This document shows positions 1-64,000 of a stretch of DNA of 64,000 nucleotides, piece by piece. Positions within the stretch are counted from its first letter, which is position 1; each line of letters begins with the position of its first letter. The DNA comes from a virus. Where the stretch lies: the IMG/VR virus record IMGVR_UViG_3300035232_000453. One strand, given 5' to 3'. The notes beneath the pieces are model-generated. The model saw only the letters and a program-made list of their open reading frames with translations, was not told the origin of the DNA and did not search any database. The translations under genes and the position numbers were made by a program.

Positions 1-14
1 GTGTTTATACTTAT

Positions 15-43
15 AGTATACAGTAAGATGTCTTACTTGTCAA
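15..43 (-). promoter_or_regulatory. sigma70-type early promoter with palindromic spacer (copy 1; gene lies outside window)
   Basis: TTGACA(43-38)-17 nt-TATACT(20-15); spacer holds AGTAAGA-TG-TCTTACT (22-37). Confidence 0.85.
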
Positions 44-51
44 CCTTTTTT

Positions 52-471
52 TTAAAGTCCTACAAATGCGTTATAAACATATGGCTTGTTCCACTTACCA
101 ACATTAATGCTAGTATAATGTGAACGATGGAAGTAATCAGTCATTGCATCATCATTACAAAAGTAGTTTGGACCTTTCATAGCATCCACTAGCTCTACTA
201 AAAAGTCAGCACCATCACCGTATGTTTCTGGGTAGTATTCATTAACTTGAATATAACCATCGCTTTCTACAAATGGCACACCACGTTGACGACAAGTTTC
301 CATATTCTTTTTATTCTGTTCACCAACAAAGTCAATAGCACCTTCTTTGATGTTTACACAAAGTGTTGAATGATTGTTAACGCTAATTGATGCTTTAACA
401 CGGTGCTTTTTTAGTACTGCCTTAATAGCTGGTGTAAGTGCTTTTTTCATTTCTTGTGATACATATGCCAT
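52..471 (-). CDS. conserved early phage protein (DAMTDYF motif, LPD29-like)
   Basis: 139 aa, AAGGA RBS, directly behind an early promoter; family call from motif memory. Confidence 0.6.
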   Translation of the reverse strand: MAYVSQEMKKALTPAIKAVLKKHRVKASISVNNHSTLCVNIKEGAIDFVGEQNKKNMETCRQRGVPFVESDGYIQVNEYYPETYGDGADFLVELVDAMKGPNYFCNDDAMTDYFHRSHYTSINVGKWNKPYVYNAFVGL

Positions 472-503
472 CTAGTTCATTCCTTTATTGTTTATATACT
501 TAT

Positions 504-532
504 AGTATACAGTAAGATGTCTTGGTTGTCAA
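504..532 (-). promoter_or_regulatory. sigma70-type early promoter with palindromic spacer (copy 2)
   Basis: TTGACA(532-527)-17 nt-TATACT(509-504); spacer AGTAAGATGTCTTGGT. Confidence 0.85.
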
Positions 533-546
533 CCTTTTTAGTCAAG

Positions 547-571
547 AAAAAACCCTTGTAATACAAGGGTT
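547..571 (-). terminator. intrinsic terminator fused to the early promoter cassette
   Basis: minus strand AACCCTTGTA-T-TACAAGGGTT followed by T run; near copy at 59366-59390. Confidence 0.7.
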
Positions 572-596
572 TGTAAGTTTTTTTAAGTTTTTTTTA

Positions 597-983
597 TTAA
601 TCCCAATGCATTTTGTTATTTTTTTGATGCAAATAGTCTTCTTTTACACGAAACATTTCTTCTAAGGATATTCTAAAACTATACCTATTGAAATTAATTC
701 CAACAAACTGTGCAGGAACACATTCTGGTCTAGGTCCAAATCTACTGTAATACCACCAAATTTTGCCATCGCCTATTGTTTCTATATTACCTTGTATCCC
801 ATCATCGATATTCCAATTTTCTATAATAAATTCAAAATCTTTTTGTTTAAATTCTCTGTTAATAACTACGTAATCTGTTATTTTAAAAGATACCTTTACA
901 CGTTCTTTGTCCTTAAACAAATAGAGTTTAATTGGATCTGTAAATAACACTACATGATTATCATCTTTTATCGTGGGCATCAA
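597..983 (-). CDS. hypothetical protein
   Basis: 128 aa, GGAG RBS, 4-nt overlap with upstream gene. Confidence 0.65.
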   Translation of the reverse strand: MMPTIKDDNHVVLFTDPIKLYLFKDKERVKVSFKITDYVVINREFKQKDFEFIIENWNIDDGIQGNIETIGDGKIWWYYSRFGPRPECVPAQFVGINFNRYSFRISLEEMFRVKEDYLHQKNNKMHWD

Positions 984-1492
984 TTGTCTCCTTGATGATT
1001 TTTAAAGTCTTCATAATATTGATGTATCCAGTTTTGGTCTGGTTTATCAATTCCAATAGTATTCCATAATGTGTCTAATCCATCTAATGTAGTCCATTGG
1101 TCTTGAGCTAACAAAACATCACCTGGGCTATCCCATTCAATTTCACCGCCGTCAATTTCTGTTCGAATCATCATTACAGGTAAGTTTCTACTCCACTTCC
1201 AAATGTCTTCATAATTTTGTGCATGTAATAAAACTGATATACTTTTATCTTTAATTAAATTTAATAACCCATTAAATTGTTCTTCAGATATTTCTATAGC
1301 ATTTCTTATGTTATTATCATACCAGTTTTTATCTTCTTCTGATATGTTCCAACAATTATCGTGCAGACAACTATTTTCCCAATGTTCTCCTGCTTGGCTT
1401 TCACCGTGTAGCATTGGACTATTATTAAGCAAATATGGAATCTCTACTTGATTTATATTCTGTCCACTGCATATTAAATATAATGTGTTCAT
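980..1492 (-). CDS. hypothetical protein
   Basis: 170 aa, ATGA-coupled. Confidence 0.65.
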   Translation of the reverse strand: MNTLYLICSGQNINQVEIPYLLNNSPMLHGESQAGEHWENSCLHDNCWNISEEDKNWYDNNIRNAIEISEEQFNGLLNLIKDKSISVLLHAQNYEDIWKWSRNLPVMMIRTEIDGGEIEWDSPGDVLLAQDQWTTLDGLDTLWNTIGIDKPDQNWIHQYYEDFKNHQGDN

Positions 1493-1746
1493 TTTATTCC
1501 TTTTATTATTTTTCTTTTTTCAATTGCGTCTTTAAGATCTACTAGATACTCACCTTCTATCATGTTTATAATAGTTTCTGTTACACCTATTTCATGTTGT
1601 AACATTCCCAATCTAAGCATCATTTTCTCAAGTTCTCCTTGGTAAAATTCTAACTCTTTTTGTTTGCGTTCTTTTTCATCGTATAAATCGCTAATATTAA
1701 TAATGAATTTTTTATCTCCACTATTGTGTCCAAATAAGCCTGACAT
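1489..1746 (-). CDS. hypothetical coiled-coil protein
   Basis: 85 aa, AAGGAG RBS. Confidence 0.7.
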   Translation of the reverse strand: MSGLFGHNSGDKKFIINISDLYDEKERKQKELEFYQGELEKMMLRLGMLQHEIGVTETIINMIEGEYLVDLKDAIEKRKIIKGIK

Positions 1747-1844
1747 TCAAAACTCCTTTTAGTATTACATAAAAAATAGGTCCGCTGACACTGTCCTATG
1801 GTAAAACTCTCAACATTTTACCGGGCCAAAGTATTTTTTACTTA

Positions 1845-2540
1845 CTAGTATTTAGCAGTAAAAATACTATAGCCTATTTTATAATCTATGCCATGCGATA
1901 TAAAGTCTACCGCTGAATGTAATTTTCCCATATCAAATGTAATAGCATCACCTGGTTGCCATCTTACAATAGACTCAACTGTTAATCCATGCAATGCGTC
2001 ATATGGCACATGAGTTAGATATTCATTATAAATTTGTTTGTTAAATGGGTTATCTGTGTATCCAACAATGTCACTATAATCAGTTAGAATTTTATTATAA
2101 TATGTTTCTGGCACACTTTTATATCCTCTAAAACACTTAACTGGTCCGTCTAAATAGTACTGATCAAATACTACAAAATTAGTTGGCTTTGAAATTTCTA
2201 GTGGTATTACTACTGTTTTAAATATGTCATATACCTTTTCGTGATAATCATCATTGTGAATAATATGAGGTCTCTCTACACGAAATATATTACTACCCCA
2301 TACTAGATTTTCACCAATTAGATTATCAACAAATTTTTGCACAGGTTCAAACCATTCCTGTGGTTCATTTCTATCTGGACTATAGTTCATTACTACAGGT
2401 CCTGTATTCTTTTCTATATGTTTTGCATTATGAAATTGATTAAGTAAGTAATCAATAAAACCTTGATTTACAATATTTTTATGTACTGTTGCACTTTCGT
2501 ACCTATCGGTTATTGCTTTCTTTTGTGCGTCTGTTCTCAC
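1845..2540 (-). CDS. putative cupin/2OG-Fe(II) oxygenase-like protein
   Basis: HND (HxD) plus distal LHSA His; WQPGDAITFD strand pattern. Confidence 0.55.
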   Translation of the reverse strand: MRTDAQKKAITDRYESATVHKNIVNQGFIDYLLNQFHNAKHIEKNTGPVVMNYSPDRNEPQEWFEPVQKFVDNLIGENLVWGSNIFRVERPHIIHNDDYHEKVYDIFKTVVIPLEISKPTNFVVFDQYYLDGPVKCFRGYKSVPETYYNKILTDYSDIVGYTDNPFNKQIYNEYLTHVPYDALHGLTVESIVRWQPGDAITFDMGKLHSAVDFISHGIDYKIGYSIFTAKY

Positions 2541-3319
2541 CCTACAAATGCTCTTTCTACTACATACTCACCGGGTGTTTTACTATCACCTTCTGTAAAT
2601 CCTTCGCCTTTTAAGTATTCAATTAATTCTGCATTCATTGGCATTGATCCACATATCATTACTCTATCATGTAAAGGTGATAAGTCAGCTAGTCCTAGTT
2701 TCTTCTGAACATCACCATTATACATTGCAGTTGTTACACGGCCTGTATTTTCATAATCTTCACGTGTGCAAGTAAAGTATGTTCTAAGTTTACCTTCTGT
2801 GACTTGACTGTATATTTCATCTTCATTTAAATTATCTATAAGGTCTTTAAATGCTAATTCTTTTTCTATTCTCGTACCCCATACTACAATGACATTATCG
2901 TAGTGTTCGTACGTATCTACGCCGCGTACAATACTCATAAAAGGGGCGATTCCTGTTCCGGTAGCTAGTAGGTACAGATTGCGTCCAGGCTTTAAATTTG
3001 CGTGTACTAGGGTGCCTACGGCCTTTGGATTAATTAGTATTTCATCGCCTACTTTAACATGCTGTAGTTTACTTGTAAGCGGACCGTCTTGTACTTTAAT
3101 GCTATAAAATTCTAATGTTTCCTGATGGTTTGGACTTGCTACTGAATAAGCTCTCATTATAGGTTTATTCTTTTGTAGTTTTTCTGACCAGTGGTCTAGT
3201 CCAATCATCATAAACTCACCATCTCTAAACCTTACACTACTATCGCGAGTAGTTGTAATATGAAATAATGTGTCTGTGTAATGTGTTACTGATAATACTG
3301 TTTCTTTATGTGCTGCCAT
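2537..3319 (-). CDS. fpr: ferredoxin(flavodoxin)-NADP+ reductase, bacterial type
   Basis: RAYSVAS, GPLTSKL, ATGTGIAPF, MICGS, VERAF motifs. Confidence 0.93.
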   Translation of the reverse strand: MAAHKETVLSVTHYTDTLFHITTTRDSSVRFRDGEFMMIGLDHWSEKLQKNKPIMRAYSVASPNHQETLEFYSIKVQDGPLTSKLQHVKVGDEILINPKAVGTLVHANLKPGRNLYLLATGTGIAPFMSIVRGVDTYEHYDNVIVVWGTRIEKELAFKDLIDNLNEDEIYSQVTEGKLRTYFTCTREDYENTGRVTTAMYNGDVQKKLGLADLSPLHDRVMICGSMPMNAELIEYLKGEGFTEGDSKTPGEYVVERAFVG

Positions 3320-3333
3320 TTATTCTCTCAATT

Positions 3334-3408
3334 TGGTATTCGGTAGGGGAATTGAACCCCTCTTGCCAGGTTGAAAACCTGGAGTCCTAACCGATAGACG
3401 AACCGAAC
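3334..3408 (-). tRNA. tRNA-Glu(TTC)
   Basis: cloverleaf; anticodon arm CCAGG-TT TTC AA-CCTGG; GTTCAA T loop; encoded CCA. Confidence 0.95.
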
Positions 3409-3417
3409 ATGAAGTAC

Positions 3418-3446
3418 ATTATAGACGAATTTTTAATATTTGTCAA
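3418..3446 (-). promoter_or_regulatory. consensus sigma70 promoter for tRNA-Glu/fpr
   Basis: TTGACA-17 nt-TATAAT. Confidence 0.8.
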
Positions 3447-3835
3447 CTCTTACATGCATTGCAATTTTCAATACATACTAACGGAGGGTTGTCACTTTCC
3501 CATCCTTCTACACTTGTGTACTTATTATAAATTTCTAAATTTATTATATCTTCTAATGTGTGATGTTCTAGATTATTAAATTCTGGATCTTCTTTTAATA
3601 ACTTAGACATTACTGGGTCATCAAACAATGCCCTTGACTCAGTATTTAGCAAATCATTTTTAATTTCTTCTTCTGATGGCTCTTCAAATTCATGCCATTC
3701 TTTCATATGTCTTTTATCATATGCATTACTAAAAAAACAACAAGGCCAAACTCTGCCATCCGATGCTACTTCCCACATTCTGTCACCTGTATCTGGACAT
3801 ATGCAATTAGAAGAATCTATATTATATTTGCTCAT
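3443..3835 (-). CDS. stand-alone SPASM/twitch-like Fe-S domain protein
   Basis: CxC...DGRVWPCC...CxxxCxxC pattern; coupled to radical SAM gene. Confidence 0.7.
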   Translation of the reverse strand: MSKYNIDSSNCICPDTGDRMWEVASDGRVWPCCFFSNAYDKRHMKEWHEFEEPSEEEIKNDLLNTESRALFDDPVMSKLLKEDPEFNNLEHHTLEDIINLEIYNKYTSVEGWESDNPPLVCIENCNACKS

Positions 3836-4530
3836 AATAATTTATCTGCTTTTAGTTTAGATTGCTTTGTTATCAACCCATGTGGTCTATTATTATATCG
3901 AATAAATGTTTTAACGTTTATCTCATTTGCTATTTTACGCATTGTTGGTATTTGTTGCCAATTCCATTCAAATATTATAAAATTCCATATTGCGTAGCCA
4001 CCTGCTTTTGAAAATGCTGACATGTTATCCATTGCTTTCTGCCAATTGACTCCTTCTCTATATTTCCAATTAGTTTCATGCGTTGTTCCATCAATTGCAA
4101 AATTAATTTCTAACTCTCTTTTGTACTTATTTCCGATATGTGTATACCATTCTTTATTTCGAAGGGCACCATTTGTTGATATAATAACTTTCTTTGTAAA
4201 TTCAAATGCAGTAGATATAAAGTCATCAATTTGAGGATGCATCATTGGATCACCAAACTCTCCGCAGAACTCAATGCTACTAAATTGTAAGTTAGGCGAT
4301 GCAGCTAGTGTTTGCTTAAATATATTCAAATCCATATGTTTTAGGTCTAGCCAGGATTCTTTATCTCCAGTATATTCATTGGTTCTAGCACAACTACGAC
4401 ATCGTGCTTGACAATAAGTTGTTAATGCAAAATCAATTTTATGTTTAGCACCAAGATTCTTTTTTGTCACCGTAATACTCTCTTGCAAATCCATTTTCAA
4501 TAAGCATATGTCGTAAACTTTTGCCATCAA
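3832..4530 (-). CDS. radical SAM protein (core only; start uncertain, overlaps nuclease gene)
   Basis: CQARCRSC (CxxxCxxC), GEFGDP, STNG, FAIDG motifs. Confidence 0.85.
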   Translation of the reverse strand: MMAKVYDICLLKMDLQESITVTKKNLGAKHKIDFALTTYCQARCRSCARTNEYTGDKESWLDLKHMDLNIFKQTLAASPNLQFSSIEFCGEFGDPMMHPQIDDFISTAFEFTKKVIISTNGALRNKEWYTHIGNKYKRELEINFAIDGTTHETNWKYREGVNWQKAMDNMSAFSKAGGYAIWNFIIFEWNWQQIPTMRKIANEINVKTFIRYNNRPHGLITKQSKLKADKLL

Positions 4531-4903
4531 TAATGATATCGCCTAATACTCGGCCGCCGAACTTATCCCATTTATAAATTGCTACTTGAAGCGTTGTTGC
4601 TCCGTTCAACTGATCTTTAGTAAACTGTGATGCTTGTTCGCCCCATGCAGCCTCGGACTCGCATTCTGCTCTCCAGCTCTTTTCGGGAGTGTCTACTCCA
4701 TAAACACGAATACTTAATTCCTGTTTAAGTGGCTCTGGCAAAAAGTCTGCTCTAAAGGCTACAGTATCTCCATCAATGACTCTAGTTATTTCAAAGTCGT
4801 AAACGACCATATCAACTTCTTTGGCTGATGTTGTATTTGCAAACAAGAATCCTAACATTAGCATTCCTATTACTACTAAACCTCTACCTATATTTCTATT
4901 CAT
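4445..4903 (-). CDS. thermonuclease (SNase-like) with N-terminal signal/TM segment
   Basis: RVIDGDT, IRVYGVDTPE, DKFGGRVL, GFAREY motifs. Confidence 0.9.
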   Translation of the reverse strand: MNRNIGRGLVVIGMLMLGFLFANTTSAKEVDMVVYDFEITRVIDGDTVAFRADFLPEPLKQELSIRVYGVDTPEKSWRAECESEAAWGEQASQFTKDQLNGATTLQVAIYKWDKFGGRVLGDIIIDGKSLRHMLIENGFAREYYGDKKESWC

Positions 4904-4922
4904 AATTTAATTTCCTTAAATT

Positions 4923-4998
4923 TGGCTCCCCAAGCTGGGCTCGAACCAACGACAACCTGATTAACAGTCAGGTGCTCTACCAACTGAGCTATTGAGGA
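4923..4998 (-). tRNA. tRNA-Asn(GTT)
   Basis: 76 nt cloverleaf; CCTGA-CT GTT AA-TCAGG; CCA end. Confidence 0.95.
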
Positions 4999-5016
4999 TT
5001 ATTTTGTATATACTTG

Positions 5017-5024
5017 TATTTATA
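5017..5024 (-). promoter_or_regulatory. T4-type late promoter TATAAATA upstream of tRNA-Asn
   Basis: exact T4 late consensus. Confidence 0.6.
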
Positions 5025-5901
5025 AGTACTTGTTAAAGGTACTAGCATATAATTCTTTTTTACGCTTATATAACTTATCATAATCAATAAGAAATTTTTT
5101 CAATCTAAAAGACGGCATTATTTCTAAATAATCTAATATTACTGAAGGATGATCAAACCAATCATCAGTAACAACTATATGACTTTTTTCTGAGTTTGCA
5201 TATGTAAATAGTGTATCAGTAAAATCTTCTTGTTGTTGTCTTTTTGTCTCAAATAATCTAGCATGATCCTCGGCGTCGATTAGTGTAATACTATCCATGC
5301 CTTTTTCTAATGCATCTGCTAAATCATGATGTGCAAAATTTAATTGCCACATATATTTCAATGTACCATTCTGAAATGCTTGATTGAATTGTTCACTATA
5401 TTTTTCATTCCACACTTCATGCCAATTTTCAATATTATGTTCGCTAGCCCAAAGTTGTGTTTGGTCAGTAATGTCTTTTGTTGTTTCTATCCATGCAAAT
5501 GCATACTGACTTATATAAAAAAATAACTGCTCCTCTGCACTATTATCAACTAGTATTGTTTTATCTGCTTTAATAGTATTATCTAAGTTTGCTAAATTAC
5601 TAGTATAATTACTCCAAAGAAAATAATCAAACTGTGATTTTATTGTCTCATCAAATACTGATATAGGATCTACTATACCTTTTTGAGAATTATCTAGCAA
5701 TGCAATAGATTCTTTATGTAATGAATGAAGCGGTGCTTTTTCATCTTCAATTGCAATAGCACCAATATGGTGTCCATTTGGCCTACAATAGCCTGTGTTG
5801 AACGCATATAAGTCTTTTGGACCTATATTAAGTTCTTGCGAAAGCCACCAGTGTATTGCTGGTGCACTTCCTGTATCATGTTGGTAAATGGATATGTCCA
5901 T
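5020..5901 (-). CDS. hypothetical protein
   Basis: 293 aa ORF between tRNAs, AGGA RBS. Confidence 0.7.
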   Translation of the reverse strand: MDISIYQHDTGSAPAIHWWLSQELNIGPKDLYAFNTGYCRPNGHHIGAIAIEDEKAPLHSLHKESIALLDNSQKGIVDPISVFDETIKSQFDYFLWSNYTSNLANLDNTIKADKTILVDNSAEEQLFFYISQYAFAWIETTKDITDQTQLWASEHNIENWHEVWNEKYSEQFNQAFQNGTLKYMWQLNFAHHDLADALEKGMDSITLIDAEDHARLFETKRQQQEDFTDTLFTYANSEKSHIVVTDDWFDHPSVILDYLEIMPSFRLKKFLIDYDKLYKRKKELYASTFNKYL

Positions 5902-5917
5902 AAGTTATCCTATAGTT

Positions 5918-5993
5918 TGGTGGAGGTAAGCGGGATCGAACCGCTGACCTTCTGGTTGCAAACCAGACGCTCTCCCATCTGAGCTATACCCCC
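5918..5993 (-). tRNA. tRNA-Ala(TGC)
   Basis: 76 nt; TCTGG-TT TGC AA-CCAGA; G3:U70 identity pair; CCA end. Confidence 0.95.
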
Positions 5994-6199
5994 TATTTGA
6001 AATACTTAGCAAGCATTTCTTTGCGATCATGTGCTGATGCCATTTTATCAAGTTCACCTTGAATAGCTTCCATTACATCACTGTGTTCGCCTATTCCTGC
6101 GGGATTAGTTAAATATATTTCAACATTCATTTTGTGTAATTGAATTTCACCGTCTGCATGTTGTATAGCTGTTTTTAACATCTCATCTCTAAGTTTCAT
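5993..6199 (-). CDS. small conserved T4-like phage hypothetical protein (NPAGIGEH motif)
   Basis: 68 aa; stop codon overlaps first base of tRNA-Ala. Confidence 0.75.
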   Translation of the reverse strand: MKLRDEMLKTAIQHADGEIQLHKMNVEIYLTNPAGIGEHSDVMEAIQGELDKMASAHDRKEMLAKYFK

Positions 6200-6282
6200 T
6201 TATATATCTTTCTTTTTTATTCTGTCTATTTGTATTTCCGATTACAACTTGTTACAGTTGGGCGTCCTGTGCCTCTCTCTCG

Positions 6283-6290
6283 TATTTATA
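6283..6290 (-). promoter_or_regulatory. late promoter TATAAATA
   Basis: exact consensus, intergenic. Confidence 0.65.
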
Positions 6291-6303
6291 TTCTCTTTTT
6301 ATA

Positions 6304-6379
6304 TGGTGCCGGTAGAATGATTCGAACACTCGACCTACTGATTACAAATCAGTTGCTCTACCAACTGAGCTATACCGGC
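6304..6379 (-). tRNA. tRNA-Thr(TGT)
   Basis: 76 nt; ACTGA-TT TGT AA-TCAGT; CCA end. Confidence 0.95.
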
Positions 6380-6403
6380 ATAATTTAACTACTCTTTTAT
6401 TTA

Positions 6404-6565
6404 TCAGTTAGCAATCTCTTCGTGTACTTGGATTACTTTATCAAAGATATCGTGTCCTAAAATTCCTTCATCTATGGGAGGGTCCAAATCTAAGTGTTCT
6501 TCAAAGGCTAGATCTTTCATATACGATTTAAAGATTGCATCTTTATCGTAGTAATCGTGTCCCAT
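6404..6565 (-). CDS. small acidic hypothetical protein, 53 aa (not in ORF track)
   Basis: MGHDYYDKDAIFKSYMKDLAFEEHLDLDPPIDEGILGHDIFDKVIQVHEEIAN; TAATG coupling to upstream gene; fills the gap. Confidence 0.65.
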   Translation of the reverse strand: MGHDYYDKDAIFKSYMKDLAFEEHLDLDPPIDEGILGHDIFDKVIQVHEEIAN

Positions 6566-6846
6566 TATTGTAGTTCTGGAAACATTTGCTTTATATAGTT
6601 TCTTACGATAACATTAGTATCATTGTCTACAGATTCAATTGAAATAGATTTAATACCTTTTTCTTTAACTTCATTTTTCGCTAATTGTAATAATTCACGT
6701 TTATTAAGTCTTTGTATCTGTGTTAAATTAACTGCATTGCTCGTAAGAGCACTTAGTATATAATTGCCAACATCGAGTTCACTCATTGGAACTTCAATCT
6801 TAGCTTTAATGCGTTTTATTCCATCCTTGTATTCTGTTGCTCTCAT
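6565..6846 (-). CDS. hypothetical protein
   Basis: 93 aa, behind sigma70 promoter at 6908-6936. Confidence 0.7.
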   Translation of the reverse strand: MRATEYKDGIKRIKAKIEVPMSELDVGNYILSALTSNAVNLTQIQRLNKRELLQLAKNEVKEKGIKSISIESVDNDTNVIVRNYIKQMFPELQ

Positions 6847-6907
6847 TTTTTTACCATGTTAATATATTTAATTGTTTTATAATAAGGTTTTACGCTTATT
6901 AAGTACT

Positions 6908-6936
6908 ACTATACTAGTAAGATAAGGTTTTGTCAA
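6908..6936 (-). promoter_or_regulatory. sigma70-type promoter with one palindrome half-site
   Basis: TTGACA-17 nt-TATAGT; spacer contains AGTAAGAT on + strand. Confidence 0.6.
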
Positions 6937-7669
6937 CCGAAATGTCTTGTTTTCTACCAAAATAGTACATATTATAGTAAACATCTATTGCAATCATGTC
7001 GTTTGTTGCAAACCAGTCATTATGTACACATGTTGGGCCTTTTACATGTAATTCACCGTCTACTATCTTCCAATCACAGTAATAATTGTTACCTAATATA
7101 GTAAAATCACTAGGTGGAGTTCTATGTATAAGATACTCTGATTGTTCTTGTACTTTTTGTATTGATTCCATACTATCAAACACTGCATTAATAGTAATAG
7201 GTCCTATTTCGCTCATACCCCAATTAGGTTGCACAATAGCACCCTTGCTTACAAATGCTTCAATCATTTCCCATGTCACACGATCACTTCCACCTAAAAT
7301 ACGTTTACCAGTAAGATCACAATCAGCAAATCCTTTGGTATTCATTAATGCATACATCTGTGCTGGTGCTAAAAATGTATGTGTATAATTTGCAAAATCT
7401 TTTAAAAAAGTAAATGCATTAAATTGTTGTACTTTAAATTCTGCACCAATACTGTATGCAGGTAATGTTTGTGTTAATAATCCTCCTGCATGTGTCATAC
7501 GTGTAACTGTAAGTATCTTTGATTTTTTGGAAATATCCTGGGCATCCAATGCCACTTCAACACATGCTTTTAGATTGTCTGGTGTTCTGTGTACTACCTT
7601 GGCAGGGCCTGTAGTTCCACTAGAGCTTATTTCAACTCCATGTGTAAGCATATGTTTGTAGTCTGTCAT
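6914..7669 (-). CDS. minimal AMP-binding (ANL/acyl-CoA synthetase-like) enzyme
   Basis: SSGTTGPAK P-loop, WGMSE, WFATND, FGRK motifs; only 251 aa. Confidence 0.8.
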   Translation of the reverse strand: MTDYKHMLTHGVEISSSGTTGPAKVVHRTPDNLKACVEVALDAQDISKKSKILTVTRMTHAGGLLTQTLPAYSIGAEFKVQQFNAFTFLKDFANYTHTFLAPAQMYALMNTKGFADCDLTGKRILGGSDRVTWEMIEAFVSKGAIVQPNWGMSEIGPITINAVFDSMESIQKVQEQSEYLIHRTPPSDFTILGNNYYCDWKIVDGELHVKGPTCVHNDWFATNDMIAIDVYYNMYYFGRKQDISVDKTLSY

Positions 7670-8697
7670 TGTTCGTACTTAGCTAAACTATTATTAATCT
7701 GGTTATTAACTCTTACAAAGGTTGTACGATTATAAACGTCTTTTATATTGTCTGCACCCACATATGTACATACACTGCGTAAACCACCCTGTATCTGCTT
7801 TATAACGCTTACAATAGACCCTTTTGCAGGTATCATTAAGTCTCTTCCTTCGTTGGGTCTATACTCTTGTTCTGTTGGATTTGTGCGGTTGTACATTGTT
7901 GTGCTTCCTAATCCATAAAAGTTTACATATTTCTTTCCGTCAATTTCAACAATATTATCACATTCTTCTGACTTAGAAACCATACCGCCTACCATCACCA
8001 TAAATGCTCCGGCGCCTATTGCTTTTGCAACATCACCTGCAGTAACACAACCACCATCGGAAATAACTCCCATGTCGTGTACTCTGGCTGCGGATGCTAC
8101 ATTCATAATTGCACTTAACTGCGGAACTCCTACACCTACTTCCGATCTTGTCCTACATGCAGCGCCACTTCCAACTCCAACTTTTAATAAGTCTGCACCT
8201 GCTTCGTGTAGTTTAGAAACAAGTTCAGGAGTAGCAATGTTACCTGCTGAAATTTTAATATGAGGGAATAAATCTCTGTAAGTTTTAACTGTGTTAACTA
8301 TACCATCTACATTAGCATATACATTAGCAATGTCAACATTAATCAATCCAATATCTGGAAACTTTGTAACAACTTCAATTGTTTTTTCTAAGTCCCACTT
8401 TTGTACACCACTTGTAATTGCAATATATTTTCTATCTTCCATTTTACCAAGTTCTTCTAAATGTTCTTCTGCTGTATATTCTTTATGTATAAATGTAAAC
8501 ACTCTCATAGGAGTAAGGATATTTGCAATTTTATATGTTCCTGTACTAAGCATATTCGAAACACACACTGGCGTTGCTTTTGCACCAAGCCAATCAATTT
8601 CAATATCTACACTTTTTCGTGTAAGTGTTTTACTACTAGCCAATGGTTCAATAAGAACATCACTAAAGTCTAATTTAATATCATTTTTAATTTTCAT
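7666..8697 (-). CDS. guaC: GMP reductase-like protein (IMPDH/GMPR family, no CBS domain)
   Basis: KLDFSDVLI, AGNI, KVGVGSGAACRTR (catalytic Cys), SDGG, EGR, GGLRSxCTYVGA. Confidence 0.8.
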   Translation of the reverse strand: MKIKNDIKLDFSDVLIEPLASSKTLTRKSVDIEIDWLGAKATPVCVSNMLSTGTYKIANILTPMRVFTFIHKEYTAEEHLEELGKMEDRKYIAITSGVQKWDLEKTIEVVTKFPDIGLINVDIANVYANVDGIVNTVKTYRDLFPHIKISAGNIATPELVSKLHEAGADLLKVGVGSGAACRTRSEVGVGVPQLSAIMNVASAARVHDMGVISDGGCVTAGDVAKAIGAGAFMVMVGGMVSKSEECDNIVEIDGKKYVNFYGLGSTTMYNRTNPTEQEYRPNEGRDLMIPAKGSIVSVIKQIQGGLRSVCTYVGADNIKDVYNRTTFVRVNNQINNSLAKYEQ

Positions 8698-8701
8698 TTT
8701 C

Positions 8702-10078
8702 TTATCCTAAATTATGTTTATCTTTTATTCGTTGTATTGCATCCAGTGTTGGAATTTTAACAGTTTTATCGTAATCAAATACTTTTGGTTTATTGATAAA
8801 ATTAAATCCAAGTGCTGTTTGGAACATAAAGTATATATGTGTTGTGTTATACAAGCATTCTAAACTTCCGTTTTTAAATATTTCCATTTGCTCTTTTAGT
8901 TTCTCTGGAATAGGTTTCTTTTTCTGATCTTGCCAAAATTTTGTATCATTTCGTGTTGCTGATCGATAATGTAATATAGTAAAATCTCTAAAGTCAGTTA
9001 CCATCTCATGAACGTATTTATTATACTGATCTATTGTCTTTTGTTTTTTAAATACTTTTATCAATTCTTCAGCACTGTAAATACTACAATGTAATGCAGT
9101 TGCTTCTAGTGGTTCGATAAATCCTGCACTTAATCCAATAAAAGCATAATTTACACCTGCTGTTTTCTTATAACATCCACTTGTGTACTCTACTACTTTA
9201 ATTGGTTCAACATCATGTCCAAGATACTTTTGTGCTTCAGCAATTACTTCATCAGATGATGCATGCTTTGTACTGTAATTATATCCTGATCCACAATTGT
9301 TTGTTTTTGGAACTTCCCACATCCATCCACTTTCCATTGCTCTTGAAACTGTATACGCTTGTTTCTTTGCAGGAAGTAAAAATGGAACTGCGGCATTAAT
9401 ATCTAACCATTCTTCATAAGGTTCAAATTCATGTTCAACAAAATCTGCAAACAAACGCCTAAAGCCTGTTGAGTCTACATAAAAGTCTGCTGTGTATGAA
9501 TCTTTTTCTCCGTGTAAACTTATTATCTTTCCATTATTGACTTCAACATCAATAATAGTATCAACTGTGCTAGTAACTTTAGTACTTTCTAAACACTTGT
9601 CTCTGAAAAATTGTCCTACATTCCTGCCATCAAAATGAAATGTATGTCTTTTAACTTCTGTAAAGTCTTGTAATTCATGTTTCATTAGAAATGCATTAAT
9701 ACTTACATCATCTACATCTATATTATCTTCTAATATTTTGTACATAATGTCAATATCTTTGTTTGGCGAGTGCTCAGGATTTCTTCTAGCATCATAATGC
9801 CATGCATCTACATACTTGTTAAACTTAGTTCCTACACCTTGCCAGTTCTCAAATAATATTCCTAACTTAACTGTGGAATTAGTTTTTTCTAAAAATTCTT
9901 TGTGGTCACCTTTAAGTATAATATCGTCTAGCGAGCCAGTTGCTCCTTCTCCTGTTCCTATAATAGGAACTGTACCACTGTGAATAACTTGTATTTCGTC
10001 AACAGATTCACTGCGTAGTATTTGATACGCTGAGGCCCAAGAAGCTGAACCGCCTCCAACTATAATAAGTTTTTTCAT
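8702..10078 (-). CDS. flavin-dependent tryptophan halogenase family protein
   Basis: GGGSAS, IGTGE, TVKLGI (catalytic Lys position), GWMWEVP (WxWxIP), FIEPLEAT. Confidence 0.88.
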   Translation of the reverse strand: MKKLIIVGGGSASWASAYQILRSESVDEIQVIHSGTVPIIGTGEGATGSLDDIILKGDHKEFLEKTNSTVKLGILFENWQGVGTKFNKYVDAWHYDARRNPEHSPNKDIDIMYKILEDNIDVDDVSINAFLMKHELQDFTEVKRHTFHFDGRNVGQFFRDKCLESTKVTSTVDTIIDVEVNNGKIISLHGEKDSYTADFYVDSTGFRRLFADFVEHEFEPYEEWLDINAAVPFLLPAKKQAYTVSRAMESGWMWEVPKTNNCGSGYNYSTKHASSDEVIAEAQKYLGHDVEPIKVVEYTSGCYKKTAGVNYAFIGLSAGFIEPLEATALHCSIYSAEELIKVFKKQKTIDQYNKYVHEMVTDFRDFTILHYRSATRNDTKFWQDQKKKPIPEKLKEQMEIFKNGSLECLYNTTHIYFMFQTALGFNFINKPKVFDYDKTVKIPTLDAIQRIKDKHNLG

Positions 10079-10584
10079 AATATCATTCCTTTTAATTTAT
10101 TTTCGTAAATATTACAAACATCTTCAAACGCTTCTTCAAAGCAGAGTTGAAATACTAGTCTAGTATTGTTATCTTCAGTAAAATGCACATTATGATTGTA
10201 GCCACCTGTGTTTAATATGGCACCTTGATTATCATAGTTTATATCACATACAAAGTTTTCGTCATCGTCATAAAAATGTGTCTTACCACCGTTATTTGTT
10301 AATGGAAAACTAATAACAGTTTGTCTTGGCATATATAAATTTTCGTATTCGTTATATCTATTTTTGTCTTTGTGTATTTTACTTCCAGATTCAGTTACAC
10401 GTAGCATCTGACATACACAATTTAGTCCTGTAGTATTAAACTTTTGTATAGTACTTGGTAATTTAAAGAAACTTATTTTATAGCTTATGTCTACAAATGC
10501 CTCTGGTGCATATGCTATTTCTAACAATTGCTCCTTAGTATTATCTGATATCATATAAGGTATTAATTTATAATACGGTTCCAT
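10075..10584 (-). CDS. putative cupin/2OG-Fe(II) oxygenase-like protein
   Basis: IHKD...HNV...RLVFQL. Confidence 0.6.
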   Translation of the reverse strand: MEPYYKLIPYMISDNTKEQLLEIAYAPEAFVDISYKISFFKLPSTIQKFNTTGLNCVCQMLRVTESGSKIHKDKNRYNEYENLYMPRQTVISFPLTNNGGKTHFYDDDENFVCDINYDNQGAILNTGGYNHNVHFTEDNNTRLVFQLCFEEAFEDVCNIYENKLKGMIL

Positions 10585-11404
10585 AAACTTCTTTCATATT
10601 TTCATACTCAGTCATTAGTTGTTGAGTAATAGGTCCTGACTTTTGTGTTGCAGTAACTCCGCCACTTGAACTTGTTATAAAAACTTCATCTGCATTATTA
10701 AATTCTTCTTGTGATATTGGTAGTCTACAAAACAGAATGCCGTTGTTTCGTGCAATGTCTTCTACTACTGTCATTGTAATACCTTTTAGAACATTTTTGT
10801 CTGCTGTGTAAATAACTTTGTTTTTGACAATGCCTACATTAAATCCTGGACCTTCTGTAACATGTCCATCTACGTCTACAAGAATAGTTGTGTCTGCGTC
10901 TGTTGGTTTGTTACGTTGGCTCATTGTTAAGTCTAGCCAAGCCATATTTTTATATTCTTGCCCATAGTAATCATCACTGACTCTGTTTGTATTTGTATCT
11001 AGATATAAATTTACAATAGGATTGTTTGCAATAGGATAACTAGGCTTGATATACATAGCAAAATGTATTGGACAGTTTTCTATGTCTCGTGGATTACCGC
11101 TTGGTGGAGCGCCGCGCCATACAAGGAACCAAACAAACGCATTTGTAACATCATTTAGTCTTTTAAGTTCCTTAACAATGGCTAATCTGTCTACATCTGG
11201 TAGCTCTAGTCCATATCGCTTTGCACTGTTTTCAAATCTTGTTGAATGTCTTTCGTAACAAAATGCTTTACCGTTATAAACAGGCATAACATCATATGTA
11301 GCATCACAGTGTATAAATCCAAAGTCCAATATGCTTGGACCAATTTCTCTTAATGGCTTATATTCGCCATCTCTGTATGCTATTAAATCTAATACATTAG
11401 TCAT
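10568..11404 (-). CDS. PLP fold-type IV aminotransferase, (R)-amine transaminase-like
   Basis: GFIHCDATYDV, KNMAWLDL (PLP Lys), TEGPGFN, LKGIT, ADEVFITSSSGG. Confidence 0.88.
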   Translation of the reverse strand: MTNVLDLIAYRDGEYKPLREIGPSILDFGFIHCDATYDVMPVYNGKAFCYERHSTRFENSAKRYGLELPDVDRLAIVKELKRLNDVTNAFVWFLVWRGAPPSGNPRDIENCPIHFAMYIKPSYPIANNPIVNLYLDTNTNRVSDDYYGQEYKNMAWLDLTMSQRNKPTDADTTILVDVDGHVTEGPGFNVGIVKNKVIYTADKNVLKGITMTVVEDIARNNGILFCRLPISQEEFNNADEVFITSSSGGVTATQKSGPITQQLMTEYENMKEVYGTVL

Positions 11405-11666
11405 CGAAATGCACCTTTTGTAATTGTGGGTCGTCTGGTAGTTTTTTCTTAAGAGTTTTTAACCTACTAATTCTCCATTCGAGTAATTTAAAATCAAGTA
11501 CCCAAGGAAAAATTGCATGTATTAGACTTCCAATACAAACAAATAATAGGAAGAAAAATTCCATTATAGCAAGTTTGAAATGCCAAAGGTATCCAACAAT
11601 TCCAGTTAAATGTTCGACATTTGCTTTATATTTTGCATCTATTAGATGCTTACGATTGAACCACAT
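11397..11666 (-). CDS. DUF6356-like small membrane protein
   Basis: HL...YLWHFKLA...IHAIFP pattern; paralog at 26092. Confidence 0.6.
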   Translation of the reverse strand: MWFNRKHLIDAKYKANVEHLTGIVGYLWHFKLAIMEFFFLLFVCIGSLIHAIFPWVLDFKLLEWRISRLKTLKKKLPDDPQLQKVHFDD

Positions 11667-12207
11667 AGTTCCCTCTCAATCTATTTCTTCTTTTTGTATA
11701 CTCATGTATATTCAGTTTCCATACTGTTTGTTGTGTATAATATAATTCCATATCAGCATGTTTTGATAATATTCCTTGCTTTGCAAGTAATCCCATAAGC
11801 CTATGATTGCGTGATGCTTTTCCATTTGAATGCTCATGATCTATGTTAGTTGTTAGGTATAACTCATTGCTAGGACACCATTCAATAAATTTTGGAATCA
11901 TTTCACGTTGTGTAATGCTATTCCAGTCGCCTTTGCCTAGTCCTTTAAAGTTATCATTATGGGGTAGTTCACAACCTCTAAACATTATGCGCCATGCATT
12001 TGGTCCTACTTCTGGTAATGGATGACAACCTGCTACTGCTACAATTTCATTGTTTACTATAGCACAAAAATATTCACCTTGCTCTTTACACCATTCATAT
12101 TTCATTGCTTTTAAACTACTGTTGTTTATATATTTTAATTCTTTTGCTTTACTACAGAATCTTTCCAACATCGAAATATGATTGTTAGTTATTATTTCTA
12201 TTTTCAT
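11650..12207 (-). CDS. putative GNAT-fold acyltransferase
   Basis: EIVAVAG, FRGCELP..FKGLG resemble the acetyl-CoA binding motif. Confidence 0.5.
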   Translation of the reverse strand: MKIEIITNNHISMLERFCSKAKELKYINNSSLKAMKYEWCKEQGEYFCAIVNNEIVAVAGCHPLPEVGPNAWRIMFRGCELPHNDNFKGLGKGDWNSITQREMIPKFIEWCPSNELYLTTNIDHEHSNGKASRNHRLMGLLAKQGILSKHADMELYYTQQTVWKLNIHEYTKRRNRLRGNYVVQS

Positions 12208-12227
12208 TTATTACCTTTGTTTGGTTG

Positions 12228-13517
12228 TTACCAACTAGATAAAGCTGCTCTAAACCAGATAGCAGTAGTGCCATCATAGTCTGCATTTGCTACATAAATG
12301 TAAGTACCGTCTGATGCAATATTACCTTTTTTATCTCCGCTCTTACCAATAGCACTATTAGGAACTGTTTGTACTATTGGACTAGCATTTGGTCCTAAGT
12401 TTGTTGTATTAGCAGGTGGAGTAGATACAACTGTTCCACTTTCTGTTAATCCTGTCATTCCTGGCTGTGCTACATTTTCTGCTGGGCCGCCTGAGCTAAT
12501 TTGTTGTACTACTTGAGTAGTGTCTGTTGTATATCTTATTATTCTTCCACATTCATCATATACTGGTACTTGCTCTGATAACTGTACTGTAGGATCTCCA
12601 TCGTTTTCTAATTTTGCAATCATTTCTTGTTCAAGTATATAATAAAAAATATTATTACCTGCTGAGTCTACTGCATAACCTTTTAAACTATTATATAACG
12701 CTTGTAAATTACTTGCATATTGTTGACTCTTTGCTAGAGTCATATTATCCATATCTACTGCTACACCAACTTGTGTGTTTACCCGTGTACTTGGTGCAAA
12801 AATACTGCCACCGTTTGATTCTGTTCCGCTAAAATTGTTCTCAAACTCAATAAGATTTTTGATATCATTACTAAATGCATTTAGATCACTAATAATACTA
12901 TTTCTTAACGAAGTAGGCATTCCTAATAGGTTATCAATATTATCACCTAACTGTTTTAATAATCCACCAGTAAACAAGTTTGGATTAAATTTACCATCAC
13001 TGCCAATACATCCACCAATATCACTATCTAACATAGTTCCTAATGTATCTAATATATCTTTACCCGCACCTGTAAAACTTCCTGTTGCATCTTTTAATAC
13101 GTTTGGAATAGCACGTGGAACAATGGGTGTACCACAGAAGTTAATCATGTTAGCAATAGCGGCAAACTCTGCCACTGCGGCATTAAGTCTGCTTAATGCA
13201 TTATCAATGTTAGTATGTGCTATGAATTCATCTAAGGCAGCTTCTGCTTCAAGTAACGCATTTTTTAAATCTGATAAAGCTGAAGGTAGTTCTGGTATTA
13301 ATCTGCCTATGTTAATTTTTAAACATATTTGCAAATTAGGTAATTTTACACCGTTACCGGCTAGTAAACTACATATAATTTCTTTTAAACTAAATGATTG
13401 TGTTTGTGGAGTAATAGTTCCATTATTTAGGTCTACATCAGCACCAGTAGGAATGTCAACAGTAGTCCTATTGATATAATCACTTGCATTTTTTACTCCA
13501 TCTACAAAATCACTCAT
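12228..13517 (-). CDS. putative virion (baseplate/tail) protein
   Basis: 429 aa next to PAAR; C-terminal GxxGDxxG..DGTYIYV..W.R..LSSW motif typical of tail proteins. Confidence 0.55.
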   Translation of the reverse strand: MSDFVDGVKNASDYINRTTVDIPTGADVDLNNGTITPQTQSFSLKEIICSLLAGNGVKLPNLQICLKINIGRLIPELPSALSDLKNALLEAEAALDEFIAHTNIDNALSRLNAAVAEFAAIANMINFCGTPIVPRAIPNVLKDATGSFTGAGKDILDTLGTMLDSDIGGCIGSDGKFNPNLFTGGLLKQLGDNIDNLLGMPTSLRNSIISDLNAFSNDIKNLIEFENNFSGTESNGGSIFAPSTRVNTQVGVAVDMDNMTLAKSQQYASNLQALYNSLKGYAVDSAGNNIFYYILEQEMIAKLENDGDPTVQLSEQVPVYDECGRIIRYTTDTTQVVQQISSGGPAENVAQPGMTGLTESGTVVSTPPANTTNLGPNASPIVQTVPNSAIGKSGDKKGNIASDGTYIYVANADYDGTTAIWFRAALSSW

Positions 13518-13518
13518 G

Positions 13519-13809
13519 CTATGCTCCTATATGTACATCTGGACTACCAGAGGTTGCTGATGGACTGCAATGAGGTCCGCCCGGTAATGGACATAATGAA
13601 TCGGATGCAGCTGAGTTGCCGTTTAATACAACCAATACTTCGCCAACAAATACCTTGTTGCATGCAGCGTTTAGTTCACCACCGCCATGTGTGTTCGGAT
13701 CATTGTCTACACTGATTGGTCTATTATTTACAAATACTCTAGAGTTGTTTGATGCAGTTGTACCTGCACCGCAACTACGTGAGTCTCCATTTCTATGAAC
13801 CTGTGGCAC
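13519..13809 (-). CDS. PAAR-like spike tip protein (gp5.4-like)
   Basis: RNGD..CG, VFVNNRPI, H/C metal ligands, GSPDVHIG. Confidence 0.88.
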   Translation of the reverse strand: MPQVHRNGDSRSCGAGTTASNNSRVFVNNRPISVDNDPNTHGGGELNAACNKVFVGEVLVVLNGNSAASDSLCPLPGGPHCSPSATSGSPDVHIGA

Positions 13810-14098
13810 TTGCTATTGCTATTCCTGTACTTTGTTTAATATACATTTCACTGGCATCCTTTGCTGACTTAACTATGCATATAATGTTATTTATCTTTAA
13901 CTTTACTTTGGTGTCTGGTGCAATTGTAAACATATACGGAGCTAGTGCCATTCCATTTTGTGCTGCAATTAAAATATAAGGTTTAACAACCGTAACTACA
14001 TCTTCGTTTTCATCTTCAAAACGTGCAATCATTTCTTCACCCGAAGAAAGTTTAATACTTACTACATCACTTACTTTATACTGTGCTTCTATTAACAT
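13793..14098 (-). CDS. conserved Sm-like fold phage protein
   Basis: IKLSSGEEMIAR...YIKQSTGI. Confidence 0.65.
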   Translation of the reverse strand: MLIEAQYKVSDVVSIKLSSGEEMIARFEDENEDVVTVVKPYILIAAQNGMALAPYMFTIAPDTKVKLKINNIICIVKSAKDASEMYIKQSTGIAIASATGS

Positions 14099-14108
14099 AT
14101 GTTATCCT

Positions 14109-14360
14109 TTATAATGAATGTCCGGTACCATTGTAACTTGTATCTTCAATGTACTTGACTAGTTGATCGTACCCACCTATTTTGTTGCCACTAACAACAA
14201 TCTGTGGGAATGTTCTGGCAGTTGGAAATTCTTCTACCATAACTTCTCTTGTGAAATCTTTATCTAACTGCTTGTATTCGAAATCTAAACCTCTAGACTC
14301 GCATAACCTTTTAGCGGCGTCACAATAACCGCATTGTGTTTTTCCATAAATTGTAATCAT
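14109..14360 (-). CDS. nrdC: glutaredoxin
   Basis: CGYC, TFPQI, IGGY; adjacent to nrdAB. Confidence 0.92.
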   Translation of the reverse strand: MITIYGKTQCGYCDAAKRLCESRGLDFEYKQLDKDFTREVMVEEFPTARTFPQIVVSGNKIGGYDQLVKYIEDTSYNGTGHSL

Positions 14361-15484
14361 AAACTCATCCCTGAAAATGTGTCTTCACCTACGTCTTTTT
14401 TCACACCACCAATAATATAAGAACTAATCTCTGTTTCTTGCGGTGCTACTTGTACTTCTGCTCCACTAATCCATTTTTGTGTCCATGGTAGTGGGTTTGC
14501 TTGTGAAGTTGTATAAGGACACTTCATGCCAAGTCCTATCATACGCTTACAACAAATCCATTCAATGTAGTCGCTCAACAACTGTGCATTAAGACCAATC
14601 ATTGATCCATCCTTAAACAAATAGTTTGCCCATTCTTTTTCTTGCTCAACTGCATCAACGAACATTTGTGTTACTTCGTCTTTACATTCTTCTGCAATTT
14701 TTAGGAAGTCTGGGTCTTCTTTTGTTAACACTTTTGATAACAAGTACTGTGTACTTGCTAAGTGTACGTTTTCGTCACGGGCAATAAACTTAATAATCTT
14801 AGCATTGCCTTCCATCTTTTTAAGTTCTGCAAATGCCCAAGAGCATGCGAAACTTACATAGAAACGAATTCCTTCTAAAATGTTAACACTATTCATTGTT
14901 AACCAAATCTTTTTCTTTAATTCATATTCATCTACTTCAACTATTTTACCGTTTACTTTGTGTTTACCTACACCTAATAATTGATAATATTGAGATAGTT
15001 CAATAAGCTCATCATAGTATTTTGAAATGTCATCGCCACAGTCGGTAATTTCTTTACTGTCCATTAACTCGTCAAATATTACAGTAGGATTAGAGTAAAT
15101 GTTACGGATAATGTGTGTATAACTTCTACTGTGAATTGTTTCACTAAATGTCCAAGTCATAATCCAATTTTCTAATTCTGGTAAACTTGTAATAGGACCA
15201 AATGCTTCAACTGGTGCTCTACCCTGTACACTGTCTAGTAAGATTTGCCTTTTGAGATTAGCAGTAAAAATGTGTTGCTCATGCTCTGTGAGATTTTTAA
15301 AATCTTGTGAATCTTTACTAACATCCACTTCTTCAGGACGCCAAAAGAATCCTAACTGTTTATCAGTTAGTTTATCAAACTGTTTGTATTTCACAGTATC
15401 ATATCGTTGAAAGCCTAATTGGCCATCTAGAAATGCATTACATTCAGTGTGGTATTTTTCATTTTTTGTGTTTAAAATTGTCAT
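14357..15484 (-). CDS. nrdB: ribonucleotide reductase class Ia beta subunit
   Basis: FFWRPEEV, ETIHSRSY, LEGIRFYVSF, DENVH, VAPQETEISSY. Confidence 0.97.
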   Translation of the reverse strand: MTILNTKNEKYHTECNAFLDGQLGFQRYDTVKYKQFDKLTDKQLGFFWRPEEVDVSKDSQDFKNLTEHEQHIFTANLKRQILLDSVQGRAPVEAFGPITSLPELENWIMTWTFSETIHSRSYTHIIRNIYSNPTVIFDELMDSKEITDCGDDISKYYDELIELSQYYQLLGVGKHKVNGKIVEVDEYELKKKIWLTMNSVNILEGIRFYVSFACSWAFAELKKMEGNAKIIKFIARDENVHLASTQYLLSKVLTKEDPDFLKIAEECKDEVTQMFVDAVEQEKEWANYLFKDGSMIGLNAQLLSDYIEWICCKRMIGLGMKCPYTTSQANPLPWTQKWISGAEVQVAPQETEISSYIIGGVKKDVGEDTFSGMSL

Positions 15485-15496
15485 TCATGTGTTTCC

Positions 15497-17818
15497 TTAA
15501 ATTGTGCAACTATCACAGTAGTCGTCATATTCATCGTCTGATTCAAAACTATCTCTTCCTAATAGTTCTTCTTTATTTTGCTTATCAAAATCAATTTCGC
15601 CCTGTCCGTCAAATGTATTGAAGTAATACAATTGCTTACCACCATACTTGTAAAACATTACAAGATGTTGTAACATGACACTCATTGGTATCTTTTCTTC
15701 TTCATAGAATTCTGGGTTATAGCTTGTATTAACACTGATACCTTGATCAATATACTTTTGTAATACTGCCATAATTTTTAAGTAACCTTCTGGACTACGC
15801 TGGTCCCACAGTAGGTCATATTTGTTCTTTAAGCGTGGATAACCAGGAACCACTTGCTTTAGTACTCCGTGTTTACTTTGCTTAACACTAACAAATGCAC
15901 GTGGTGGTTCAATACCGTTTGTGCTGTTGCTAATTTGTGCTGAAGTTTCAGCAGGCATAAGTGCCATTAGTGTACTATTGCGAATACCTGTTGCTTTAAG
16001 TTGTTCACGCAAACCTTCCCAATCTTGTCTTTCTTTGTGAGGTACTAGCTCATCTAATTCTTGCTTGTATGTTTGATTAGGAGTAATTCCATCGCCGTAT
16101 TTTGTTTCATATATACCATCAATGTTTCCTTTATCAATGGCCAAATCTGCACTTGCTTTAATTAAGTAATAACTCCATGCTTCTGCCCATTCGTCTACTA
16201 ATTCTAATCCATCTTTATCAATATCTTGATAATTTAAATCATTCTTTGCTAACCAAAATGCAAAGTTAATAATACCAATACCCAATGGACGTCTTTTTGC
16301 TGTGCTTAGTTCTGCGGCTAATACTGGATACTTTTGATAATCCAATAGCTCATCTAGTCCACGCACTGCAAGTCTACATACTCGTTCAAAATCTCCTGGA
16401 GATTTAATGTTACCCCAATTAATTGCACTTAATGTACATAAACTAATTTCTCCATGTGTATCACTGAAAAAAGATAATGGTTTAGTAGGCAAGTTAATCT
16501 CACAACATAAGTTGCTTTGTTTAATAGGTGCTACTTCTGGCTTAAACGCTCCATGTGTATTTGCATGATCCACATTCATTAAGTAAATGCGTCCAGTGTT
16601 TTTGCGTTCTTCCATAAACTGTCCAAATAGTTCTGCCGCTGGCATAACTTTCTTTCGTGTTACTGTACGCTCTGCTTCTTCATATAATTCTTTAAATTTG
16701 TCTTGATCATCAAAAAAGGCCTCATATAGACCTGGTACATCCGATGGTGAAAATAAAGTAATATCTCCGCCTGTGAGTAGACGTTCGTACATAAGTTTAT
16801 TAAACTGTACTCCATAGTCCATATGCCTAACACGATTGTCTTCTGTACCTTTGTTATTTTTGAGAACAAGTAATTCTTCTGCTTCCATATGCCAAATTGG
16901 ATAATATAGTGTTGCGGCTCCGCCTCTTACTCCACCTTGTGAGCAAGACTTAACAGAACTTTGAAATAACTTATAAAATGGAATAACACCAGTATGTGAT
17001 GCGTCACCATTTCTAATTGGACTTCCTATTGAACGAATACTTCCTGCTCCAATGCCAATACCTGCTTTTTGACTTACATACTTTACAATAGCACTACTAG
17101 TTGCGTTAATGCTATCAAGACTATCATCGGTCTCAATAAGAACACAACTAGAAAATTGTCGTTGTGGTGTTCTGAGGCCTGCCATAATAGGTGTAGGCAA
17201 ACTAATGTCAAAATTACTGATAGCGTCATAGTATTCCTTCACATACTTCATTCTAGTTTCTTTTGGATATGTAGCAAACAACGTTGCAGATATCATCATG
17301 TATGCAATTTGTGGTGTTTCGAATATTTCGCCTGTTACACGATTTTGTACTAAGTATTTTCCACGAAACTGTTCCATGCCAACATATGTAATGTTTTCAT
17401 CTCTGTCGTGTTTAATATAATTGTTTAATGTATTAATTTCTTCATCGCTATAAACGGAGAAAAAACTTTCATCGTAATGTCCTAGGTCAACATTTCTGCG
17501 AGCAATCTCTTTAAGATGAGGAGGCTCAAAAGATTGATAAACTATCTTTCGCAAATGATAGTTAATTAATCTGCCTGCTACCCATTGATAATTTGGAGTT
17601 TCTTCACTGATAAGATCAGCTGCTGCTTTAATTAATGTTTCTTGAATGTTTGCACTTTCAATTCCATTATAAAATTGTAAATGACTTTTTAATTCTACTT
17701 GACTTGCACTTACGCCTGTTACATCGTTGCATGCATAAAATACTACTTTATGCATTTTCTCTAGATCTAATTCTTCGCGAGATCCATCACGCTTTACTAT
17801 TGTTATATCTTTACTCAT
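15497..17818 (-). CDS. nrdA: ribonucleotide reductase class Ia alpha subunit with ATP cone
   Basis: VKRDG ATP cone, QFSSC, SNLCCEI, C-terminal CDSC. Confidence 0.97.
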   Translation of the reverse strand: MSKDITIVKRDGSREELDLEKMHKVVFYACNDVTGVSASQVELKSHLQFYNGIESANIQETLIKAAADLISEETPNYQWVAGRLINYHLRKIVYQSFEPPHLKEIARRNVDLGHYDESFFSVYSDEEINTLNNYIKHDRDENITYVGMEQFRGKYLVQNRVTGEIFETPQIAYMMISATLFATYPKETRMKYVKEYYDAISNFDISLPTPIMAGLRTPQRQFSSCVLIETDDSLDSINATSSAIVKYVSQKAGIGIGAGSIRSIGSPIRNGDASHTGVIPFYKLFQSSVKSCSQGGVRGGAATLYYPIWHMEAEELLVLKNNKGTEDNRVRHMDYGVQFNKLMYERLLTGGDITLFSPSDVPGLYEAFFDDQDKFKELYEEAERTVTRKKVMPAAELFGQFMEERKNTGRIYLMNVDHANTHGAFKPEVAPIKQSNLCCEINLPTKPLSFFSDTHGEISLCTLSAINWGNIKSPGDFERVCRLAVRGLDELLDYQKYPVLAAELSTAKRRPLGIGIINFAFWLAKNDLNYQDIDKDGLELVDEWAEAWSYYLIKASADLAIDKGNIDGIYETKYGDGITPNQTYKQELDELVPHKERQDWEGLREQLKATGIRNSTLMALMPAETSAQISNSTNGIEPPRAFVSVKQSKHGVLKQVVPGYPRLKNKYDLLWDQRSPEGYLKIMAVLQKYIDQGISVNTSYNPEFYEEEKIPMSVMLQHLVMFYKYGGKQLYYFNTFDGQGEIDFDKQNKEELLGRDSFESDDEYDDYCDSCTI

Positions 17819-17856
17819 TCGCCATCCAATTTCTTTCGTTTATAATCTTAGTAAGA

Positions 17857-18291
17857 TTATTTTACCAAGGTACTTACTTGTATATCAGCAAGTACATTGA
17901 ATTCATTCATTACTTCTTTTGTGTTTATACTATCATAATTATAGTTTAAAATATGCATATCGTCAACCAAAACTATTAGCTTTATCTCACTATTTTCCAC
18001 ATTTTGTACATGTAATATTCTACAAGGAATATCACTGTAATGCAGAGTATATGCCATACACAAACCTACAACATTTTCATCGTAGTTATTTGTATTTAAC
18101 AAGTCCCAAGGATTAGGCCATGTAGTGTGATCATACGGATCAATAACTCTAGTACCCAAGGGCGTAGTTTTCCAAAAATCAATTACAACTCTTAGTTGTG
18201 AATTTCTATCTGAAACTTCTACTATTTCTTTTCTTAATTCGCGCCACCTACGAAGTCTAGGTTTCAGCGGTAATTGCCACGTATCTTTCAT
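17857..18291 (-). CDS. hypothetical protein
   Basis: 144 aa, WPNPWDL motif. Confidence 0.7.
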   Translation of the reverse strand: MKDTWQLPLKPRLRRWRELRKEIVEVSDRNSQLRVVIDFWKTTPLGTRVIDPYDHTTWPNPWDLLNTNNYDENVVGLCMAYTLHYSDIPCRILHVQNVENSEIKLIVLVDDMHILNYNYDSINTKEVMNEFNVLADIQVSTLVK

Positions 18292-18296
18292 TTAAG

Positions 18297-19076
18297 TTAC
18301 TTAAATGATTTTTGTATGTATGTAAATTCGTGTGAATTTGTTACATCAGTTGTATCAAATGCTAAAAGCCATTTATCGCCATCAGCTGCTAAACTAAATT
18401 CAACAGGTACTGTTCCATTGGAAATATCGTATTCATCTTTAATAGACGAGTTAGTAGCTGTTCCAGTTTTATCAATTAATATTTTTAATGTACCATGTCT
18501 AAATCCAGTTGCAACTGATAATGTATAATCAAGTGTTATGCTATCTTTATTATCAATTAAAAATGATACTTCTTTGGTTCCTGCAATAATATTCTCAGGA
18601 GTTCCGGCTGCTTGAGCTTTAGCAAATGTGATTGTTTTTGGTGGGTTTGGAAATGCTTCCGCATTATACCCAAACTCTCTATTATAATTAAAATAAACTA
18701 TATCATTAACATCGGGTACTCTGTTTCCAGAAAGAATTAAACCATCAACATTTATTTTTACTGTTTCATCTTCAAATGAAATTAACGAACCAGGGACTTC
18801 AATATTAGTAGTCGAATCAAATGGATCAATTGTTATAGAGTAAGTAACTTCATTTAATAATTCAATAAAACTTTCAGTAATAGGAGTACTACCTACTGTA
18901 AATTCATATTGCCATTCAGTTAATGTACACGTACCTTTAGACCCTTGAATAGGTTCCATTCCCATAAAAACCTTTTGTACATCAGTTGCCAATCCTAATT
19001 CACCAGGAAGTAGTTTTGGAAGCTGTGCTATATCGCCTTTACGTGCAGTTATTCTTGCTTTAGTTACTGTTGCCAT
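18297..19076 (-). CDS. putative virion protein with Mtd_N-like N-terminal domain
   Basis: RKG...LPKLLPGELGLATD..KVFMG; late promoter ATAAATA at 19101-19107. Confidence 0.6.
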   Translation of the reverse strand: MATVTKARITARKGDIAQLPKLLPGELGLATDVQKVFMGMEPIQGSKGTCTLTEWQYEFTVGSTPITESFIELLNEVTYSITIDPFDSTTNIEVPGSLISFEDETVKINVDGLILSGNRVPDVNDIVYFNYNREFGYNAEAFPNPPKTITFAKAQAAGTPENIIAGTKEVSFLIDNKDSITLDYTLSVATGFRHGTLKILIDKTGTATNSSIKDEYDISNGTVPVEFSLAADGDKWLLAFDTTDVTNSHEFTYIQKSFK

Positions 19077-19103
19077 AATTGTTTCTTCCTTATATTAATG
19101 TAT

Positions 19104-19793
19104 TTATGATAGGCGGTAGAATTTTTCTAACCTTTGAGCCCACTTTATTTCCCAATCTTTGAAATCATTTGTGTCACTTTCAAATAGTTGCCATTCACAA
19201 TCTCCACTACACATAAAGATAGCAATACGGCTAATATCAGTGCCATACATCTCGTTGTGTGCGTTTGCGTATGCGGCGCCTTGTAGGAAATAATCATCAA
19301 TCCATTCACGCTTTTTAGGTTTATTTGTTTGTTTAAAGTCCATAATAGTTGCTTCGCCTTTGTATACACCAACTAAATCTGTTGTGCCTGCATACAATTC
19401 TTTTGCTACTAAGTTTACTTCTGTACCCCATATTTCATCAACATCATTTTCAATGTTATCCACAACCACTTGTGCCATTGCTTTAGCTTGTTGATGTACT
19501 ATATTGTTTCCTGGGTTATATGTTTCGTATTCGCCTAATGCCCAATGTTCTAATATATTGTGCATAACTGTTCCACGATTTGCAGCAGTTGTTGTAATAC
19601 GCTGTGCTTCTTCTGTACCAACACGCTTACGCCAATTTGCTAACGCTTGTCGCTTTTCTGCTGGTTGTGTAGCACTTAGGATTGTTGTTACACTTGGAAC
19701 TGGATCGCCCCAAGGATTTTGATATAGACGTTTACCGTCTACACTAGTTCGTTTAAATTCTTGATATGGGTATTGGTTTATAATTTTAGGCAT
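19104..19793 (-). CDS. PD-(D/E)XK exonuclease
   Basis: PSVTTIL, GT..H, E..L, AGTTDL, DFK, Q..AYA. Confidence 0.88.
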   Translation of the reverse strand: MPKIINQYPYQEFKRTSVDGKRLYQNPWGDPVPSVTTILSATQPAEKRQALANWRKRVGTEEAQRITTTAANRGTVMHNILEHWALGEYETYNPGNNIVHQQAKAMAQVVVDNIENDVDEIWGTEVNLVAKELYAGTTDLVGVYKGEATIMDFKQTNKPKKREWIDDYFLQGAAYANAHNEMYGTDISRIAIFMCSGDCEWQLFESDTNDFKDWEIKWAQRLEKFYRLS

Positions 19794-19799
19794 ACATAA

Positions 19800-19828
19800 A
19801 GTATACTATAATTAAGACAGGATGTCAA
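19800..19828 (-). promoter_or_regulatory. sigma70 promoter, leaderless exonuclease mRNA predicted
   Basis: TTGACA-17 nt-TATACT-6 nt-ATG, no SD. Confidence 0.7.
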
Positions 19829-20564
19829 CGAATTTAGGCAAAATATAATTGTCAAATACCCATTTATTTGCTTTAGGGCTCCAATGGTTATCATCTTCAC
19901 TAATGATTAAATCATTCTCCAATAACAGTTTATCTTTTAATACATGGATATCCAGTGTTCCATCACTTTCATAGAATTGTTCTTGTACTATTTGCCATAT
20001 ATTAAAATTCTTCAAAAGATAAAGATATGCACTGTCTACATTTTCGTCATTTGGATCTTCTAGCAATTCTAGTTTTATTATATGTTTAAAGTTATACAGA
20101 CTATCCATGTTGTCATACCAATTTTTGTTAAAATTTTGATAAGCAGTTGACATAGACTGTGCAGACAGCGCCTCTTTTATTGATTTTTCAATATGTGCTG
20201 GTGCAGGTGAATTTATATTACGCACTACAGTATCGCTATGAACTGAATACCAGTAATGACAAGAATATGCTAGATTTGTGTAATTCTTATCTACTTCTTC
20301 TGATATTTCAAACATTCCATCTTTATCACCGTAGTGTTGAAATGTTCTATGATTGAATGTTCTGTTAGTAACAACCACATCAACATCTTTCATTTTTGCA
20401 TCAACAATTGCTAATCGAAAATAATCGTAGCCTCGTCCGCCTAATGAATAATTAAAATATTGATGTTGTGGGAATTGTTGTGCTAGTAAATAAGACCAAT
20501 GATTTTTTCCTTGGCCTTCTTGGTCATAAGCTGAGAAGCTATCCCCAATAAATGCTATTTTCAT
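19812..20564 (-). CDS. SGNH/GDSL hydrolase-like protein
   Basis: FIGDSF, NYSLGG, DNHWS. Confidence 0.7.
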   Translation of the reverse strand: MKIAFIGDSFSAYDQEGQGKNHWSYLLAQQFPQHQYFNYSLGGRGYDYFRLAIVDAKMKDVDVVVTNRTFNHRTFQHYGDKDGMFEISEEVDKNYTNLAYSCHYWYSVHSDTVVRNINSPAPAHIEKSIKEALSAQSMSTAYQNFNKNWYDNMDSLYNFKHIIKLELLEDPNDENVDSAYLYLLKNFNIWQIVQEQFYESDGTLDIHVLKDKLLLENDLIISEDDNHWSPKANKWVFDNYILPKFVDILS

Positions 20565-20565
20565 A

Positions 20566-20940
20566 TTAAATTTCTATTTCTGTTAGTCCGAATTCTCTGT
20601 CTAAATATTTGTATTCTACTTTAACTGGATCCCAAACTTGAATATGTTCTATTACATCGTTTGGATCAAACGGTCCACATGTGTATACGTCTAGTTGTAT
20701 TAGTGCTGGGTCAACATCATTCCATACGTGGCATGCGAAGTGTGATGTTTCAATAATAACAACACAAGTTGGTCCATTGTTACCTGGCATATAATCTATG
20801 TTTGCTGATATAGGACCTTCTAGTATTTTCATACCAATTTTGTCCACGAGTTCGATCATCCACTCTTTGAGTTCAGATTCAATTGGTGGCTTATTTGCTT
20901 CAATTCTTAGGATGATATGCTTATGTACTGGCGAAAGCAT
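20566..20940 (-). CDS. speD: S-adenosylmethionine decarboxylase proenzyme
   Basis: IETSHFACHVW self-cleavage region, LDVYTCG. Confidence 0.85.
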   Translation of the reverse strand: MLSPVHKHIILRIEANKPPIESELKEWMIELVDKIGMKILEGPISANIDYMPGNNGPTCVVIIETSHFACHVWNDVDPALIQLDVYTCGPFDPNDVIEHIQVWDPVKVEYKYLDREFGLTEIEI

Positions 20941-20944
20941 ACTA

Positions 20945-21562
20945 CTACCAGTACACGTACCATTTAAATGTTCTAGAAGTAACTGTATTTGTTAATCGTT
21001 CAATCTTATAACCTAAATCTGAGAAGTGTTTTATTACTTGCTGCATTTGATTTTGAATAGCACGGTCAGTTAATGTACCTTGCCATGATGCGTAATAGTC
21101 TACACTAGTTGGATTTGGAAGTGAGTACACACCTGCTACAAATCCCAATGAAGCATTTGCTGTTCCGGCTCCAATTTCATATGACCATGTTGCACCTGGA
21201 CTATCTTCTATTGTTAGTACCAAATAGCCTGCGTCTTTTGAAGCTGTCACGCCTGGAACCGATGCATCATTGATGTCTGAGATTATTGCATTAAGTGATG
21301 TTCCAGAAGTACCTAGTGTTACTGTAGTACTATCTATAATAAGTGTGTCACCTACGTTAACTGTGGGGGTGTTAACTGTACCAATTCTTTGTATACTTGG
21401 TGTTGAAACTGTCATTGTAGTACCATCGTCAACTGACGCTTCAAATTTTCCTAGTCCACTTGCAGTAATAATAGCTTCCATGATAGCCTGTGTTTCTTTA
21501 TACACAATCATATCCTGTGATGCTTTTGATCTTGCCTGGGCTGCGTTTAATCCTACACTCAT
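20945..21562 (-). CDS. putative virion structural protein
   Basis: 205 aa, beta/Thr-rich insert, in late operon. Confidence 0.5.
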   Translation of the reverse strand: MSVGLNAAQARSKASQDMIVYKETQAIMEAIITASGLGKFEASVDDGTTMTVSTPSIQRIGTVNTPTVNVGDTLIIDSTTVTLGTSGTSLNAIISDINDASVPGVTASKDAGYLVLTIEDSPGATWSYEIGAGTANASLGFVAGVYSLPNPTSVDYYASWQGTLTDRAIQNQMQQVIKHFSDLGYKIERLTNTVTSRTFKWYVYW

Positions 21563-21885
21563 TTGCTCAACTCTTTATCTACTTGTTTCTTAGCCATTGC
21601 TTTGACTTTTTTCTTATTTTTTTCTGGGTCAACTTTATTTAGGTTACTAGCACCCATACTTGCAGTATTAAAATACACTATACCATCTTTAATATTATTA
21701 ACAATAGGTATGTTGTCTAATTCATCAAACAGTGACTGGTCGTCAACATCTACACCCATTGCTACTAGTTCTCCAACTAGTGTGTCAAGTGGAATGCTTT
21801 CAACTCCTTCGCTACTTAATATAGACAGTAGATCAATTACTTTTGAATCTACTACTGATATTTCAAAAAGATCAGTGTATCTCAT
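21559..21885 (-). CDS. hypothetical probable head-associated protein
   Basis: 108 aa; MRYTDLFE N-terminus resembles a capsid-targeting leader. Confidence 0.6.
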   Translation of the reverse strand: MRYTDLFEISVVDSKVIDLLSILSSEGVESIPLDTLVGELVAMGVDVDDQSLFDELDNIPIVNNIKDGIVYFNTASMGASNLNKVDPEKNKKKVKAMAKKQVDKELSK

Positions 21886-21889
21886 AGTA

Positions 21890-22648
21890 TTACTTCTTTA
21901 ATACCGCGAATGCTTGTTTTAAAATTTCTTTGTTAACTTTACCATCGGCCTGTGCTTCTTTTACCATACTTAGTGCTTGGAGATATGCATCTTCTTTCAT
22001 TTCTCTTCCACCGTCGTCTGTTTCTGCACTTGCAGCATCGGCACCTTCAAAGTCGTCCATTTCTGGTTCTACTTCAATGTCACCACCTATGTCATCAAGT
22101 CCTGCATCCATACCTGCATCATCCATTCCCATGTCTGATTCTGGTGCTTGACCTTGAGCTACTAAAACTGCATCTGCCACTTGTGCGTTTGCTGATTTTA
22201 CTGCTTCGAGAGCCGAGCCAATTGCCGCTTCTGCTGATGCATTAAATGTATCTGCTTCTGCTGTACCGACTTCTTCTTTCATTGCATTTGTAATACTCAT
22301 TAACTCTTCTACTTGCATACTAGCTAAATTTTCAGCCATTTTCTGTAGATCGTCTGCCATATTTTTTGCTGCTAAAAGGACTTCTGCTTGGTCTAGTTCA
22401 TTTTCCATTATTGGATTATTTTCCATAGCTGTGTTTATACCTTCCAGAACTAGCAATAACTTCTGATATTGCTTATTGTTTACTTCTACACCACTTTCAC
22501 GTAGTGCTTTGATTTTTGTTTCAGTAACTGCTTTAACTTTTTCTAACTTGGCGTTGCCAGCTGAAAAGTCAAAACTCATACCAAATACTTCTTTAAGTGT
22601 TGAATCTAATTTGTTTAGATTCTTTACGTTTAATTGTTTTAATTCCAT
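21890..22648 (-). CDS. probable prohead core/scaffold-like protein
   Basis: helical, acidic linker, IME/MKE sites; late promoter at 22684-22690. Confidence 0.55.
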   Translation of the reverse strand: MELKQLNVKNLNKLDSTLKEVFGMSFDFSAGNAKLEKVKAVTETKIKALRESGVEVNNKQYQKLLLVLEGINTAMENNPIMENELDQAEVLLAAKNMADDLQKMAENLASMQVEELMSITNAMKEEVGTAEADTFNASAEAAIGSALEAVKSANAQVADAVLVAQGQAPESDMGMDDAGMDAGLDDIGGDIEVEPEMDDFEGADAASAETDDGGREMKEDAYLQALSMVKEAQADGKVNKEILKQAFAVLKK

Positions 22649-22692
22649 GTTATTACCCCACTAGAGTTTTTTATTATATATTGTATTTATGC

Positions 22693-23310
22693 TCAAAGGG
22701 TACTTTTGATCTGTTTTTTGATTTCTTTCATCTTATAAACAGCTGCACCTTGTTTTGCCATTGCAATATCGTGTTTACTGCTCTCTACAATGGTTTTGCA
22801 CTTCATTTTATATGTTGCTGCTTCTTGCAACGAACTTGCGTATCTGTTATCTAACTCTAATAGTCTATTTACTTTGCTATCATTATTAAATAGTAACCCT
22901 TTTACAACACCCATTGCTGTTTCAAACAATGCTAGTTCATGGTGAATAATTTCATCACCTTCTTTAATATTGTAAAATGTTTTCTTAATGCCTGGTACAA
23001 TGGTTGTCTTTTCCATTGTAATTTCATAATTGTTTACTCTAACCGTATCGCCTTTTTTATCTATTGCTGATAATTCAATGTCATTCTCTGATTCTTTTAC
23101 GATATCTTTAGTAACTTGCGTTGTTGCTTCGTCTAATTTTTGTAAAATACTTAGCATACCTTCTGCATTTTTACTAACACTACCTAATATAGTAGGAGAT
23201 GGTTTATTTTTCTCGTTTTTAACTTTTTGTGCAGCAGTTGGTTCTGCTTCGGCTGATTCGTTTAATTTAGCAATGATATCCATCATTCCTTTTACTTCTT
23301 CTGTTGGCAT
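22693..23310 (-). CDS. hypothetical probable head-associated protein
   Basis: internal repeat GMMDIIAKLNE / GMLSILQKLDE. Confidence 0.65.
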   Translation of the reverse strand: MPTEEVKGMMDIIAKLNESAEAEPTAAQKVKNEKNKPSPTILGSVSKNAEGMLSILQKLDEATTQVTKDIVKESENDIELSAIDKKGDTVRVNNYEITMEKTTIVPGIKKTFYNIKEGDEIIHHELALFETAMGVVKGLLFNNDSKVNRLLELDNRYASSLQEAATYKMKCKTIVESSKHDIAMAKQGAAVYKMKEIKKQIKSTL

Positions 23311-23519
23311 TATAGGCTCCCTTTCATACGTTCATAATATACTTTATTATTCTCTACTATCTTCTTAACAATATTTTTGTTAACTAGGCTTTGAATTAGG
23401 TAAACTTCACGTTCTGACAAATCGTCTTTGCATGTACGTTCTAATAAGTTTTCGTACATTGCACATTCGTGAAGTGAAATAAATGTTGGGATTCCGCCTG
23501 GGGTTTCAATGCTTTTCAT
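23310..23519 (-). CDS. hypothetical protein
   Basis: 69 aa, coupled. Confidence 0.65.
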   Translation of the reverse strand: MKSIETPGGIPTFISLHECAMYENLLERTCKDDLSEREVYLIQSLVNKNIVKKIVENNKVYYERMKGSL

Positions 23520-24221
23520 TTATCTCCCCATTGCCAATTGTTTTAGGCGTTCAATTTCTTGTGCGTTTATATTTGCTTGTTGCTGACTTTGATTTGCAAT
23601 TTGTGAATTTTGAGCTCTTTCTATGTCATCTGGATCTGCACTGCCGGCTCTGTTGGCGCCTTGTCCAGTTGGTTGTTTATTACCACCAGCTACTGTTCTA
23701 GGTAAACTGGTTGAATCTCTATTAGCATCTTGGTTGGCATTATTTGCACGTCTGTTTGCTACATCATTCTGTTCTTTACCCGCTCTAATAGTTGCTCTAC
23801 TAGGTTGTGCTGTAGATATTGTTCCATATTCATCTAATTGTGTTTCGTCTAGTGCTTTCCATTCATCATATGATAGATAAATGTCTGTGTCTGGATCGTA
23901 GTAACTACCTTCTTTTGGATCGTAATAAACTACTTTGCCACTACGAGTTTGAAAAGGACCTTCTAGTCCGTTACGTTCTTGATATTTTTCTCTGTCAATA
24001 CTAGGTAACTCTGACCATCCTTCGTTTACTGCACTTAGGTCTATAATTTCTGAGAAAGCATCGTTGTCGTCTGCTTTCATACTATTAATAAGTTTTAATG
24101 TTTGTGAAAAGGATAAATTTCTTAACTGTTCTGATACTTGATCTTTTGTAAGTTCCATTCCGAACTTAGCATTTGCAAAGTCTATTACTGTATCAATTGT
24201 ACTATTGTTTATTACATCCAT
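23520..24221 (-). CDS. modular probable internal head protein
   Basis: module bounded by VNE and LDE; C-terminal EIERLKQLAMGR. Confidence 0.65.
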   Translation of the reverse strand: MDVINNSTIDTVIDFANAKFGMELTKDQVSEQLRNLSFSQTLKLINSMKADDNDAFSEIIDLSAVNEGWSELPSIDREKYQERNGLEGPFQTRSGKVVYYDPKEGSYYDPDTDIYLSYDEWKALDETQLDEYGTISTAQPSRATIRAGKEQNDVANRRANNANQDANRDSTSLPRTVAGGNKQPTGQGANRAGSADPDDIERAQNSQIANQSQQQANINAQEIERLKQLAMGR

Positions 24222-24225
24222 TATA

Positions 24226-24513
24226 CTATCCTCTCGCTTTATTTAGTCTTGCTACAATACGACTAGCTGGATTTAATCGTTTTGTTCTTTGTGCTTTTTT
24301 CATCATTCTAGCACCTTTTTGTGCTCGTGTACGTCTGAGAACATATCTCTTTTTTAAATCTATAGGTGCGGCACATTGCTGTGGATTTGACACCGGTCTT
24401 CCTTTTCGAGGTCCTACTGTACAACGAAACGCTCTACTAACTTTATTACCACGTTTTCTAAATATTACTTTTGCTTCTGAAACAATAGTATTATATGATT
24501 CGTTTAATAACAT
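24226..24513 (-). CDS. highly basic small protein, possible DNA-binding core protein
   Basis: Arg/Lys-rich after MLLNES...VSE leader. Confidence 0.65.
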   Translation of the reverse strand: MLLNESYNTIVSEAKVIFRKRGNKVSRAFRCTVGPRKGRPVSNPQQCAAPIDLKKRYVLRRTRAQKGARMMKKAQRTKRLNPASRIVARLNKARG

Positions 24514-24514
24514 G

Positions 24515-24799
24515 TTACCCGCCTACTAACGGTGATACGGTTTGCAAATTCAACAGTAATAATACTACTGTAGAAAGCAGGCCTGCTATTACTGTTGCTG
24601 CTGCGCCAATAACTAGCTTGTTACTAGACAGCGTACTTGCTGTCTGTTTTTCTGATATCTTAGCCATGGCATCAGTTAACGAGTCCACTTTTGACTCAAG
24701 TCTGTTTAATTTTTCTTCTAACACGCGATATCTCTCTGCACATAAGTCTACATGTGCTTCTAGGTTCTCACGCTCAAGTCTTGACTGGTTCATTGCCAT
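24515..24799 (-). CDS. coiled-coil protein with C-terminal TM helix
   Basis: HVDLCAERY coiled coil plus hydrophobic C-terminus; late promoter TATAAATA 24871-24878. Confidence 0.7.
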   Translation of the reverse strand: MAMNQSRLERENLEAHVDLCAERYRVLEEKLNRLESKVDSLTDAMAKISEKQTASTLSSNKLVIGAAATVIAGLLSTVVLLLLNLQTVSPLVGG

Positions 24800-24873
24800 A
24801 TTTTGTTCTCACAATCTTTAGCAGCGTCTTAAAGAGCTGATTTAATATAAGTACATCCTTGCACTTATTGTAT

Positions 24874-25329
24874 TTATATGTTTTGTCTGTATTTAAAGTA
24901 TGTGTTTTTATTCACAGACGTTGTATCAATAATTTCAGGATTAATAATTGCCGTTTCATCTAAAGTAATATGAATTGGTGTCATACTAAAATCCTCTTCT
25001 AACATATAAATGTTATTATTTTCTTTCATCCATGCATCTGCTGTTTCACTTGCAAACGTTAAGATCCATATATCATGTAATCCAGTAATATTACTACCAA
25101 ATTCATAATTAGATACATCTTCTGCATCTAATTTAGCAACACTGCTCAACACAGGTTGAGATCTTAAACTTATACTTTGGATAAAAGTATTTAAATTTTG
25201 GGCTTGGAAGAATCCTTTTGCATTTGCTTTAGGACTAACTATACCCGAATCTGTTATATCTATTAACGTATATATCACATAATAATCTGTTGAGCCTGTT
25301 AAAACCTCTACTGGTCTACTTGTACCCAT
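24874..25329 (-). CDS. hypothetical protein
   Basis: 151 aa, YTLIDIT motif. Confidence 0.7.
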   Translation of the reverse strand: MGTSRPVEVLTGSTDYYVIYTLIDITDSGIVSPKANAKGFFQAQNLNTFIQSISLRSQPVLSSVAKLDAEDVSNYEFGSNITGLHDIWILTFASETADAWMKENNNIYMLEEDFSMTPIHITLDETAIINPEIIDTTSVNKNTYFKYRQNI

Positions 25330-25333
25330 TTTA

Positions 25334-26095
25334 TTATCCCATGCCGGTTAACTTACCAGCTGTGTAGCCTGCTGCAAATGCAGCTGCTCCGCGAGCAATA
25401 CGTTGTTTAATTGTTTTCTTTTCACCTTGTTCTAGATCTAAATTATTTTCTCCTGAGAACTTCTTAAACAGTGGAGTTAAATCACTGCGTCTTGCATTTA
25501 GTCTATAATATTTGTTTAGTTGTGTAGAAGCAAGTTGTCGCTGTTGCGTTGTTAACCCATTCCAATCACCTACTAATCTTCTGGCTGCTCTCAATTTTGG
25601 ATCTTGTATAGCTAAGTCTTTTTCTAACTTGTAAAAGAATGCTTTTGCTTGTCCAGGATTTGCCTGACCAGTTTCAATTTTCTTTAAAAATTGTTTAATT
25701 TGTTTATCATTAAAGTTTACTTTAGCAAGTAACAATTTATCTGCTTCTGAATCAGCTAACCCACCTGGCTTATTTAATGTAAACATTGTTTGATAGATAT
25801 CGGTTCCACTAGGACTAGCCTTGTTAAATCCTCCATACATTCCTGTTCTACGTGCATATTGTTTAGCCACTGGTGCATATTTATAATCATTTGACATAGC
25901 GTAAAGACTTAACAGTCCTACAAACAAATGATCTGTTAATCCTCTAGCACCTTCTGAGCTTATTTGTTGTCTTGTTTTAAACATACGAGCTTCACCCAAT
26001 GACTGGATAAATGACAATTCTTTATTATCAGGTGTCATCTCATGTCCACCCTCCATGGCTGCGTATTGTTGTAATGTATATTTTTGTTCACTCAT
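25334..26095 (-). CDS. hypothetical probable head-associated protein
   Basis: 253 aa; FIQSLGE-ARM site near N-terminus. Confidence 0.7.
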   Translation of the reverse strand: MSEQKYTLQQYAAMEGGHEMTPDNKELSFIQSLGEARMFKTRQQISSEGARGLTDHLFVGLLSLYAMSNDYKYAPVAKQYARRTGMYGGFNKASPSGTDIYQTMFTLNKPGGLADSEADKLLLAKVNFNDKQIKQFLKKIETGQANPGQAKAFFYKLEKDLAIQDPKLRAARRLVGDWNGLTTQQRQLASTQLNKYYRLNARRSDLTPLFKKFSGENNLDLEQGEKKTIKQRIARGAAAFAAGYTAGKLTGMG

Positions 26096-26289
26096 TTTTT
26101 ATTCTCTTTTACTATTATATCACAAGTATCACTAGCATATGTTTTAAAATAACGTGGAGCAAATGCATGTAAGAATACTGCACCTGCGGCAAGTTTTAGT
26201 TTCCATGCAATACTAATTGCATGTTTAAAGTGTTGCCAGCGTGTCATATCCGCCTCTTCTAAATGCAACTTACATTGCTTACTTAACAT
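26092..26289 (-). CDS. DUF6356-like small protein
   Basis: HLEE..MTRWQHFKHA...LHAFAP; paralog of 11397-11666. Confidence 0.65.
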   Translation of the reverse strand: MLSKQCKLHLEEADMTRWQHFKHAISIAWKLKLAAGAVFLHAFAPRYFKTYASDTCDIIVKENKK

Positions 26290-27474
26290 TTAGTTGTTCC
26301 TTGCCATATTTGCAGCCGTAAAGCCTGCTCTGTTTACTAGTTTAACATCTTTGTCTACTACATATCCTTCGCCGCCTCGTTGGCCGCCTGTGTATGCTTC
26401 TACATCAGCATCTTGTGAATCTAATGCAGTAATAATCATATTCTTAACTTTCATTGTTCCTCTAATAAAATTAAAGGTTGCATTAAAGCCTTCTAAATTA
26501 GCATTTATATATTCACCTAGTCTTTGTTTTTTAGGTGTTGATAGTTTACTACCGTCTACCCATTTCATAAAGTCTGCGCCTAGTTTATCTAATCCGCCTG
26601 TCTTAACTGTTGCATTAATATATGTGTAAAGTATTTTACCAAAGTCGGTCATTTTTAATTCTGGTGGTACATTAAATAGTTTATCAATTGCGCCAGCATG
26701 TTTTCCTATAAATGCATCTAATTCGTCTATTGCAGGAATATCTACACCTGGTGATTTTTGTACCATTACAGGTGGCATAATAAATGTTGGACCACCTTGG
26801 AAACTTGACATATCGACGTTACTTTTTTCGCCATCTAGTCCAATTGCCATATGTACAACAACACCTACGTCACTGTCTGCAATCTTTTTACCAACTTCAC
26901 TATCTAATTTTACCTGGTATGTTGTTGTGTTAGGTTTAAATATAAACTTGTTATCTTTTACTTCTGGTTTTGTAAACCAAAGTAAATCTCCGTGTACATA
27001 GCCTCTAAAATCTGCTGGTACTGTTGCTTCTACTTTAGGCCAAATCTCTTTCATCTTGCCTGCAAACGCTCCATAATCTTGTGGATTTTTTGCGTAGCCT
27101 GGACGATTCTTTAACATAGCCTCTAATCCATCTGCACTAGTAACTTTACCATCGTATCCTTTGGCAGTAAATCCACTCTTATCTGTTAATATGAATTCAC
27201 CCTTTTCATTACGGCCAAATATAACCGCAGGTGAGCCGTCCCACTTAACAGTGACAGTATTAGGTTGTTGTTCTACTTGATGTAATGTTGCGATGGCTTT
27301 TTTTGCTCCAGCACTTCCATCCCATAAAATGAGATCTTCTAAGTGTTGAATACGTGCATCTTCTTTTAAGTCTTCTGCAGTTGGTGTGTATAACCCTTTG
27401 CCTTTTAATCTAATATTTCTTATGTTTCTAGGTTTACGCTTTTTAGTACCTGCTAAAATATCTTCTATTTTCAT
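26290..27474 (-). CDS. DUF6267-like protein with ligase-type nucleotidyltransferase motifs
   Basis: HLEDL, KWDGSPA, GDL, EGYV, KLVNR. Confidence 0.7.
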   Translation of the reverse strand: MKIEDILAGTKKRKPRNIRNIRLKGKGLYTPTAEDLKEDARIQHLEDLILWDGSAGAKKAIATLHQVEQQPNTVTVKWDGSPAVIFGRNEKGEFILTDKSGFTAKGYDGKVTSADGLEAMLKNRPGYAKNPQDYGAFAGKMKEIWPKVEATVPADFRGYVHGDLLWFTKPEVKDNKFIFKPNTTTYQVKLDSEVGKKIADSDVGVVVHMAIGLDGEKSNVDMSSFQGGPTFIMPPVMVQKSPGVDIPAIDELDAFIGKHAGAIDKLFNVPPELKMTDFGKILYTYINATVKTGGLDKLGADFMKWVDGSKLSTPKKQRLGEYINANLEGFNATFNFIRGTMKVKNMIITALDSQDADVEAYTGGQRGGEGYVVDKDVKLVNRAGFTAANMARNN

Positions 27475-27719
27475 TTTGGACCCCTAATCTTTTTAACACC
27501 TCTGTTAAAACGTTCTGGGTCCCTATTTTTGATACTTAACATGATACGCTTGGTTAAATCCTGAGCAGTATCGGCATCGTAGTTAGAATCAATCATCTCT
27601 AAAATATTGATAATGCTACTGATCGCATTGTTTCCTTTGCTTTCAAGTAGAGCTGTTTTGTCCTTTTTGGGTGCTAAAGAGTTAATTTCCTCTAATAAGC
27701 TACGAGTACGTCTTTTCAT
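27471..27719 (-). CDS. hypothetical protein
   Basis: 82 aa; GGAG RBS; late promoter at 27752-27758. Confidence 0.7.
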   Translation of the reverse strand: MKRRTRSLLEEINSLAPKKDKTALLESKGNNAISSIINILEMIDSNYDADTAQDLTKRIMLSIKNRDPERFNRGVKKIRGPK

Positions 27720-27765
27720 GTTATGTCTCCAGTAATAGTTACCTTATATAGTATTTATCTATTTA

Positions 27766-29169
27766 TTAACTATTGCTACGTTTTAGCATACTACGGAGTT
27801 TATCATGTCCCGATATAGTATTTTCTACAACACTATTTTCTGCAATATTCTTTTCCTGATGTGTTATTTTGTTTTGTGCTTTAATTTTGTCAAAGACTGC
27901 ACTAGGTTGATTCATAGTAGATCCTGCTTCGTCTTCGTCTAAATCCTGAATACGTAAACCACCAATATCAAACTTCAAGTCAACTTTTTGTCCAACACCA
28001 CTACTGCTTCGTGTTTTCATAAATTGTACTTGATATCTGCCTCGTTCACGCATTGCTTGGCTTGTAAAGATACCAATAACATTATCTGCTGTCTGAATCT
28101 TACTTAAACCACCTGAGATATGACTGTGATCAAACTCTACTTCTTCTACTGCTGCCCTGTTTAACTGCGATGCAGTTGCAAACAATATATCATGTTCTAC
28201 TGCAAAATTACGCATTTCTTCAGATACAAATTTATCCTTAATAAACAAATCACTTGGACTTACTTTGCTCTGTGCCGGCATCATTAAGTCTAAGTAGTCA
28301 ATTAGCACTGCATCAATTTTTAAATCATTTTTAGTTTCATATTCACGCATATAACTAGTAATTGCATTAATTGTAATACCATTTGGTAATTGTACAATTT
28401 GTAGTTTACCTGCTTTTTTACCTTGCATACGCACTTTTAAGTCTACATCATCTACATTCTTAAATACTTCTTTTGTATTCATGCCAGTGATCATACTATC
28501 TAATCGCATACTAGATAATTCTTCACTAAGCTCTAAACTTATGTAAACAACATTTAATCCTGCAATACTCCAGTTTAGTGCTAAATTCTGTAAGAACAAA
28601 CTTTTACCACCACCTGATGCTGCTGCAAATATATTTAATTCGCCTCTGTTAAATCCGCCATATAGTTTTTGATCTATATCTCTCCAACCTGTGCTTTGTC
28701 CACCACGAGCATTTCTTACACGCTCAATGCGTTCTGCTGGTGATTCCCAATAATCAGTACCCATGTGTTTTGCAAGCCCAATGCCTACTGCTTCTTTAAT
28801 TTTTCTTTCTACTGGTCCATATTCACCTTTTTCAAGTAAATCTGCACTCTCAAGTATTGCTGACTCAAGTGCTTTATGTTTACAAAAAGTTTCAAACTCG
28901 TCAATAAACCATTTTTGATGCCTGTCATCTACATCTTTTAATTCCTGTAGTTCAAGTCCTGTTGTTGCTAGTATTTGATCTCGAGTAGGTAACGCACTAT
29001 AGTTCATAGCATGTTCTTGTATAAACTCTACACCTTTTCTTAGTTCTCTATCAAAGTATAATGGATCAATAATTCCATTAACCCTAGAAAACAAGTCCTT
29101 GTCTTGTGCTAAAAATTCTACAAACAATCTTTGTAAGTCTATGTTATATTCTTTTACTTGTTCATTCAT
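27766..29169 (-). CDS. gp41: DnaB-like replicative helicase
   Basis: ASGGGKS Walker A, SLEL, IDYLD, ASQLNR, KTRS. Confidence 0.93.
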   Translation of the reverse strand: MNEQVKEYNIDLQRLFVEFLAQDKDLFSRVNGIIDPLYFDRELRKGVEFIQEHAMNYSALPTRDQILATTGLELQELKDVDDRHQKWFIDEFETFCKHKALESAILESADLLEKGEYGPVERKIKEAVGIGLAKHMGTDYWESPAERIERVRNARGGQSTGWRDIDQKLYGGFNRGELNIFAAASGGGKSLFLQNLALNWSIAGLNVVYISLELSEELSSMRLDSMITGMNTKEVFKNVDDVDLKVRMQGKKAGKLQIVQLPNGITINAITSYMREYETKNDLKIDAVLIDYLDLMMPAQSKVSPSDLFIKDKFVSEEMRNFAVEHDILFATASQLNRAAVEEVEFDHSHISGGLSKIQTADNVIGIFTSQAMRERGRYQVQFMKTRSSSGVGQKVDLKFDIGGLRIQDLDEDEAGSTMNQPSAVFDKIKAQNKITHQEKNIAENSVVENTISGHDKLRSMLKRSNS

Positions 29170-29959
29170 TTAAATTTCCTATCCTAGGTTTTATTAGTTC
29201 TTTCCATATTCGTTTATGACCTGCTTCATTGGGATGACCACATTCGCATAACTCATCATCCTGTAAATCAAGTAGCATATCAGCATTGTAAATCCAGTCA
29301 TTGCCAAACAACAACCATTTACCTAATAGTTCTTCACCAAATTTCCTATGTAAGTTAAACTTAGTGTCATTATGAAAACTTAGTGCATGACTGTAAATCC
29401 AAAATTTTACTACTGGGCATCTTTCTTCAATCTTAGAAATAATAGCCCTATTACATCCATATGTATCTATTGCTTGATTAACACTCTCTACATAATTAAT
29501 TGCCCAAGGTAATACACTTTTTTCTTTAAAGTCGTCATTAATACTTTCGCTTGTTGCACTTTTATTATAAAACGGCATATGTTTTCGATCAATATAGTCA
29601 TCGTCTCTATCTTGATACATATAATAAAAATCCTCCCATGACGACACTTCTGGATTGCTCTCATCATGTATACGTTGCCAGGGTATATTAATTGTGTCTT
29701 CTATACTGCGTCCTTCAATTATACATAAGTCCCATGTTTCATGTGGATTATCTGCCATATATGCAATTACAGTCATTAACTGATCTTGTGGTGTTGTTCC
29801 GCTTCTTGCAATAAGTGTTACATTATATGATAAATCTGTTGTAAAGTAATCATGCCATCTTCCTTTATTAATTCTTTCAATATAATTGGGGTTTTCTTGT
29901 CTAGTGCATGATGCGGCACTATGACTAGTTCCTACAATTAATACTTTTTTCATTTGCAA
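29162..29959 (-). CDS. SGNH hydrolase-like protein inserted between primase and helicase
   Basis: IVGTSH, ARSG, GHPNEAGH. Confidence 0.65.
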   Translation of the reverse strand: MQMKKVLIVGTSHSAASCTRQENPNYIERINKGRWHDYFTTDLSYNVTLIARSGTTPQDQLMTVIAYMADNPHETWDLCIIEGRSIEDTINIPWQRIHDESNPEVSSWEDFYYMYQDRDDDYIDRKHMPFYNKSATSESINDDFKEKSVLPWAINYVESVNQAIDTYGCNRAIISKIEERCPVVKFWIYSHALSFHNDTKFNLHRKFGEELLGKWLLFGNDWIYNADMLLDLQDDELCECGHPNEAGHKRIWKELIKPRIGNLNE

Positions 29960-30963
29960 TACTTTCTCATCATTAATTCAATTTTTGTTTTGTTACTTTC
30001 AACACTATTAAGTATACTACTTATTGTATACAATCTTCCGTGTTTTGTCAAGCTATCTGAGGCATCTTTGCAATCTTTCCATTCAGGAAATGCTACACTC
30101 CAACCATGCTTAATAGCTGCCTTGCACATTAATTTACCTGCCTCATCTGCATCTGGTAATATTACAATTTGCTTTTGTAAACTGTGCAATATATCTGCTT
30201 GTTCGTCATTTATGTTATTACTACCTATTGCACAACCATCTGTAACAATAGCATCTAGTTGTCCTTCAGTTACAATAACAATTTCTTTATCTGCTGTTTG
30301 CCTATCTAAACCATATACAAAATCTTTTTTAGGTTGCTGATTATAATACTTTGGCATTCCTTCAGGAATATTATTGCCTGCCCATCTTGCAGTATAACCT
30401 ACTACTTTGCCTTTGTATGTAAATGGCAATATAAATCTTTTACTGACTCTACCGTGTTGTTTGCTTGGGCTCCACATAAACCTATCATCTGTAATATCAA
30501 ATCCACGATCAGTTAAGTACATTACTGCATTTGTCCAATCTTCATTTGGTTCTGTAAATTCCATAAAAGGTTTAGCATCTTCTGGTAGTTCTTTTAAGTC
30601 CCAATCAATAACTAGGTTTTTACGCTTTTCAGTTTTTATTAATAGTGTTGCTACATCTTGTTCTCGCAATAGCTCAAGTTGTATGCGTTGTATATCTGCC
30701 TCATCTGCACCTAATGTTGTTAACAGTTGTTTTAGTCTTACTGTTATCTTGCCTTGTGGACTCCAACCTGTTTTAAAGTTGCAATTAAAACAATTGTATT
30801 GAAATGAATCTTCATTAAAGTGAAAGCCGCCGCGGCCTTTAGTGTCTGGCCTTGCTTGCCCATTTCGTGTACACATAGGACAGTTGCCACTAGTCCAACC
30901 ACTTGGACTAGATCGCCAGTTACTAGGAACCAGAGTTCTAACGTATTCATTCATCAAAGTCAT
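29950..30963 (-). CDS. gp61: DNA primase
   Basis: CPMC...CFNC zinc finger, TOPRIM EGQLD and PDAD. Confidence 0.9.
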   Translation of the reverse strand: MTLMNEYVRTLVPSNWRSSPSGWTSGNCPMCTRNGQARPDTKGRGGFHFNEDSFQYNCFNCNFKTGWSPQGKITVRLKQLLTTLGADEADIQRIQLELLREQDVATLLIKTEKRKNLVIDWDLKELPEDAKPFMEFTEPNEDWTNAVMYLTDRGFDITDDRFMWSPSKQHGRVSKRFILPFTYKGKVVGYTARWAGNNIPEGMPKYYNQQPKKDFVYGLDRQTADKEIVIVTEGQLDAIVTDGCAIGSNNINDEQADILHSLQKQIVILPDADEAGKLMCKAAIKHGWSVAFPEWKDCKDASDSLTKHGRLYTISSILNSVESNKTKIELMMRKYCK

Positions 30964-30969
30964 GTGTAT

Positions 30970-30998
30970 ATATTACACTCTAACTACGACTTTGTCAA
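30970..30998 (-). promoter_or_regulatory. sigma70-type promoter, leaderless primase mRNA predicted
   Basis: TTGACA-17 nt-TAATAT-6 nt-ATG. Confidence 0.6.
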
Positions 30999-31806
30999 GT
31001 GTTCCTGCCGGTTGAGTGTGTTTTGTTCTAATGTATTGTACATTTGTACGGAATGTCCATGGATCAATTGAGTTATGTCCATTATATGGATAGAATGTTT
31101 GTGTGTACGACCCTAGTGTGATATCAAACCAATCTGATTCTGTAGGATTTTCACTTAATGCACCCTGTACTGTAAAGTTTCCAGTATAGCCTGTTCCGTA
31201 TACTGCTATTGTAATTAGTCCATTTGGTTTGTTGTAATAACCAGTGGCCTTTATTGCACTACTAAAATAGTATGTGTCTGCGCCAATTACTTTTGAAGTA
31301 AATGAATCAGCAATTTGTGTGTTTAGGGGTAATGCATCGCCTTCTTCTGAACATTCTACTGTAAAGTTAGGACGCATATTTAAGTCACAAAATAGAGGTA
31401 ATACTAATCCTTTGTCGTTTGTGTAACTAAACACAAGATCGTACAAGCCTTGCGAGAATAACGCACTCTCACCTACTGTTAATATAACTTTAATACCACC
31501 TGCTTCGTAATCACTTATTATAGCTTTTTTACTTACAACTGTTGATCTATCTGTCCTGTCAATAAAAGATGCATTAACTGTAACGCCTTGTAGCATTATT
31601 GGTTTTCTATCTTGGTTCTTTACAAAGAAAAAGAACTGTGAATCAAATCCACGAAATAGTTTTAAAAACCTGTAGTTTAATGGACTGTTTACTGATGTAC
31701 CTTTAGAACTAGCGTATTTGCCTAGTCCTGGTGCTGATCCATGATCTTCTAATGTGTAGAGATCCCCTACTTGATTGATATTATATGCTGATCCGTAATT
31801 TGACAT
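30973..31806 (-). CDS. putative virion structural protein
   Basis: 277 aa beta-rich; AGGAG RBS; late promoter at 31826-31832. Confidence 0.6.
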   Translation of the reverse strand: MSNYGSAYNINQVGDLYTLEDHGSAPGLGKYASSKGTSVNSPLNYRFLKLFRGFDSQFFFFVKNQDRKPIMLQGVTVNASFIDRTDRSTVVSKKAIISDYEAGGIKVILTVGESALFSQGLYDLVFSYTNDKGLVLPLFCDLNMRPNFTVECSEEGDALPLNTQIADSFTSKVIGADTYYFSSAIKATGYYNKPNGLITIAVYGTGYTGNFTVQGALSENPTESDWFDITLGSYTQTFYPYNGHNSIDPWTFRTNVQYIRTKHTQPAGTLDKVVVRV

Positions 31807-31825
31807 GTGTTAGACTCCTGTAAAG

Positions 31826-31863
31826 TATTTATCAAAATCTTCCAAATTTTTTCTGCATAAATA
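31826..31863. promoter_or_regulatory. divergent pair of late promoters (ATAAATA)
   Basis: minus copy 31826-31832, plus copy 31857-31863. Confidence 0.6.
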
Positions 31864-31869
31864 AAAGTA

Positions 31870-32241
31870 ATGCAAACAAAACATCAGAAGCTTTTAGACG
31901 AATATCCGTTCTTAACCGTTATAGAATATGCAGGCAAAGAGTATCTTGGCATAGTCCAAAACATAGATAGTCATGTTGCCAGTGTGTATATCTACGAACG
32001 CCTATCTAATACTAAAGAACGAGTTAAATTTTTAGAGTTAGGTGAAGAATGGTGGTGGGAAACAAATAGAAAACTACCTATAAACATTGCATTAATTAAT
32101 AGATGGAACTTTGCTCATTGTGTAATGAGTTTTAATGTCAAACAATTGGATATAGTAGCAGGGCCTGAAGTTAGATTAAGTAATAGTATCACTAAACGTA
32201 TAAAACGTAGAAGTATTAATCTTGTAAAGAAAAACCAGTAG
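31870..32241 (+). CDS. hypothetical protein (isolated plus-strand gene)
   Basis: 123 aa, YPFL...GEEWWWETNR motif, own late promoter. Confidence 0.75.
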   Translation: MQTKHQKLLDEYPFLTVIEYAGKEYLGIVQNIDSHVASVYIYERLSNTKERVKFLELGEEWWWETNRKLPINIALINRWNFAHCVMSFNVKQLDIVAGPEVRLSNSITKRIKRRSINLVKKNQ

Positions 32242-32803
32242 CTAACATATTTAATTGTAATACAATAGCCATTGCATATGCGTGAGCATGTGCTTTTTTA
32301 AAGAAGTAATCATCGTTAGTTGGTTTTACCCATACATCTTTATTAATAGTATCCCAATCCTTACCTATCAAATGTCTTTTAGCAGGGCGTATTACTGCTA
32401 ACACGGCTGCAAGTTGAGATACACTTGCTGGTTTCATTTGGCTTACAATATTATGATGTTTGTGAATGTGAAAACATTGTTCAACTACTTCTTTGTGTTC
32501 TAACAATTCCCACATAGGTTCTTTGTCAAGTAATTCTACTAATTGCTTTTTAGTTTTAATATTTTTATACAAACTAACATTCAGAACATCGATTTTAAAG
32601 TAGCCCATTTTTTCTGCTTCTTTATGATCTATTGTACTAAGTCCACTAAATGGATTACTTGGAATATCGTGAAAGTATACACCCGTATTATGCTTTACTT
32701 GTTTATTATTATCTCTGGCAATCATTGCTGGTATGCCTTTAATTATTTTTAACAACTGATCTCTGTCAGCAATGTCAATGTCGATATCTGTATTTACTAT
32801 CAT
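32216..32803 (-). CDS. miniature DNA polymerase III alpha (DnaE)-like catalytic core, 195 aa
   Basis: DIDID, HNTGV, GYFKIDVL, AVIRP, YFFKKAHAHAYA; start moved to ATGA overlap at 32803. Confidence 0.8.
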   Translation of the reverse strand: MIVNTDIDIDIADRDQLLKIIKGIPAMIARDNNKQVKHNTGVYFHDIPSNPFSGLSTIDHKEAEKMGYFKIDVLNVSLYKNIKTKKQLVELLDKEPMWELLEHKEVVEQCFHIHKHHNIVSQMKPASVSQLAAVLAVIRPAKRHLIGKDWDTINKDVWVKPTNDDYFFKKAHAHAYAMAIVLQLNMLATGFSLQD

Positions 32804-33471
32804 ATTCCTGCTTGCTCCAATATTCCTTCTACCCACCTAGTATCTTGTGGGTTAACGCTCATAGTACGTTGCCAGTAATCTATTTCTAAATAGTCTGTTA
32901 TCATTTTTAATTGTTCACCGTTGAACCTGTCAATAAGTCCTTGTGCTTCTGTGCTGTTAAATAATACCCACGGTGATATCTTTCCACTACAAATATGAAA
33001 CACTGCTAAACTTGGTGCAATGTCATTAAAGTATCTATTGTATGTTGTATTGTTTTCTTCAGCCCAAGTTTGTAAAAATAATATTGTGCGTTCTACACCT
33101 CTGTCAACTGATTCAGTTTTTAAACGCTCTTTCATCCATCTTGTAAATTGCCTATCCTTGCCCCATATATCAAGTCGCACACTGTTCTTTATTAACCAAG
33201 TGGTATAACCCGGTACATCATCGATCCCAATGTCGCGACAGTAATAACCAAACTTGCAAAAACTAATATAATATTGGCTTTTTGCAAAATCTTCGTAAGT
33301 TTTATCATTTTTTGAATTTGTCCCTATCTTATAAAATAATTGATATGCTCTAAATCCAAGTTGCACATGCTTCTCGTCTTTTTGCATAAACCTTCTTTTT
33401 TGTTCGCACAGATGTACTGCTAATGTGTTTTCTTTCTTAAAAGATTTACCACAGTATTGACATTTGAACAT
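32800..33471 (-). CDS. zinc-finger protein in replication operon
   Basis: FKCQYCGKSF...LAVHLC C2H(C) finger. Confidence 0.75.
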   Translation of the reverse strand: MFKCQYCGKSFKKENTLAVHLCEQKRRFMQKDEKHVQLGFRAYQLFYKIGTNSKNDKTYEDFAKSQYYISFCKFGYYCRDIGIDDVPGYTTWLIKNSVRLDIWGKDRQFTRWMKERLKTESVDRGVERTILFLQTWAEENNTTYNRYFNDIAPSLAVFHICSGKISPWVLFNSTEAQGLIDRFNGEQLKMITDYLEIDYWQRTMSVNPQDTRWVEGILEQAGI

Positions 33472-33472
33472 A

Positions 33473-33934
33473 CTATTTTTTCAACAACTCTTTGATTTGT
33501 TTTTTATCCATACCGTGTTCTTCAAACAACTCAACAAAATCTTCTTTTGTTTTAGTACTAATAAAAATTTCTACTTCGTCATCATTTAAATGACTGTAAT
33601 TTTCTACAACCCACTTTTGTACTTTACTTTTCTTCATTGCCTTGCCGGGTGCTATCCAAGGATGAAATGTGCTTTTACCCAATCCTACTAATTGCATCAG
33701 TTGATACTGCAATTGTGGATGCTTGCGTAATTTATTAAAGTGTACATTAACTACTTCGTTGGTCCATTCTAAGTAATGCTCGCTGAACATCTTATCACCG
33801 CAACTACTAGTATAACGCATCAGCAACCATATGCCTACTTTTTTCTTTTCTTCTTCTGTTAAACTATCATACCAGCTTCTATCTTTAGTATCAATAGATC
33901 TCATTTCTTCTTTGATGTTTAATTTATTTGACAA
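33473..33934 (-). CDS. putative clamp loader small subunit (gp62-like)
   Basis: W.LMRY.S...N..HPQLQY...HPWI pattern. Confidence 0.5.
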   Translation of the reverse strand: MSNKLNIKEEMRSIDTKDRSWYDSLTEEEKKKVGIWLLMRYTSSCGDKMFSEHYLEWTNEVVNVHFNKLRKHPQLQYQLMQLVGLGKSTFHPWIAPGKAMKKSKVQKWVVENYSHLNDDEVEIFISTKTKEDFVELFEEHGMDKKQIKELLKK

Positions 33935-34145
33935 TGATTACTTCTCCTTCAGTTTCTATCCAAACCTTTGCGCCACATGATAATGGCTTGTCTGGGCTAT
34001 ATACTACTTTTGAATCACCCTTAATAACAACTTCGTGTGCGTAGTTATTATTTTTAGATGTTTTACATGTTAGTACAGGTTCTCTTTCGCCTGTCTTAGC
34101 ATTACGTTTAACAACGTGTTGATTAACATGTATTCTAGTCTTCAT
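33924..34145 (-). CDS. conserved phage hypothetical protein
   Basis: IHVNQH...PLSCGAKVWIET; start moved to MKTRIH. Confidence 0.7.
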   Translation of the reverse strand: MKTRIHVNQHVVKRNAKTGEREPVLTCKTSKNNNYAHEVVIKGDSKVVYSPDKPLSCGAKVWIETEGEVIIVK

Positions 34146-34149
34146 TGTA

Positions 34150-34650
34150 CTACCAAAGTTCGCTAATGTCAAGTACTTCTGGTAACTTGTTTGCTTCTTT
34201 TACAAATAATACACAGGGTGAATTTGGTTCATCACTTAATGGAACATTTAACAAATGTCCAAACTTTAGTTTAGGTGCATACCATTTTACATCTGTATAG
34301 ATATTAGTAATATTTACATCTAAATACTTTGGAGTAAAACCAGTTAATGGATTAAATGCAAATACACTAAACCCTCTGTCATTTAAACTCATTAAACTTA
34401 ATACTTCTGGATTACCGCATTCTGGGTCACAAATTACAATGCTCCAATCTAATGGCATAGTAATAGAATATTCACCTATTTGAATAACTGCCGCTGGTGC
34501 ATAAAAACTTTCTAAGAACACTAGTGGAATAAAGTAATAATCAATGTGTCCTGGATTACTATAATCTAAAATGCTGTATCTTAAATCGTCTATTGTTTCT
34601 GGTATGTCATCTAGTTCATACGTTTCATTCTCAACTGTTAATATTTTCAT
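34150..34650 (-). CDS. hypothetical protein
   Basis: 166 aa, AAGGA RBS. Confidence 0.7.
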   Translation of the reverse strand: MKILTVENETYELDDIPETIDDLRYSILDYSNPGHIDYYFIPLVFLESFYAPAAVIQIGEYSITMPLDWSIVICDPECGNPEVLSLMSLNDRGFSVFAFNPLTGFTPKYLDVNITNIYTDVKWYAPKLKFGHLLNVPLSDEPNSPCVLFVKEANKLPEVLDISELW

Positions 34651-34659
34651 ACTTATTCC

Positions 34660-36111
34660 TTATTGCCAATCTACTTTATCAATCGTAAATGGATAGTTTG
34701 CTTCTTTATAAAACTTCTTACGCTCTGTTAAGTGTTTTTTACTGAATTTTGCTGAACTGGTAATATCCCATATTTGAACATTATCCTTATCTTCAGCTTT
34801 ACGTATTCCACGACCAATACTTTGAATAACTCTAACAAAACTTTTACCCGGTTCTATTAGTACCAAATTAAAGATGCGTGGTATATTGATTCCTACTGCC
34901 GCAACACCATATGTTGCTACTACAATTTGATTAGTTCCTTCATTGATATCATCATAATGATCTTTACGATCTGTTGACTTCATTGCGCCACTAACAAAGT
35001 TTGCTTGTGGAAGATTATCACAAATCAATCCGCCTGCTTTGATTCTATCTACTAATACAAGTGTATTTCCTGATTGAGAAACCTTTTCAATTAATCCACT
35101 CACATATTCCATTCGAGCTTTATCTGTAGTAAGATATGTTAGCTCGCTTTGGTAATTATTATATTCTACAAATTCTTTCATTTGTACAACATTAACATGA
35201 CATTGACTAAGTACATCCATGTCTTGTAGTTCACTTGCACTAAGTCTGTTAGTTACTTCGCCTAAACACGCTTGTAAACTAACCTTCTCATGATCCGCTT
35301 TAGGAATAGTTCCTGTTAGACCCCAACGCAATGGAATGTGTGCAAATTCTTTTGTTAATAAATCTTTTAACACATCTGCTTTAGCTTGGTGTACTTCGTC
35401 TACAATAACACAAGTTACATTTTCAGTAAATTCGTGTAAACTAAGTTCATCAAGTCCATCACGGAAACGCTTTCTAATACTATTCAAACTTTGCCATGTA
35501 CATATAGTATGGGTATGTCCTATTTGTTTTTTGTCGCCGAAGTAAACTCCAACGTCTAGTCCTAAGTTAGCATAATCATCAGCAGTTTGTCTTACCAAAT
35601 CTTTGTTTGGTACAATAACTATTGATCTTCCATACTGTTCTACACGTTCACTAAGTGCTGCAGTAATTAATGTTTTACCTGCACCAGTGGCAATTTCTTG
35701 TAAACAATGTGGTGTACTTAAAAACTTGTTTACAATAGTAATTTGATAGTCACGAAGTGTAATAGGTTGTCCTGCCATCTGATGTTTTTCTGGCCACAGT
35801 CTATTTTGAAATGTTGTTTCATCTACGGTTGGAAAATCAAAAGTGTGTACTTTTCTAAGATCATCAATGTCAATATGATATCCTTGATCCATTATAATAG
35901 GTAATACTTTGTCTAGTAGGTTAATGTATGTAACACCGCCTACTGTAAAGTAACTTTGACATCCATCCCATCTGCCTAACTTGTATGCTGGCACATGAAA
36001 AGCATATGGTAAAAAGAACTTTAATTCTTTTTCACATTTTCTACGAGTGTTTACATCAAGTCCTTCGACTTTACAGTTAACTTCATCTTTAAGAATAATT
36101 TTACATTTCAT
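34660..36111 (-). CDS. uvsW: SF2 DNA helicase UvsW
   Basis: WDG, ATGAGKT, DEVH, GLTGT, QSIGRGIR; start moved to MKCKI. Confidence 0.92.
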   Translation of the reverse strand: MKCKIILKDEVNCKVEGLDVNTRRKCEKELKFFLPYAFHVPAYKLGRWDGCQSYFTVGGVTYINLLDKVLPIIMDQGYHIDIDDLRKVHTFDFPTVDETTFQNRLWPEKHQMAGQPITLRDYQITIVNKFLSTPHCLQEIATGAGKTLITAALSERVEQYGRSIVIVPNKDLVRQTADDYANLGLDVGVYFGDKKQIGHTHTICTWQSLNSIRKRFRDGLDELSLHEFTENVTCVIVDEVHQAKADVLKDLLTKEFAHIPLRWGLTGTIPKADHEKVSLQACLGEVTNRLSASELQDMDVLSQCHVNVVQMKEFVEYNNYQSELTYLTTDKARMEYVSGLIEKVSQSGNTLVLVDRIKAGGLICDNLPQANFVSGAMKSTDRKDHYDDINEGTNQIVVATYGVAAVGINIPRIFNLVLIEPGKSFVRVIQSIGRGIRKAEDKDNVQIWDITSSAKFSKKHLTERKKFYKEANYPFTIDKVDWQ

Positions 36112-36117
36112 ACTAGT

Positions 36118-36146
36118 ATAATACACTATTGTATAGGATAAGTCAA
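36118..36146 (-). promoter_or_regulatory. sigma70-type promoter, leaderless uvsW mRNA predicted
   Basis: TTGACT-17 nt-TATTAT-6 nt-ATG. Confidence 0.55.
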
Positions 36147-36160
36147 GCTCGAACGCTTGA

Positions 36161-36490
36161 TTATGTTAGATATTTTAAAAGTAAATAAAGACAGAACAGT
36201 GTAAATGATATTGATACTGTTAATGATATCCAAAAACCATTTTGTAATACCATGTATGCAAAGATAGGAAAGAAAACTAAACTTACAACTACAAAGTAAA
36301 CTGTTTCCTTTGCCAGTTGAGCAAACACTTCTGGTTGTACTCCACTAAGATGCATAAAGATAACACTTATTACACTGCCCAATGGTATTCCTAATATTAA
36401 TGCACCCATGGTTGGGTTACCTTTTTCGGCTGCAGTTACTACACCTGCTATAACTAGCCCACCTATGATTGCTTTGATTAAGAATTCCAT
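36161..36490 (-). CDS. four-TM membrane protein (DUF3147-like)
   Basis: true start MEFLIKAIIGG; 109 aa hydrophobic; ATAAATA 5 nt upstream. Confidence 0.7.
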   Translation of the reverse strand: MEFLIKAIIGGLVIAGVVTAAEKGNPTMGALILGIPLGSVISVIFMHLSGVQPEVFAQLAKETVYFVVVSLVFFPIFAYMVLQNGFWISLTVSISFTLFCLYLLLKYLT

Positions 36491-36507
36491 ATGTTTATTT
36501 ATGTCAT

Positions 36508-36530
36508 AAAAAAAGCCCCGAAGGGCTTTT
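36508..36530 (-). terminator. intrinsic terminator with cUUCGg tetraloop
   Basis: AAAAGCCC-TTCG-GGGCTTTTTTT. Confidence 0.88.
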
Positions 36531-36542
36531 CTAAATTTTATT

Positions 36543-37409
36543 TTATGCTCTACGCATACATGTAACTTCTGCAGTACGTTTCCACTTTTCTTCACCAAAA
36601 CTCTTTTTAAGATCTGCAAGTTTGGTAACCATACGCAAACTAATTTCACGCATCTTTTCTTTGTTATCAAACATGAAGTTCATTAAGTCTTCTTGTTCAT
36701 CTTGTGTAAACTGATATTCATTAAGCATACCATCTGCAACAATCTGCTTACAACGTAATACTTTTTCACGCATTGTATCCATTGTAAGATCTAAGTAGTG
36801 ACATCTTGACATAATAGCCGCTAAGTGATCTTTAATCTTACCACGTACATTATCAAATTTAAGGTTAGTAATAAAGATAACACTACCTTGGAATTCGAAA
36901 GTATCTGGAATTCCTTCACGTCTTAGCAATGCACTATCTGTATTCCAACTTAGTTTACGTTTCTTACAAGAATCAAGTGCCGCTTTAAGCAAGTTAAGAC
37001 TTGTCTCGTCATACAATACTGTATCACAATCATCTAATACAAGAACACTATTTTTGTCTGCGTTATTGTAAAGTACTTTGTACAAACCAATTGCACTTGA
37101 GGCACCTTTGATAACTTCAAAACGCAATTTGTTACCTGCTAGTGTATCAAACAAACTATTTTTTTCTAGTACTTGTTCAACACCATATGATTTACCAACT
37201 CCTGGAGGGCCTGTTACAACCATGCCACGCACAACACCATCAATTGACGCTTGCGTCATATCATCTAGTATACTAAAACGTTCACGCATACGCTCGATAA
37301 TTTGATTATCAGTTTCATTTGGATTGTCCTTCACATTATTAGGAAGAACTTCTACAATTGTCTCGCCTTTACGATTCTTGCGAGCCTTCTTTAGTTGCAT
37401 TTGTGCCAT
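36543..37409 (-). CDS. early AAA+/P-loop ATPase
   Basis: GPPGVGKS, LVLDDCD, FITN, SR. Confidence 0.85.
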   Translation of the reverse strand: MAQMQLKKARKNRKGETIVEVLPNNVKDNPNETDNQIIERMRERFSILDDMTQASIDGVVRGMVVTGPPGVGKSYGVEQVLEKNSLFDTLAGNKLRFEVIKGASSAIGLYKVLYNNADKNSVLVLDDCDTVLYDETSLNLLKAALDSCKKRKLSWNTDSALLRREGIPDTFEFQGSVIFITNLKFDNVRGKIKDHLAAIMSRCHYLDLTMDTMREKVLRCKQIVADGMLNEYQFTQDEQEDLMNFMFDNKEKMREISLRMVTKLADLKKSFGEEKWKRTAEVTCMRRA

Positions 37410-37444
37410 TTATTAAACTCCTGTTTTTTATTAACTATACTTAC

Positions 37445-37473
37445 AGTATACAGTAAGACATCTTACTTGTCAA
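37445..37473 (-). promoter_or_regulatory. early promoter with palindromic spacer (copy 3, centre reversed)
   Basis: TTGACA-17 nt-TATACT; AGTAAGA-CA-TCTTACT. Confidence 0.85.
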
Positions 37474-37501
37474 CCTTTTATTTGATCTTTTATTCATAGA
37501 T

Positions 37502-37528
37502 TTGGGCCCAATACAATAGAGGGCCCAA
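37502..37528 (-). terminator. GC-rich hairpin after HTH gene
   Basis: TTGGGCCC...GGGCCCAA; weak U tract. Confidence 0.5.
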
Positions 37529-37547
37529 TAATCTAGTTTAGTAAGTA

Positions 37548-37817
37548 TTATACTAATACTCTTTTTTTAGAAATAGTGTATTCGTTAGTTTGTCTACCAA
37601 CAACACCTGTTTCAACTGTAGTTGCTTTTACATTAAAACCTTCGTCTCTTAATTCAGAAAGTCTTGCACCCGGAGATGCTATGTCTAACTTGTGTCTCAA
37701 GTCGTCCATAGTAAAAGATTTACCTGTACCCCAGAATTTAGCTAGGATTCTTTGATTTTGAGTACCTTCTTTGAAAAATTTAGTACCCACTGCTTTTGTT
37801 TTTTTAGTTTTTGGCAT
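37548..37817 (-). CDS. winged helix-turn-helix DNA-binding protein
   Basis: FTMDDL...ASPGARLSELRDEGFNV...EY; AAGGAG RBS. Confidence 0.75.
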   Translation of the reverse strand: MPKTKKTKAVGTKFFKEGTQNQRILAKFWGTGKSFTMDDLRHKLDIASPGARLSELRDEGFNVKATTVETGVVGRQTNEYTISKKRVLV

Positions 37818-37867
37818 TTTAACTCCTTTTTTATTAATTATAATAACTTAATGTTATTGTTAAGTAT

Positions 37868-37896
37868 AATATATATTAGGAAGTGGATTCTGTCAA
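37868..37896 (-). promoter_or_regulatory. sigma70-type promoter of the HTH gene (no palindrome)
   Basis: TTGACA-17 nt-TATATT. Confidence 0.65.
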
Positions 37897-37912
37897 CCTT
37901 TTAAATAAAACC

Positions 37913-38650
37913 CTATAATTGTAGGATTTTTACCCTATTTACAATGGTTTCTTTTGCATTTGAGTACTTTGATAACTCATGTTTGTTAACTGTACCACGA
38001 ATTTTAATAGTTTTATCCGAAATAATATCACTAATATCCGGTTGATCTCGCCACCAAAACTTAATAATATCCTTTTCAGCGTAAATTGTAGTAATCATAT
38101 AAACATCACTAGTTTGAATGAATTTAACATCTAGTACTTTTACATTAATATCGTATCTTTTACCACGATTGCCAAAATACATACTACTATGCTTTAGTGC
38201 AGACATCTTGTCGTCAACTGCTTCACGCTTTTTATCAATTACTACACTATGTGGTAAACTAGCAATAATACTTACTGCAAATTTATTAACTTCTGGGTCA
38301 GATAATGCTTTAGCAACGTTTTGCTCAAAATTATTGAGGTTGTTAGTCATCTTTTTGATCATTAACTTACCATTAATACTATCAATAAGATTATTAGCAT
38401 TTGTAATTTCTTCTTCAGAGAATGACATTTCTGGATCTTCTAGAATATCAACAATACAAGTTTTGTTATCTCGTATTTCAATGGGATTTCCAGATTCTGT
38501 GTCTGTATCTGTGTAACCTTGTCCACTACGAACAAATCCTTGATCGTTATAAACTAAGACTGCTGCACACATTACATCAATAACTGTAATAGTTGGCCAT
38601 GGTGTTTTTTTCATTTGAGACTCCAGTGGTAAAGTTGAATAATTAAACAT
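37913..38650 (-). CDS. early protein with C-terminal OB-fold-like region (alternative start 38614)
   Basis: G..GKR...IRGTVNKH...ETIVNRVK. Confidence 0.7.
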   Translation of the reverse strand: MFNYSTLPLESQMKKTPWPTITVIDVMCAAVLVYNDQGFVRSGQGYTDTDTESGNPIEIRDNKTCIVDILEDPEMSFSEEEITNANNLIDSINGKLMIKKMTNNLNNFEQNVAKALSDPEVNKFAVSIIASLPHSVVIDKKREAVDDKMSALKHSSMYFGNRGKRYDINVKVLDVKFIQTSDVYMITTIYAEKDIIKFWWRDQPDISDIISDKTIKIRGTVNKHELSKYSNAKETIVNRVKILQL

Positions 38651-38667
38651 TTCCTATTTATAACTAT

Positions 38668-38696
38668 AGTATACAGCAAGATGTCTTACTTGTCAA
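38668..38696 (-). promoter_or_regulatory. early promoter with palindromic spacer (copy 4)
   Basis: TTGACA-17 nt-TATACT; AGCAAGATGTCTTACT. Confidence 0.85.
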
Positions 38697-38701
38697 CCTT
38701 T

Positions 38702-39160
38702 TTATAGTGAAATATCTTCTAAACCTGCTGCACGTAATTTAACAACATTATTAATTTGGAATTGTTTGGCTTCTAATGCCTTAATAATGCCTATGTATTT
38801 GTTTCTTACCAAACTAAAATCGTTGATAAGATATTGTAAATCTACTACATCTTGCTCGCCGTCAACAAACTTGTCTGCATCACGCGAGCTAAGTGCTTTA
38901 TTGTAGTTTTCTAGAAACTTACGAAATGTTTTGGATCGTAATGTACGCATTTCAGTATGTAGAAACTCAAGTATTGCTTCTACTTCTTGTAATTGATTAA
39001 ATCGATGTTCTACAATACCAGGCATATCTCTGCTCTGCTTTTCTAGTACACCTTTCATACTACACTCAAATCGTGCTTCATCAATTTGCTTTTCATAATG
39101 AGAGATAGCCGCAACTATCTCTCCTAAATTTGCTGTAACTTTACGATACCATACACTCAT
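38702..39160 (-). CDS. uvsY: recombination mediator UvsY-like
   Basis: helical 152 aa, D..KFVDGE, FQINN..K.R.AG; downstream of uvsX. Confidence 0.7.
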   Translation of the reverse strand: MSVWYRKVTANLGEIVAAISHYEKQIDEARFECSMKGVLEKQSRDMPGIVEHRFNQLQEVEAILEFLHTEMRTLRSKTFRKFLENYNKALSSRDADKFVDGEQDVVDLQYLINDFSLVRNKYIGIIKALEAKQFQINNVVKLRAAGLEDISL

Positions 39161-39429
39161 TAGTATTCTAACTCCTCGTCATCTTCGTTGTATTCGTCAA
39201 AAACATCTTCTTCTTCTTCTTCTTGCGATAAGTGTTCTTCAAGTGCCTCACCTAAGTATTCGCAATGATCAGATATTTCTTTATATGCCGGTTTTAGTTC
39301 AAACCCGAAGTCGAGAAGCTGGTATATTGTTCTTCGAGCAAAGTCTGGTTTATCTTTATCAGCTATAAAGTTTGATGCTTCATCGTATAAATTAAAAATA
39401 AACTCAAAATCTCCTTCATCAAGATTCAT
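39160..39429 (-). CDS. acidic hypothetical protein
   Basis: 89 aa, coupled. Confidence 0.7.
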   Translation of the reverse strand: MNLDEGDFEFIFNLYDEASNFIADKDKPDFARRTIYQLLDFGFELKPAYKEISDHCEYLGEALEEHLSQEEEEEDVFDEYNEDDEELEY

Positions 39430-40522
39430 TTACCACCTCCGTTGTATTTTCTTCAATGTTATCCATAATTTCTTCTTCTGCATCAGCTACATCATTGTCA
39501 TATTCTGACATGACGATATCCAATGCGCCGTCCTTATTTGCATTCCAAGGTTTACGGAACATTTTAATTACTTCACCTGTTACCGGGCTAATGTATTCTA
39601 AACTGTTTCCACTTTTCTTTAACAAACCTTTTGCTTCAAAGAAGTCAGTCAAGCCACTGTATGGGCTCATACCTGTTTCATATGGGATTTCAACTTGTAC
39701 ACTTTCAAATGGTTTAGCGTAACGAGATTTCATTACTTTACATGCTGCTCTAATACCAAATACTTGTGATGTTTTGTTACCGTCTGCATCAACTTTTAGT
39801 TTAAGTTTACGCATTGCAATAACAATACTTGATGCATAGATAAAGCCTTGTCCACCTGAGATCTTATCATCTGGATCAAACATATCTTGCGATGCATATG
39901 TATGGTTAGTTGCTAGTAGTCCTACATTGTACTGTCCAAACATATTAACTGTGTTACGAACTAATGAAGTTAGTGCTTTAGGCTTACGACCCATATCACC
40001 TTTCATATCACCTTTGTTAAACTGATCAACATCAGTAGGTGTTAGTAACATACCCAACGAGTCAACTACAAACAATACCTTAGGTCTGTCTTCGTCTTCT
40101 GCTTCGGCGTATTCTGCCTTGTAATCCTTCATAAAGTCACTAATTGTTTTAGCAACATCATCAATCATACTCATGTTAAGTTTTAATAGTTTTTCTGGTG
40201 TAGTATCTACATTCAGTGCGTGTAGCCATTTCTCATCTAATGCATTTTCTGTGTCAATTAGAATAACAAATATGCCTTGTTCTTGTGCTGATCTAACTAC
40301 ATTACCTGCCGCGATAAACGATTTACCTGCGCCTGATTCTCCTGCTAGAACAGTTACCTTACCTAGTGGAATTCCTTTGTCAAATTCGTTACTGATAAGT
40401 TTGTTTAGTGTGTAATTTCCTGTACTAATCCAAGTGTCAGGGTCATTGAAGCCTACGCTTAACCCAGGAACACTTTTAGTAATAGCTTTTCGGAATTTAC
40501 TTACGTCAAATGGTCTTGCCAT
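39419..40522 (-). CDS. uvsX: RecA-like recombinase UvsX
   Basis: GESGAGKS, DTENA, VVDSLG, NHTY, SGG, KSR. Confidence 0.93.
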   Translation of the reverse strand: MARPFDVSKFRKAITKSVPGLSVGFNDPDTWISTGNYTLNKLISNEFDKGIPLGKVTVLAGESGAGKSFIAAGNVVRSAQEQGIFVILIDTENALDEKWLHALNVDTTPEKLLKLNMSMIDDVAKTISDFMKDYKAEYAEAEDEDRPKVLFVVDSLGMLLTPTDVDQFNKGDMKGDMGRKPKALTSLVRNTVNMFGQYNVGLLATNHTYASQDMFDPDDKISGGQGFIYASSIVIAMRKLKLKVDADGNKTSQVFGIRAACKVMKSRYAKPFESVQVEIPYETGMSPYSGLTDFFEAKGLLKKSGNSLEYISPVTGEVIKMFRKPWNANKDGALDIVMSEYDNDVADAEEEIMDNIEENTTEVVNES

Positions 40523-40545
40523 AATGTTTTTTCTCCTATGTTAAA

Positions 40546-40568
40546 GTGAGGGCACTAAGGACCCCCAC
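40546..40568 (-). terminator. hairpin between gp32 and uvsX (weak terminator or stabiliser)
   Basis: GTGGGGG...CCCTCAC followed by TTT. Confidence 0.45.
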
Positions 40569-40582
40569 TCAATTTATATTAC

Positions 40583-41593
40583 TTATTGCTTACGATTTCT
40601 AATCGCTGCTAAAATGTCTTGAGCACTTGCTTGCCCTTCAACTGCTGGTGCTGCCGTTGCCATTTCTGGTTCTGGCGTCATATCAACTGCTGTTGGTGCC
40701 GGTGCTGTTGCTTGTTCAACAACTGGTGCCGCTGGTGCTGGCGCCGGTGCTGGTGTTGGAGTAGTTGCCGCTGCAACAGGTTTTGCTCCTGTAGTAGCTG
40801 GTGCATCTACACCATATGGACGATAGTACTGACCAAAACGTTCTGGATCATACAACTGTCCATCAACACTTGCTTCAAACATTTCAAAGATAGCGTTTAG
40901 ATGTTCTGCATCAGGCTTCTTAGGTAAGAAGTCATTTAGATTGTGCAGGTCGTGTGTTGCAATTGCATCACGTTCTGTTTGATCTAAACTACGTTCTCTA
41001 CGAGCCCAATTAGATGTTGAATAGTCAGCATATTGACCTTTGGTAGATTTCTTAATTACGAAATCTGTACCAGCTTCATAGTCTGTAGGAATTTCCTGGA
41101 ATTCAGGATCCATTAATGCTGAACTAATGATTTTATAAATTTGAGGTGAAATAACAAAACGTCTAATAGGATTCTCAGGTACTGAGTCTTCCTGTAGATC
41201 ACTTTGTGTTACAAAGCCTTGGAAAATGTAACTACGCTTTTTCCAATACTTACGACCCATGTCTTCCATAGTAGGGTCTTTAAACCAAGGACGAATTTCT
41301 GCATGTACTGGACATGTATCTCCCCACATTTCAACACAAGGTACTTGTATTGTAACTGGTTTGTTTTCGTCGCCGCCTTTTACACCTGGAAATGATAGAC
41401 GGATCATCTGACGTTCTTTCCAAAAGAAAGTGTTGTCGGGATCTGCGTCTGGTAGGAATCGTAGTGTTGCACTACTGCCTTCTGGAATATTCCAGTGTGT
41501 GAAGATAGCGTTATCGCCGCCACCTTGTGATGAGCCTGAGCTCTTAGTTTCTTGTGCTTGTAATTTTGCACGGATTTCTGCTAAAGATGCCAT
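40583..41593 (-). CDS. gp32: single-stranded DNA-binding protein
   Basis: LRFLPD, C...CPV, YWKKRSY, GTDF, YADYSTS. Confidence 0.9.
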   Translation of the reverse strand: MASLAEIRAKLQAQETKSSGSSQGGGDNAIFTHWNIPEGSSATLRFLPDADPDNTFFWKERQMIRLSFPGVKGGDENKPVTIQVPCVEMWGDTCPVHAEIRPWFKDPTMEDMGRKYWKKRSYIFQGFVTQSDLQEDSVPENPIRRFVISPQIYKIISSALMDPEFQEIPTDYEAGTDFVIKKSTKGQYADYSTSNWARRERSLDQTERDAIATHDLHNLNDFLPKKPDAEHLNAIFEMFEASVDGQLYDPERFGQYYRPYGVDAPATTGAKPVAAATTPTPAPAPAPAAPVVEQATAPAPTAVDMTPEPEMATAAPAVEGQASAQDILAAIRNRKQ

Positions 41594-41649
41594 TATTAGT
41601 TTCTCCTATATTAGCCTTTATTTGTAACAAAACTTATAGTTCTGCTTTG

Positions 41650-41701
41650 TTTGTGTAGCTAGTGCTACTTTGCCTTTGTGTAGCTCTTAACTACTTTTGC
41701 C
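41650..41701 (-). repeat. tandem hairpin repeat in the gp32 leader
   Basis: units 41650-41674 and 41675-41701, GGCAAA(A)GTAG..GCTACACAAA on minus strand. Confidence 0.75.
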
Positions 41702-41716
41702 TTTAGTTGCCATTAC

Positions 41717-41745
41717 AGTATATAATAAATTGTGCCTACTGTCAA
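41717..41745 (-). promoter_or_regulatory. sigma70 promoter of gp32
   Basis: TTGACA-17 nt-TATACT. Confidence 0.8.
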
Positions 41746-41762
41746 GCACTTTTAAAGAAAAA

Positions 41763-44606
41763 TTATGCAATCTTTCTTCTTAGATTATTTAACGTAGCTT
41801 CAGCAAGATCTTCCATTGCTGGTTCCTTTGCCGGAGCCTTGTTATTTTTGTCTAAATATTTTGCAATTTTGGCCAATAATACAACATGCTCTTTTGGCAA
41901 GCTATACATTTCGCCTGAAATTTGACTTAGTAAGTTAAATACTTCGTCATTTTTACTGTTCATTGCTAGAAAAGATAAGTGTGATACTAACTTAGCCATT
42001 GCACCATTACCACCTGAGTATTTAATTGGATCTTCATTATCAGGATGTTCTGGATCATTTGGATCAATGTTAAGTTTGAAATCTTCCTTGTTTTTAATCA
42101 TATCGTATAAACGATTCATATTACTTTTAGTTAGATCTGTCATACTGTCTCTCTCCTTTATAATACGGGCTACTGTTTCTAAGACTGAATCCATATTTGC
42201 AGTCTCAAATGTATTATACATGAACTTGTCAGTTAAGTCAACCGATTCTTTATCATTGTCTTCTACAATCGCAGTAGTAGGTGCTTGATAGTCGTTATAA
42301 CCTCTTGAAGTCTGTAGACTCTTAACTGTGTTCTTAAATTCTTTTAATTTTTGTTTAACTGCTTCAACAATGTTTACATTGCTTTCGTTAGTTAATTTGT
42401 TTGTACGCACATGTCTCAAAAACTGTGTACATTGTGCTACTTCTGTACATAAAGTGATAATTGATTCACCAATTGCATCATATGGCGTTCCGCCATTGCT
42501 TACATGGTTGGCCATAGCTTTAGCACCTTGTAAATACTTGTGTGGGAATCTAAATCTCTCTCCTGCACTGTTTTCAATAAACAATGCTTTGATGTTACGT
42601 GATCTGCTACCACGCACTTCTTCATTAACACCTTTTGTATGTTTAATAATAAGTTTAGTGTTTTCTGGTAATTGAATATAACTTGTTTTCATACTACCTG
42701 TTGCAGGTGTATAACCTTCGCCTAAATTATTTGGGCGTAATTTTGGTTTTACAGTTGGTTTTACAGTAGGTCTAATATTTTTAAATTTAGGATCTTGCAT
42801 GTTGAAAGTATCTCTCCATTTAGGATCTTTAATTTTAGCAATAGTTTCTGGATCCATAGCATCTGTACCATAGTTAGGATTACCAATATGATCATAACCG
42901 CCGATCATTGAATCTGGATTTTCTCTTGCACCAGTCTCTGGATTTGTGTATGTGCCATATCCATTCTGGTCGGCAATATCTTTTGCAATATTAAGAGGTA
43001 ATTTAGCTAAGTATCTGTTAATTTGTATTTGGTTTTCAGTGCCTAATACATCTTTAAATCCTTGCATTGCACCGTCTAATTCATTTTGACTCCAGCCAAT
43101 ACCATCTGCATGTCCAGTTCCACTTGCATCAAAAGGATCATCTACACCTCTTGTTGAACCTTTATGAATTAATGCAGCATTTGGGTCTGTAATATCTTTA
43201 GGGGACATATTCTGAGGATCTTTTGGACCAAAAGAGAAAGATCCCTTTCCTGGAGCTTCTGTAATACCAGATAGTTCTTTTAATCTGCTTACTTCTGATT
43301 CGTAGTATTCTTCATCTGGTTCGCCAGCTGCCATTTCTTTACAATCTGAACATCTACCATGTCCATCATTGTAGTCCATTAATTGAGCGCCACAGCAATT
43401 ACTTACTACGCCATCTTCCATTTCATCACCTGGTGAATATGATTCAGTTTCTGCTTCAAGTAATTCACCTGATGCTAAAATATCAATTGCATGTTTAATA
43501 TCTGTGTTTTCCATATCCACATGTGGTATTGCTTTTAATATAGCTTGCACTTGTGGCATACTCATAAATTCTTCATCATCTGTATCTATTTCATCTGTGA
43601 ATTCATAATATGAACTATCAGTCATTCTATAGTTATCTGCTTGAATTTCTTTAGCATGATCAACTACATGTGCCATAAATGCCTCTACTGAATTTCCGCC
43701 TTCATTTATCGATTCAACAAATACTTCTACCATGTCATCGCCATTACGCAATGCACCTTTTTTAACTTTTACGTTTTCTTTGCCGTATTTTTCAATTGCT
43801 TCTTCTGGAGACATACTAGTTTGTTTCCAACGCTTTTCTGATTCATTAGTTTGACGCTTTTCTGCCGCACACTCATCACATGTATCAATGTCGCCGTCTG
43901 TTTCGTCTTTAATCCATTCGCAATCTGCACAACCTTGTGTGCCTTCGTTTGGAGCTTCTGCAATACCAGATAGTTCTTTTAATCTGCGGACATCTTCATT
44001 TTTTGATTCCAATTGAGCAATCATGTCATCAAATGTCATATCGTCTTTTTTGTTCCTCAATGCGTCAACTACTATTGCTAATGTACGTTTTGCTAATTCA
44101 TCTCTGTCTCTAGTGGCTGTTGTCATTTCAATCCAAGTCCACTCATAAATCATTTGCATCACTTCGTCAACACTTTTGTCCCACATCTGCGTGTGTTCTT
44201 TCCAGAAGTCTGTAATCTCGTAATAGCCTGTAACTGCACTTGGTTGCATGTCTTTCATTGCCTTTTCAGTACGGTCGTCTTCTTTTACTACATCGTGTGC
44301 GAAGTCTTTTAATTCAATATTCTTATCAAATTTTCTAATGTTATATTCTGCCATAGCGTTGTGTCCTGCCTTTTTAATACTATTCAATAAATCGTTGTGT
44401 TCATTAAAATTGAAACTAGCTCCTGCTTGTACAACTAGTTCAACTCCATCTTCTTCTTCTCTAATAGTGATAAGAAAATCATTATCATATGCGTAAAATC
44501 TCGCTGATAATTCAGGATCTAATGTTTTATTTCCCATTGGATCAAACAATTTTATTTTAATGTTTGCACCCTTTAGAATGTTAAAAATCTCTTGTGATAG
44601 TTGCAT
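41763..44606 (-). CDS. large modular probable internal head protein (polyprotein-like), 947 aa
   Basis: start moved to MQLSQ (AAGGA RBS, late promoter 44627-44633); central string of short modules bounded by x-x-E. Confidence 0.75.
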   Translation of the reverse strand: MQLSQEIFNILKGANIKIKLFDPMGNKTLDPELSARFYAYDNDFLITIREEEDGVELVVQAGASFNFNEHNDLLNSIKKAGHNAMAEYNIRKFDKNIELKDFAHDVVKEDDRTEKAMKDMQPSAVTGYYEITDFWKEHTQMWDKSVDEVMQMIYEWTWIEMTTATRDRDELAKRTLAIVVDALRNKKDDMTFDDMIAQLESKNEDVRRLKELSGIAEAPNEGTQGCADCEWIKDETDGDIDTCDECAAEKRQTNESEKRWKQTSMSPEEAIEKYGKENVKVKKGALRNGDDMVEVFVESINEGGNSVEAFMAHVVDHAKEIQADNYRMTDSSYYEFTDEIDTDDEEFMSMPQVQAILKAIPHVDMENTDIKHAIDILASGELLEAETESYSPGDEMEDGVVSNCCGAQLMDYNDGHGRCSDCKEMAAGEPDEEYYESEVSRLKELSGITEAPGKGSFSFGPKDPQNMSPKDITDPNAALIHKGSTRGVDDPFDASGTGHADGIGWSQNELDGAMQGFKDVLGTENQIQINRYLAKLPLNIAKDIADQNGYGTYTNPETGARENPDSMIGGYDHIGNPNYGTDAMDPETIAKIKDPKWRDTFNMQDPKFKNIRPTVKPTVKPKLRPNNLGEGYTPATGSMKTSYIQLPENTKLIIKHTKGVNEEVRGSRSRNIKALFIENSAGERFRFPHKYLQGAKAMANHVSNGGTPYDAIGESIITLCTEVAQCTQFLRHVRTNKLTNESNVNIVEAVKQKLKEFKNTVKSLQTSRGYNDYQAPTTAIVEDNDKESVDLTDKFMYNTFETANMDSVLETVARIIKERDSMTDLTKSNMNRLYDMIKNKEDFKLNIDPNDPEHPDNEDPIKYSGGNGAMAKLVSHLSFLAMNSKNDEVFNLLSQISGEMYSLPKEHVVLLAKIAKYLDKNNKAPAKEPAMEDLAEATLNNLRRKIA
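43251..43288 (+). repeat. 38-bp direct repeat copy A (encodes RLKELSGITEAP)
   Basis: 37/38 identical to 43950-43987; offset 699 nt, in frame. Confidence 0.9.
43950..43987 (+). repeat. 38-bp direct repeat copy B (encodes RLKELSGIAEAP)
   Basis: 37/38 identical to 43251-43288. Confidence 0.9.
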
Positions 44607-44644
44607 TGTATAGTATTCCTTTAATGTATTTATCAATTATTGCA

Positions 44645-46201
44645 TTATAATAGGCTAAACGGCATTGGTTCCATCCCGTCACCATCTTCAAAATCGTCGT
44701 TTAGGTAATCAAACGCATCTTCTTCATACTTAGATACCTCTAAACTCATACGTACAATTAAGTTAAGTGACATTACAAGATCATCATGCTCGCCGTCTTT
44801 AGCAGCATAACTATTGCCACGTGCAATAAATGTTTTTAATTCTCTTAATAGAGGTTTACTTGCTATTTCTAGTTTTTCTGTCTCAACCCAATATTTTAAC
44901 TTAGCACATGCATTTATTTTTGCTTTGTGTGTAGTTGTAAAGCCTCGTCTATAGCGTTTGGCATTTCCGTGTGAACGTGTTTCACTTAAAAATGTACCTG
45001 GAAAGTTTTCTTCGCCTGTTTCTTCAACAACAACTAGTGCTGCTTCGCCTAATGTGTTGTTTTCCATACTGTAATATATTTCACAATCACCATTTGTTTC
45101 ACTTTCTATAAACTGTGCTATTTCTCGCAAAATTTTTATCTGCCCTTGAACTGTTGTTCTATTATGCATCCATTCTGCTACTTGTTTCATTCCTGGCATA
45201 CTGTATACTTGTATAGCACTATTATCGCCACCTGTACCTAAACTAGGATCTAATCCTATCATATATAATTTACCCTTAGCAACTGGTGTGTACCAACGTA
45301 CTTGTCCTGATATAGCGTATGGATCCCGAGCTTCCATATTGCTTAGTTTAATACTATCAATAAGTGTTTCGTCAAACGCAATAAATTCACATTTGTGTTC
45401 ACGCCTGAATCTTTCTTCACCAATTTTACCTTGTTCAACATCTGCCCATTCTTGATCCCTATCTGGATGTACTTCCCATGTAGCTAGATAATGTGCAAAA
45501 CCATTAATACCTGTATTAGTTTCCATGCCGTGTTCGTCTTGGTTCTTATTAGCATCTCTCCAAATCTGTGCAAATTGGTCGTCATCCATATTTGGTGTTG
45601 ATGTGATAATACATTTACCACCTGTTGCTAATGTAGGAGAAAGTGAGGTCCAAAATTCTTTTGCTATGTTAGGTCTAACAAATGCAAACTCGTCTAAGTA
45701 TGCTAACGATATACTCAAACCACGTCCAGTATTTTCTGTTGTTGACTGTGCTACAATACGTGAGCCGTTATCAAATTCCAACGATCCTTTGTTATATGCA
45801 GTAACACCAGCTCTAATAAAGTCAGGCAGTGTTTCGTACGCAAAACGTATACGTTGCATAATTTCACTAGCACCACTATATTTGTGTGCTGCTATAAGAA
45901 TAGTTTGATCTGGATTAAACATTGCATACCATAACAAGTATCCTGCCGCACATGTACTTTTACCTGTTTGTCGTGCGAGCATACTAATACTATATCTATT
46001 ATTGTGATATGTATCTACTAGATCTTCTTGGAAATCATATAACTTAAATTTCATACGACCTTTAGTAGGATGCTGAATAAAACAGTGTTTCTTCATAAAG
46101 TGTTTAGGATCTTGTGAACATAGTGCAAGTTCTAATAACTGCTCTTCTGTGTACTTTTCTTTTTTATATGGGGTTTTAGTTAATTTTGTATCGACTGCCA
46201 T
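44645..46201 (-). CDS. gp17: terminase large subunit
   Basis: ARQTGKS, YLDEFAF, ITSTP, GLDPS, HDDLVM. Confidence 0.96.
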   Translation of the reverse strand: MAVDTKLTKTPYKKEKYTEEQLLELALCSQDPKHFMKKHCFIQHPTKGRMKFKLYDFQEDLVDTYHNNRYSISMLARQTGKSTCAAGYLLWYAMFNPDQTILIAAHKYSGASEIMQRIRFAYETLPDFIRAGVTAYNKGSLEFDNGSRIVAQSTTENTGRGLSISLAYLDEFAFVRPNIAKEFWTSLSPTLATGGKCIITSTPNMDDDQFAQIWRDANKNQDEHGMETNTGINGFAHYLATWEVHPDRDQEWADVEQGKIGEERFRREHKCEFIAFDETLIDSIKLSNMEARDPYAISGQVRWYTPVAKGKLYMIGLDPSLGTGGDNSAIQVYSMPGMKQVAEWMHNRTTVQGQIKILREIAQFIESETNGDCEIYYSMENNTLGEAALVVVEETGEENFPGTFLSETRSHGNAKRYRRGFTTTHKAKINACAKLKYWVETEKLEIASKPLLRELKTFIARGNSYAAKDGEHDDLVMSLNLIVRMSLEVSKYEEDAFDYLNDDFEDGDGMEPMPFSLL

Positions 46202-46896
46202 TAGTATCTCCCAAATGCCCAGTGGCGTTCTCTACACCACCAACATTCTCCACAATGTGTTATCATCCAACTAGGTTCATCTTTGTTGTGCCTTGCTTCT
46301 TGCTCGCAACTACGAGTAAACGGAAAAAGTGTTTCCATTAAATCAAAATGTTCATATAAGTATGCTGGCATGTGTTTATCTACTTTTATTAATGGCATCC
46401 ATCTTGTTATTCCATTTTCATATTCTTCTATTATTGGAACAGAATGCCCTGGATCTCTTTTAGCAAATCTTCCACCATCTTCTAAGCCTGGTGTATCTAA
46501 ACTAGGATTTTGCGTAGTACCGTGTATTGTGAAAGTAATATCATGTAACTTTTTTATACTTCTTTCAGCTTCATCTATTTCTGATCTAATTTGATCTGTA
46601 CTATAAAATGAATAGTGACTTTTAATTAATTTAGTTCCTGTGAGCTGGAGTACTTTATCGAGTACCTTGGTACTCCAGTTCGCATTGTACCAGCCCTTAA
46701 TAGGATTAGCTGATGTTATAACATGTAGTTCAGCTTCTGGTATATGTTTTTCACAGTATTGTATTAACATCCATAATAGTATAGCACTATCGGCTCCACC
46801 TGAGATGTTAATGCAAATCTTTTTATGTGGTTCTGGTACAGTAAAATGTATAGTTTGACCAAAACTATCAGTGTATGTTTCTATAGGTCTTTTCAT
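46201..46896 (-). CDS. QueC-like PP-loop ATPase
   Basis: ISGGADS PP-loop; TRSC...CGECWWC zinc site. Confidence 0.8.
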   Translation of the reverse strand: MKRPIETYTDSFGQTIHFTVPEPHKKICINISGGADSAILLWMLIQYCEKHIPEAELHVITSANPIKGWYNANWSTKVLDKVLQLTGTKLIKSHYSFYSTDQIRSEIDEAERSIKKLHDITFTIHGTTQNPSLDTPGLEDGGRFAKRDPGHSVPIIEEYENGITRWMPLIKVDKHMPAYLYEHFDLMETLFPFTRSCEQEARHNKDEPSWMITHCGECWWCRERHWAFGRY

Positions 46897-46901
46897 ATTA
46901 C

Positions 46902-46909
46902 TATTTATA
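46902..46909 (-). promoter_or_regulatory. late promoter TATAAATA 5 nt before the QueC-like ATG
   Basis: exact consensus, directly after a terminator. Confidence 0.7.
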
Positions 46910-46912
46910 AAG

Positions 46913-46945
46913 AAAAAACGGCGTAGTTAATTAAAACCACACCGC
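46913..46945 (-). terminator. intrinsic terminator
   Basis: GCGGTGTGGTT-loop-AACTACGCCGT then T run. Confidence 0.8.
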
Positions 46946-46976
46946 TTAGTTTTCACCTGGGAGGAAACGTGAACTT

Positions 46977-47873
46977 TTATTTTTCTTTAGATTTCTTATA
47001 TGCTTCTTTAATATCTTCAACTTTATGTTCTTTTAAGCCTACTTTCATATCTTCTGCATCTAAGTATCTTTTTAAACTTAGGTTAACGCTTTGTGCAAAG
47101 TTCTCGTATGGCTCACCGTGTGATGTAGCTTCTTCTTCTGCTGCACCGTCTGGTGTGTTTGCCCATTCGTTTATCTTTTTATTAATTGCTTCTTCGCTTA
47201 AACCTGAATTCTTTAATAATGTAATTAATTGTGTTGTATCCATAGTTGGAGACTCCTCTAATTCTTCTTTGTCAGTTTCTGATTCTTCTGATTCTACTTT
47301 GTATTTTTTACCATCAACTTCAAATTCTTTTTTACCATTTTTCTTAGCATCAGCTAATGCACCTGAGAATTCATTGCCTTCGTTTGGAGCTTCTTCTAAT
47401 GAATCTGGAACGCCATTGCCGTTCTCATCTTTCCACCAGCTACCTGTTTCGTCATCACAATCATGTGAACAATCTGTAGTTGGTTGATGCATTGTGTCGC
47501 CACAGTCTTCGCATTTGTAGTCTGATGCGTTTAGTTGCTCTGCTTCACCAAAGTTTTCATCGTCATCACCATAATCGCCATCTTCACCTGGGTGATTCAT
47601 GTCGTTGTGTCTACGGAAGTCTGCTACGAAATCTTTAATTGTGTCGCCATCTAAATAACGAATTAATTCGCCAAGTACTGGATGATCTGAATCACATCCT
47701 AAATCATCGCATAAATCTAAAATTGGATCTGCAAATTCACCAACTGCTTCTCTTGTTGTAGTTGGTTCTTCAACTACTGGTACGTCTTTTAATTCTCTTT
47801 CTGCTGGAGCCTGGCTGTGAGCATCTGCTGTGCCGTGGCTAGCAAGTTTTAGTATTCTGTCTAAATCACTCAT
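46977..47873 (-). CDS. acidic modular probable internal head protein
   Basis: MSDLDRILKLA start, Cys module CEDC..CSHDC, EAPNEG, many x-x-E sites. Confidence 0.7.
   Translation of the reverse strand: MSDLDRILKLASHGTADAHSQAPAERELKDVPVVEEPTTTREAVGEFADPILDLCDDLGCDSDHPVLGELIRYLDGDTIKDFVADFRRHNDMNHPGEDGDYGDDDENFGEAEQLNASDYKCEDCGDTMHQPTTDCSHDCDDETGSWWKDENGNGVPDSLEEAPNEGNEFSGALADAKKNGKKEFEVDGKKYKVESEESETDKEELEESPTMDTTQLITLLKNSGLSEEAINKKINEWANTPDGAAEEEATSHGEPYENFAQSVNLSLKRYLDAEDMKVGLKEHKVEDIKEAYKKSKEK
47375..47394 (+). repeat. 20-bp exact match to 43940-43959 (encodes EAPNEG)
   Basis: TGCCTTCGTTTGGAGCTTCT at both sites. Confidence 0.85.
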
Positions 47874-48360
47874 CGCCTTTTTCCTTTTGTTTTTTTACTT
47901 TCATTAATTCTTTAATGAAACTGGAGTTATACTCGTCACCGTAATAATCTGATGCATTTACTTTTTCTGCATCCTTGTATTCACCATCAGCTAGTACGCT
48001 TTCAACACGCTCGCCCATTGGTGGAACCAATTCATCTGGTTCATGTTCGCCTTTTACTTTAAGTACACCGTCTGTTAGTCCAAGCATATTACGAATATCA
48101 TTTTGTACTTGCCAACCGCTAGCAATAATGTTAGTTTCGAATTCATGTGTAAAGACTTCATATCCTTTATGATTTGGAAAATCACGTGGAGCACTTTGTA
48201 GTATTGTTTTCTTTGCAGCACCGAGTCCTTTAGAGTCGTATTTACCGAGGTGCTTCTCTATGCGATCACATTGTTCATCAGTTAGATCATGTACTGTTTT
48301 AATACAAAACTTCCACGACTTTTTTGATTCGTTTAAGTATTGTGAAAATAGTTTTTTCAT
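47866..48360 (-). CDS. hypothetical probable head-associated protein
   Basis: MKKLFSQYLNE leader; late promoter at 48383-48389. Confidence 0.7.
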   Translation of the reverse strand: MKKLFSQYLNESKKSWKFCIKTVHDLTDEQCDRIEKHLGKYDSKGLGAAKKTILQSAPRDFPNHKGYEVFTHEFETNIIASGWQVQNDIRNMLGLTDGVLKVKGEHEPDELVPPMGERVESVLADGEYKDAEKVNASDYYGDEYNSSFIKELMKVKKQKEKGDE

Positions 48361-48381
48361 TGCGGTTATCTCCTATTAATA

Positions 48382-48918
48382 CTATTTATCTTTTTCGGGC
48401 AAATTTTTCATAATTTCGGCAAGCATAGCAGTTCTATCTCCTACTATACGCCCTTCTACTTCTTCTTCATCGCCCAATTCGTGTTTTTTGCCGGCTACAT
48501 ACGCATCAATCTTCTCACTATCTTTTTCAAGTCTAGCTTGACGCATTTGTAACTCAATCATTTTCATTTTTTTATCCATTTTGGCTTGTTTGGCCTGTAG
48601 AGCTGCTGATATCATTTTGCTCGCACTATCAAATATAGGAGCTGCATGTCTATCTTCTACATTTTTACCAAGATCTACTAAATCTTCAAATGTTTCCATG
48701 GCTTTTTTTGCATATTCATCCATTTCTCTGTCTAACTGTTCTAAGCCTTCAACAGTAGGCAATGCAATATTGGCACGTTCTACCATACTCATTTCGCCTT
48801 CTATATTTGCTATTTCTGTTTTAAGTTCTTCAGTAGTAGGTTCTTCCTGTATATCATTTTCAGGAAGTAACTGATCTAAATCTGGTAAATTTAATTCTTC
48901 TTCTAATTTTTTTGTCAT
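48382..48918 (-). CDS. putative terminase small subunit (gp16-like)
   Basis: helical, central coiled coil, C-terminal IVGDRTAML; context. Confidence 0.5.
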   Translation of the reverse strand: MTKKLEEELNLPDLDQLLPENDIQEEPTTEELKTEIANIEGEMSMVERANIALPTVEGLEQLDREMDEYAKKAMETFEDLVDLGKNVEDRHAAPIFDSASKMISAALQAKQAKMDKKMKMIELQMRQARLEKDSEKIDAYVAGKKHELGDEEEVEGRIVGDRTAMLAEIMKNLPEKDK

Positions 48919-49361
48919 TTTCTTTTCTTTTTAGAGTTTTGAGGCTTGTTAAATATCTGATGTTCGGTTATAACCCTAAACGCCATTCCTTGTTGTTTGC
49001 ACCATGCATGTGCGGCGGACCATTTAGCTTGATTAACTACTGCTGCTGCCTTTTGTGCTGTTGTTCTTGCTTCAGCTAAAGTCTGACTAGCAGGCTTAAT
49101 CTCTACCATTTCAGCATGGTTCTTTCCATTCCTGTCTTTGTATACTAATAGCAAGTCAGGAACATATGTGCTTTTCTTTCCAGTAAGTGGGTTTTTGTAT
49201 GGAATTCTGTGTGTTTCGCTACCCCAACCTAAAATAGCTGGATGATTATCACACATACGAAATACTGCTAATTCCCATCCACTTCTGTAATGTGGTGTTC
49301 TTTTACCTAAGTATTTATCTGGGTTAGTTGGTACGAATTTTCCGTTTTGGAATTTTGGCAT
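48915..49361 (-). CDS. gp4: head completion nuclease (TnsA-like fold)
   Basis: NPDKYLG, YRSGWE, WGSE, YVPD, VEIKP, NQAKW, ITE. Confidence 0.92.
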   Translation of the reverse strand: MPKFQNGKFVPTNPDKYLGKRTPHYRSGWELAVFRMCDNHPAILGWGSETHRIPYKNPLTGKKSTYVPDLLLVYKDRNGKNHAEMVEIKPASQTLAEARTTAQKAAAVVNQAKWSAAHAWCKQQGMAFRVITEHQIFNKPQNSKKKRK

Positions 49362-49366
49362 TTATA

Positions 49367-50173
49367 TTACCTCTGTAGTCCAGAACGCCTTGGTACTACA
49401 AAAGTTTTATTGTCAATTTCTGCTAAAGATTCACTAGATTCGGGATGACGTCCTGTATATTCTTTTACTGGTGGTTTATTAGAACTAACATTATCATCTT
49501 TAGTTGCATATACACCAGATTCGTTTACATCAACAGTTTCTTCGTTGCTGGCTTCCAGTGTTGTTGTAGATGTGGATGCTTGGACTGGATTTTTAGGCCC
49601 TGCATCACTTTTTATTCTATAACCTTCATATTGGAATGACACTCTAAATACTGAAGGAGAACTGTCTGAATAATCTAATGTATCAGCGTCTGCATTTTGT
49701 ATAAAAGGATTAAATATTTCTATTACACTACTATCGTGATTAGAGTCTTGACGTGTAATAATCAGTTGTGTTATATAATGATTAGATTGTTGTAATTCAA
49801 ATCCTTTTTTACCTGTGAGCCAACTAGAATAATCATCTTCATTCATTGGTCCTGAGATATAATGTTTAGCATAGCTCTTTAGAAATGTTTCAAACGCTGC
49901 ATCTTTTGTATCATATGCAGTAAGAGTTATAGGAGTGTAATCTATTCCTGTTTGAACTATGCTTTTATCATTGTACTTATTAAGTGTCTGTGTTCTATAT
50001 ACAAACGATGGCATTTGAACGTTAGCAATTCTTGTTAGCTCCACTGGTCCATCTATTGTAAGTAGCTTAACCGAGAATATATATTTATTTCTCGGTATCG
50101 CACTCATTTTAGTGTTTTTATTATGTGCTAATCCTTGACCATATAATAGGTATGCATCGTTGCCTAATGCCAT
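49367..50173 (-). CDS. tail tube-like/baseplate tube initiator
   Basis: MPS....QTLNKYN, Y.PI.LT.YD, LDYS, FQYE. Confidence 0.65.
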   Translation of the reverse strand: MALGNDAYLLYGQGLAHNKNTKMSAIPRNKYIFSVKLLTIDGPVELTRIANVQMPSFVYRTQTLNKYNDKSIVQTGIDYTPITLTAYDTKDAAFETFLKSYAKHYISGPMNEDDYSSWLTGKKGFELQQSNHYITQLIITRQDSNHDSSVIEIFNPFIQNADADTLDYSDSSPSVFRVSFQYEGYRIKSDAGPKNPVQASTSTTTLEASNEETVDVNESGVYATKDDNVSSNKPPVKEYTGRHPESSESLAEIDNKTFVVPRRSGLQR

Positions 50174-50202
50174 TGCTGACTCCTTAATCTAATTTAAAAT
50201 TA

Positions 50203-50823
50203 TTACGAGTTGCCAGCTGCGTTAACAGACCCACGATCAGATGATGCTTCAATTGTTGATAACATATCTTTTCCATCTGGTCCAGTATGCAATGCATGAT
50301 CATATCTTAATGTCACTGTTACTTGTACCATATTAGAATCTGCGTAGTTTAAGTCGCCATATTGAATATTACTAATAAAACAACCCTGCAAGTCCCATGT
50401 ATCAAACGGCTTAGGTGCATTTTCACTGCCGTTGTTACCATCTAATGTTTCAATCTTTGTTGAAAATTTATATGAGCTACCAGAGATAGCACTTGTTTGA
50501 TCTGCGTGATCTACTTGTTTATTTAGTTGGCTACCTAGTGCTTTAATAACATGTGAATTCATGTCATCACGGAACACAACTGTTACTGGTTCCCAAGTAT
50601 GCTTACCTGCTAGGTACATTTTTGAGTTGTATGAATCAACAACAACTTCTTCATGTGTTAAGTTAGGTCTTGAAGCTGAAATAACATTCTGTGTTGTTTC
50701 GCTTTTAAGATTTCCATCGCCCATGTTAGTAAACGATACTCTAAATCTATATTGTAGTTTAGGCATTAAAGTTACGCCTGCTGCCGAACCTGTTGGTACG
50801 CCAAAGTTTTGTATTACAGCCAT
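50203..50823 (-). CDS. gp19: tail tube protein
   Basis: PKLQYRFRV, AGKHTWEP, W.LQGCF, LRYD; late promoter 50869-50875. Confidence 0.88.
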   Translation of the reverse strand: MAVIQNFGVPTGSAAGVTLMPKLQYRFRVSFTNMGDGNLKSETTQNVISASRPNLTHEEVVVDSYNSKMYLAGKHTWEPVTVVFRDDMNSHVIKALGSQLNKQVDHADQTSAISGSSYKFSTKIETLDGNNGSENAPKPFDTWDLQGCFISNIQYGDLNYADSNMVQVTVTLRYDHALHTGPDGKDMLSTIEASSDRGSVNAAGNS

Positions 50824-50918
50824 TTGTTTTCTCCTATATACTAATACTGTAGTATTTCTGTTATATTGTATTTATCAAATCTTTTGTAAAAATGACAATT
50901 TTTAAAATTTGTCACATT

Positions 50919-50945
50919 AAAGGCTACTATATTTCTATAGTAGCC
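50919..50945 (-). terminator. hairpin terminator after tail sheath
   Basis: GGCTACTATA-GAAA-TATAGTAGCC-TTT. Confidence 0.65.
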
Positions 50946-50974
50946 CTTATTTTTAATTAAATTAAACTTTTAAC

Positions 50975-53365
50975 TTAAAGTTCGCCAGTATTTACGATTC
51001 TAATTGGAATATAAATAAATTCTGCTGATTTTGTAGGCTCAATTGCTACATCAACATAAAATTCATTTGCATCAATTCTTGCAGGTGTATTGTTTGTTTC
51101 ATCACAAACTACTGCAAAGTCATAAACACCACGTTGTGCCATAATGTTTGCTAAGAATCCTTCAAATGTTGCTTTAGCATTTTCACGTGTTCCTACATCA
51201 TTTGGCTCAAACAAGTAAGGTCTTGCTATTACGGCAAAACGTTCTCTTAGATAGGCTGTAAGTCTTGCAACGTTAACTCTATCCAATGCTGATGCACTTG
51301 GATGTAAAGATTTTTGTCCAAATACTACAACACCCTCTGTAGGGAATTTTGCAATTGGATTCATCTTCTGCTCATACATTGCATCTCTAGAACCTTGTGT
51401 TAGTGCTAATGGTGTAAACTCATTTTCACTATTTAAGTAACCAACGTTAGTTGCATTTTGTACTTGTCCACGTGTTAAGCCTGCTGGTGCAAACCATTGA
51501 AAGCTCACGCTATCACTATATGCGAATGTATATAATGCAATGTGTGAAGCTGGAGCAACAACACTATCACCTGTTGAAGGGTTAGTTGTTAATGCATGTG
51601 GATAATAAACCGCACTATAAGTATTTGATGTTACTAAGCCATCTTCGCCATTTTCTGTTGCAGTTGTGCCTTGTTTCCAAGTAATTGCTTCAGTTTGATT
51701 TAAACGGAATGGAGCGTCAACAATAATAAATGCTGTTTCATCTCTGTCACTGTTAAGTGTTACCATTTCATCATATAACTCTGGATAACCTGGAGAAGCC
51801 ATTAAACGGAATTGAACTGTATCTTCACGTAGTTCCGAACCGCCTGCTGATGCCTGCATAGCTGTTGTAACAACTTTACGCTGAGCTAATCTACCAAACG
51901 AACCTTTGCCGCTTGCTTGATTGCCTGCTTTGTTACGCCATTTCCAATCTGTAGACAATGATGAATCATATTCTCTAACAGTATTACCTGAACGACACAT
52001 ATTAATACCAGTCATTCCAACTGGGTGTACTAGTGGGTTTGGAGAACTTGCTAAAAGAGTTGCTTCAAAGGCACCAGCTGCTGTATCATTAGCAGTAATG
52101 TCGCCAAATACAATACCTGCACTTGTGCTTTGATCTGTAGCATCTTTTGCCACCCATGCACTACCGTTTGAACGATAAATTACTGGGTAACCAGTTGCAT
52201 CTGTATCGATCCAGTAGTCGCCTGCCGAACCTACTGCTGGTGCAGAAGTTCCATATGCTACGTTAGTTACACGTTCCCATTTTTGTGTTCCACTGTCATC
52301 TTTTACTTCGTAAACTGCTAATTCGTTTACATCTGAATCGTGCCATAGTGTACCATTTGCTGGATTACCAGTTGGTTGTGTTGTACTTACTGATACTGGG
52401 TATGTTCCAGTTGAACCGAATCCATTCCAGCTTGTTCCATCATAACGTTTAAGCTCAATACTTGAACTTGCGTCAGCAAAGTCCAACCAAAGATCACCGT
52501 CTTGTAATGTACGAGCAGTTGCTGATGAACCGTCTTGGAATATATCTGATGTAGTTCCATCTGGTGCATTATCGTCTGCATATGTAATTGCTTGTCCAAC
52601 AAAAGAACCACTTGCAGTTGTGTATAAACTTGGTGCAAGTTTTAATCCACCTTTTGCTGTTGTTTTAATCCAAACATCGCCACTTGTTGGTGAACTTGGT
52701 GCTGAATAATGTGGAGCAAATGTAGTGTCGCCATCTACTAATGCTACCCATGCCGAACCGGAGTCCTTAAAGTAACTAATAGTTGTGTTTGATGTACCGT
52801 TAGTAATCAATACTAAGTAGTTGCCTGCTGTGCCTGCTGCCGTTGTAGGTGCGCCACTGTTAACAATTTCTACTTTAGTTGGAGTTTGTTCAGTCCACGA
52901 TGTACCATCGCTTTCAAAAATTCCCCAACTTGCACCTGTTGGGTTTACCCAATAAGTGTTATTTGCTGCTGCACCTGTTGGTGCTGATGAACTTGGTCTA
53001 AGTTCTGTTAGGTTAACATCAGCACGTACTACATACGCCGCCGAAGCTTGTCCTAAAAATGAATATGCTGCCAAAAGCCCGTATTCGTTAGTTTCATCAC
53101 CCTGTTGAACTGTAGCACCTTTTTTATTGAAATTAATGTTTCCAAAATATTGTGTAAGTTCTCTTTGTGAAGTAACTAGAATAGGTTTTTTTGATTGTGC
53201 AGACTTTGTGTATTTTGCAATGCCATCTGATTCAGTTAGGGTAGGATCTGCCTTATCCTCACCAGTAGCAATGAATAACATAGGAACAGTTCCGGCTCCT
53301 GCTGGGCCGTATACTGATTCGTCTGTTACTGAAACCTGTACACCAGGTGAAGTAAGATTTGCCAT
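50975..53365 (-). CDS. gp18: tail sheath protein with large beta-rich insertion
   Basis: SPGVQVSVTDES, WFAPAG..RG, DRVNVARL, FEPND, EFIYI; late promoter 53416-53422. Confidence 0.95.
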   Translation of the reverse strand: MANLTSPGVQVSVTDESVYGPAGAGTVPMLFIATGEDKADPTLTESDGIAKYTKSAQSKKPILVTSQRELTQYFGNINFNKKGATVQQGDETNEYGLLAAYSFLGQASAAYVVRADVNLTELRPSSSAPTGAAANNTYWVNPTGASWGIFESDGTSWTEQTPTKVEIVNSGAPTTAAGTAGNYLVLITNGTSNTTISYFKDSGSAWVALVDGDTTFAPHYSAPSSPTSGDVWIKTTAKGGLKLAPSLYTTASGSFVGQAITYADDNAPDGTTSDIFQDGSSATARTLQDGDLWLDFADASSSIELKRYDGTSWNGFGSTGTYPVSVSTTQPTGNPANGTLWHDSDVNELAVYEVKDDSGTQKWERVTNVAYGTSAPAVGSAGDYWIDTDATGYPVIYRSNGSAWVAKDATDQSTSAGIVFGDITANDTAAGAFEATLLASSPNPLVHPVGMTGINMCRSGNTVREYDSSLSTDWKWRNKAGNQASGKGSFGRLAQRKVVTTAMQASAGGSELREDTVQFRLMASPGYPELYDEMVTLNSDRDETAFIIVDAPFRLNQTEAITWKQGTTATENGEDGLVTSNTYSAVYYPHALTTNPSTGDSVVAPASHIALYTFAYSDSVSFQWFAPAGLTRGQVQNATNVGYLNSENEFTPLALTQGSRDAMYEQKMNPIAKFPTEGVVVFGQKSLHPSASALDRVNVARLTAYLRERFAVIARPYLFEPNDVGTRENAKATFEGFLANIMAQRGVYDFAVVCDETNNTPARIDANEFYVDVAIEPTKSAEFIYIPIRIVNTGEL

Positions 53366-53453
53366 GTTATAGCTCCTTTTCTATTATAGACTAATGCCTA
53401 AATTTACTATACATGTATTTATTTGATTTTGCTTAAAACCAGGGTTTATAGAA

Positions 53454-54212
53454 TCAATTAGAGGCTATATTTATCAAAAGATCTTCAAAACTTTCGCAAA
53501 TGTGTCTTTCAAAACCATCGCCCCATAGCCCATGTATAATCATATGAATTCTATTTTCAGTACCTTTGTTGTGTACTGCATGTTTTCTTCCAATATCAAT
53601 TCCACGTGCTTCGCCTGGTTGCCAAGGAATAAGGCCAGCATCTTCTTGTGCAAATTCAACACCCGGAGGATTGCTTAATGATACATTAAACGCCGCCATA
53701 CTTCTTTTATCATAATCAATGTGAGGTTGTATATACCCACCAGGTTCTAATAGCATATATCTAACTCGATTATATTTCTTAAATGGAAATACATTCTTTA
53801 ACCAATCTACAGTAGCAGGACACATCCATGCTATTTCTGTCCAGTCGTATGGAGGACTATTTTCTTTTGTATATGTTCCATTGTCAATATAATAATCATC
53901 TGGTTGTGTTTTATTTGCACCTTGTCCGTGTACTGCAAGGCTACTCCATCCTGGATTATAACTACCTCTATGTTTTACAAACATTGGAATTAATCGTTCT
54001 GCTTCTGCAGCCATCTCTTTATGTGGTACTGGAATATTTAATTTAAGTGATGGTATATTTGACTCGTGCATGATCCATTTAGCATAGTCACACATTATTC
54101 CGTGATCATTTTTCCAATCTTTAAATCTATTATCATAATTGTGCATGTGCTGATAATGTGTACTTTTTTTACATTCTGTAATAAAGTGTCCTAGTGTTTC
54201 TACTGATTCCAT
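53454..54212 (-). CDS. aspartyl/asparaginyl beta-hydroxylase-like 2OG-Fe(II) oxygenase
   Basis: RVRYMLLEPGGYIQPHID...HAVHN...RIHMIIH; start moved to MESVE. Confidence 0.8.
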   Translation of the reverse strand: MESVETLGHFITECKKSTHYQHMHNYDNRFKDWKNDHGIMCDYAKWIMHESNIPSLKLNIPVPHKEMAAEAERLIPMFVKHRGSYNPGWSSLAVHGQGANKTQPDDYYIDNGTYTKENSPPYDWTEIAWMCPATVDWLKNVFPFKKYNRVRYMLLEPGGYIQPHIDYDKRSMAAFNVSLSNPPGVEFAQEDAGLIPWQPGEARGIDIGRKHAVHNKGTENRIHMIIHGLWGDGFERHICESFEDLLINIASN

Positions 54213-55729
54213 TTGAATATCCTTGTTAAATCGTTCTCTGGCAATGATGCCCAAGAAGTTGTATTATATTGTCTTGCCCAATCTACAGATGCAAATCTTT
54301 TACATAATTCCTCATTAGTAGGATCAATCATTAATCCTCTAGATGATGATAACATCACTTCGCACTTCTCTGCTGAGCTTTTCTTTTGTAATTTTTCTAC
54401 AAGTTCATTGTGCAGGTTCCATCTTTCTTCGGCTGAATAAAAAAATGAAGTTGGCAAATAATGAAATATATTAGTAAGGTGAACAAAGTTTACATCTTTG
54501 AAACAACACATGTCAACAAACTTATCGTAGCAGTGTACATCAAATAAATTACATTGATTTATTTTAACATCAATATATGGAAGTTCGTTTTTTATCCAAT
54601 CACTAAATCCTTCTTCATTTAATTCATCAACTCTTTTTTGCATATAACCTAATTTATTAATTCCTTTAAATTTATCAGTTAGTTCTGTATATTTTTCTAT
54701 GCGATCATCTTTTTTATCATCATCTTTAATAATTGTAGGAGACACTGATTCCATTAAGTTATTAGCAAACGACGAATAATCTTTACCATCAAAATTATTT
54801 ATAATGTATTCCGTCATGTTCAATGCAAATTTATTAATATCATACACTGATAGTCTGTCGCCCTGTTTTAATCCAAGTTTAAATCCATACACTAGCGGAG
54901 TTAATCCAGCTGCTGGTACAACAACATTATTATATGTTCCATCCCATTCTGGTTTTTTGATCTTTAATATGGGATGTTGTGTTGTAGGGCTAACTGTATA
55001 TTCGGTATTAGCAATAAAAAAACTATCCTCGGGTTGACAACTTTGTATTATGTCATTTATGTGTCTTGGACCATCATGCTTAACTTCTGGATATCCATAA
55101 TATTTATTACGGCGTATTTTAGTAGGCCATGATAATATTTTTTGTTTGTCTTTTACTAATGCTTCAACCATTGACCAGCCACCTTCGGTGCCAATGTATT
55201 CATGGAATACTGGATGCTTAGGACCGCTTACCCATGTTGGTGTATAGTTATCGTGGTGGTTTGATTTGCTTCGGTCTGGTTTAATTGTAGAAAATTTATT
55301 TGAAGTCCAGTCTCCCCATTTAGGAGATTCTGCACTAGCCCACCAATCTAAATCAATAAGAAAACATTGAGAATGAATACTATAATATTTGTCACCCTTA
55401 TCAAGTATATGCCCAACAAATTTAGCAGTTGGATTATCATCGTAAAATTCAGAAAAATGTTCATAAAAGTCAGGGCCCAACGAACTGCCCTGTTTAAACA
55501 CTAGCATTTTAGAAAATCCTGCCTCGTGAGCTTTTTTAATCAGTTCGTTTTCAGTATCTGCTGCAAACTGTTTTCGCATACCATAGATTGATGTTTCAAT
55601 GGACCAATAATCTAATAAGTTTTTTGAATAACCTTTGGCAAAGTCACTTCCAATTCTATTATTATATAGCCAACCTATTGTTAACTCTTTTGATTTATTT
55701 TTGTGTCTCCACCAGTTTTCGTTAAACAT
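54200..55729 (-). CDS. hypothetical protein
   Basis: 509 aa; GGAG RBS; TATAAATA-like late promoter at 55759-55766. Confidence 0.75.
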   Translation of the reverse strand: MFNENWWRHKNKSKELTIGWLYNNRIGSDFAKGYSKNLLDYWSIETSIYGMRKQFAADTENELIKKAHEAGFSKMLVFKQGSSLGPDFYEHFSEFYDDNPTAKFVGHILDKGDKYYSIHSQCFLIDLDWWASAESPKWGDWTSNKFSTIKPDRSKSNHHDNYTPTWVSGPKHPVFHEYIGTEGGWSMVEALVKDKQKILSWPTKIRRNKYYGYPEVKHDGPRHINDIIQSCQPEDSFFIANTEYTVSPTTQHPILKIKKPEWDGTYNNVVVPAAGLTPLVYGFKLGLKQGDRLSVYDINKFALNMTEYIINNFDGKDYSSFANNLMESVSPTIIKDDDKKDDRIEKYTELTDKFKGINKLGYMQKRVDELNEEGFSDWIKNELPYIDVKINQCNLFDVHCYDKFVDMCCFKDVNFVHLTNIFHYLPTSFFYSAEERWNLHNELVEKLQKKSSAEKCEVMLSSSRGLMIDPTNEELCKRFASVDWARQYNTTSWASLPENDLTRIFKWNQ

Positions 55730-55786
55730 TATCTATAACTCCAAATATATTATATTGTTATTTATATAACATTATTGTGAGTTAAA

Positions 55787-56425
55787 TTATGCTAATTTAT
55801 CTAAGGTGTGTTTTTGAAGTTCTTCCAATGAAGATCTATTGATTAGTTCGGTGTCAAAATTCCACCCTGCCCAGCTCCATTCACTTTTGTGTACTTCTGG
55901 CCAGTGTCTTGACATTCCATCAACTATGTTATGTCTTTTACCAGACGAGTTTGCTTCATTTAGAACTGAAGCATTATGCCACCATTCTGGTTTATCGTGT
56001 CTCCATACAACTGCGGTAGTTCCACCTAAGTTTTTAATTGCACTTAGTTCGTTAAAAAATCGACAGTCACTAATAACAACATTTTTATCTGTGTTTATAA
56101 TTTGTCTTTCGCATGCTGCAACCCATATATCTGGATGAAAGTGTGTACGCAATGCATCTGTTCCTACTTGCTGTAATGCAAGACGGGGTGTAAAGTTTGG
56201 TATGTCTAACCTATCAGCCCACCATTCATCTGTTGTTTCTCGCCATTCTCTGCTTTCGTCTGTAGTGCCTTCGAGTAGCTCTCTGTCCCAACCAAATATA
56301 TTAGAACATGCATCTTTTAACACGCCAGCAAAACTGACTCGCTCAAACCCTTCATCAATTAAGAATCCTGCAGCTGTATCTTTACCGTGACCTATAAGTC
56401 CGCATATGCCTATTATTTTCTTCAT
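55787..56425 (-). CDS. gp1: deoxynucleoside monophosphate kinase
   Basis: GLIGHGKDT, SFA..LK, TPR.ALQ.VGT, SDCRF.NE, HKSE. Confidence 0.92.
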   Translation of the reverse strand: MKKIIGICGLIGHGKDTAAGFLIDEGFERVSFAGVLKDACSNIFGWDRELLEGTTDESREWRETTDEWWADRLDIPNFTPRLALQQVGTDALRTHFHPDIWVAACERQIINTDKNVVISDCRFFNELSAIKNLGGTTAVVWRHDKPEWWHNASVLNEANSSGKRHNIVDGMSRHWPEVHKSEWSWAGWNFDTELINRSSLEELQKHTLDKLA

Positions 56426-56432
56426 ATGTGTT

Positions 56433-56461
56433 ATTATACTAAACTATTCTTTAATTGTCAA
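56433..56461 (-). promoter_or_regulatory. consensus sigma70 promoter, near-leaderless dNMP kinase mRNA
   Basis: TTGACA-17 nt-TATAAT-7 nt-ATG. Confidence 0.75.
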
Positions 56462-56647
56462 GTTATCTTTTTTTAATTTACTACACCGTTTACATCTACA
56501 ATGATCACAAATTTTAATTTGTCTGTATTCGCCACCATCGCATGCGTAGTCTTTTACTTCTGCATATCTGGATGTTCCGCAATGAGATCCCCACCCGCAA
56601 TTTTGACAATAAGCGCCGTTTGTATCATGAATTGTATTTAAGTGCAT
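56444..56647 (-). CDS. small Cys-rich hypothetical protein
   Basis: CQNCG..SHCG...CDHCRCKRC. Confidence 0.7.
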   Translation of the reverse strand: MHLNTIHDTNGAYCQNCGWGSHCGTSRYAEVKDYACDGGEYRQIKICDHCRCKRCSKLKKDNLTIKE

Positions 56648-57385
56648 TTAGCCGATTACAAATCCGAGACCAGTACTTCCATCACTGTATAATGTTAGTT
56701 CCATCTCTAATTTGTCAATCTCACCTTGAGCGTCTGTTCTCAATTGGTCTGCGTTCATTGTAGTACCACCCTGTGGTCCTGCAATCTGTGTAAACTTACC
56801 ACGAGCTTCTGCTAGAATTAGTTTAGCATGAGCAAATGCGTAATCCTTTATCCAAGGACCTGCATATGTATCTTCAAGTAAACTTTCAGTTGGTCTGTAG
56901 TTATAGCAATGCAGTACTGCATTGTCATCTGCTTTAATTTTTCTTTGTAGGATTAATTTTTTATCTTGTGGGCGCCAAGTAAACATTAGTTCTGCACCAA
57001 ATAGTTTACCCATTGTTTCTCTGTTTTGTTGTAAAAAATCAAAACTCGATAGTCCACCATTTCTGCTACTACCTAATAAGTACGTGTTAAGGTAAGCTGC
57101 TTGAAACGGTTCTATATCATTTCCTGTTCCACTACTTACACCTGTTGTTCGTCTGTAAATATCTCTAACTTCCATTACTTCAGATGGAAGTGTATATTCA
57201 CTTTGGTCTTTTACCATTTCTAGTATAATAAAACTTTCTTCTACGGCGTTTTCTGCACGTTGTCTATATTTTGCAAGTGCCTTATCGGCGGCAAGTTCAT
57301 AGTGTTCTGGGTCGAGTTCAACATCAACCATTCCACCGCCTAAGCGTAGTTCTATTTCTTTTTGAAGTTTATTTATTGCTGCCAT
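56648..57385 (-). CDS. gp13: neck protein
   Basis: LRLGG..VDVEL, WIKDY..A..K, RGKF..I.GP.GG; late promoter 57405-57411. Confidence 0.85.
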   Translation of the reverse strand: MAAINKLQKEIELRLGGGMVDVELDPEHYELAADKALAKYRQRAENAVEESFIILEMVKDQSEYTLPSEVMEVRDIYRRTTGVSSGTGNDIEPFQAAYLNTYLLGSSRNGGLSSFDFLQQNRETMGKLFGAELMFTWRPQDKKLILQRKIKADDNAVLHCYNYRPTESLLEDTYAGPWIKDYAFAHAKLILAEARGKFTQIAGPQGGTTMNADQLRTDAQGEIDKLEMELTLYSDGSTGLGFVIG

Positions 57386-57418
57386 TTAAGTTTCTCCTAC
57401 TATGTATTTATCATAGTA

Positions 57419-58714
57419 TCACTTATTGAAGGCGGCTAATAAGATAGTTTCTCCGTTGATTCGTCCATTTAGTTTAGTTTCAGTTGTTTTTAGTGTTTCA
57501 AACAACTTTTCTGTTTTTGCTCTTGTGGCTTTTTTAATTTCTGGTAGAAACTCTTGTGGCTTACGAATTGTTCGTTGTAAACTCTTTTCTTCGTCATAGC
57601 CAGTTATAGTAGTTCCTTTAACACTTAGTCCACTACCTTCTCGTTTTAGTCCCATTGGGTCTACGTTCTTAGCATAGTACACTCCAACCTTGCGGTTCTT
57701 AGTGTTAAAAACCACCAGTATGCGGGCGTAAATAATATCTGCTGGTGTTATACTACCTAAACCGTATTCGGCGTCTGTTTGCTTAAATTTGAGCTTCTTA
57801 ACAAGGTCTTCTGGACTCTTTGTACGTGTCTTTCGTGGCTTACGACTTGCTTTGCTTTCTGCTTCAACAATATCACATGCATCTACAATTTTACGATATA
57901 TTTCCAAAGCACCTTTTTGTTGTGCAGTAGACATATGTTCGTAGCCTTCTTCTAACTGCAAACGCATATCGTCTTTGTCTTCTTTTTTAACTTTTTTAGC
58001 AAGCTCTGTAAACTCTGCAACATTATCTTTGTATATGTTACGAATAATTCGTACATGTGCCTGCTTTGCAGTTACTCTACGTAGCATCATATCTGGTTTA
58101 AAATCTTTTGCAAGTTTTGGATCATATCCACTAACTACCCACTGCTCTAAGAATTCTTCTATCTCATCAGTCATTTGCAATGCGGCTGCATGAAGCAGTT
58201 GTTGTATAGTAGGCTTTGGCCTATTATTTCGTTTTGCTTCTGCTTCTGCTAAACGCTCTGCTTCTTCTACATGTTCTTTGCCATCTTCAATTGCTCGTTT
58301 AATTGTTTTATTAATAAACTCACTAATTGGTGTAGGAGTACCTCCTGTACCAGGAAGACTTTCCCAATATGCATTCCAGGCCAAGTGTTCATCTGGACAA
58401 CCCATTGTAAGCATACGACAGTAATATCCTGTTGTTGCATTTATGGATCCAGCTTTTGCTGCCTTAACACATTTTATATCTTTTTTATCATAACCATTTG
58501 CAAGCATCCAATCCCATGCAAAATCTATAAGAACAGCAGTTTTATAATTTTTGTAATAATAATCAGTTGCGGCTTGACGCTTCATGTGGTATTCTTTACC
58601 AGACCATCCGTCTGCGCCTTCCCAATTAGGATCTTTTAACTGATTTGCACGAATTCTCTCAGAGGGTCGCCGAGGTTGCTTCTTTTTTATTTTTATTCCA
58701 GCCAATCTAGCCAT
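57419..58714 (-). CDS. conserved T4-like phage hypothetical protein
   Basis: start moved to MARLAG (GGAG RBS); FNTKNRK, VKGTT, RKP, NGRIN motifs. Confidence 0.75.
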   Translation of the reverse strand: MARLAGIKIKKKQPRRPSERIRANQLKDPNWEGADGWSGKEYHMKRQAATDYYYKNYKTAVLIDFAWDWMLANGYDKKDIKCVKAAKAGSINATTGYYCRMLTMGCPDEHLAWNAYWESLPGTGGTPTPISEFINKTIKRAIEDGKEHVEEAERLAEAEAKRNNRPKPTIQQLLHAAALQMTDEIEEFLEQWVVSGYDPKLAKDFKPDMMLRRVTAKQAHVRIIRNIYKDNVAEFTELAKKVKKEDKDDMRLQLEEGYEHMSTAQQKGALEIYRKIVDACDIVEAESKASRKPRKTRTKSPEDLVKKLKFKQTDAEYGLGSITPADIIYARILVVFNTKNRKVGVYYAKNVDPMGLKREGSGLSVKGTTITGYDEEKSLQRTIRKPQEFLPEIKKATRAKTEKLFETLKTTETKLNGRINGETILLAAFNK

Positions 58715-58877
58715 TGTTATTGTCTCCGTTATATTCATCAAATAACCTGCGTTCCATGTCGTCGGCTATTTTTCGGTACTTATCAATAACAGAAGAAATC
58801 TGTCGTTTAGAGGTTAAATCTTGTGTTTTAGAGTATAGATCGTTTAATTCGTCTATAAAAGATAATATTTCGAGCAT
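58707..58877 (-). CDS. small hypothetical protein, 56 aa (not in ORF track)
   Basis: MLEILSFIDELNDLYSKTQDL...; GGGAG RBS; overlaps next start. Confidence 0.65.
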   Translation of the reverse strand: MLEILSFIDELNDLYSKTQDLTSKRQISSVIDKYRKIADDMERRLFDEYNGDNNNG

Positions 58878-58914
58878 TTGCGTTACTCCCTTTGATTAGT
58901 GATTTAAAACAAGT

Positions 58915-59289
58915 TTACGCTAAAACTTTAATTTCGTCAACCTTTTTAAATCCAAAGTCAGCAACAACATGTTTTACACCGTCTGTTCCTTCAACAATAT
59001 CACCAACACTAAGACTGTGCATAGGTGCTAATCGTTCAATTAATTCTTCTGGACCCATGTTTCCTACATGAAACACACCTTCGAGATTTAATGCAGTAAT
59101 ATTACTAACATGTGTGTAATATCCTCTGTTGAATGCATCAGCGGCAAGTCTACCTGTATCTTCTCTACCAAGATTCATGTCTAATCTTAGAGAATTTTTA
59201 TGAACTGCACTGTGACCTTCTTCGTTAATAAGATCAATTTCAGCGTCTGTTAGTCTAATTTGAAATACTTTAAATGCTTGCATGTTCAT
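58915..59289 (-). CDS. early YodL-like domain protein
   Basis: MHSLSVGDIV...DFGF; start moved to MNMQAF because the promoter lies inside the longer ORF. Confidence 0.7.
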   Translation of the reverse strand: MNMQAFKVFQIRLTDAEIDLINEEGHSAVHKNSLRLDMNLGREDTGRLAADAFNRGYYTHVSNITALNLEGVFHVGNMGPEELIERLAPMHSLSVGDIVEGTDGVKHVVADFGFKKVDEIKVLA

Positions 59290-59322
59290 AGTTGGTTTCC
59301 TTTTTTTATTTAATATACTTAT

Positions 59323-59351
59323 ATTATAGAGCAAGATGTCTTACTTGTCAA
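59323..59351 (-). promoter_or_regulatory. early promoter with palindromic spacer (copy 5)
   Basis: TTGACA-17 nt-TATAAT; AGCAAGATGTCTTACT. Confidence 0.85.
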
Positions 59352-59365
59352 CCTTTTTAGTCAAG

Positions 59366-59390
59366 AAAAAACCCTTGCAGAACAAGGGTT
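59366..59390 (-). terminator. intrinsic terminator of promoter cassette (copy of 547-571)
   Basis: AACCCTTG-loop-CAAGGGTT then T run. Confidence 0.7.
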
Positions 59391-59415
59391 TAAAAGTTTT
59401 TTATTTTATTTTATT

Positions 59416-60387
59416 TTATTTTTCGTTGATTTGACGCTCAAATTCTCTCAAACGCTTAAACACACTCATTAATTCAATAAGTGTTGGCCACGCTCTAAAG
59501 AGATATTGCATCGAACCTTCAACTCTACCAAATGCACGAATAATCTGTTGCATTACACCTAGTGTTACAACGCCTGCTACAATAGCCGGTGCTAAGAACA
59601 CATAAGCTGATAATACGTTTGCTTGTAAGTATGTAATACGTCCTACATTAAAATACAAATAACGCAAATAAGACTTAAAGTGAATACCACGAACATCTTG
59701 GAAAAGTTCGTTAATAGTTTTTGGTCTTACAGTCTCATCATCTTCTGCAATAACAAGTATCTTACGATATGCTGCTTCTTTCTTCTGTAAATCATATTCA
59801 ACACCCACAAGTCGTAGTAACCAACCTAGTGCGATTAAGAATAATGTTCCACCTACTGACCAAACAATAGCACCTGTAACAAGTCCATATTGCCAATCAC
59901 CAAAGAAGAAGATAGGAATACCAACTGATAGTCCTAATAGAATAGGAACGAACTGAACTAGAACCATAATTGATTCAATAAAACTTGTACCTAGACCTTC
60001 CATAATTCTACTAAATTTAATAGTATCTTCTTGTACTCGTTGTGCGGCACCTTCAATAGTTCTAGCTTTGTCATAAACTGAATGATACCATTCTACCATT
60101 GCAGTACGCCATCTAAACAAATAGTGTGCTGTAAAGTAACTTACTACTACTGCGATACCTACATAGATAGCCGCTAAGTATAAGAAACTTGCTAAACTAC
60201 CCCAATACTCACCTATGGTGATTGCATTGGGTGTTGCTAGGGCTTTCTGAATCATATCATAAAACTGACCGAACCATTCGTTAATTTTAACATCAATTTC
60301 GACTTGAACCCAAAGTGATGATAAAATTATTGCTGATCCTAACCAGGACCACAATGCCCATTTCTTTTCTGTGAAAAATCTAAACAT
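59416..60387 (-). CDS. sbmA: SbmA/BacA-family inner membrane peptide transporter
   Basis: INEW.G.FYD.IQ.AL, FRWRTAM, IEGAAQRVQEDT, EAAYRK.LV.AED, EL.S..KRL. Confidence 0.9.
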   Translation of the reverse strand: MFRFFTEKKWALWSWLGSAIILSSLWVQVEIDVKINEWFGQFYDMIQKALATPNAITIGEYWGSLASFLYLAAIYVGIAVVVSYFTAHYLFRWRTAMVEWYHSVYDKARTIEGAAQRVQEDTIKFSRIMEGLGTSFIESIMVLVQFVPILLGLSVGIPIFFFGDWQYGLVTGAIVWSVGGTLFLIALGWLLRLVGVEYDLQKKEAAYRKILVIAEDDETVRPKTINELFQDVRGIHFKSYLRYLYFNVGRITYLQANVLSAYVFLAPAIVAGVVTLGVMQQIIRAFGRVEGSMQYLFRAWPTLIELMSVFKRLREFERQINEK

Positions 60388-60433
60388 AGTCTTTTCCTTT
60401 TATAAAATGCAGATTATTAACTGCATACAGAAC

Positions 60434-60478
60434 TATTTATCCTAAATTTGTCTTGTATAATTCAAAATCGGATAAATA
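60434..60478. promoter_or_regulatory. divergent late promoters at the strand switch
   Basis: ATAAATA on minus (60434-60440) and plus (60472-60478). Confidence 0.65.
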
Positions 60479-60499
60479 CATTATAACAAGGAAAACCAC

Positions 60500-61567
60500 A
60501 TGCCAAGACTCAGTTTATACAAACCTTTTAAAGGAAATGATTATAAGTTTATGGATCACAGTATCCGTGAACAATTTGACATAGGCGGAACAGGTATACA
60601 TGTACACAAATACCTAGGACCCGATGTACAACAAGGTAATAATGACCCTAGTGAACCAAACTACGGCAGTGGATTAGAAATTGACAATATCACTGGAGAA
60701 GAAATTAATCCCGAAGGCTTAATTGACGAAACAAACATACAAGACTTATTGTTTATGGAAAACAGAGATCGTAAATACGATCCTGATGTTTTTGAACTAC
60801 GTGGCGTATATAATGTAAGTGACAATGACTTTGATTTAACACAATTTGGTTTGTTTTTAACAAACGATACATTGTTTATTAGTTTTCATATTAATGATAT
60901 GGTAGAACGTATGGGGCGTAGACTTATGCCCGGTGATGTAATTGAATTACCTCATTTGCGTGATGAATTATTACTTACCAATGACAGAGAGGCTATTAAT
61001 AAGTTTTATGTTGTGCAAGATGCTGCAAGAGGAAGTGAAGGTTTTTCACAAACTTGGTATCCACACATTTGGCGTGTTAAAGTAGCACCACTAACAGATA
61101 CACAAGAATACGCAGATATACTTGGTACTGCTAGTGATCCGGATAGTCTTAAAAATGATGTTAGTTCTTACAAAACAGAACTTAACATTAGTAATGCTAT
61201 TGTGGCTTCTGCAGAAGCGGCCAATCCAAATAACTTACCACTAGCTGATCATTTATTTGGACAAGCAGACGATAGTACAACATATGAACACGGTGAAGTA
61301 TTGCAACAAGGTGATCAGTTTCCTGCTCAACCAAACGAAGGTGAGTATTTTGTAAGAACAGATTTTACGCCTAACAGACTTTTTGTTAGACGAGGTAATA
61401 AATGGCATAGATTATATGATAATGTTAACGACCAAACATGGAGTGATAGAACTTATAATGCAAGTAGCTTTATTAATAATAATTCTACTAGTGTCGTTAA
61501 TAACCAAGAACAACCTGAGAAACAAGCACTATCTCAGGTAATTAAACCAAAGAGTGATTTTGAATAA
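60500..61567 (+). CDS. gp14: neck protein gp14-like with C-terminal extension
   Basis: DLLFMENRDRKY, LTQFGL, PGDVIELP; upstream of gp15. Confidence 0.75.
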   Translation: MPRLSLYKPFKGNDYKFMDHSIREQFDIGGTGIHVHKYLGPDVQQGNNDPSEPNYGSGLEIDNITGEEINPEGLIDETNIQDLLFMENRDRKYDPDVFELRGVYNVSDNDFDLTQFGLFLTNDTLFISFHINDMVERMGRRLMPGDVIELPHLRDELLLTNDREAINKFYVVQDAARGSEGFSQTWYPHIWRVKVAPLTDTQEYADILGTASDPDSLKNDVSSYKTELNISNAIVASAEAANPNNLPLADHLFGQADDSTTYEHGEVLQQGDQFPAQPNEGEYFVRTDFTPNRLFVRRGNKWHRLYDNVNDQTWSDRTYNASSFINNNSTSVVNNQEQPEKQALSQVIKPKSDFE

Positions 61568-62925
61568 TGGCACAACAATACTTTTACGATAAACAAATTA
61601 GAAGATACATTCAGCAGTTTATAAGACTGTTCAGTGGTTTTAGTGTACAAATGGGTAAGAACGAAAACAACCTTTCCATATACCAACAAGTACCAGTACG
61701 TTACGGTGATATAAACAGAATGGCGGCACATATAACTAGAGAAAATTCAGAAAACGTTATGAATACCGTGCCATTTATAAGTTGCTATGTGACTTCGTTA
61801 GATATGCTATCAGAAAGACGTACATACCAAGATCACGTAGACAAAGTTCAAGTAAACGAAAAAAAGTATGATCAGACTACAGGTGAATATACTAATGAGC
61901 TAGGAAATCAGTATACTATCGAGAGACATGCACCTGTTCCTTATAAACTAATAATGAACTGTGACATTTGGACATCAAACACAGACCAAAAACTACAATT
62001 AATGGAACAAATACTAGTGTTGTTTAACCCAACACTTGATATAAGGACTAACAGTAGTCCAGTTGATTGGACTGCTTTGAGCATGGTAGAATTAACAAAT
62101 ACAACATGGAGTACAAGAAGTGTCGGATCAAGTATTGACGATATTATTGACGTTGCAACATTAACATTTGACATTCCTATATACATTACTCCGCCTGCTA
62201 AAGTAAAACAACAAAAACTTATTCATACAATTATTAATGAATTATATAGCTTAGATGATGATGACTTAGATAGCTTTAAAAGTAACGAATCATTTAATAC
62301 TGAAACATTAAAATATACAATTGTTACATATGAAGATAAAAAAGTTAAGTATGAGAATGACACGATGCAATTATTAAATAATCAAGGTTCTAATTTAGAC
62401 ACCAACGGAGAAATCTTAAGTTGGAGCAAAGAACTAACTCCATTTGGAACATTACGTGACGGAATAAGTCAAGTGAGATTACGAAAGGGAGCAGATCCAT
62501 CAGACAATGATGATGATATAGTTGGACGATTAGAAGCACATCCAAGCGATCCTAATTTACTAAATGTTACTATAGATACTGCAACGTTAAGAACAAATAC
62601 TCTTCAACCAATTGACGGTGTTGTTGACCCTAGCAAAAATTACCCAGGAGACGGAAGTGTTCCTAGTGTTGTTTCTGGTCAAAGATATGTTGTTTTAAAT
62701 GATTGCCCAGTGTCAGCACAATGGACTAATGTAGTTGCTAATAAAAATGATATAATCGAATATAATGGATCAAGTTGGGTTGTGAGCTTTGATAGTTCTA
62801 CAATAAATGATACACAATACGTAACAAATGTTTCAAGTGATGATCAATTGGAATGGAATGGCACAGATTGGATTAATAGCTATGAAGGAATTTATAATTC
62901 TGGATACTGGCGAATATATCTGTAA
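61567..62925 (+). CDS. gp15: tail sheath stabiliser/terminator with C-terminal extension
   Basis: YFYD.QIRRY, VPVRYG, PVPY, QLMEQIL.LFNP, ITPP. Confidence 0.85.
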   Translation: MAQQYFYDKQIRRYIQQFIRLFSGFSVQMGKNENNLSIYQQVPVRYGDINRMAAHITRENSENVMNTVPFISCYVTSLDMLSERRTYQDHVDKVQVNEKKYDQTTGEYTNELGNQYTIERHAPVPYKLIMNCDIWTSNTDQKLQLMEQILVLFNPTLDIRTNSSPVDWTALSMVELTNTTWSTRSVGSSIDDIIDVATLTFDIPIYITPPAKVKQQKLIHTIINELYSLDDDDLDSFKSNESFNTETLKYTIVTYEDKKVKYENDTMQLLNNQGSNLDTNGEILSWSKELTPFGTLRDGISQVRLRKGADPSDNDDDIVGRLEAHPSDPNLLNVTIDTATLRTNTLQPIDGVVDPSKNYPGDGSVPSVVSGQRYVVLNDCPVSAQWTNVVANKNDIIEYNGSSWVVSFDSSTINDTQYVTNVSSDDQLEWNGTDWINSYEGIYNSGYWRIYL

Positions 62926-62974
62926 TACAGATGACCCGTGTGACGATTGTACCCATTGGATAGGACATATATGA
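62882..62974 (+). CDS. putative 30-aa Cys-containing peptide overlapping the gp15 end
   Basis: MKEFIILDTGEYICNTDDPCDDCTHWIGHI; ATGA-coupled to NUDIX gene. Confidence 0.4.
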   Translation: MKEFIILDTGEYICNTDDPCDDCTHWIGHI

Positions 62975-63399
62975 TAACAGCAAGTGGATGTATATTTTTA
63001 AGTATAGATACTGGCAGAGTAATGCTACAACAAAGAAGTGGTGAGGTTAATCATCCTAGAACATGGGGCTTTTTTGGTGGTAAATCTGAAGGTAACGAAA
63101 GACCTATAGAAACGCTATATAGAGAAATTGAAGAAGAAGTTGGTTTAGTTCCATCTATAGAAAAAGTTATTCCCATAAATAAATTTACCAGTCCAAATAA
63201 AAAATTTGTGTACAATAGTTTTGTTGTTACAGTACAAGACGAATTTATACCCGTACTAAACAATGAAAGTGACGGGTATTGTTGGGTTAAAATTGGAAAC
63301 TGGCCCAGACCAGTACATCCTGGTGCAAAGATACAGTTTAACTCAAAACAATTTGTTAAGAAACTTAAAACTGTACTTGCACATCAGATTAAAAAATAG
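62971..63399 (+). CDS. NUDIX hydrolase
   Basis: GGKSEGNERPIETLYREIEEEVG Nudix box; start moved to MITASG (AGGA RBS). Confidence 0.92.
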   Translation: MITASGCIFLSIDTGRVMLQQRSGEVNHPRTWGFFGGKSEGNERPIETLYREIEEEVGLVPSIEKVIPINKFTSPNKKFVYNSFVVTVQDEFIPVLNNESDGYCWVKIGNWPRPVHPGAKIQFNSKQFVKKLKTVLAHQIKK

Positions 63400-63404
63400 A
63401 AATA

Positions 63405-64000
63405 TTAAGTTATTTTCTTTTTCATAGAAGCAACAAACTGCTCACGTAACCATTCAAAATCATTAATTTTATTTAAGGCTTCAATATCATCTTTGTGTTC
63501 AAGTCCGTATGTTTTGCCTTCATTAGCACCTTTGATACAATAACGTCCAAAACGTTCTCCGTTATCAACTGTACACCATGTTTCTAATCTTGAATCAGTT
63601 TCTTCCTGATTTTGATTTGGATTAACAGAACTAGCTAACTTAACACATTCACGAAATGCACTACGCCATGTTCTGTATGGATCTTTATTAAATCTTGTAA
63701 TGTTTGACACATCCTTGATTGGCTGGTAGAAAGAAGTACCTGTTGTATAATCTGGTAATTCGTGTCCCAATGATAATAATTGTTCACGTGGGAACAATTT
63801 AACTGCTCCATATCCATATTCTAAATCATTGATAGGATTTTTAGAGCTCCATACATATGTTGTATTCTTACGCTTACTCATTGGTGGAATAAAATCAAAA
63901 CTAAAGTGTCCTGAAATATCTGCATCTGCATCAACTATGTATACCATTTCGGTTTTTGCTAGTTCTCCAACTTTTTTATGTGCATTTCCAATACCTTCAA
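63405..64000 (-). CDS. putative glycosyltransferase-like protein (5' end beyond window)
   Basis: frame open to window edge; AH...VDADAD (DxD), YGYGAVKL, WRSAFRECVKL. Confidence 0.65.
   Translation of the reverse strand, partial: EGIGNAHKKVGELAKTEMVYIVDADADISGHFSFDFIPPMSKRKNTTYVWSSKNPINDLEYGYGAVKLFPREQLLSLGHELPDYTTGTSFYQPIKDVSNITRFNKDPYRTWRSAFRECVKLASSVNPNQNQEETDSRLETWCTVDNGERFGRYCIKGANEGKTYGLEHKDDIEALNKINDFEWLREQFVASMKKKIT

Follow-up and report, generated by a model that had tools for sequence, protein, structure and literature searches.

The seven-gene cassette described here encodes, with a probability that we put at about 0.5, a phage-restricted, modular biosynthetic pathway in which an amine is formed, N-acylated, and given interchangeable decorations. 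The cassette lies in the window (the entire 64,000-nucleotide stretch of viral DNA that was analyzed, IMG/VR record IMGVR_UViG_3300035232_000453). Its backbone is a core of four genes that travel together, encoding a GNAT protein, a small DUF6356 protein, an enzyme similar to (R)-selective amine transaminases, and an ANL (adenylate-forming) enzyme that is half-size and has no lid. Two frequent accessory genes encode a 2-oxoglutarate (2OG) oxygenase and a GMP reductase (GuaC), and the tailoring slot between the cassette genes is swappable, being occupied in this window by a flavin-dependent halogenase. No publication reporting this cassette was found in the literature.

Organization of the locus

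The window is phage DNA, as indicated by genes for tail sheath, TerL, UvsX, helicases, and NrdAB. The label "T4-like," used for marine phages in the original prediction, is loose: TerL is closest (55%) to those of PA5oct-type jumbo phages. Re-examination of the open reading frames recovered the seven minus-strand genes at positions 6914-12207 (Table 1) in their predicted placement, and the coordinates confirm that all of them overlap or are at most 4 nt apart. From the GNAT to the ANL gene, successive neighbors overlap by 17, 8, 17, and 4 nt; a 4-nt gap follows, and the last pair overlaps by 4 nt. Phage genomes are ordinarily tightly packed, and such packing alone is nothing special; co-transcription of the cassette is what we infer from this spacing alone. 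For all seven genes, dN/dS is between 0.06 and 0.29, with dS near saturation, which indicates purifying selection, and the catalytic motifs are intact in the alignments of the ANL enzyme, GMP reductase, oxygenase, and halogenase.

Table 1. Coordinates of the cassette genes and flanking features in the window
Feature	Position	Strand	Remark
GNAT-fold acyltransferase-like protein, 185 aa	11650..12207	-	Cassette gene 1; conserved core
DUF6356-like small protein, 89 aa	11397..11666	-	Conserved core
Fold-IV PLP enzyme similar to (R)-selective amine transaminases, 278 aa	10568..11404	-	Conserved core
Small Fe(II)/2-oxoglutarate oxygenase, 169 aa	10075..10584	-	Accessory
Flavin-dependent halogenase, 458 aa	8702..10078	-	In variable tailoring slot
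GuaC-type GMP reductase, 343 aa	7666..8697	-	Accessory
Half-size ANL (adenylate-forming) enzyme, 251 aa	6914..7669	-	Conserved core
429-aa gene upstream of the cassette	12228..13517	-	Outside the conserved cassette; no family match
Promoter-like site: GGTTGACA, 17-nt spacer, TATAGT	6908..6936	-	Within the final ANL codons

The promoter-like site at the end of the ANL gene, an 11/12 match to the consensus and the best in the scanned region, is the predicted downstream limit of the transcription unit. On the other side, a 20-nt gap with a Shine-Dalgarno-like AAAGG separates the GNAT gene from the 429-aa gene, and no promoter-like site was seen in this gap. The unit probably extends upstream beyond the seven genes, with the 429-aa gene co-transcribed. 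The product of this gene has no match in Pfam, PHROG, or NCBIfam (best Atlas score 0.77), and its relatives are confined to the closest kin of the window (76% identity).

A conserved core with a variable tailoring slot

Conservation of the cassette was assessed in 26 related viral loci with full coverage, anchored on the aminotransferase (36-97% identical). The GNAT and ANL genes are present in all 26 loci and the DUF6356 gene in 25, compared with 19 for GuaC, 17 for the 2OG oxygenase, and only 3 for the halogenase. The GNAT, DUF6356, and aminotransferase genes are neighbors wherever all three are covered, with the sole exception of L032, in which a halogenase gene is inserted between GNAT and DUF6356. 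The ANL gene lies downstream in every locus, nearly always directly preceded by GuaC where the latter is present. Loci retaining only 36-54% identity still encode GNAT, aminotransferase, GuaC, and ANL in differing orders and orientations; this is the case in the divergent L052-L054, where both order and strand have changed. Since a tail sheath gene is present on the contig of L054, this contig is phage DNA. Even distant GNAT homologs directly follow short ANL genes.

Linkage across divergent genomes and through rearrangements is thus a property of the four core genes, and the halogenase is not a fixed member. The prediction is supported with respect to linkage; a single fixed pathway of seven genes is not, given the patchy presence of the halogenase, GuaC, and oxygenase. 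The prediction was also to be abandoned if the genes proved to be independent and randomly ordered in relatives, and the neighborhoods showed the opposite, the core genes being kept together in 25-26 of the 26 loci.

In most relatives, the variable slot is filled by a SAM methyltransferase and two radical SAM enzymes, one of them of the B12 type; the occupants recorded across the relatives are a methyltransferase, B12-binding radical SAM and radical SAM/SPASM proteins, and a paralogous HxD..H protein. The halogenase of L032 belongs to a second lineage (23% identity; Pfam E-value 1.6e-67) located inside the core; a halogenase was recruited into the cassette twice. In L052, an arylsulfotransferase gene adjoins GuaC. 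Together, the second halogenase lineage and the arylsulfotransferase point to an aromatic substrate.

Could the cassette instead be a mosaic of independent auxiliary metabolic genes that are neighbors in a hyperplastic island, with separate roles (purine-pool shifting by GuaC, for example, and a stand-alone halogenase and oxygenase) and no common product? The islands hold many unrelated enzymes (radical SAM, DegT, carbamoyltransferase, TctA), so part of the linkage could reflect island structure; 65 records of cultured phages have a single halogenase, several jumbo phages have GuaC, and within the cassette the halogenase occurs in only 3 of the 26 loci and GuaC is missing from 7. Furthermore, identity to the nearest relative is 92-97% in one part of the cassette and steps up to 100% in another, showing recombination inside it. 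We nevertheless consider a mosaic unlikely. Over the entire identity range, 25-26 of the 26 loci have the four core genes together, also after rearrangement; the slot is occupied exclusively by tailoring-type enzymes; and halogenase recruitment took place twice. The core genes were not found in any cultured phage or cellular genome among those searched, and genome scans for cellular relatives yielded only phage-like contigs binned in MAGs.

Core proteins

All seven family assignments of the original prediction were checked by sequence profiles or by AF2 models searched with Foldseek. The aminotransferase matches Pfam Aminotran_4 (2.7e-32; 112.9 bits against a cut-off of 28.5) and, among PDB entries, is far closer to (R)-amine transaminases (1e-31), which fill at least the 20 top matches, than to DAAT (1e-14) or E. 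coli-type BCAT (1e-8). It also scores far below the cut-offs of all NCBIfam BCAT, DAAT, and ADCL models. Its HCDATYDV, YKNMAWLDL, and TEGPGFN segments align with (R)-amine transaminase motifs, with the catalytic Lys (YKNMAW) and Glu (TEGPGFN) matching, as expected of an Aminotran_4 enzyme. The fungal and actinobacterial (R)-selective fold-IV enzymes (4ce5, 6fte, 8zm7, 3wwh) share with it HxDxTYDV, KNxxWxDL, EGxGFN, and the Arg of the RG motif; unlike these, the phage-encoded protein is about 50 residues shorter and has Trp in place of the Glu of the FVE motif, which reads FVW.

The ANL protein aligns with the Pfam AMP-binding profile (48.6 bits) over positions 170-378 of 384 only. SSGTTGxPK, NWGMSE, ATGD, and GRK, corresponding to motifs A3 (P-loop), A5, A7, and A8, are invariant or nearly so in 19 orthologs. 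The protein lacks the N-terminal subdomain and stops at GRK, the A8 hinge, so that the C-terminal lid with the A10 Lys is missing. Its best PDB matches are acyl-CoA ligases, specifically of fatty and aryl acids, and the P-loop, A5, A7, and A8 are common to ligases such as FadD, MenE, and 4-coumarate-CoA ligase, whereas the phage enzyme is less than half the size of FadD/MenE-type ligases, lacking the first ~170 residues and the entire lid. In characterized ANL enzymes, the lid-domain Lys is needed for adenylation, which makes the activity of the phage enzyme uncertain; no gene for a separate lid-like partner was recognized. Relatives of this mini-ANL form more than 1,000 clusters in marine metagenomes, all of about 232 aa.

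The first protein of the cassette had no Pfam or NCBIfam match at 0.01. Its AF2 model (pLDDT 84) produced 226 Foldseek matches in the PDB at E <= 0.001, the top ones exclusively GNATs (TM about 0.6), in agreement with the GNAT alpha/beta fold. A profile of 18 orthologs retrieved one GNAT chain (3t9y, 4e-4), over residues 5-75 only. The KGLGKG stretch (residues 88-93) fits the Q/R-x-x-G-x-G/A pattern and could be the acyl-CoA (pyrophosphate-binding) loop; of these residues, G89 alone is invariant, with L90 and K92 nearly so, and the stretch falls in the weakest part of the model (pLDDT 59-68).

The DUF6356-like protein scored 18.2 bits with the Pfam model, below the gathering cut-off of 24.4. 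Its nearest Atlas clusters (score 0.92) are viral DUF6356 proteins, with 53-100% of members carrying the domain, and this similarity is a lead only. The protein has a single long run of hydrophobic residues as well as His, Glu, and Asp positions that are invariant, and its mean column identity (74%) is the highest in the cassette.

Accessory and tailoring enzymes

The oxygenase had no Pfam match. Its AF2 model (pLDDT 91) matched only Fe(II)/2OG oxygenases in Foldseek searches, including HrmJ, NMAD-1, ALKBH6, P4H, and PiuC, and combines a predicted double-stranded beta-helix with the HxD...H triad and the 2OG-binding Arg; H71-x-D73, H131, and R142 are invariant in 15 orthologs. The PHROG label of this protein, "endonuclease V," is not supported.

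The halogenase is a clear member of the Pfam family Trp_halogenase (1e-74; 252.6 bits), with PyrH and PrnA (1e-43) and VirX1 (1.6e-33) as the best PDB matches. Alignment with PyrH and PrnA places the catalytic Lys in TVKLGILFENW, the WxWxIP motif at GWMWEVP, and the Glu in GFIEPLEAT, and the flavin-binding motif is GGGSAS instead of GxGxxG. VirX1 and other cyanophage halogenases are likewise viral, free-substrate-type enzymes with the Lys, WxWxIP, and Glu (PMC8407142). The window protein is about 30% identical to these and to the HTVC008M halogenase and about 70 residues shorter than VirX1 and its cyanophage relatives; unlike them, it forms part of a conserved cassette of several enzymes. The sole partner of the HTVC008M halogenase is an unrelated 2OG oxygenase, and the gene lies between terminase genes.

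GuaC and human GMPR2 can be aligned from one end to the other (260 bits), and the phage protein has the catalytic Cys and Thr in ACRTR, the Glu in YRPNEG, and a full-length barrel without a CBS insert. It scores below the NCBIfam equivalog cut-offs (NF003470, 305 vs 397 bits; TIGR01305, 290 vs 492), and from its sequence, it looks like an ordinary GMP reductase. The stand-alone GuaC proteins of the jumbo phages XacN1 and Cr30 are of the same family and length, with the same catalytic residues; the Cr30 gene is located among unrelated genes, whereas that of the cassette is translationally coupled to the mini-ANL gene. An amine N-acylation pathway does not account for GuaC, which in other phages, such as Cr30, stands alone.

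Proposed pathway and alternatives

In the pathway that we favor, the transaminase would form an amine from a carbonyl intermediate that is a 2-oxo acid less probably than a ketone or an aldehyde; the ANL enzyme would activate a carboxylic acid with ATP; and the GNAT enzyme would join amine and activated acid in an amide. The oxygenase and halogenase would subsequently decorate an electron-rich, probably aromatic or heteroaromatic, moiety. The DUF6356 protein may anchor the pathway at the membrane, and GuaC might act on a guanine-like nucleotide intermediate or merely shift the purine pool. As originally stated, no product can be assigned, nor can a carrier protein or a substrate be identified from the cassette sequence.

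The same enzymes might instead decorate a phage or host polymer, such as a virion protein (the tail fiber included), a surface glycan, or nucleic acid, without making a free metabolite. In many relatives, the cassette abuts a tail-fiber-like gene with an Mtd_N domain. Genes in the flanks encode Asp/Asn beta-hydroxylase-like proteins, many radical SAM/SPASM proteins, a carbamoyltransferase, and a sugar aminotransferase of the DegT type; the model of the oxygenase is similar to prolyl hydroxylases and to enzymes of the AlkB type, and proteins or amino sugars are frequent targets of GNAT acetylation. Against this, the proteins that best match the transaminase, halogenase, GuaC, and ANL enzyme all act on free small molecules or nucleotides, and the window cassette lies beside nrdAB rather than fiber genes. 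Moreover, DpdA/TGT is absent from four large related viral contigs, the one match being in another contig of the MAG containing L054, and a non-systematic look for precursor peptides recognized no candidate. We consider polymer decoration about as improbable as a mosaic.

The least probable alternative, a minor contender, is the modified purine that the original prediction had also put forward, or a deazapurine nucleoside, with GuaC reductively deaminating a guanine-like nucleotide and the halogenase acting on the heterocycle. GuaC-like reductive deamination is known from toyocamycin (ToyE) and tubercidin (TubD) biosynthesis. Support for the purine reading lies in the linkage of GuaC to the cassette in 19 loci and in rearranged ones, in the PP-loop proteins that resemble QueC (SGGxDS together with a cluster of Cys residues) in the L054 slot and upstream in L005, in GTP cyclohydrolase I, encoded 13-18 kb away in three of four large related contigs, and in the acceptance of azaindoles as substrates by VirX1 (PMC8407142); however, QueD/PTPS, TGT/DpdA, and adenylosuccinate synthetase (PurA) were not found in five large related contigs, FolE is lacking from this window, 7 loci have the core but no GuaC, and the transaminase, GNAT, and ANL roles are left unexplained.

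Returning to the amine N-acylation pathway, we suggest, more tentatively, that a combinatorial small-molecule pathway is encoded by large lytic marine myophages themselves, with a fixed amine-forming and N-acylating core and lineage-specific decoration. If so, the core would be built from minimal enzymes, namely, a 278-aa transaminase, a lid-less ANL of 232-251 aa, a GNAT, and a membrane DUF6356 protein, and different phage lineages would add to it halogenation, hydroxylation, sulfation, or methylation of the B12/radical-SAM kind. The metabolites made during infection by related phages would then form a family of variously decorated compounds, halogenated in the case of this window. The relatives are large, contigs of 146-169 kb being estimated by CheckV as 40-47% complete.

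The cassette encodes no NRPS, PKS, or recognizable RiPP core. Biosynthetic gene clusters of phages (pBGCs) have been described as rare and as coming mostly from temperate phages whose hosts are commensals or pathogens (Dragos et al. 2021, summarized in PMC10452541). According to the same summary, pBGCs are likewise co-localized, co-conserved enzyme genes on a phage; compared with the pBGCs it covers, the present cassette differs in being carried by large uncultured marine myophages and in having a swappable tailoring slot.

Gene organization and protein families

The seven genes of the cassette are arranged head to tail, with junctions, in order, of 17-, 8-, 17-, and 4-nt overlaps, a 4-nt gap, and a 4-nt overlap, in agreement with the original prediction of overlapping or nearly abutting open reading frames (ORFs). 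Such tight packing is usual in phage genomes and alone is no evidence of function. Purifying selection acts on all seven (dN/dS 0.06-0.29, with dS near saturation). The upstream gene, which encodes a 429-aa protein, lies only 20 nt from the GNAT gene; this gap has a Shine-Dalgarno-like element (AAAGG) and lacks a promoter-like site. The 429-aa gene is present solely in the closest relatives of the window and had no match in Pfam, PHROGs, NCBIfam, or the Atlas. At the other end, a near-consensus promoter-like site, the top-scoring one of the region (GGTTGACA, 17-nt spacer, TATAGT), lies within the final codons of the gene for the mini-ANL (ANL, adenylate-forming enzyme), which is ~19 codons longer at this end than in relatives; the spacer of this site includes TCTTAC.

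Coordinates of the cassette genes and of other features in the window and in related loci (L), contigs (G), and phage HTVC008M
Feature	Sequence	Position	Strand
GNAT-fold protein, 185 aa	window	11650-12207	minus
DUF6356-like protein, 89 aa	window	11397-11666	minus
Fold-IV aminotransferase, 278 aa	window	10568-11404	minus
Fe(II)/2OG oxygenase, 169 aa	window	10075-10584	minus
Flavin halogenase, 458 aa	window	8702-10078	minus
GuaC-type reductase, 343 aa	window	7666-8697	minus
Mini-ANL, 251 aa	window	6914-7669	minus
Promoter-like site	window	6908-6936	minus
232-aa ORF	window	3832-4530	minus
Arylsulfotransferase (ASST)	L052	4405-5487	minus
GNAT fused to ~220-aa domain	L032	5364-6605	
~220-aa family protein	L014	6582-7229	
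~220-aa family protein	L010	9476-10168	
QueC-like PP-loop protein	L054	5426-6046	
QueC-like PP-loop protein	L005	2090-2842	
GTP cyclohydrolase I (FolE)	G003:C1	54415-54939	
GTP cyclohydrolase I (FolE)	G004:C1	23646-24131	
GTP cyclohydrolase I (FolE)	G005:C1	36022-36558	
TctA-family transporter gene or second ANL (387 aa)	L010	11663-13099	
TctA-family transporter gene or second ANL (387 aa)	L011	13474-14637	
2OG oxygenase-halogenase pair	HTVC008M (L060)	63198-65157	

Four of the predicted family assignments were clear by sequence. The 278-aa protein belongs to Aminotran_4 (2.7e-32), with (R)-selective amine transaminases as the best match (1e-31), ahead of D-amino-acid transaminase (1e-14) and Escherichia coli-type BCAT (1e-8); its HCDATYDV, YKNMAWLDL, and TEGPGFN segments align with the signature motifs, and the Glu of the FVE motif is replaced by Trp. 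The 458-aa protein (Trp_halogenase, 1e-74) is ~70 residues shorter than Trp halogenases and retains the catalytic Lys, the WxWxIP motif, and Glu. The 343-aa protein is a member of the IMPDH/GMP reductase family that hits NF003470 at 6e-91 without reaching the NCBIfam equivalog cut-offs; its alignment with human GMPR2 (260 bits) spans the full length, and the Cys, Thr, and Glu are retained. The 251-aa protein matches AMP-binding (7e-13) over profile positions 170-378 of 384 only: it retains the P-loop, A5, A7, and A8 motifs, lacks the first ~170 residues and the lid, and ends at the hinge. This short length is genuine: the family forms more than 1000 sequence clusters in marine metagenomes, all ~232 aa, and this abundance also suggests that the system is widespread. 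The ANL lid is thought to be necessary for adenylation. We detected no AMP-binding_C domain that could act as a lid in trans in the proteins encoded downstream of the ANL in relatives or in the 93-aa protein of the window; the lid-less enzyme on its own may not support adenylation.

The predicted GNAT-like and cupin oxygenase assignments were recovered from AF2 models. The 185-aa protein had no family match by sequence; its model, built from 18 orthologs (pLDDT 84), matched only GNAT acyltransferases in the PDB (TM ~0.6), and the ortholog profile matched a single GNAT chain (4e-4). For the 169-aa protein, Pfam gave no match, and its model (pLDDT 91) was similar solely to Fe(II)/2-oxoglutarate (2OG) oxygenases (HrmJ, NMAD-1, ALKBH6, prolyl hydroxylases, and PiuC). 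Because of this fold and the invariant H71-x-D73, H131, and R142, we rejected the PHROG label of this protein, “DNA endonuclease V,” as wrong. The 89-aa protein scored below the DUF6356 cut-off; the Atlas clusters closest to it, however, are viral DUF6356 clusters, in line with the predicted assignment. Its conservation is the highest in the cassette (mean column identity 74%), and it has a single extended hydrophobic segment as well as invariant residues (His, Glu, and Asp). Complex prediction for mini-ANL with GNAT gave a score of 0.05, which carries no weight for or against binding.

Conservation of the core and variability of the slot

Viral contigs searched with the aminotransferase as query yielded 38 loci (51-97% identity), and ANL and GNAT profile scans added three more divergent loci on contigs binned in metagenome-assembled genomes; one of these contigs, of 106 kb, also carries a tail sheath gene and is therefore phage DNA. 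Genome scans did not find the core genes in any cellular genome. The gene census was restricted to the 26 loci with fully covered flanks. GNAT and mini-ANL are encoded in all 26 of these loci and DUF6356 in 25, followed by GuaC (19), the 169-aa oxygenase and an Asp/Asn-hydroxylase-like gene directly upstream of GNAT (17 each), a methyltransferase (14), a paralogous HxD..H protein (13), a B12-type radical SAM enzyme (12), a second radical SAM enzyme (8), a ~220-aa protein without family assignment (7), and the halogenase (3).

The halogenase occupies a slot flanked by the oxygenase and GuaC genes, where most relatives have the methyltransferase and radical SAM enzymes instead. Locus L032 has, inside the core, a halogenase of another lineage (23% identity, Pfam 1.6e-67) beside a fusion of GNAT with the ~220-aa domain, and in the most divergent locus, an arylsulfotransferase gene directly adjoins GuaC. 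The most divergent loci retain GNAT, aminotransferase, GuaC, and ANL, with differing order and orientation; yet more distant GNAT homologs directly follow short ANL genes. Compared with the nearest relative, loci L001/L003 (G001), window positions 6914-13517 are 76% identical in the 429-aa gene, 92-97% from GNAT through the oxygenase, and 100% from the halogenase through GuaC and ANL into the genes downstream; these steps indicate that recombination occurred recently, with a breakpoint between oxygenase and halogenase.

The original prediction of a coupled seven-gene biosynthetic operon is thus supported in part: instead of occurring independently and in random order in relatives, the core genes stay linked, whereas the halogenase is rare and exchangeable. 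The cassette is best described as a phage-restricted, conserved four-gene core (GNAT, DUF6356, aminotransferase, and mini-ANL) with a swappable tailoring slot.

Phage context

The window encodes NrdA and NrdB just upstream of the cassette, along with tail sheath, large terminase (TerL), UvsX, SSB, and helicases, and is accordingly phage DNA. The label “T4-like” in the original prediction is loose, TerL being closest (55%) to PA5oct-type jumbo phages. CheckV rated related contigs of 146-169 kb (G002-G006) as only 40-47% complete, which suggests genomes of ~350 kb; on both lines of evidence, this phage group may be jumbo.

In cultured phages, a DNA search left the 5.3-kb region unmatched, and tblastn with the aminotransferase returned solely bacterial-type IlvE/Dat, in contaminated or unrelated records; by this search, no cultured phage carries the cassette aminotransferase. 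Halogenase genes are present in about 20 of 153 cyanophages (PMC10452541), and VirX1 is the characterized viral example, with an unknown natural substrate (PMC8407142). Viral halogenases are known singly, whereas that of the window sits in a multi-enzyme cassette. Phage-encoded biosynthetic gene clusters are summarized as rare, with temperate phages as their main carriers (PMC10452541, citing Dragos et al. 2021). In Pelagibacter phage HTVC008M, the genes for a 2OG oxygenase and a halogenase lie between the two terminase subunit genes, the former overlapping the start of the latter. This adjacency parallels the arrangement in the window; a pair common to both phages was rejected, the two oxygenases having no detectable relationship. 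A literature search found no paper on the cassette and, on DUF6356, only an unrelated one.

Proposed pathway

We class the cassette as a gene cluster of the biosynthesis or tailoring kind. For four of the seven proteins (transaminase, halogenase, GuaC, and ANL), the best matches are enzymes acting on free small molecules or nucleotides. We infer, for every step, an amine-forming, N-acylating pathway with decoration by the slot enzymes, at a probability of about 0.5. On the simplest reading of the invariant core, the transaminase would convert a carbonyl to an amine, with a ketone or aldehyde favored over a 2-oxo acid as the substrate given its resemblance to (R)-selective amine transaminases; the ANL enzyme would activate an acid, GNAT would form the amide, and decoration of the product by the slot enzymes would follow. 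The arylsulfotransferase, together with the recruitment of halogenases on two independent occasions, points to a moiety that is aromatic or heteroaromatic. No carrier protein was recognized for the cassette.

Alternatively, the enzymes could modify a polymer, as tail-fiber-like neighbors and sugar-modifying genes in the flanks of relatives might indicate; we consider this unlikely. It is similarly improbable that the cassette is a mosaic of independent auxiliary genes, a description that is partly true of the halogenase and GuaC, each found alone in cultured phages, and that the linkage of the core opposes; the finding would then shrink to an ordinary hyperplastic island. A deazapurine-like nucleoside pathway, suggested by QueC-like proteins in the islands and by FolE 13-18 kb from the cassette in three of the four large related contigs, is quite improbable because the core persists without GuaC and no QueD, TGT, or PurA was found in the related contigs searched.

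The QueC-like proteins are short PP-loop proteins (SGGxDS and a C-terminal Cys cluster) encoded in or near the cassette in some relatives. GTP cyclohydrolase I has no QueD or TGT alongside it in the related contigs and was not found in the window. Deazaguanine DNA modification was rejected, with no QueD or PurA in five records searched and no TGT or DpdA in four viral contigs.

Should the cassette yield a product, combinatorial biosynthesis of the natural-product type would reach into abundant, uncultured phages of the sea, and a pathway context would be available for seeking the natural substrates of viral halogenases. Two enzyme classes used in biocatalysis are also represented by unusually small members, namely, the (R)-amine-transaminase-like enzyme and the lid-less ANL.

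Genes adjoining the cassette

The ~220-aa family is represented only in loci without GuaC and without the oxygenase. The domain fused to GNAT in L032 had no match in the PDB or Pfam; in six other loci, the family member adjoins the cassette. Short-form loci encode a TctA-family transporter and a second ANL a few kilobases from the cassette. In the window, the product of the 232-aa ORF shows 30% identity to a radical SAM/SPASM family frequent in the flanks of related cassettes.

Follow-up and report, generated by a model that had tools for sequence, protein, structure and literature searches.

A peptide resembling the scaffold tail leads exchangeable cassettes within a virion protein of T4-related jumbo phages

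The C-terminal tails of scaffolding proteins bind the coat protein, as in gp8 of phage P22 or in herpesvirus pre-VP22a, which is cut at the M site. In P22 particles, foreign cargo is loaded by engineered fusion to the C-terminal domain of the scaffold (for example, PMC12129825). In phage T4, a short peptide (the CTS) targets unrelated proteins (IPI, IPII, IPIII, and Alt) to the prohead core, with an (L/I)-x-E site for the gp21-type protease after the tag. Among T-even phages, the cargo of the internal proteins differs between relatives and CTS-like sequences are kept (PMC9026906). In encapsulins, a short terminal cargo-loading peptide sends diverse cargo into an HK97-fold shell. Polyvalent proteins contain many unrelated modules in one polypeptide, varying from relative to relative; the modules are conflict domains (methylases, ArdC, peptidases, ARTs), and the proposal is that the proteins accompany the DNA and undergo processing (PMC5512222).

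The gene described here (the carrier gene, Table 1) lies in a stretch of 64,000 nucleotides of viral DNA (IMG/VR record IMGVR_UViG_3300035232_000453), called the window below. Flanked by the genes for TerL and a gp32-like SSB, it starts with an ATG with AAGGAA in front. Its family is that of gp278 of phage PA5oct (PHROG 13484), with which it shares homologous N- and C-terminal cores and the gene order TerL-X-SSB-UvsX. By tblastn, the carrier matches PA5oct at 36% (E about 1e-31), and the C-terminal core matches PHROG 13484 with E = 6e-21; the family of this core comprises 1424 clusters at E ≤ 1e-3. The RGSRSRNI, GERF, and GGxPYD motifs of the gp278-like family are present in the C-terminal core and form nearly invariant columns. 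Both the N-terminal alpha/beta core and the position between TerL and SSB are also as in that family. In AF2 models, the N-terminal core has a pLDDT of ~90 and the C-terminal core, with its conserved tail, one of 80–92; the former is 85%–97% identical in relatives and occurs in distant family members too. The PA5oct homologue has been found in virions (annotation note "ESI-MS/MS"); per-protein peptide coverage is absent from the PA5oct papers. By homology, the carrier belongs to a virion-protein family conserved in T4-related jumbo phages. The homologues of PA5oct (496 aa) and of a Vibrio phage (445 aa) have neither the insert nor the leader peptide described below. The T4 late-promoter TATAAATA is not enriched in the window, since 9 matches occur vs. 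11.8 expected. One match, at 46902–46909, is immediately upstream of the gene string QueC-like–TerL–carrier.

Table 1. Features of the carrier gene and of the second carrier gene in the window.
Feature	Residues	Coordinates	Strand	Description
Whole carrier gene		41763..44606	minus	947 aa; PA5oct gp278/PHROG 13484 virion-protein family
N-terminal core	1–109	44280..44606	minus	alpha/beta fold; last residues ..KDFAHDVVKE
Module A	110–205	43992..44279	minus	acidic helical unit
Leader copy 1	205–219	43950..43995	minus	46-nt repeat encoding ..DVRRLKELSGIAEAP
Module B1	218–249	43860..43955	minus	four-Cys unit CADC..CDEC
Module B2	250–302	43701..43859	minus	KRWKQTS..VEVFVESINE, small beta/alpha domain
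Module C	303–357	43536..43700	minus	acidic helical unit
Module D	358–438	43293..43535	minus	SNCCGA..CSDC ribbon; end EEYYESE
Leader copy 2	438–452	43251..43296	minus	46-nt repeat encoding ..EVSRLKELSGITEAP
Module E and Lys/Pro linker	451–630	42717..43256	minus	Gly/Pro/Asp-rich; end ..NNLGE
C-terminal core	631–947	41766..42716	minus	first residues GYTPATGSMKTSY; RGSRSRNI inside; end LAE-ATLNNLRRKIA
Second carrier gene		46977..47873	minus	298 aa; N-terminal MSDLDRILKLASHG leader variant, Cys module, shared EAPNEG junction

Sequence searches against solved structures give nothing significant for the carrier, Foldseek finds no match at E ≤ 0.001 for the full model or for the minimal homologue, and the ESM Atlas holds no usable match to the minimal homologue. 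With VIA-align, the best Z-score (6.5) is for a KA1-like fold and is limited to the N-terminal domain, with an rmsd of 2.7 over 74 residues, in the range of common arrangements. A reading of the gene after TerL as a portal is rejected, because portals are separate genes: a relative has its own 557-aa portal and that of PA5oct is gp149. The fold searches with the carrier model and the minimal homologue contain no portal match, an outcome that by itself would not decide the matter.

Between the two cores lie ~520 residues (110–630), with small acidic modules and two copies of the leader. The preliminary description of this DNA had placed a variable center at ~42720–44280, and the limits found independently from relatives agree with it. 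It had also predicted that orthologues would keep their ends and vary in the middle, and this is what the alignment gives: the ends are conserved and the central module content varies, so the orthologues are not colinear. Relatives whose end domains are 92%–98% identical vary in length between 546 and 940 aa, with whole modules differing; the 70 close relatives range from 546 to 1118 aa, yet are 85%–98% identical over residues 1–115 and 630–947. In relatives at 46%–78% identity, of ~425 aa, the two domains are joined directly and RLKELSGI is absent. Among 80 IMG/VR loci, all forms of 590–1122 aa have at least one leader and all complete forms of ~425–490 aa have none. The minimal form (~425 aa) consists of the two domains and a short flexible loop (..KDFAHxxVKE-GYxxATGSxKTSY..); in the model of one such homologue (P0124; mean pLDDT 91.6), the pLDDT drops to 67 at the junction loop. 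This one flexible loop takes all the insertions. Breakpoints are concentrated at the RLKELSGI linker and where the insert meets the C-terminal domain, and exact stretches of linker DNA recur in different genes, as expected from the earlier proposal that module content breaks at the linkers. Some inserted cassettes are flanked by direct repeats of the junction (P0056 and forms of roughly 490 aa). Some indels do fall inside modules, away from the leaders (P0037).

The in-frame repeat noted at first as two copies of 38 bp is real and measures 46 nt, with 42 of the 46 nt shared between copies that are 699 nt (233 codons) apart. Over the stretch encoding RLKELSGIxEAP, 35 of 36 nt are identical, every silent position included. 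The two copies do bracket four units, as first described (CADC..CDEC, KRWKQTS..VEVFVE, the acidic helical unit, and the SNCCGA..CSDC ribbon). The leader that heads each cassette array has the form (E)E(V/I)RRLKELSGIxE, with small acidic cargo modules behind it, and in nearly all contexts a Glu follows two to three residues on. Exact identities of 20–23 nt in leader and junction DNA extend across different genes and contigs. The 20 nt beside leader copy 1 (43940–43959) are identical to 47375–47394 of the neighboring second carrier gene, and the EEYYESEVSRLKELSGI junction of leader copy 2 recurs in coreless arrays and in a relative of that gene. The relatives of the second carrier gene, at 472 aa, contain additional modules and RLKELSGI, and its Cys module is found within a 546-aa form of the main carrier. 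The leader also begins free-standing small ORFs (MLNEEVRRLKELSGIKE.. and MDIEEIRRLKELSGITE..), the cargo of which corresponds to internal cassettes of P0056 and P0022, and one coreless array (L023:4832-6058) has three units with leader-joined cassettes. Over all loci, the motif is confined to carriers, free-standing genes, arrays, relatives of the neighboring gene, and scaffolds.

Module A is missing from relatives of 546–671 aa and occurs at other positions in other carriers with 64%–74% identity (P0072-77, P0098, P0121). Module B1 (pLDDT < 50) is deleted in P0037, and module C is absent in P0033-37. Module B2 is present in an unrelated carrier family with 80%–92% identity (P0078, P0084, P0090-95, P0100, P0114, P0118, P0120), and module D is found in many carriers at 53%–65% identity. 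The block of leader copy 2 and module E (residues 439–629) is missing from 759-aa relatives. The dN/dS values of the modules (0–0.35; 0–0.12 for A and 0.07–0.21 for C) compare with 0.13–0.23 for the core domains. Purifying selection acts on the modules, which also pass from carrier to carrier. Besides the two end domains, the only confident AF2 fold is at residues 259–297 in module B2 (pLDDT 74–83); the ribbon of module D (399–430) has three strands with weak confidence (62–69). The remaining units of the center are low-confidence helices or disordered, and module E is mostly below 50. At the Pfam cut-off, no family matches the whole carrier protein or any module, and searches of each module, of the free-standing cargo genes, and of the neighboring gene against Pfam and PHROGs give sub-threshold noise only. 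The suggestion of an effector or anti-defense array hence finds no known family among the modules searched singly.

Because the window does not extend to the head genes of the phage itself, the protease and the scaffold are read from relatives, the closest of which is G002 (97% identical in the C-terminal domain). That relative has a portal, a Peptidase_S77 protease, a 365-aa scaffold, and a Gp23-family capsid protein. Its scaffold ends in AEIINLKKLAGIN, with the tail ..NLKKLAGIN-COOH, which recurs in the relatives G003 and G005. At the level of sequence, RLKELSGI is a match to this C-terminal tail of the scaffolding protein in the same phage group, which is a new observation. The core common to both is (L/I)-(K/R)-x-(L/I)-(A/S)-G-I. 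In cultured phages, the scaffolds end in ELRRLAGIK (PA5oct), DRLTKIAGIRK (Vibrio phage), DLKRLAGIKK (Atu_ph07), ELDVLSGINKK (Ecwhy_1), and ELRRLAGIEK (Phosso), and the motif is present in a Rak2-like phage as well. The homologue of the carrier gene in Phosso itself ends in ARLRKLAGI-COOH, and six others (P0088, P0096, P0103, P0104, P0232, P0264) likewise terminate in the motif. The carrier is not a gp22-like prohead scaffolding protein, a type marked by a long coiled coil whose gene stands between those of the protease and the major capsid protein: the real scaffold is the separate 365-aa gene in relatives, and the carrier has only the tail motif in common with it. By analogy with P22 and herpesvirus scaffolds, such a conserved C-terminal peptide would be the expected contact with the shell. 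There, coat binding is known; here, the contact between tail and capsid is a structure prediction. Docking of the capsid protein (P0269) with carrier residues 186–240 scores 0.50 (best control 0.01), which counts as weak support and falls in a range in which a pass is more likely to be false than true. Of 80 solved complexes, 58 reach the docking mark, as do 2 of 110 mismatched pairs; scores of 0.60 or less belong to only 7 of the 80 solved complexes and to both passing mismatches. Contacts agree between runs by at least 62%, with a partner pLDDT of at least 56. A homologue search with the capsid protein returns only sequences 93%–100% identical, which add no alignment depth; this group's capsid protein is seen on hundreds of marine contigs.

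A T4-type head protease is expected to cut after Glu, and the FLTE-AEIGG site of T4 gp23 aligns with YLSE-SANAG of the relative's capsid protein. In the carrier, candidate (L/I/V)-x-E sites are LKE, IAE, ITE, VKE, and LGE, and a Glu before G/S-Y/F starts the C-terminal domain throughout the family. Every unit had been said to end at x-x-E; in this bare form the pattern is weak, because Glu makes up 10% of the center. The stricter (L/I/V/M)-x-E is within one residue of five of the seven junctions defined by comparison (~2e-5 for random placement), junctions that were not chosen blind and of which two of the five matching ones lie in the repeated leader; (L/I/V)-x-E is found inside the folded core domains too. 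Given the Peptidase_S77 gene of a close relative and the YLSE-S of its capsid protein, it is plausible that the carrier is cut by the head protease, which would probably release the cargo.

Swappable modules in one loop, with each array led by a copy of the scaffold tail, suggest a natural plug-in arrangement by which cargo would be loaded into the head. The best explanation of the whole, to which we give a probability of about one half, is that the leader is a head-targeting tag, that cassettes are shuffled at the leader DNA, and that the protease cuts the cargo free. The leader would dock the cargo inside the assembling prohead, as expected of a scaffold tail, and recombination in near-identical leader DNA would add, remove, and move cassettes. 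The T4-type prohead protease would then cut at the (L/I/V)-x-E next to the leaders, as well as at the conserved xxE-(G/S)-(Y/F) before the C-terminal domain, freeing a mature C-terminal domain and cargo pieces. Of the first interpretation, a head-packaged and cleaved carrier with a defense-related cargo, the module mosaic and the linker breakpoints are supported; retention of the pieces in the head, their injection, and a defense role, for which no module family match speaks, gain no support from this analysis. Packaging of the carrier in the head is favored indirectly, by gp278 in PA5oct virions and by the linker that copies the scaffold tail. A wider possibility is held only tentatively and seems unlikely to us: the scaffold-tail copy would be a portable address label, with any tagged small protein, be it a free gene product or a cassette in a carrier, head-loaded, protease-trimmed, and ejected together with the DNA, and the arrays a fast-evolving kit, driven by recombination, of early-acting (e.g., counter-defense) mini-proteins.

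The T4 internal proteins are the nearest comparison. In T4 a short peptide targets unrelated proteins to the prohead core, as is proposed for the leader here; candidate sites follow the leader as the (L/I)-x-E site follows the CTS; the gp21-type protease has its counterpart in the Peptidase_S77 of the close relative; and the cargo varies among close relatives with the tag kept. There are several differences. To our knowledge, the sequence of the leader RRLKELSGI does not resemble that of the T4 CTS. The carrier tag copies the C-terminal tail of the scaffold; T4 gp22 has no such tail, and an LAGI tail is absent from the termini of T4 gp22, gp67, gp68, and gp21. If functional, the carrier tag would act at an N-terminus, inside a protein, or at a C-terminus, unlike the CTS, which is N-terminal in T4; the carrier starts with MQLSQEIF.. 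and has its leader inside. The carrier cargo is strung in frame in a conserved structural gene, whereas the T4 internal proteins are separate genes, and it is acidic and tiny, unlike them; targeting, cleavage, and injection are predictions here. The fusion of a scaffold tail to cargo, engineered in P22, seems by analogy to have been made here by nature. Encapsulins offer an analogy only: their motif is another, and the carrier belongs to a DNA-packaging phage with a maturation protease. Polyvalent proteins resemble the carrier in their varying modules but are defined by recognizable conflict domains, none of which is detectable in the carrier (Pfam; PHROGs for modules).

The rival that survives best, in our view somewhat unlikely, takes the N-terminal domain and the cassettes as a multiply cut propeptide or an acidic scaffold or filler, mostly expelled or inert, with a role in head assembly and not in the next host. 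The center is strongly acidic (pI 4.46, with 108 Asp and Glu vs. 57 Lys and Arg) and for the most part disordered or predicted with low confidence, matches to enzymes or known inhibitor families are absent for every module, and T4 gp67 and a 303-aa protein beside the relative's protease are likewise acidic. In phage SPN3US, several cuts are made in each of the N-terminal propeptides of 111–254 residues, which as a rule do not stay in the head (PMC10052503); this argues against retention of carrier pieces. However, module content turns over fast despite cores more than 92% identical and the modules are under purifying selection, which a simple filler would not be expected to show; a fold is predicted for two modules, in one case weakly, and minimal forms dispense with the whole region.

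Quite unlikely is a loop that is simply an insertion-tolerant linker, the modules staying uncut and covalently attached and the leader being kept for folding or spacing. That a single flexible loop receives all insertions agrees with it, and so does the presence of PA5oct gp278 in virions: like the minimal forms it has no leader, so the core domains need none for incorporation and suffice alone. A spacer role does not explain why leader and scaffold tail coincide, or why the leader is found at the extreme N-terminus of free-standing proteins and the extreme C-terminus of others, and the Glu two to three residues after it nearly everywhere also stands against this reading. Finally, cassettes as selfish in-frame DNA elements, with the 46-nt leader as recombination site and functionless passenger peptides, would fit the exact 20–23 nt identities between genes and contigs and the direct repeats around inserted cassettes, but this is very improbable given module dN/dS values well under 1 and a motif that distant phages keep at the peptide level and that the scaffold protein shares.

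Should the leader indeed target proteins to the head, nature would have a second capsid-addressing code alongside the T4 CTS, this one taken from the scaffold itself. New internal or ejected phage proteins would then evolve by cassette exchange at a conserved tag, and the tag would be a ready tool to load proteins into large capsids. The leader may also serve as a simple sequence rule for spotting head cargo in uncultured jumbo phages, and the group that carries it is one of abundant marine giant phages. Cultured relatives with the same scaffold tail exist (PA5oct, Phosso, Atu_ph07, and Vibrio phage 2.275.O), which makes the idea directly testable.

The carrier gene (947 aa) belongs to a T4-related jumbo phage, with nearly all genes of the AT-rich window (GC 33–39%) on the minus strand up to 60.4 kb. 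The order TerL-X-SSB-UvsX, with the carrier at position X, is common to PA5oct (X of 496 aa), Sinorhizobium phage Phosso (976 aa), and Vibrio phage 2.275.O (445 aa). In PA5oct, X is gp278, annotated as a virion component by ESI-MS/MS. The sole family match of the carrier is PHROG 13484, "virion structural protein"; the Pfam search of the protein gave no match. The QueC-like gene separates the modular 298-aa gene from TerL and the carrier, which come after it with no space for a further promoter.

Gene order around the carrier and features of the carrier protein
Feature	Coordinates	Strand	Place
Tail sheath	50975-53365	minus	first in order
Tail tube and tube-like gene		minus	after tail sheath
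Head closure, then 164-aa virion protein		minus	after tube genes
298-aa gene	46977-47873	minus	after 164-aa virion protein
TATAAATA box	46902-46909		6 nt upstream of QueC-like gene start
QueC-like PP-loop gene	46201-46909 region	minus	between 298-aa gene and TerL
TerL	44645-46201	minus	directly before carrier
Carrier gene	41763-44606	minus	between TerL and SSB
Carrier C-terminal core	41766-42716	minus	
Carrier residues 933-947	41766-41810	minus	C-terminus
gp32-like SSB, then UvsX		minus	after carrier

The ORF, the peptide units, and the in-frame repeat reported in the preliminary description were all found in the sequence, confirming that observation. The repeat is 46 nt long, with its copies (42/46 identical) in frame at a spacing of 699 nt; in the 36 nt coding for the leader, RLKELSGIxEAP, a single base differs. 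The carrier and the 298-aa gene also share another 20-nt stretch (EAPNEG) without mismatch. Constant ends with variable modules, as had been expected, are indeed seen among 183 near-length homologues: in about 70, residues 1–115 and 630–947 are 85–98% identical, yet the lengths range from 546 to 1118 aa. Residues 439–629 are missing from the 759-aa forms, and modules A (110–205) and C (303–357) from the 590-aa forms. An extra 123-aa module directly follows the first RLKELSGI in forms of 882–940 aa, and the 546-aa form contains the Cys module that, in the window, belongs to the 298-aa gene.

Across 80 IMG/VR loci, relatives with 46–78% identity in the C-domain (residues 631–947) have about 425 aa and no leader, their two domains being joined as ..PKDFAHETVKE-GYSRATGSLKTSY.., and every complete form of at least 590 aa has one or two leaders. 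The two-domain protein is therefore ancestral, and the centre arose by lineage-specific insertion at a single site. Forms of about 490 aa likewise carry 60 extra residues at this junction point, flanked by a duplicated junction. Where alignable, dN/dS is 0–0.35 in modules versus 0.13–0.23 in core domains; within a pair, dS varies several-fold from one segment to the next, as recombinant mosaics should show. The centre is acidic (pI 4.46). Pfam and PHROG searches of the modules, the free-standing cargo genes, and the neighbouring gene gave nothing above noise.

The exact 23-nt sequence coding for RLKELSGI is present in 13 IMG/VR loci, also outside the carrier family, in three kinds of place. 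Free-standing ORFs have RLKELSGI within five to six residues of the N-terminus (MLNEEVRRLKELSGIKE.., 189 aa; MDIEEIRRLKELSGITE.., 129–245 aa), and their cargo corresponds to internal cassettes of the related proteins P0056 and P0022. A 472-aa relative of the 298-aa neighbour has it internally, with the EEYYESEVSRLKELSGI junction of the window carrier. An array of 409 aa without core domains (L023:4832-6058) has it three times. The motif also terminates some distant homologues (..ERMKELAGLR, ..DRLKELAGIKK). The neighbour is a second carrier; it begins MSDLDRILKLASHG, similar to the scaffold tail of the Vibrio phage, DLDRLTKIAGIRK, and its relatives reach 472–600 aa through added modules and RLKELSGI. 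Outside the window, P0078, P0084, P0090, P0100, P0114, and P0118 form a third carrier family, sharing modules B2 (residues 250–302 of the window carrier) and D (358–438) at up to 92% identity, with ESVNE/G as the junction between modules; with a Gly/Ala-rich, membrane-like C-terminal half, they may represent ejection proteins.

Head genes were read from G002, the genome of a close relative (C-domain 97% identical). Its T4-like head module comprises portal, an acidic 303-aa protein, a Peptidase_S77 protease (E=5e-26), a 365-aa coiled-coil scaffold, and a Gp23-family capsid protein. The scaffold ends in ..AEIINLKKLAGIN, with the same tail in two relatives (G003 and G005). Scaffold ends of PA5oct, Vibrio phage 2.275.O, Atu_ph07, Rak2-like Ecwhy_1, and Phosso read (L/I)-x-(K/R/V)-(L/I)-(A/S)-G-I, followed by one to three further residues; the T4 gp22 C-terminus has no LAGI-type tail. 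The Phosso carrier homologue, with 550 extra residues placed after the core, ends ..ARLRKLAGI. When the window and all fetched loci were scanned for the pattern, it occurred only in carriers and their relatives, free-standing ORFs, arrays, and scaffolds. We conclude that the leader copies the peptide at the scaffold C-terminus.

In P22 and herpesvirus scaffolds, a terminal peptide contacts shell or core; by analogy, the tail here would be the scaffold's own contact with shell or core. Docking of the capsid protein with residues 186–240, the leader region, scored 0.50 (best control 0.01), with at least 62% of contacts shared between runs and a partner pLDDT of at least 56. Of 80 solved complexes, 58 reached the docking mark, against 2 of 110 mismatches; only 7 of those complexes, but both passing mismatches, did so with scores of 0.60 or less. 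The predicted contact gains weak support. Throughout the marine clade, the C-terminus of the carrier (residues 933–947) reads (L/I)-x-E-(S/A)-x-L-x-x-L-R-R-K-I-A-COOH, a T4-type cut-site pattern followed by a basic amphipathic tail loosely like that of the scaffold; it may serve the core protein as a docking peptide of its own. A 715-aa protein upstream of the G002 portal (L098 13988-16135) has the C-terminus ..QYNLAAGLHQ, which may be a degenerate variant of the scaffold tail.

Peptidase_S77 is the protease family of T4 gp21. At the place aligned with the known T4 gp23 cut, FLTE/AEIGG, the G002 capsid protein has YLSE/SANAG (capsid and scaffold entries, L098 8197-9360 and 9373-10470). In most of the divergent carrier homologues, a Glu before (G/S/A)-(Y/F/hydrophobic) opens the C-domain, usually with I/V/L/M two residues earlier. 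In nearly all contexts a Glu stands two or three residues past the leader, which itself contains L-K-E. The ESVNE/G junction resembles ESINEG at 297–303 of the window carrier, and 5/7 junctions, chosen non-blind, coincide with (L/I/V/M)-x-E. All these sequence features would fit a T4-type processing. A conserved LTE/S lies about 33 residues before the G002 scaffold tail; a cut there could free the tail after assembly.

The model of the minimal homologue P0124 has a mean pLDDT of 91.6 and a pTM of 0.73, with a sole dip (67) at the domain junction. In the window protein, only the two cores, residues 259–297 and, weakly, 399–430 are confidently predicted; among solved structures, none was convincingly like the core. 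Fully or almost fully conserved residues of the C-terminal core are S122, H135, R147, E162, H180, and D189 (P0124 numbering); with the RGSRSRNI motif, they point to a possible catalytic or nucleic-acid-binding site, in a fold without solved relative.

The interpretation given in the preliminary description is supported in part. The main rival reading takes the cassette region as a propeptide for assembly only. The long N-terminal propeptides of SPN3US undergo cleavage at multiple sites and for the most part exit the head (PMC10052503); in T4, proteins tagged with a capsid targeting sequence remain in the head and are then delivered (PMC9026906). We consider the assembly-only propeptide rather unlikely; that the cassette pieces are effectors reaching the host is quite unlikely. 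The carrier system, with its scaffold-derived leader, resembles T4-style capsid targeting and protease processing (both predicted here), but the tag derives from the scaffold tail and the cassettes stand in frame within one gene. No published description of such a cassette arrangement was found in the literature; this origin of the tag, with the in-frame format, is new. The phage group forms a conserved jumbo-phage lineage of very high abundance in the sea: on hundreds of marine contigs, Tara records among them, its capsid protein shows 93–100% identity, against only 46–97% for the carrier core.
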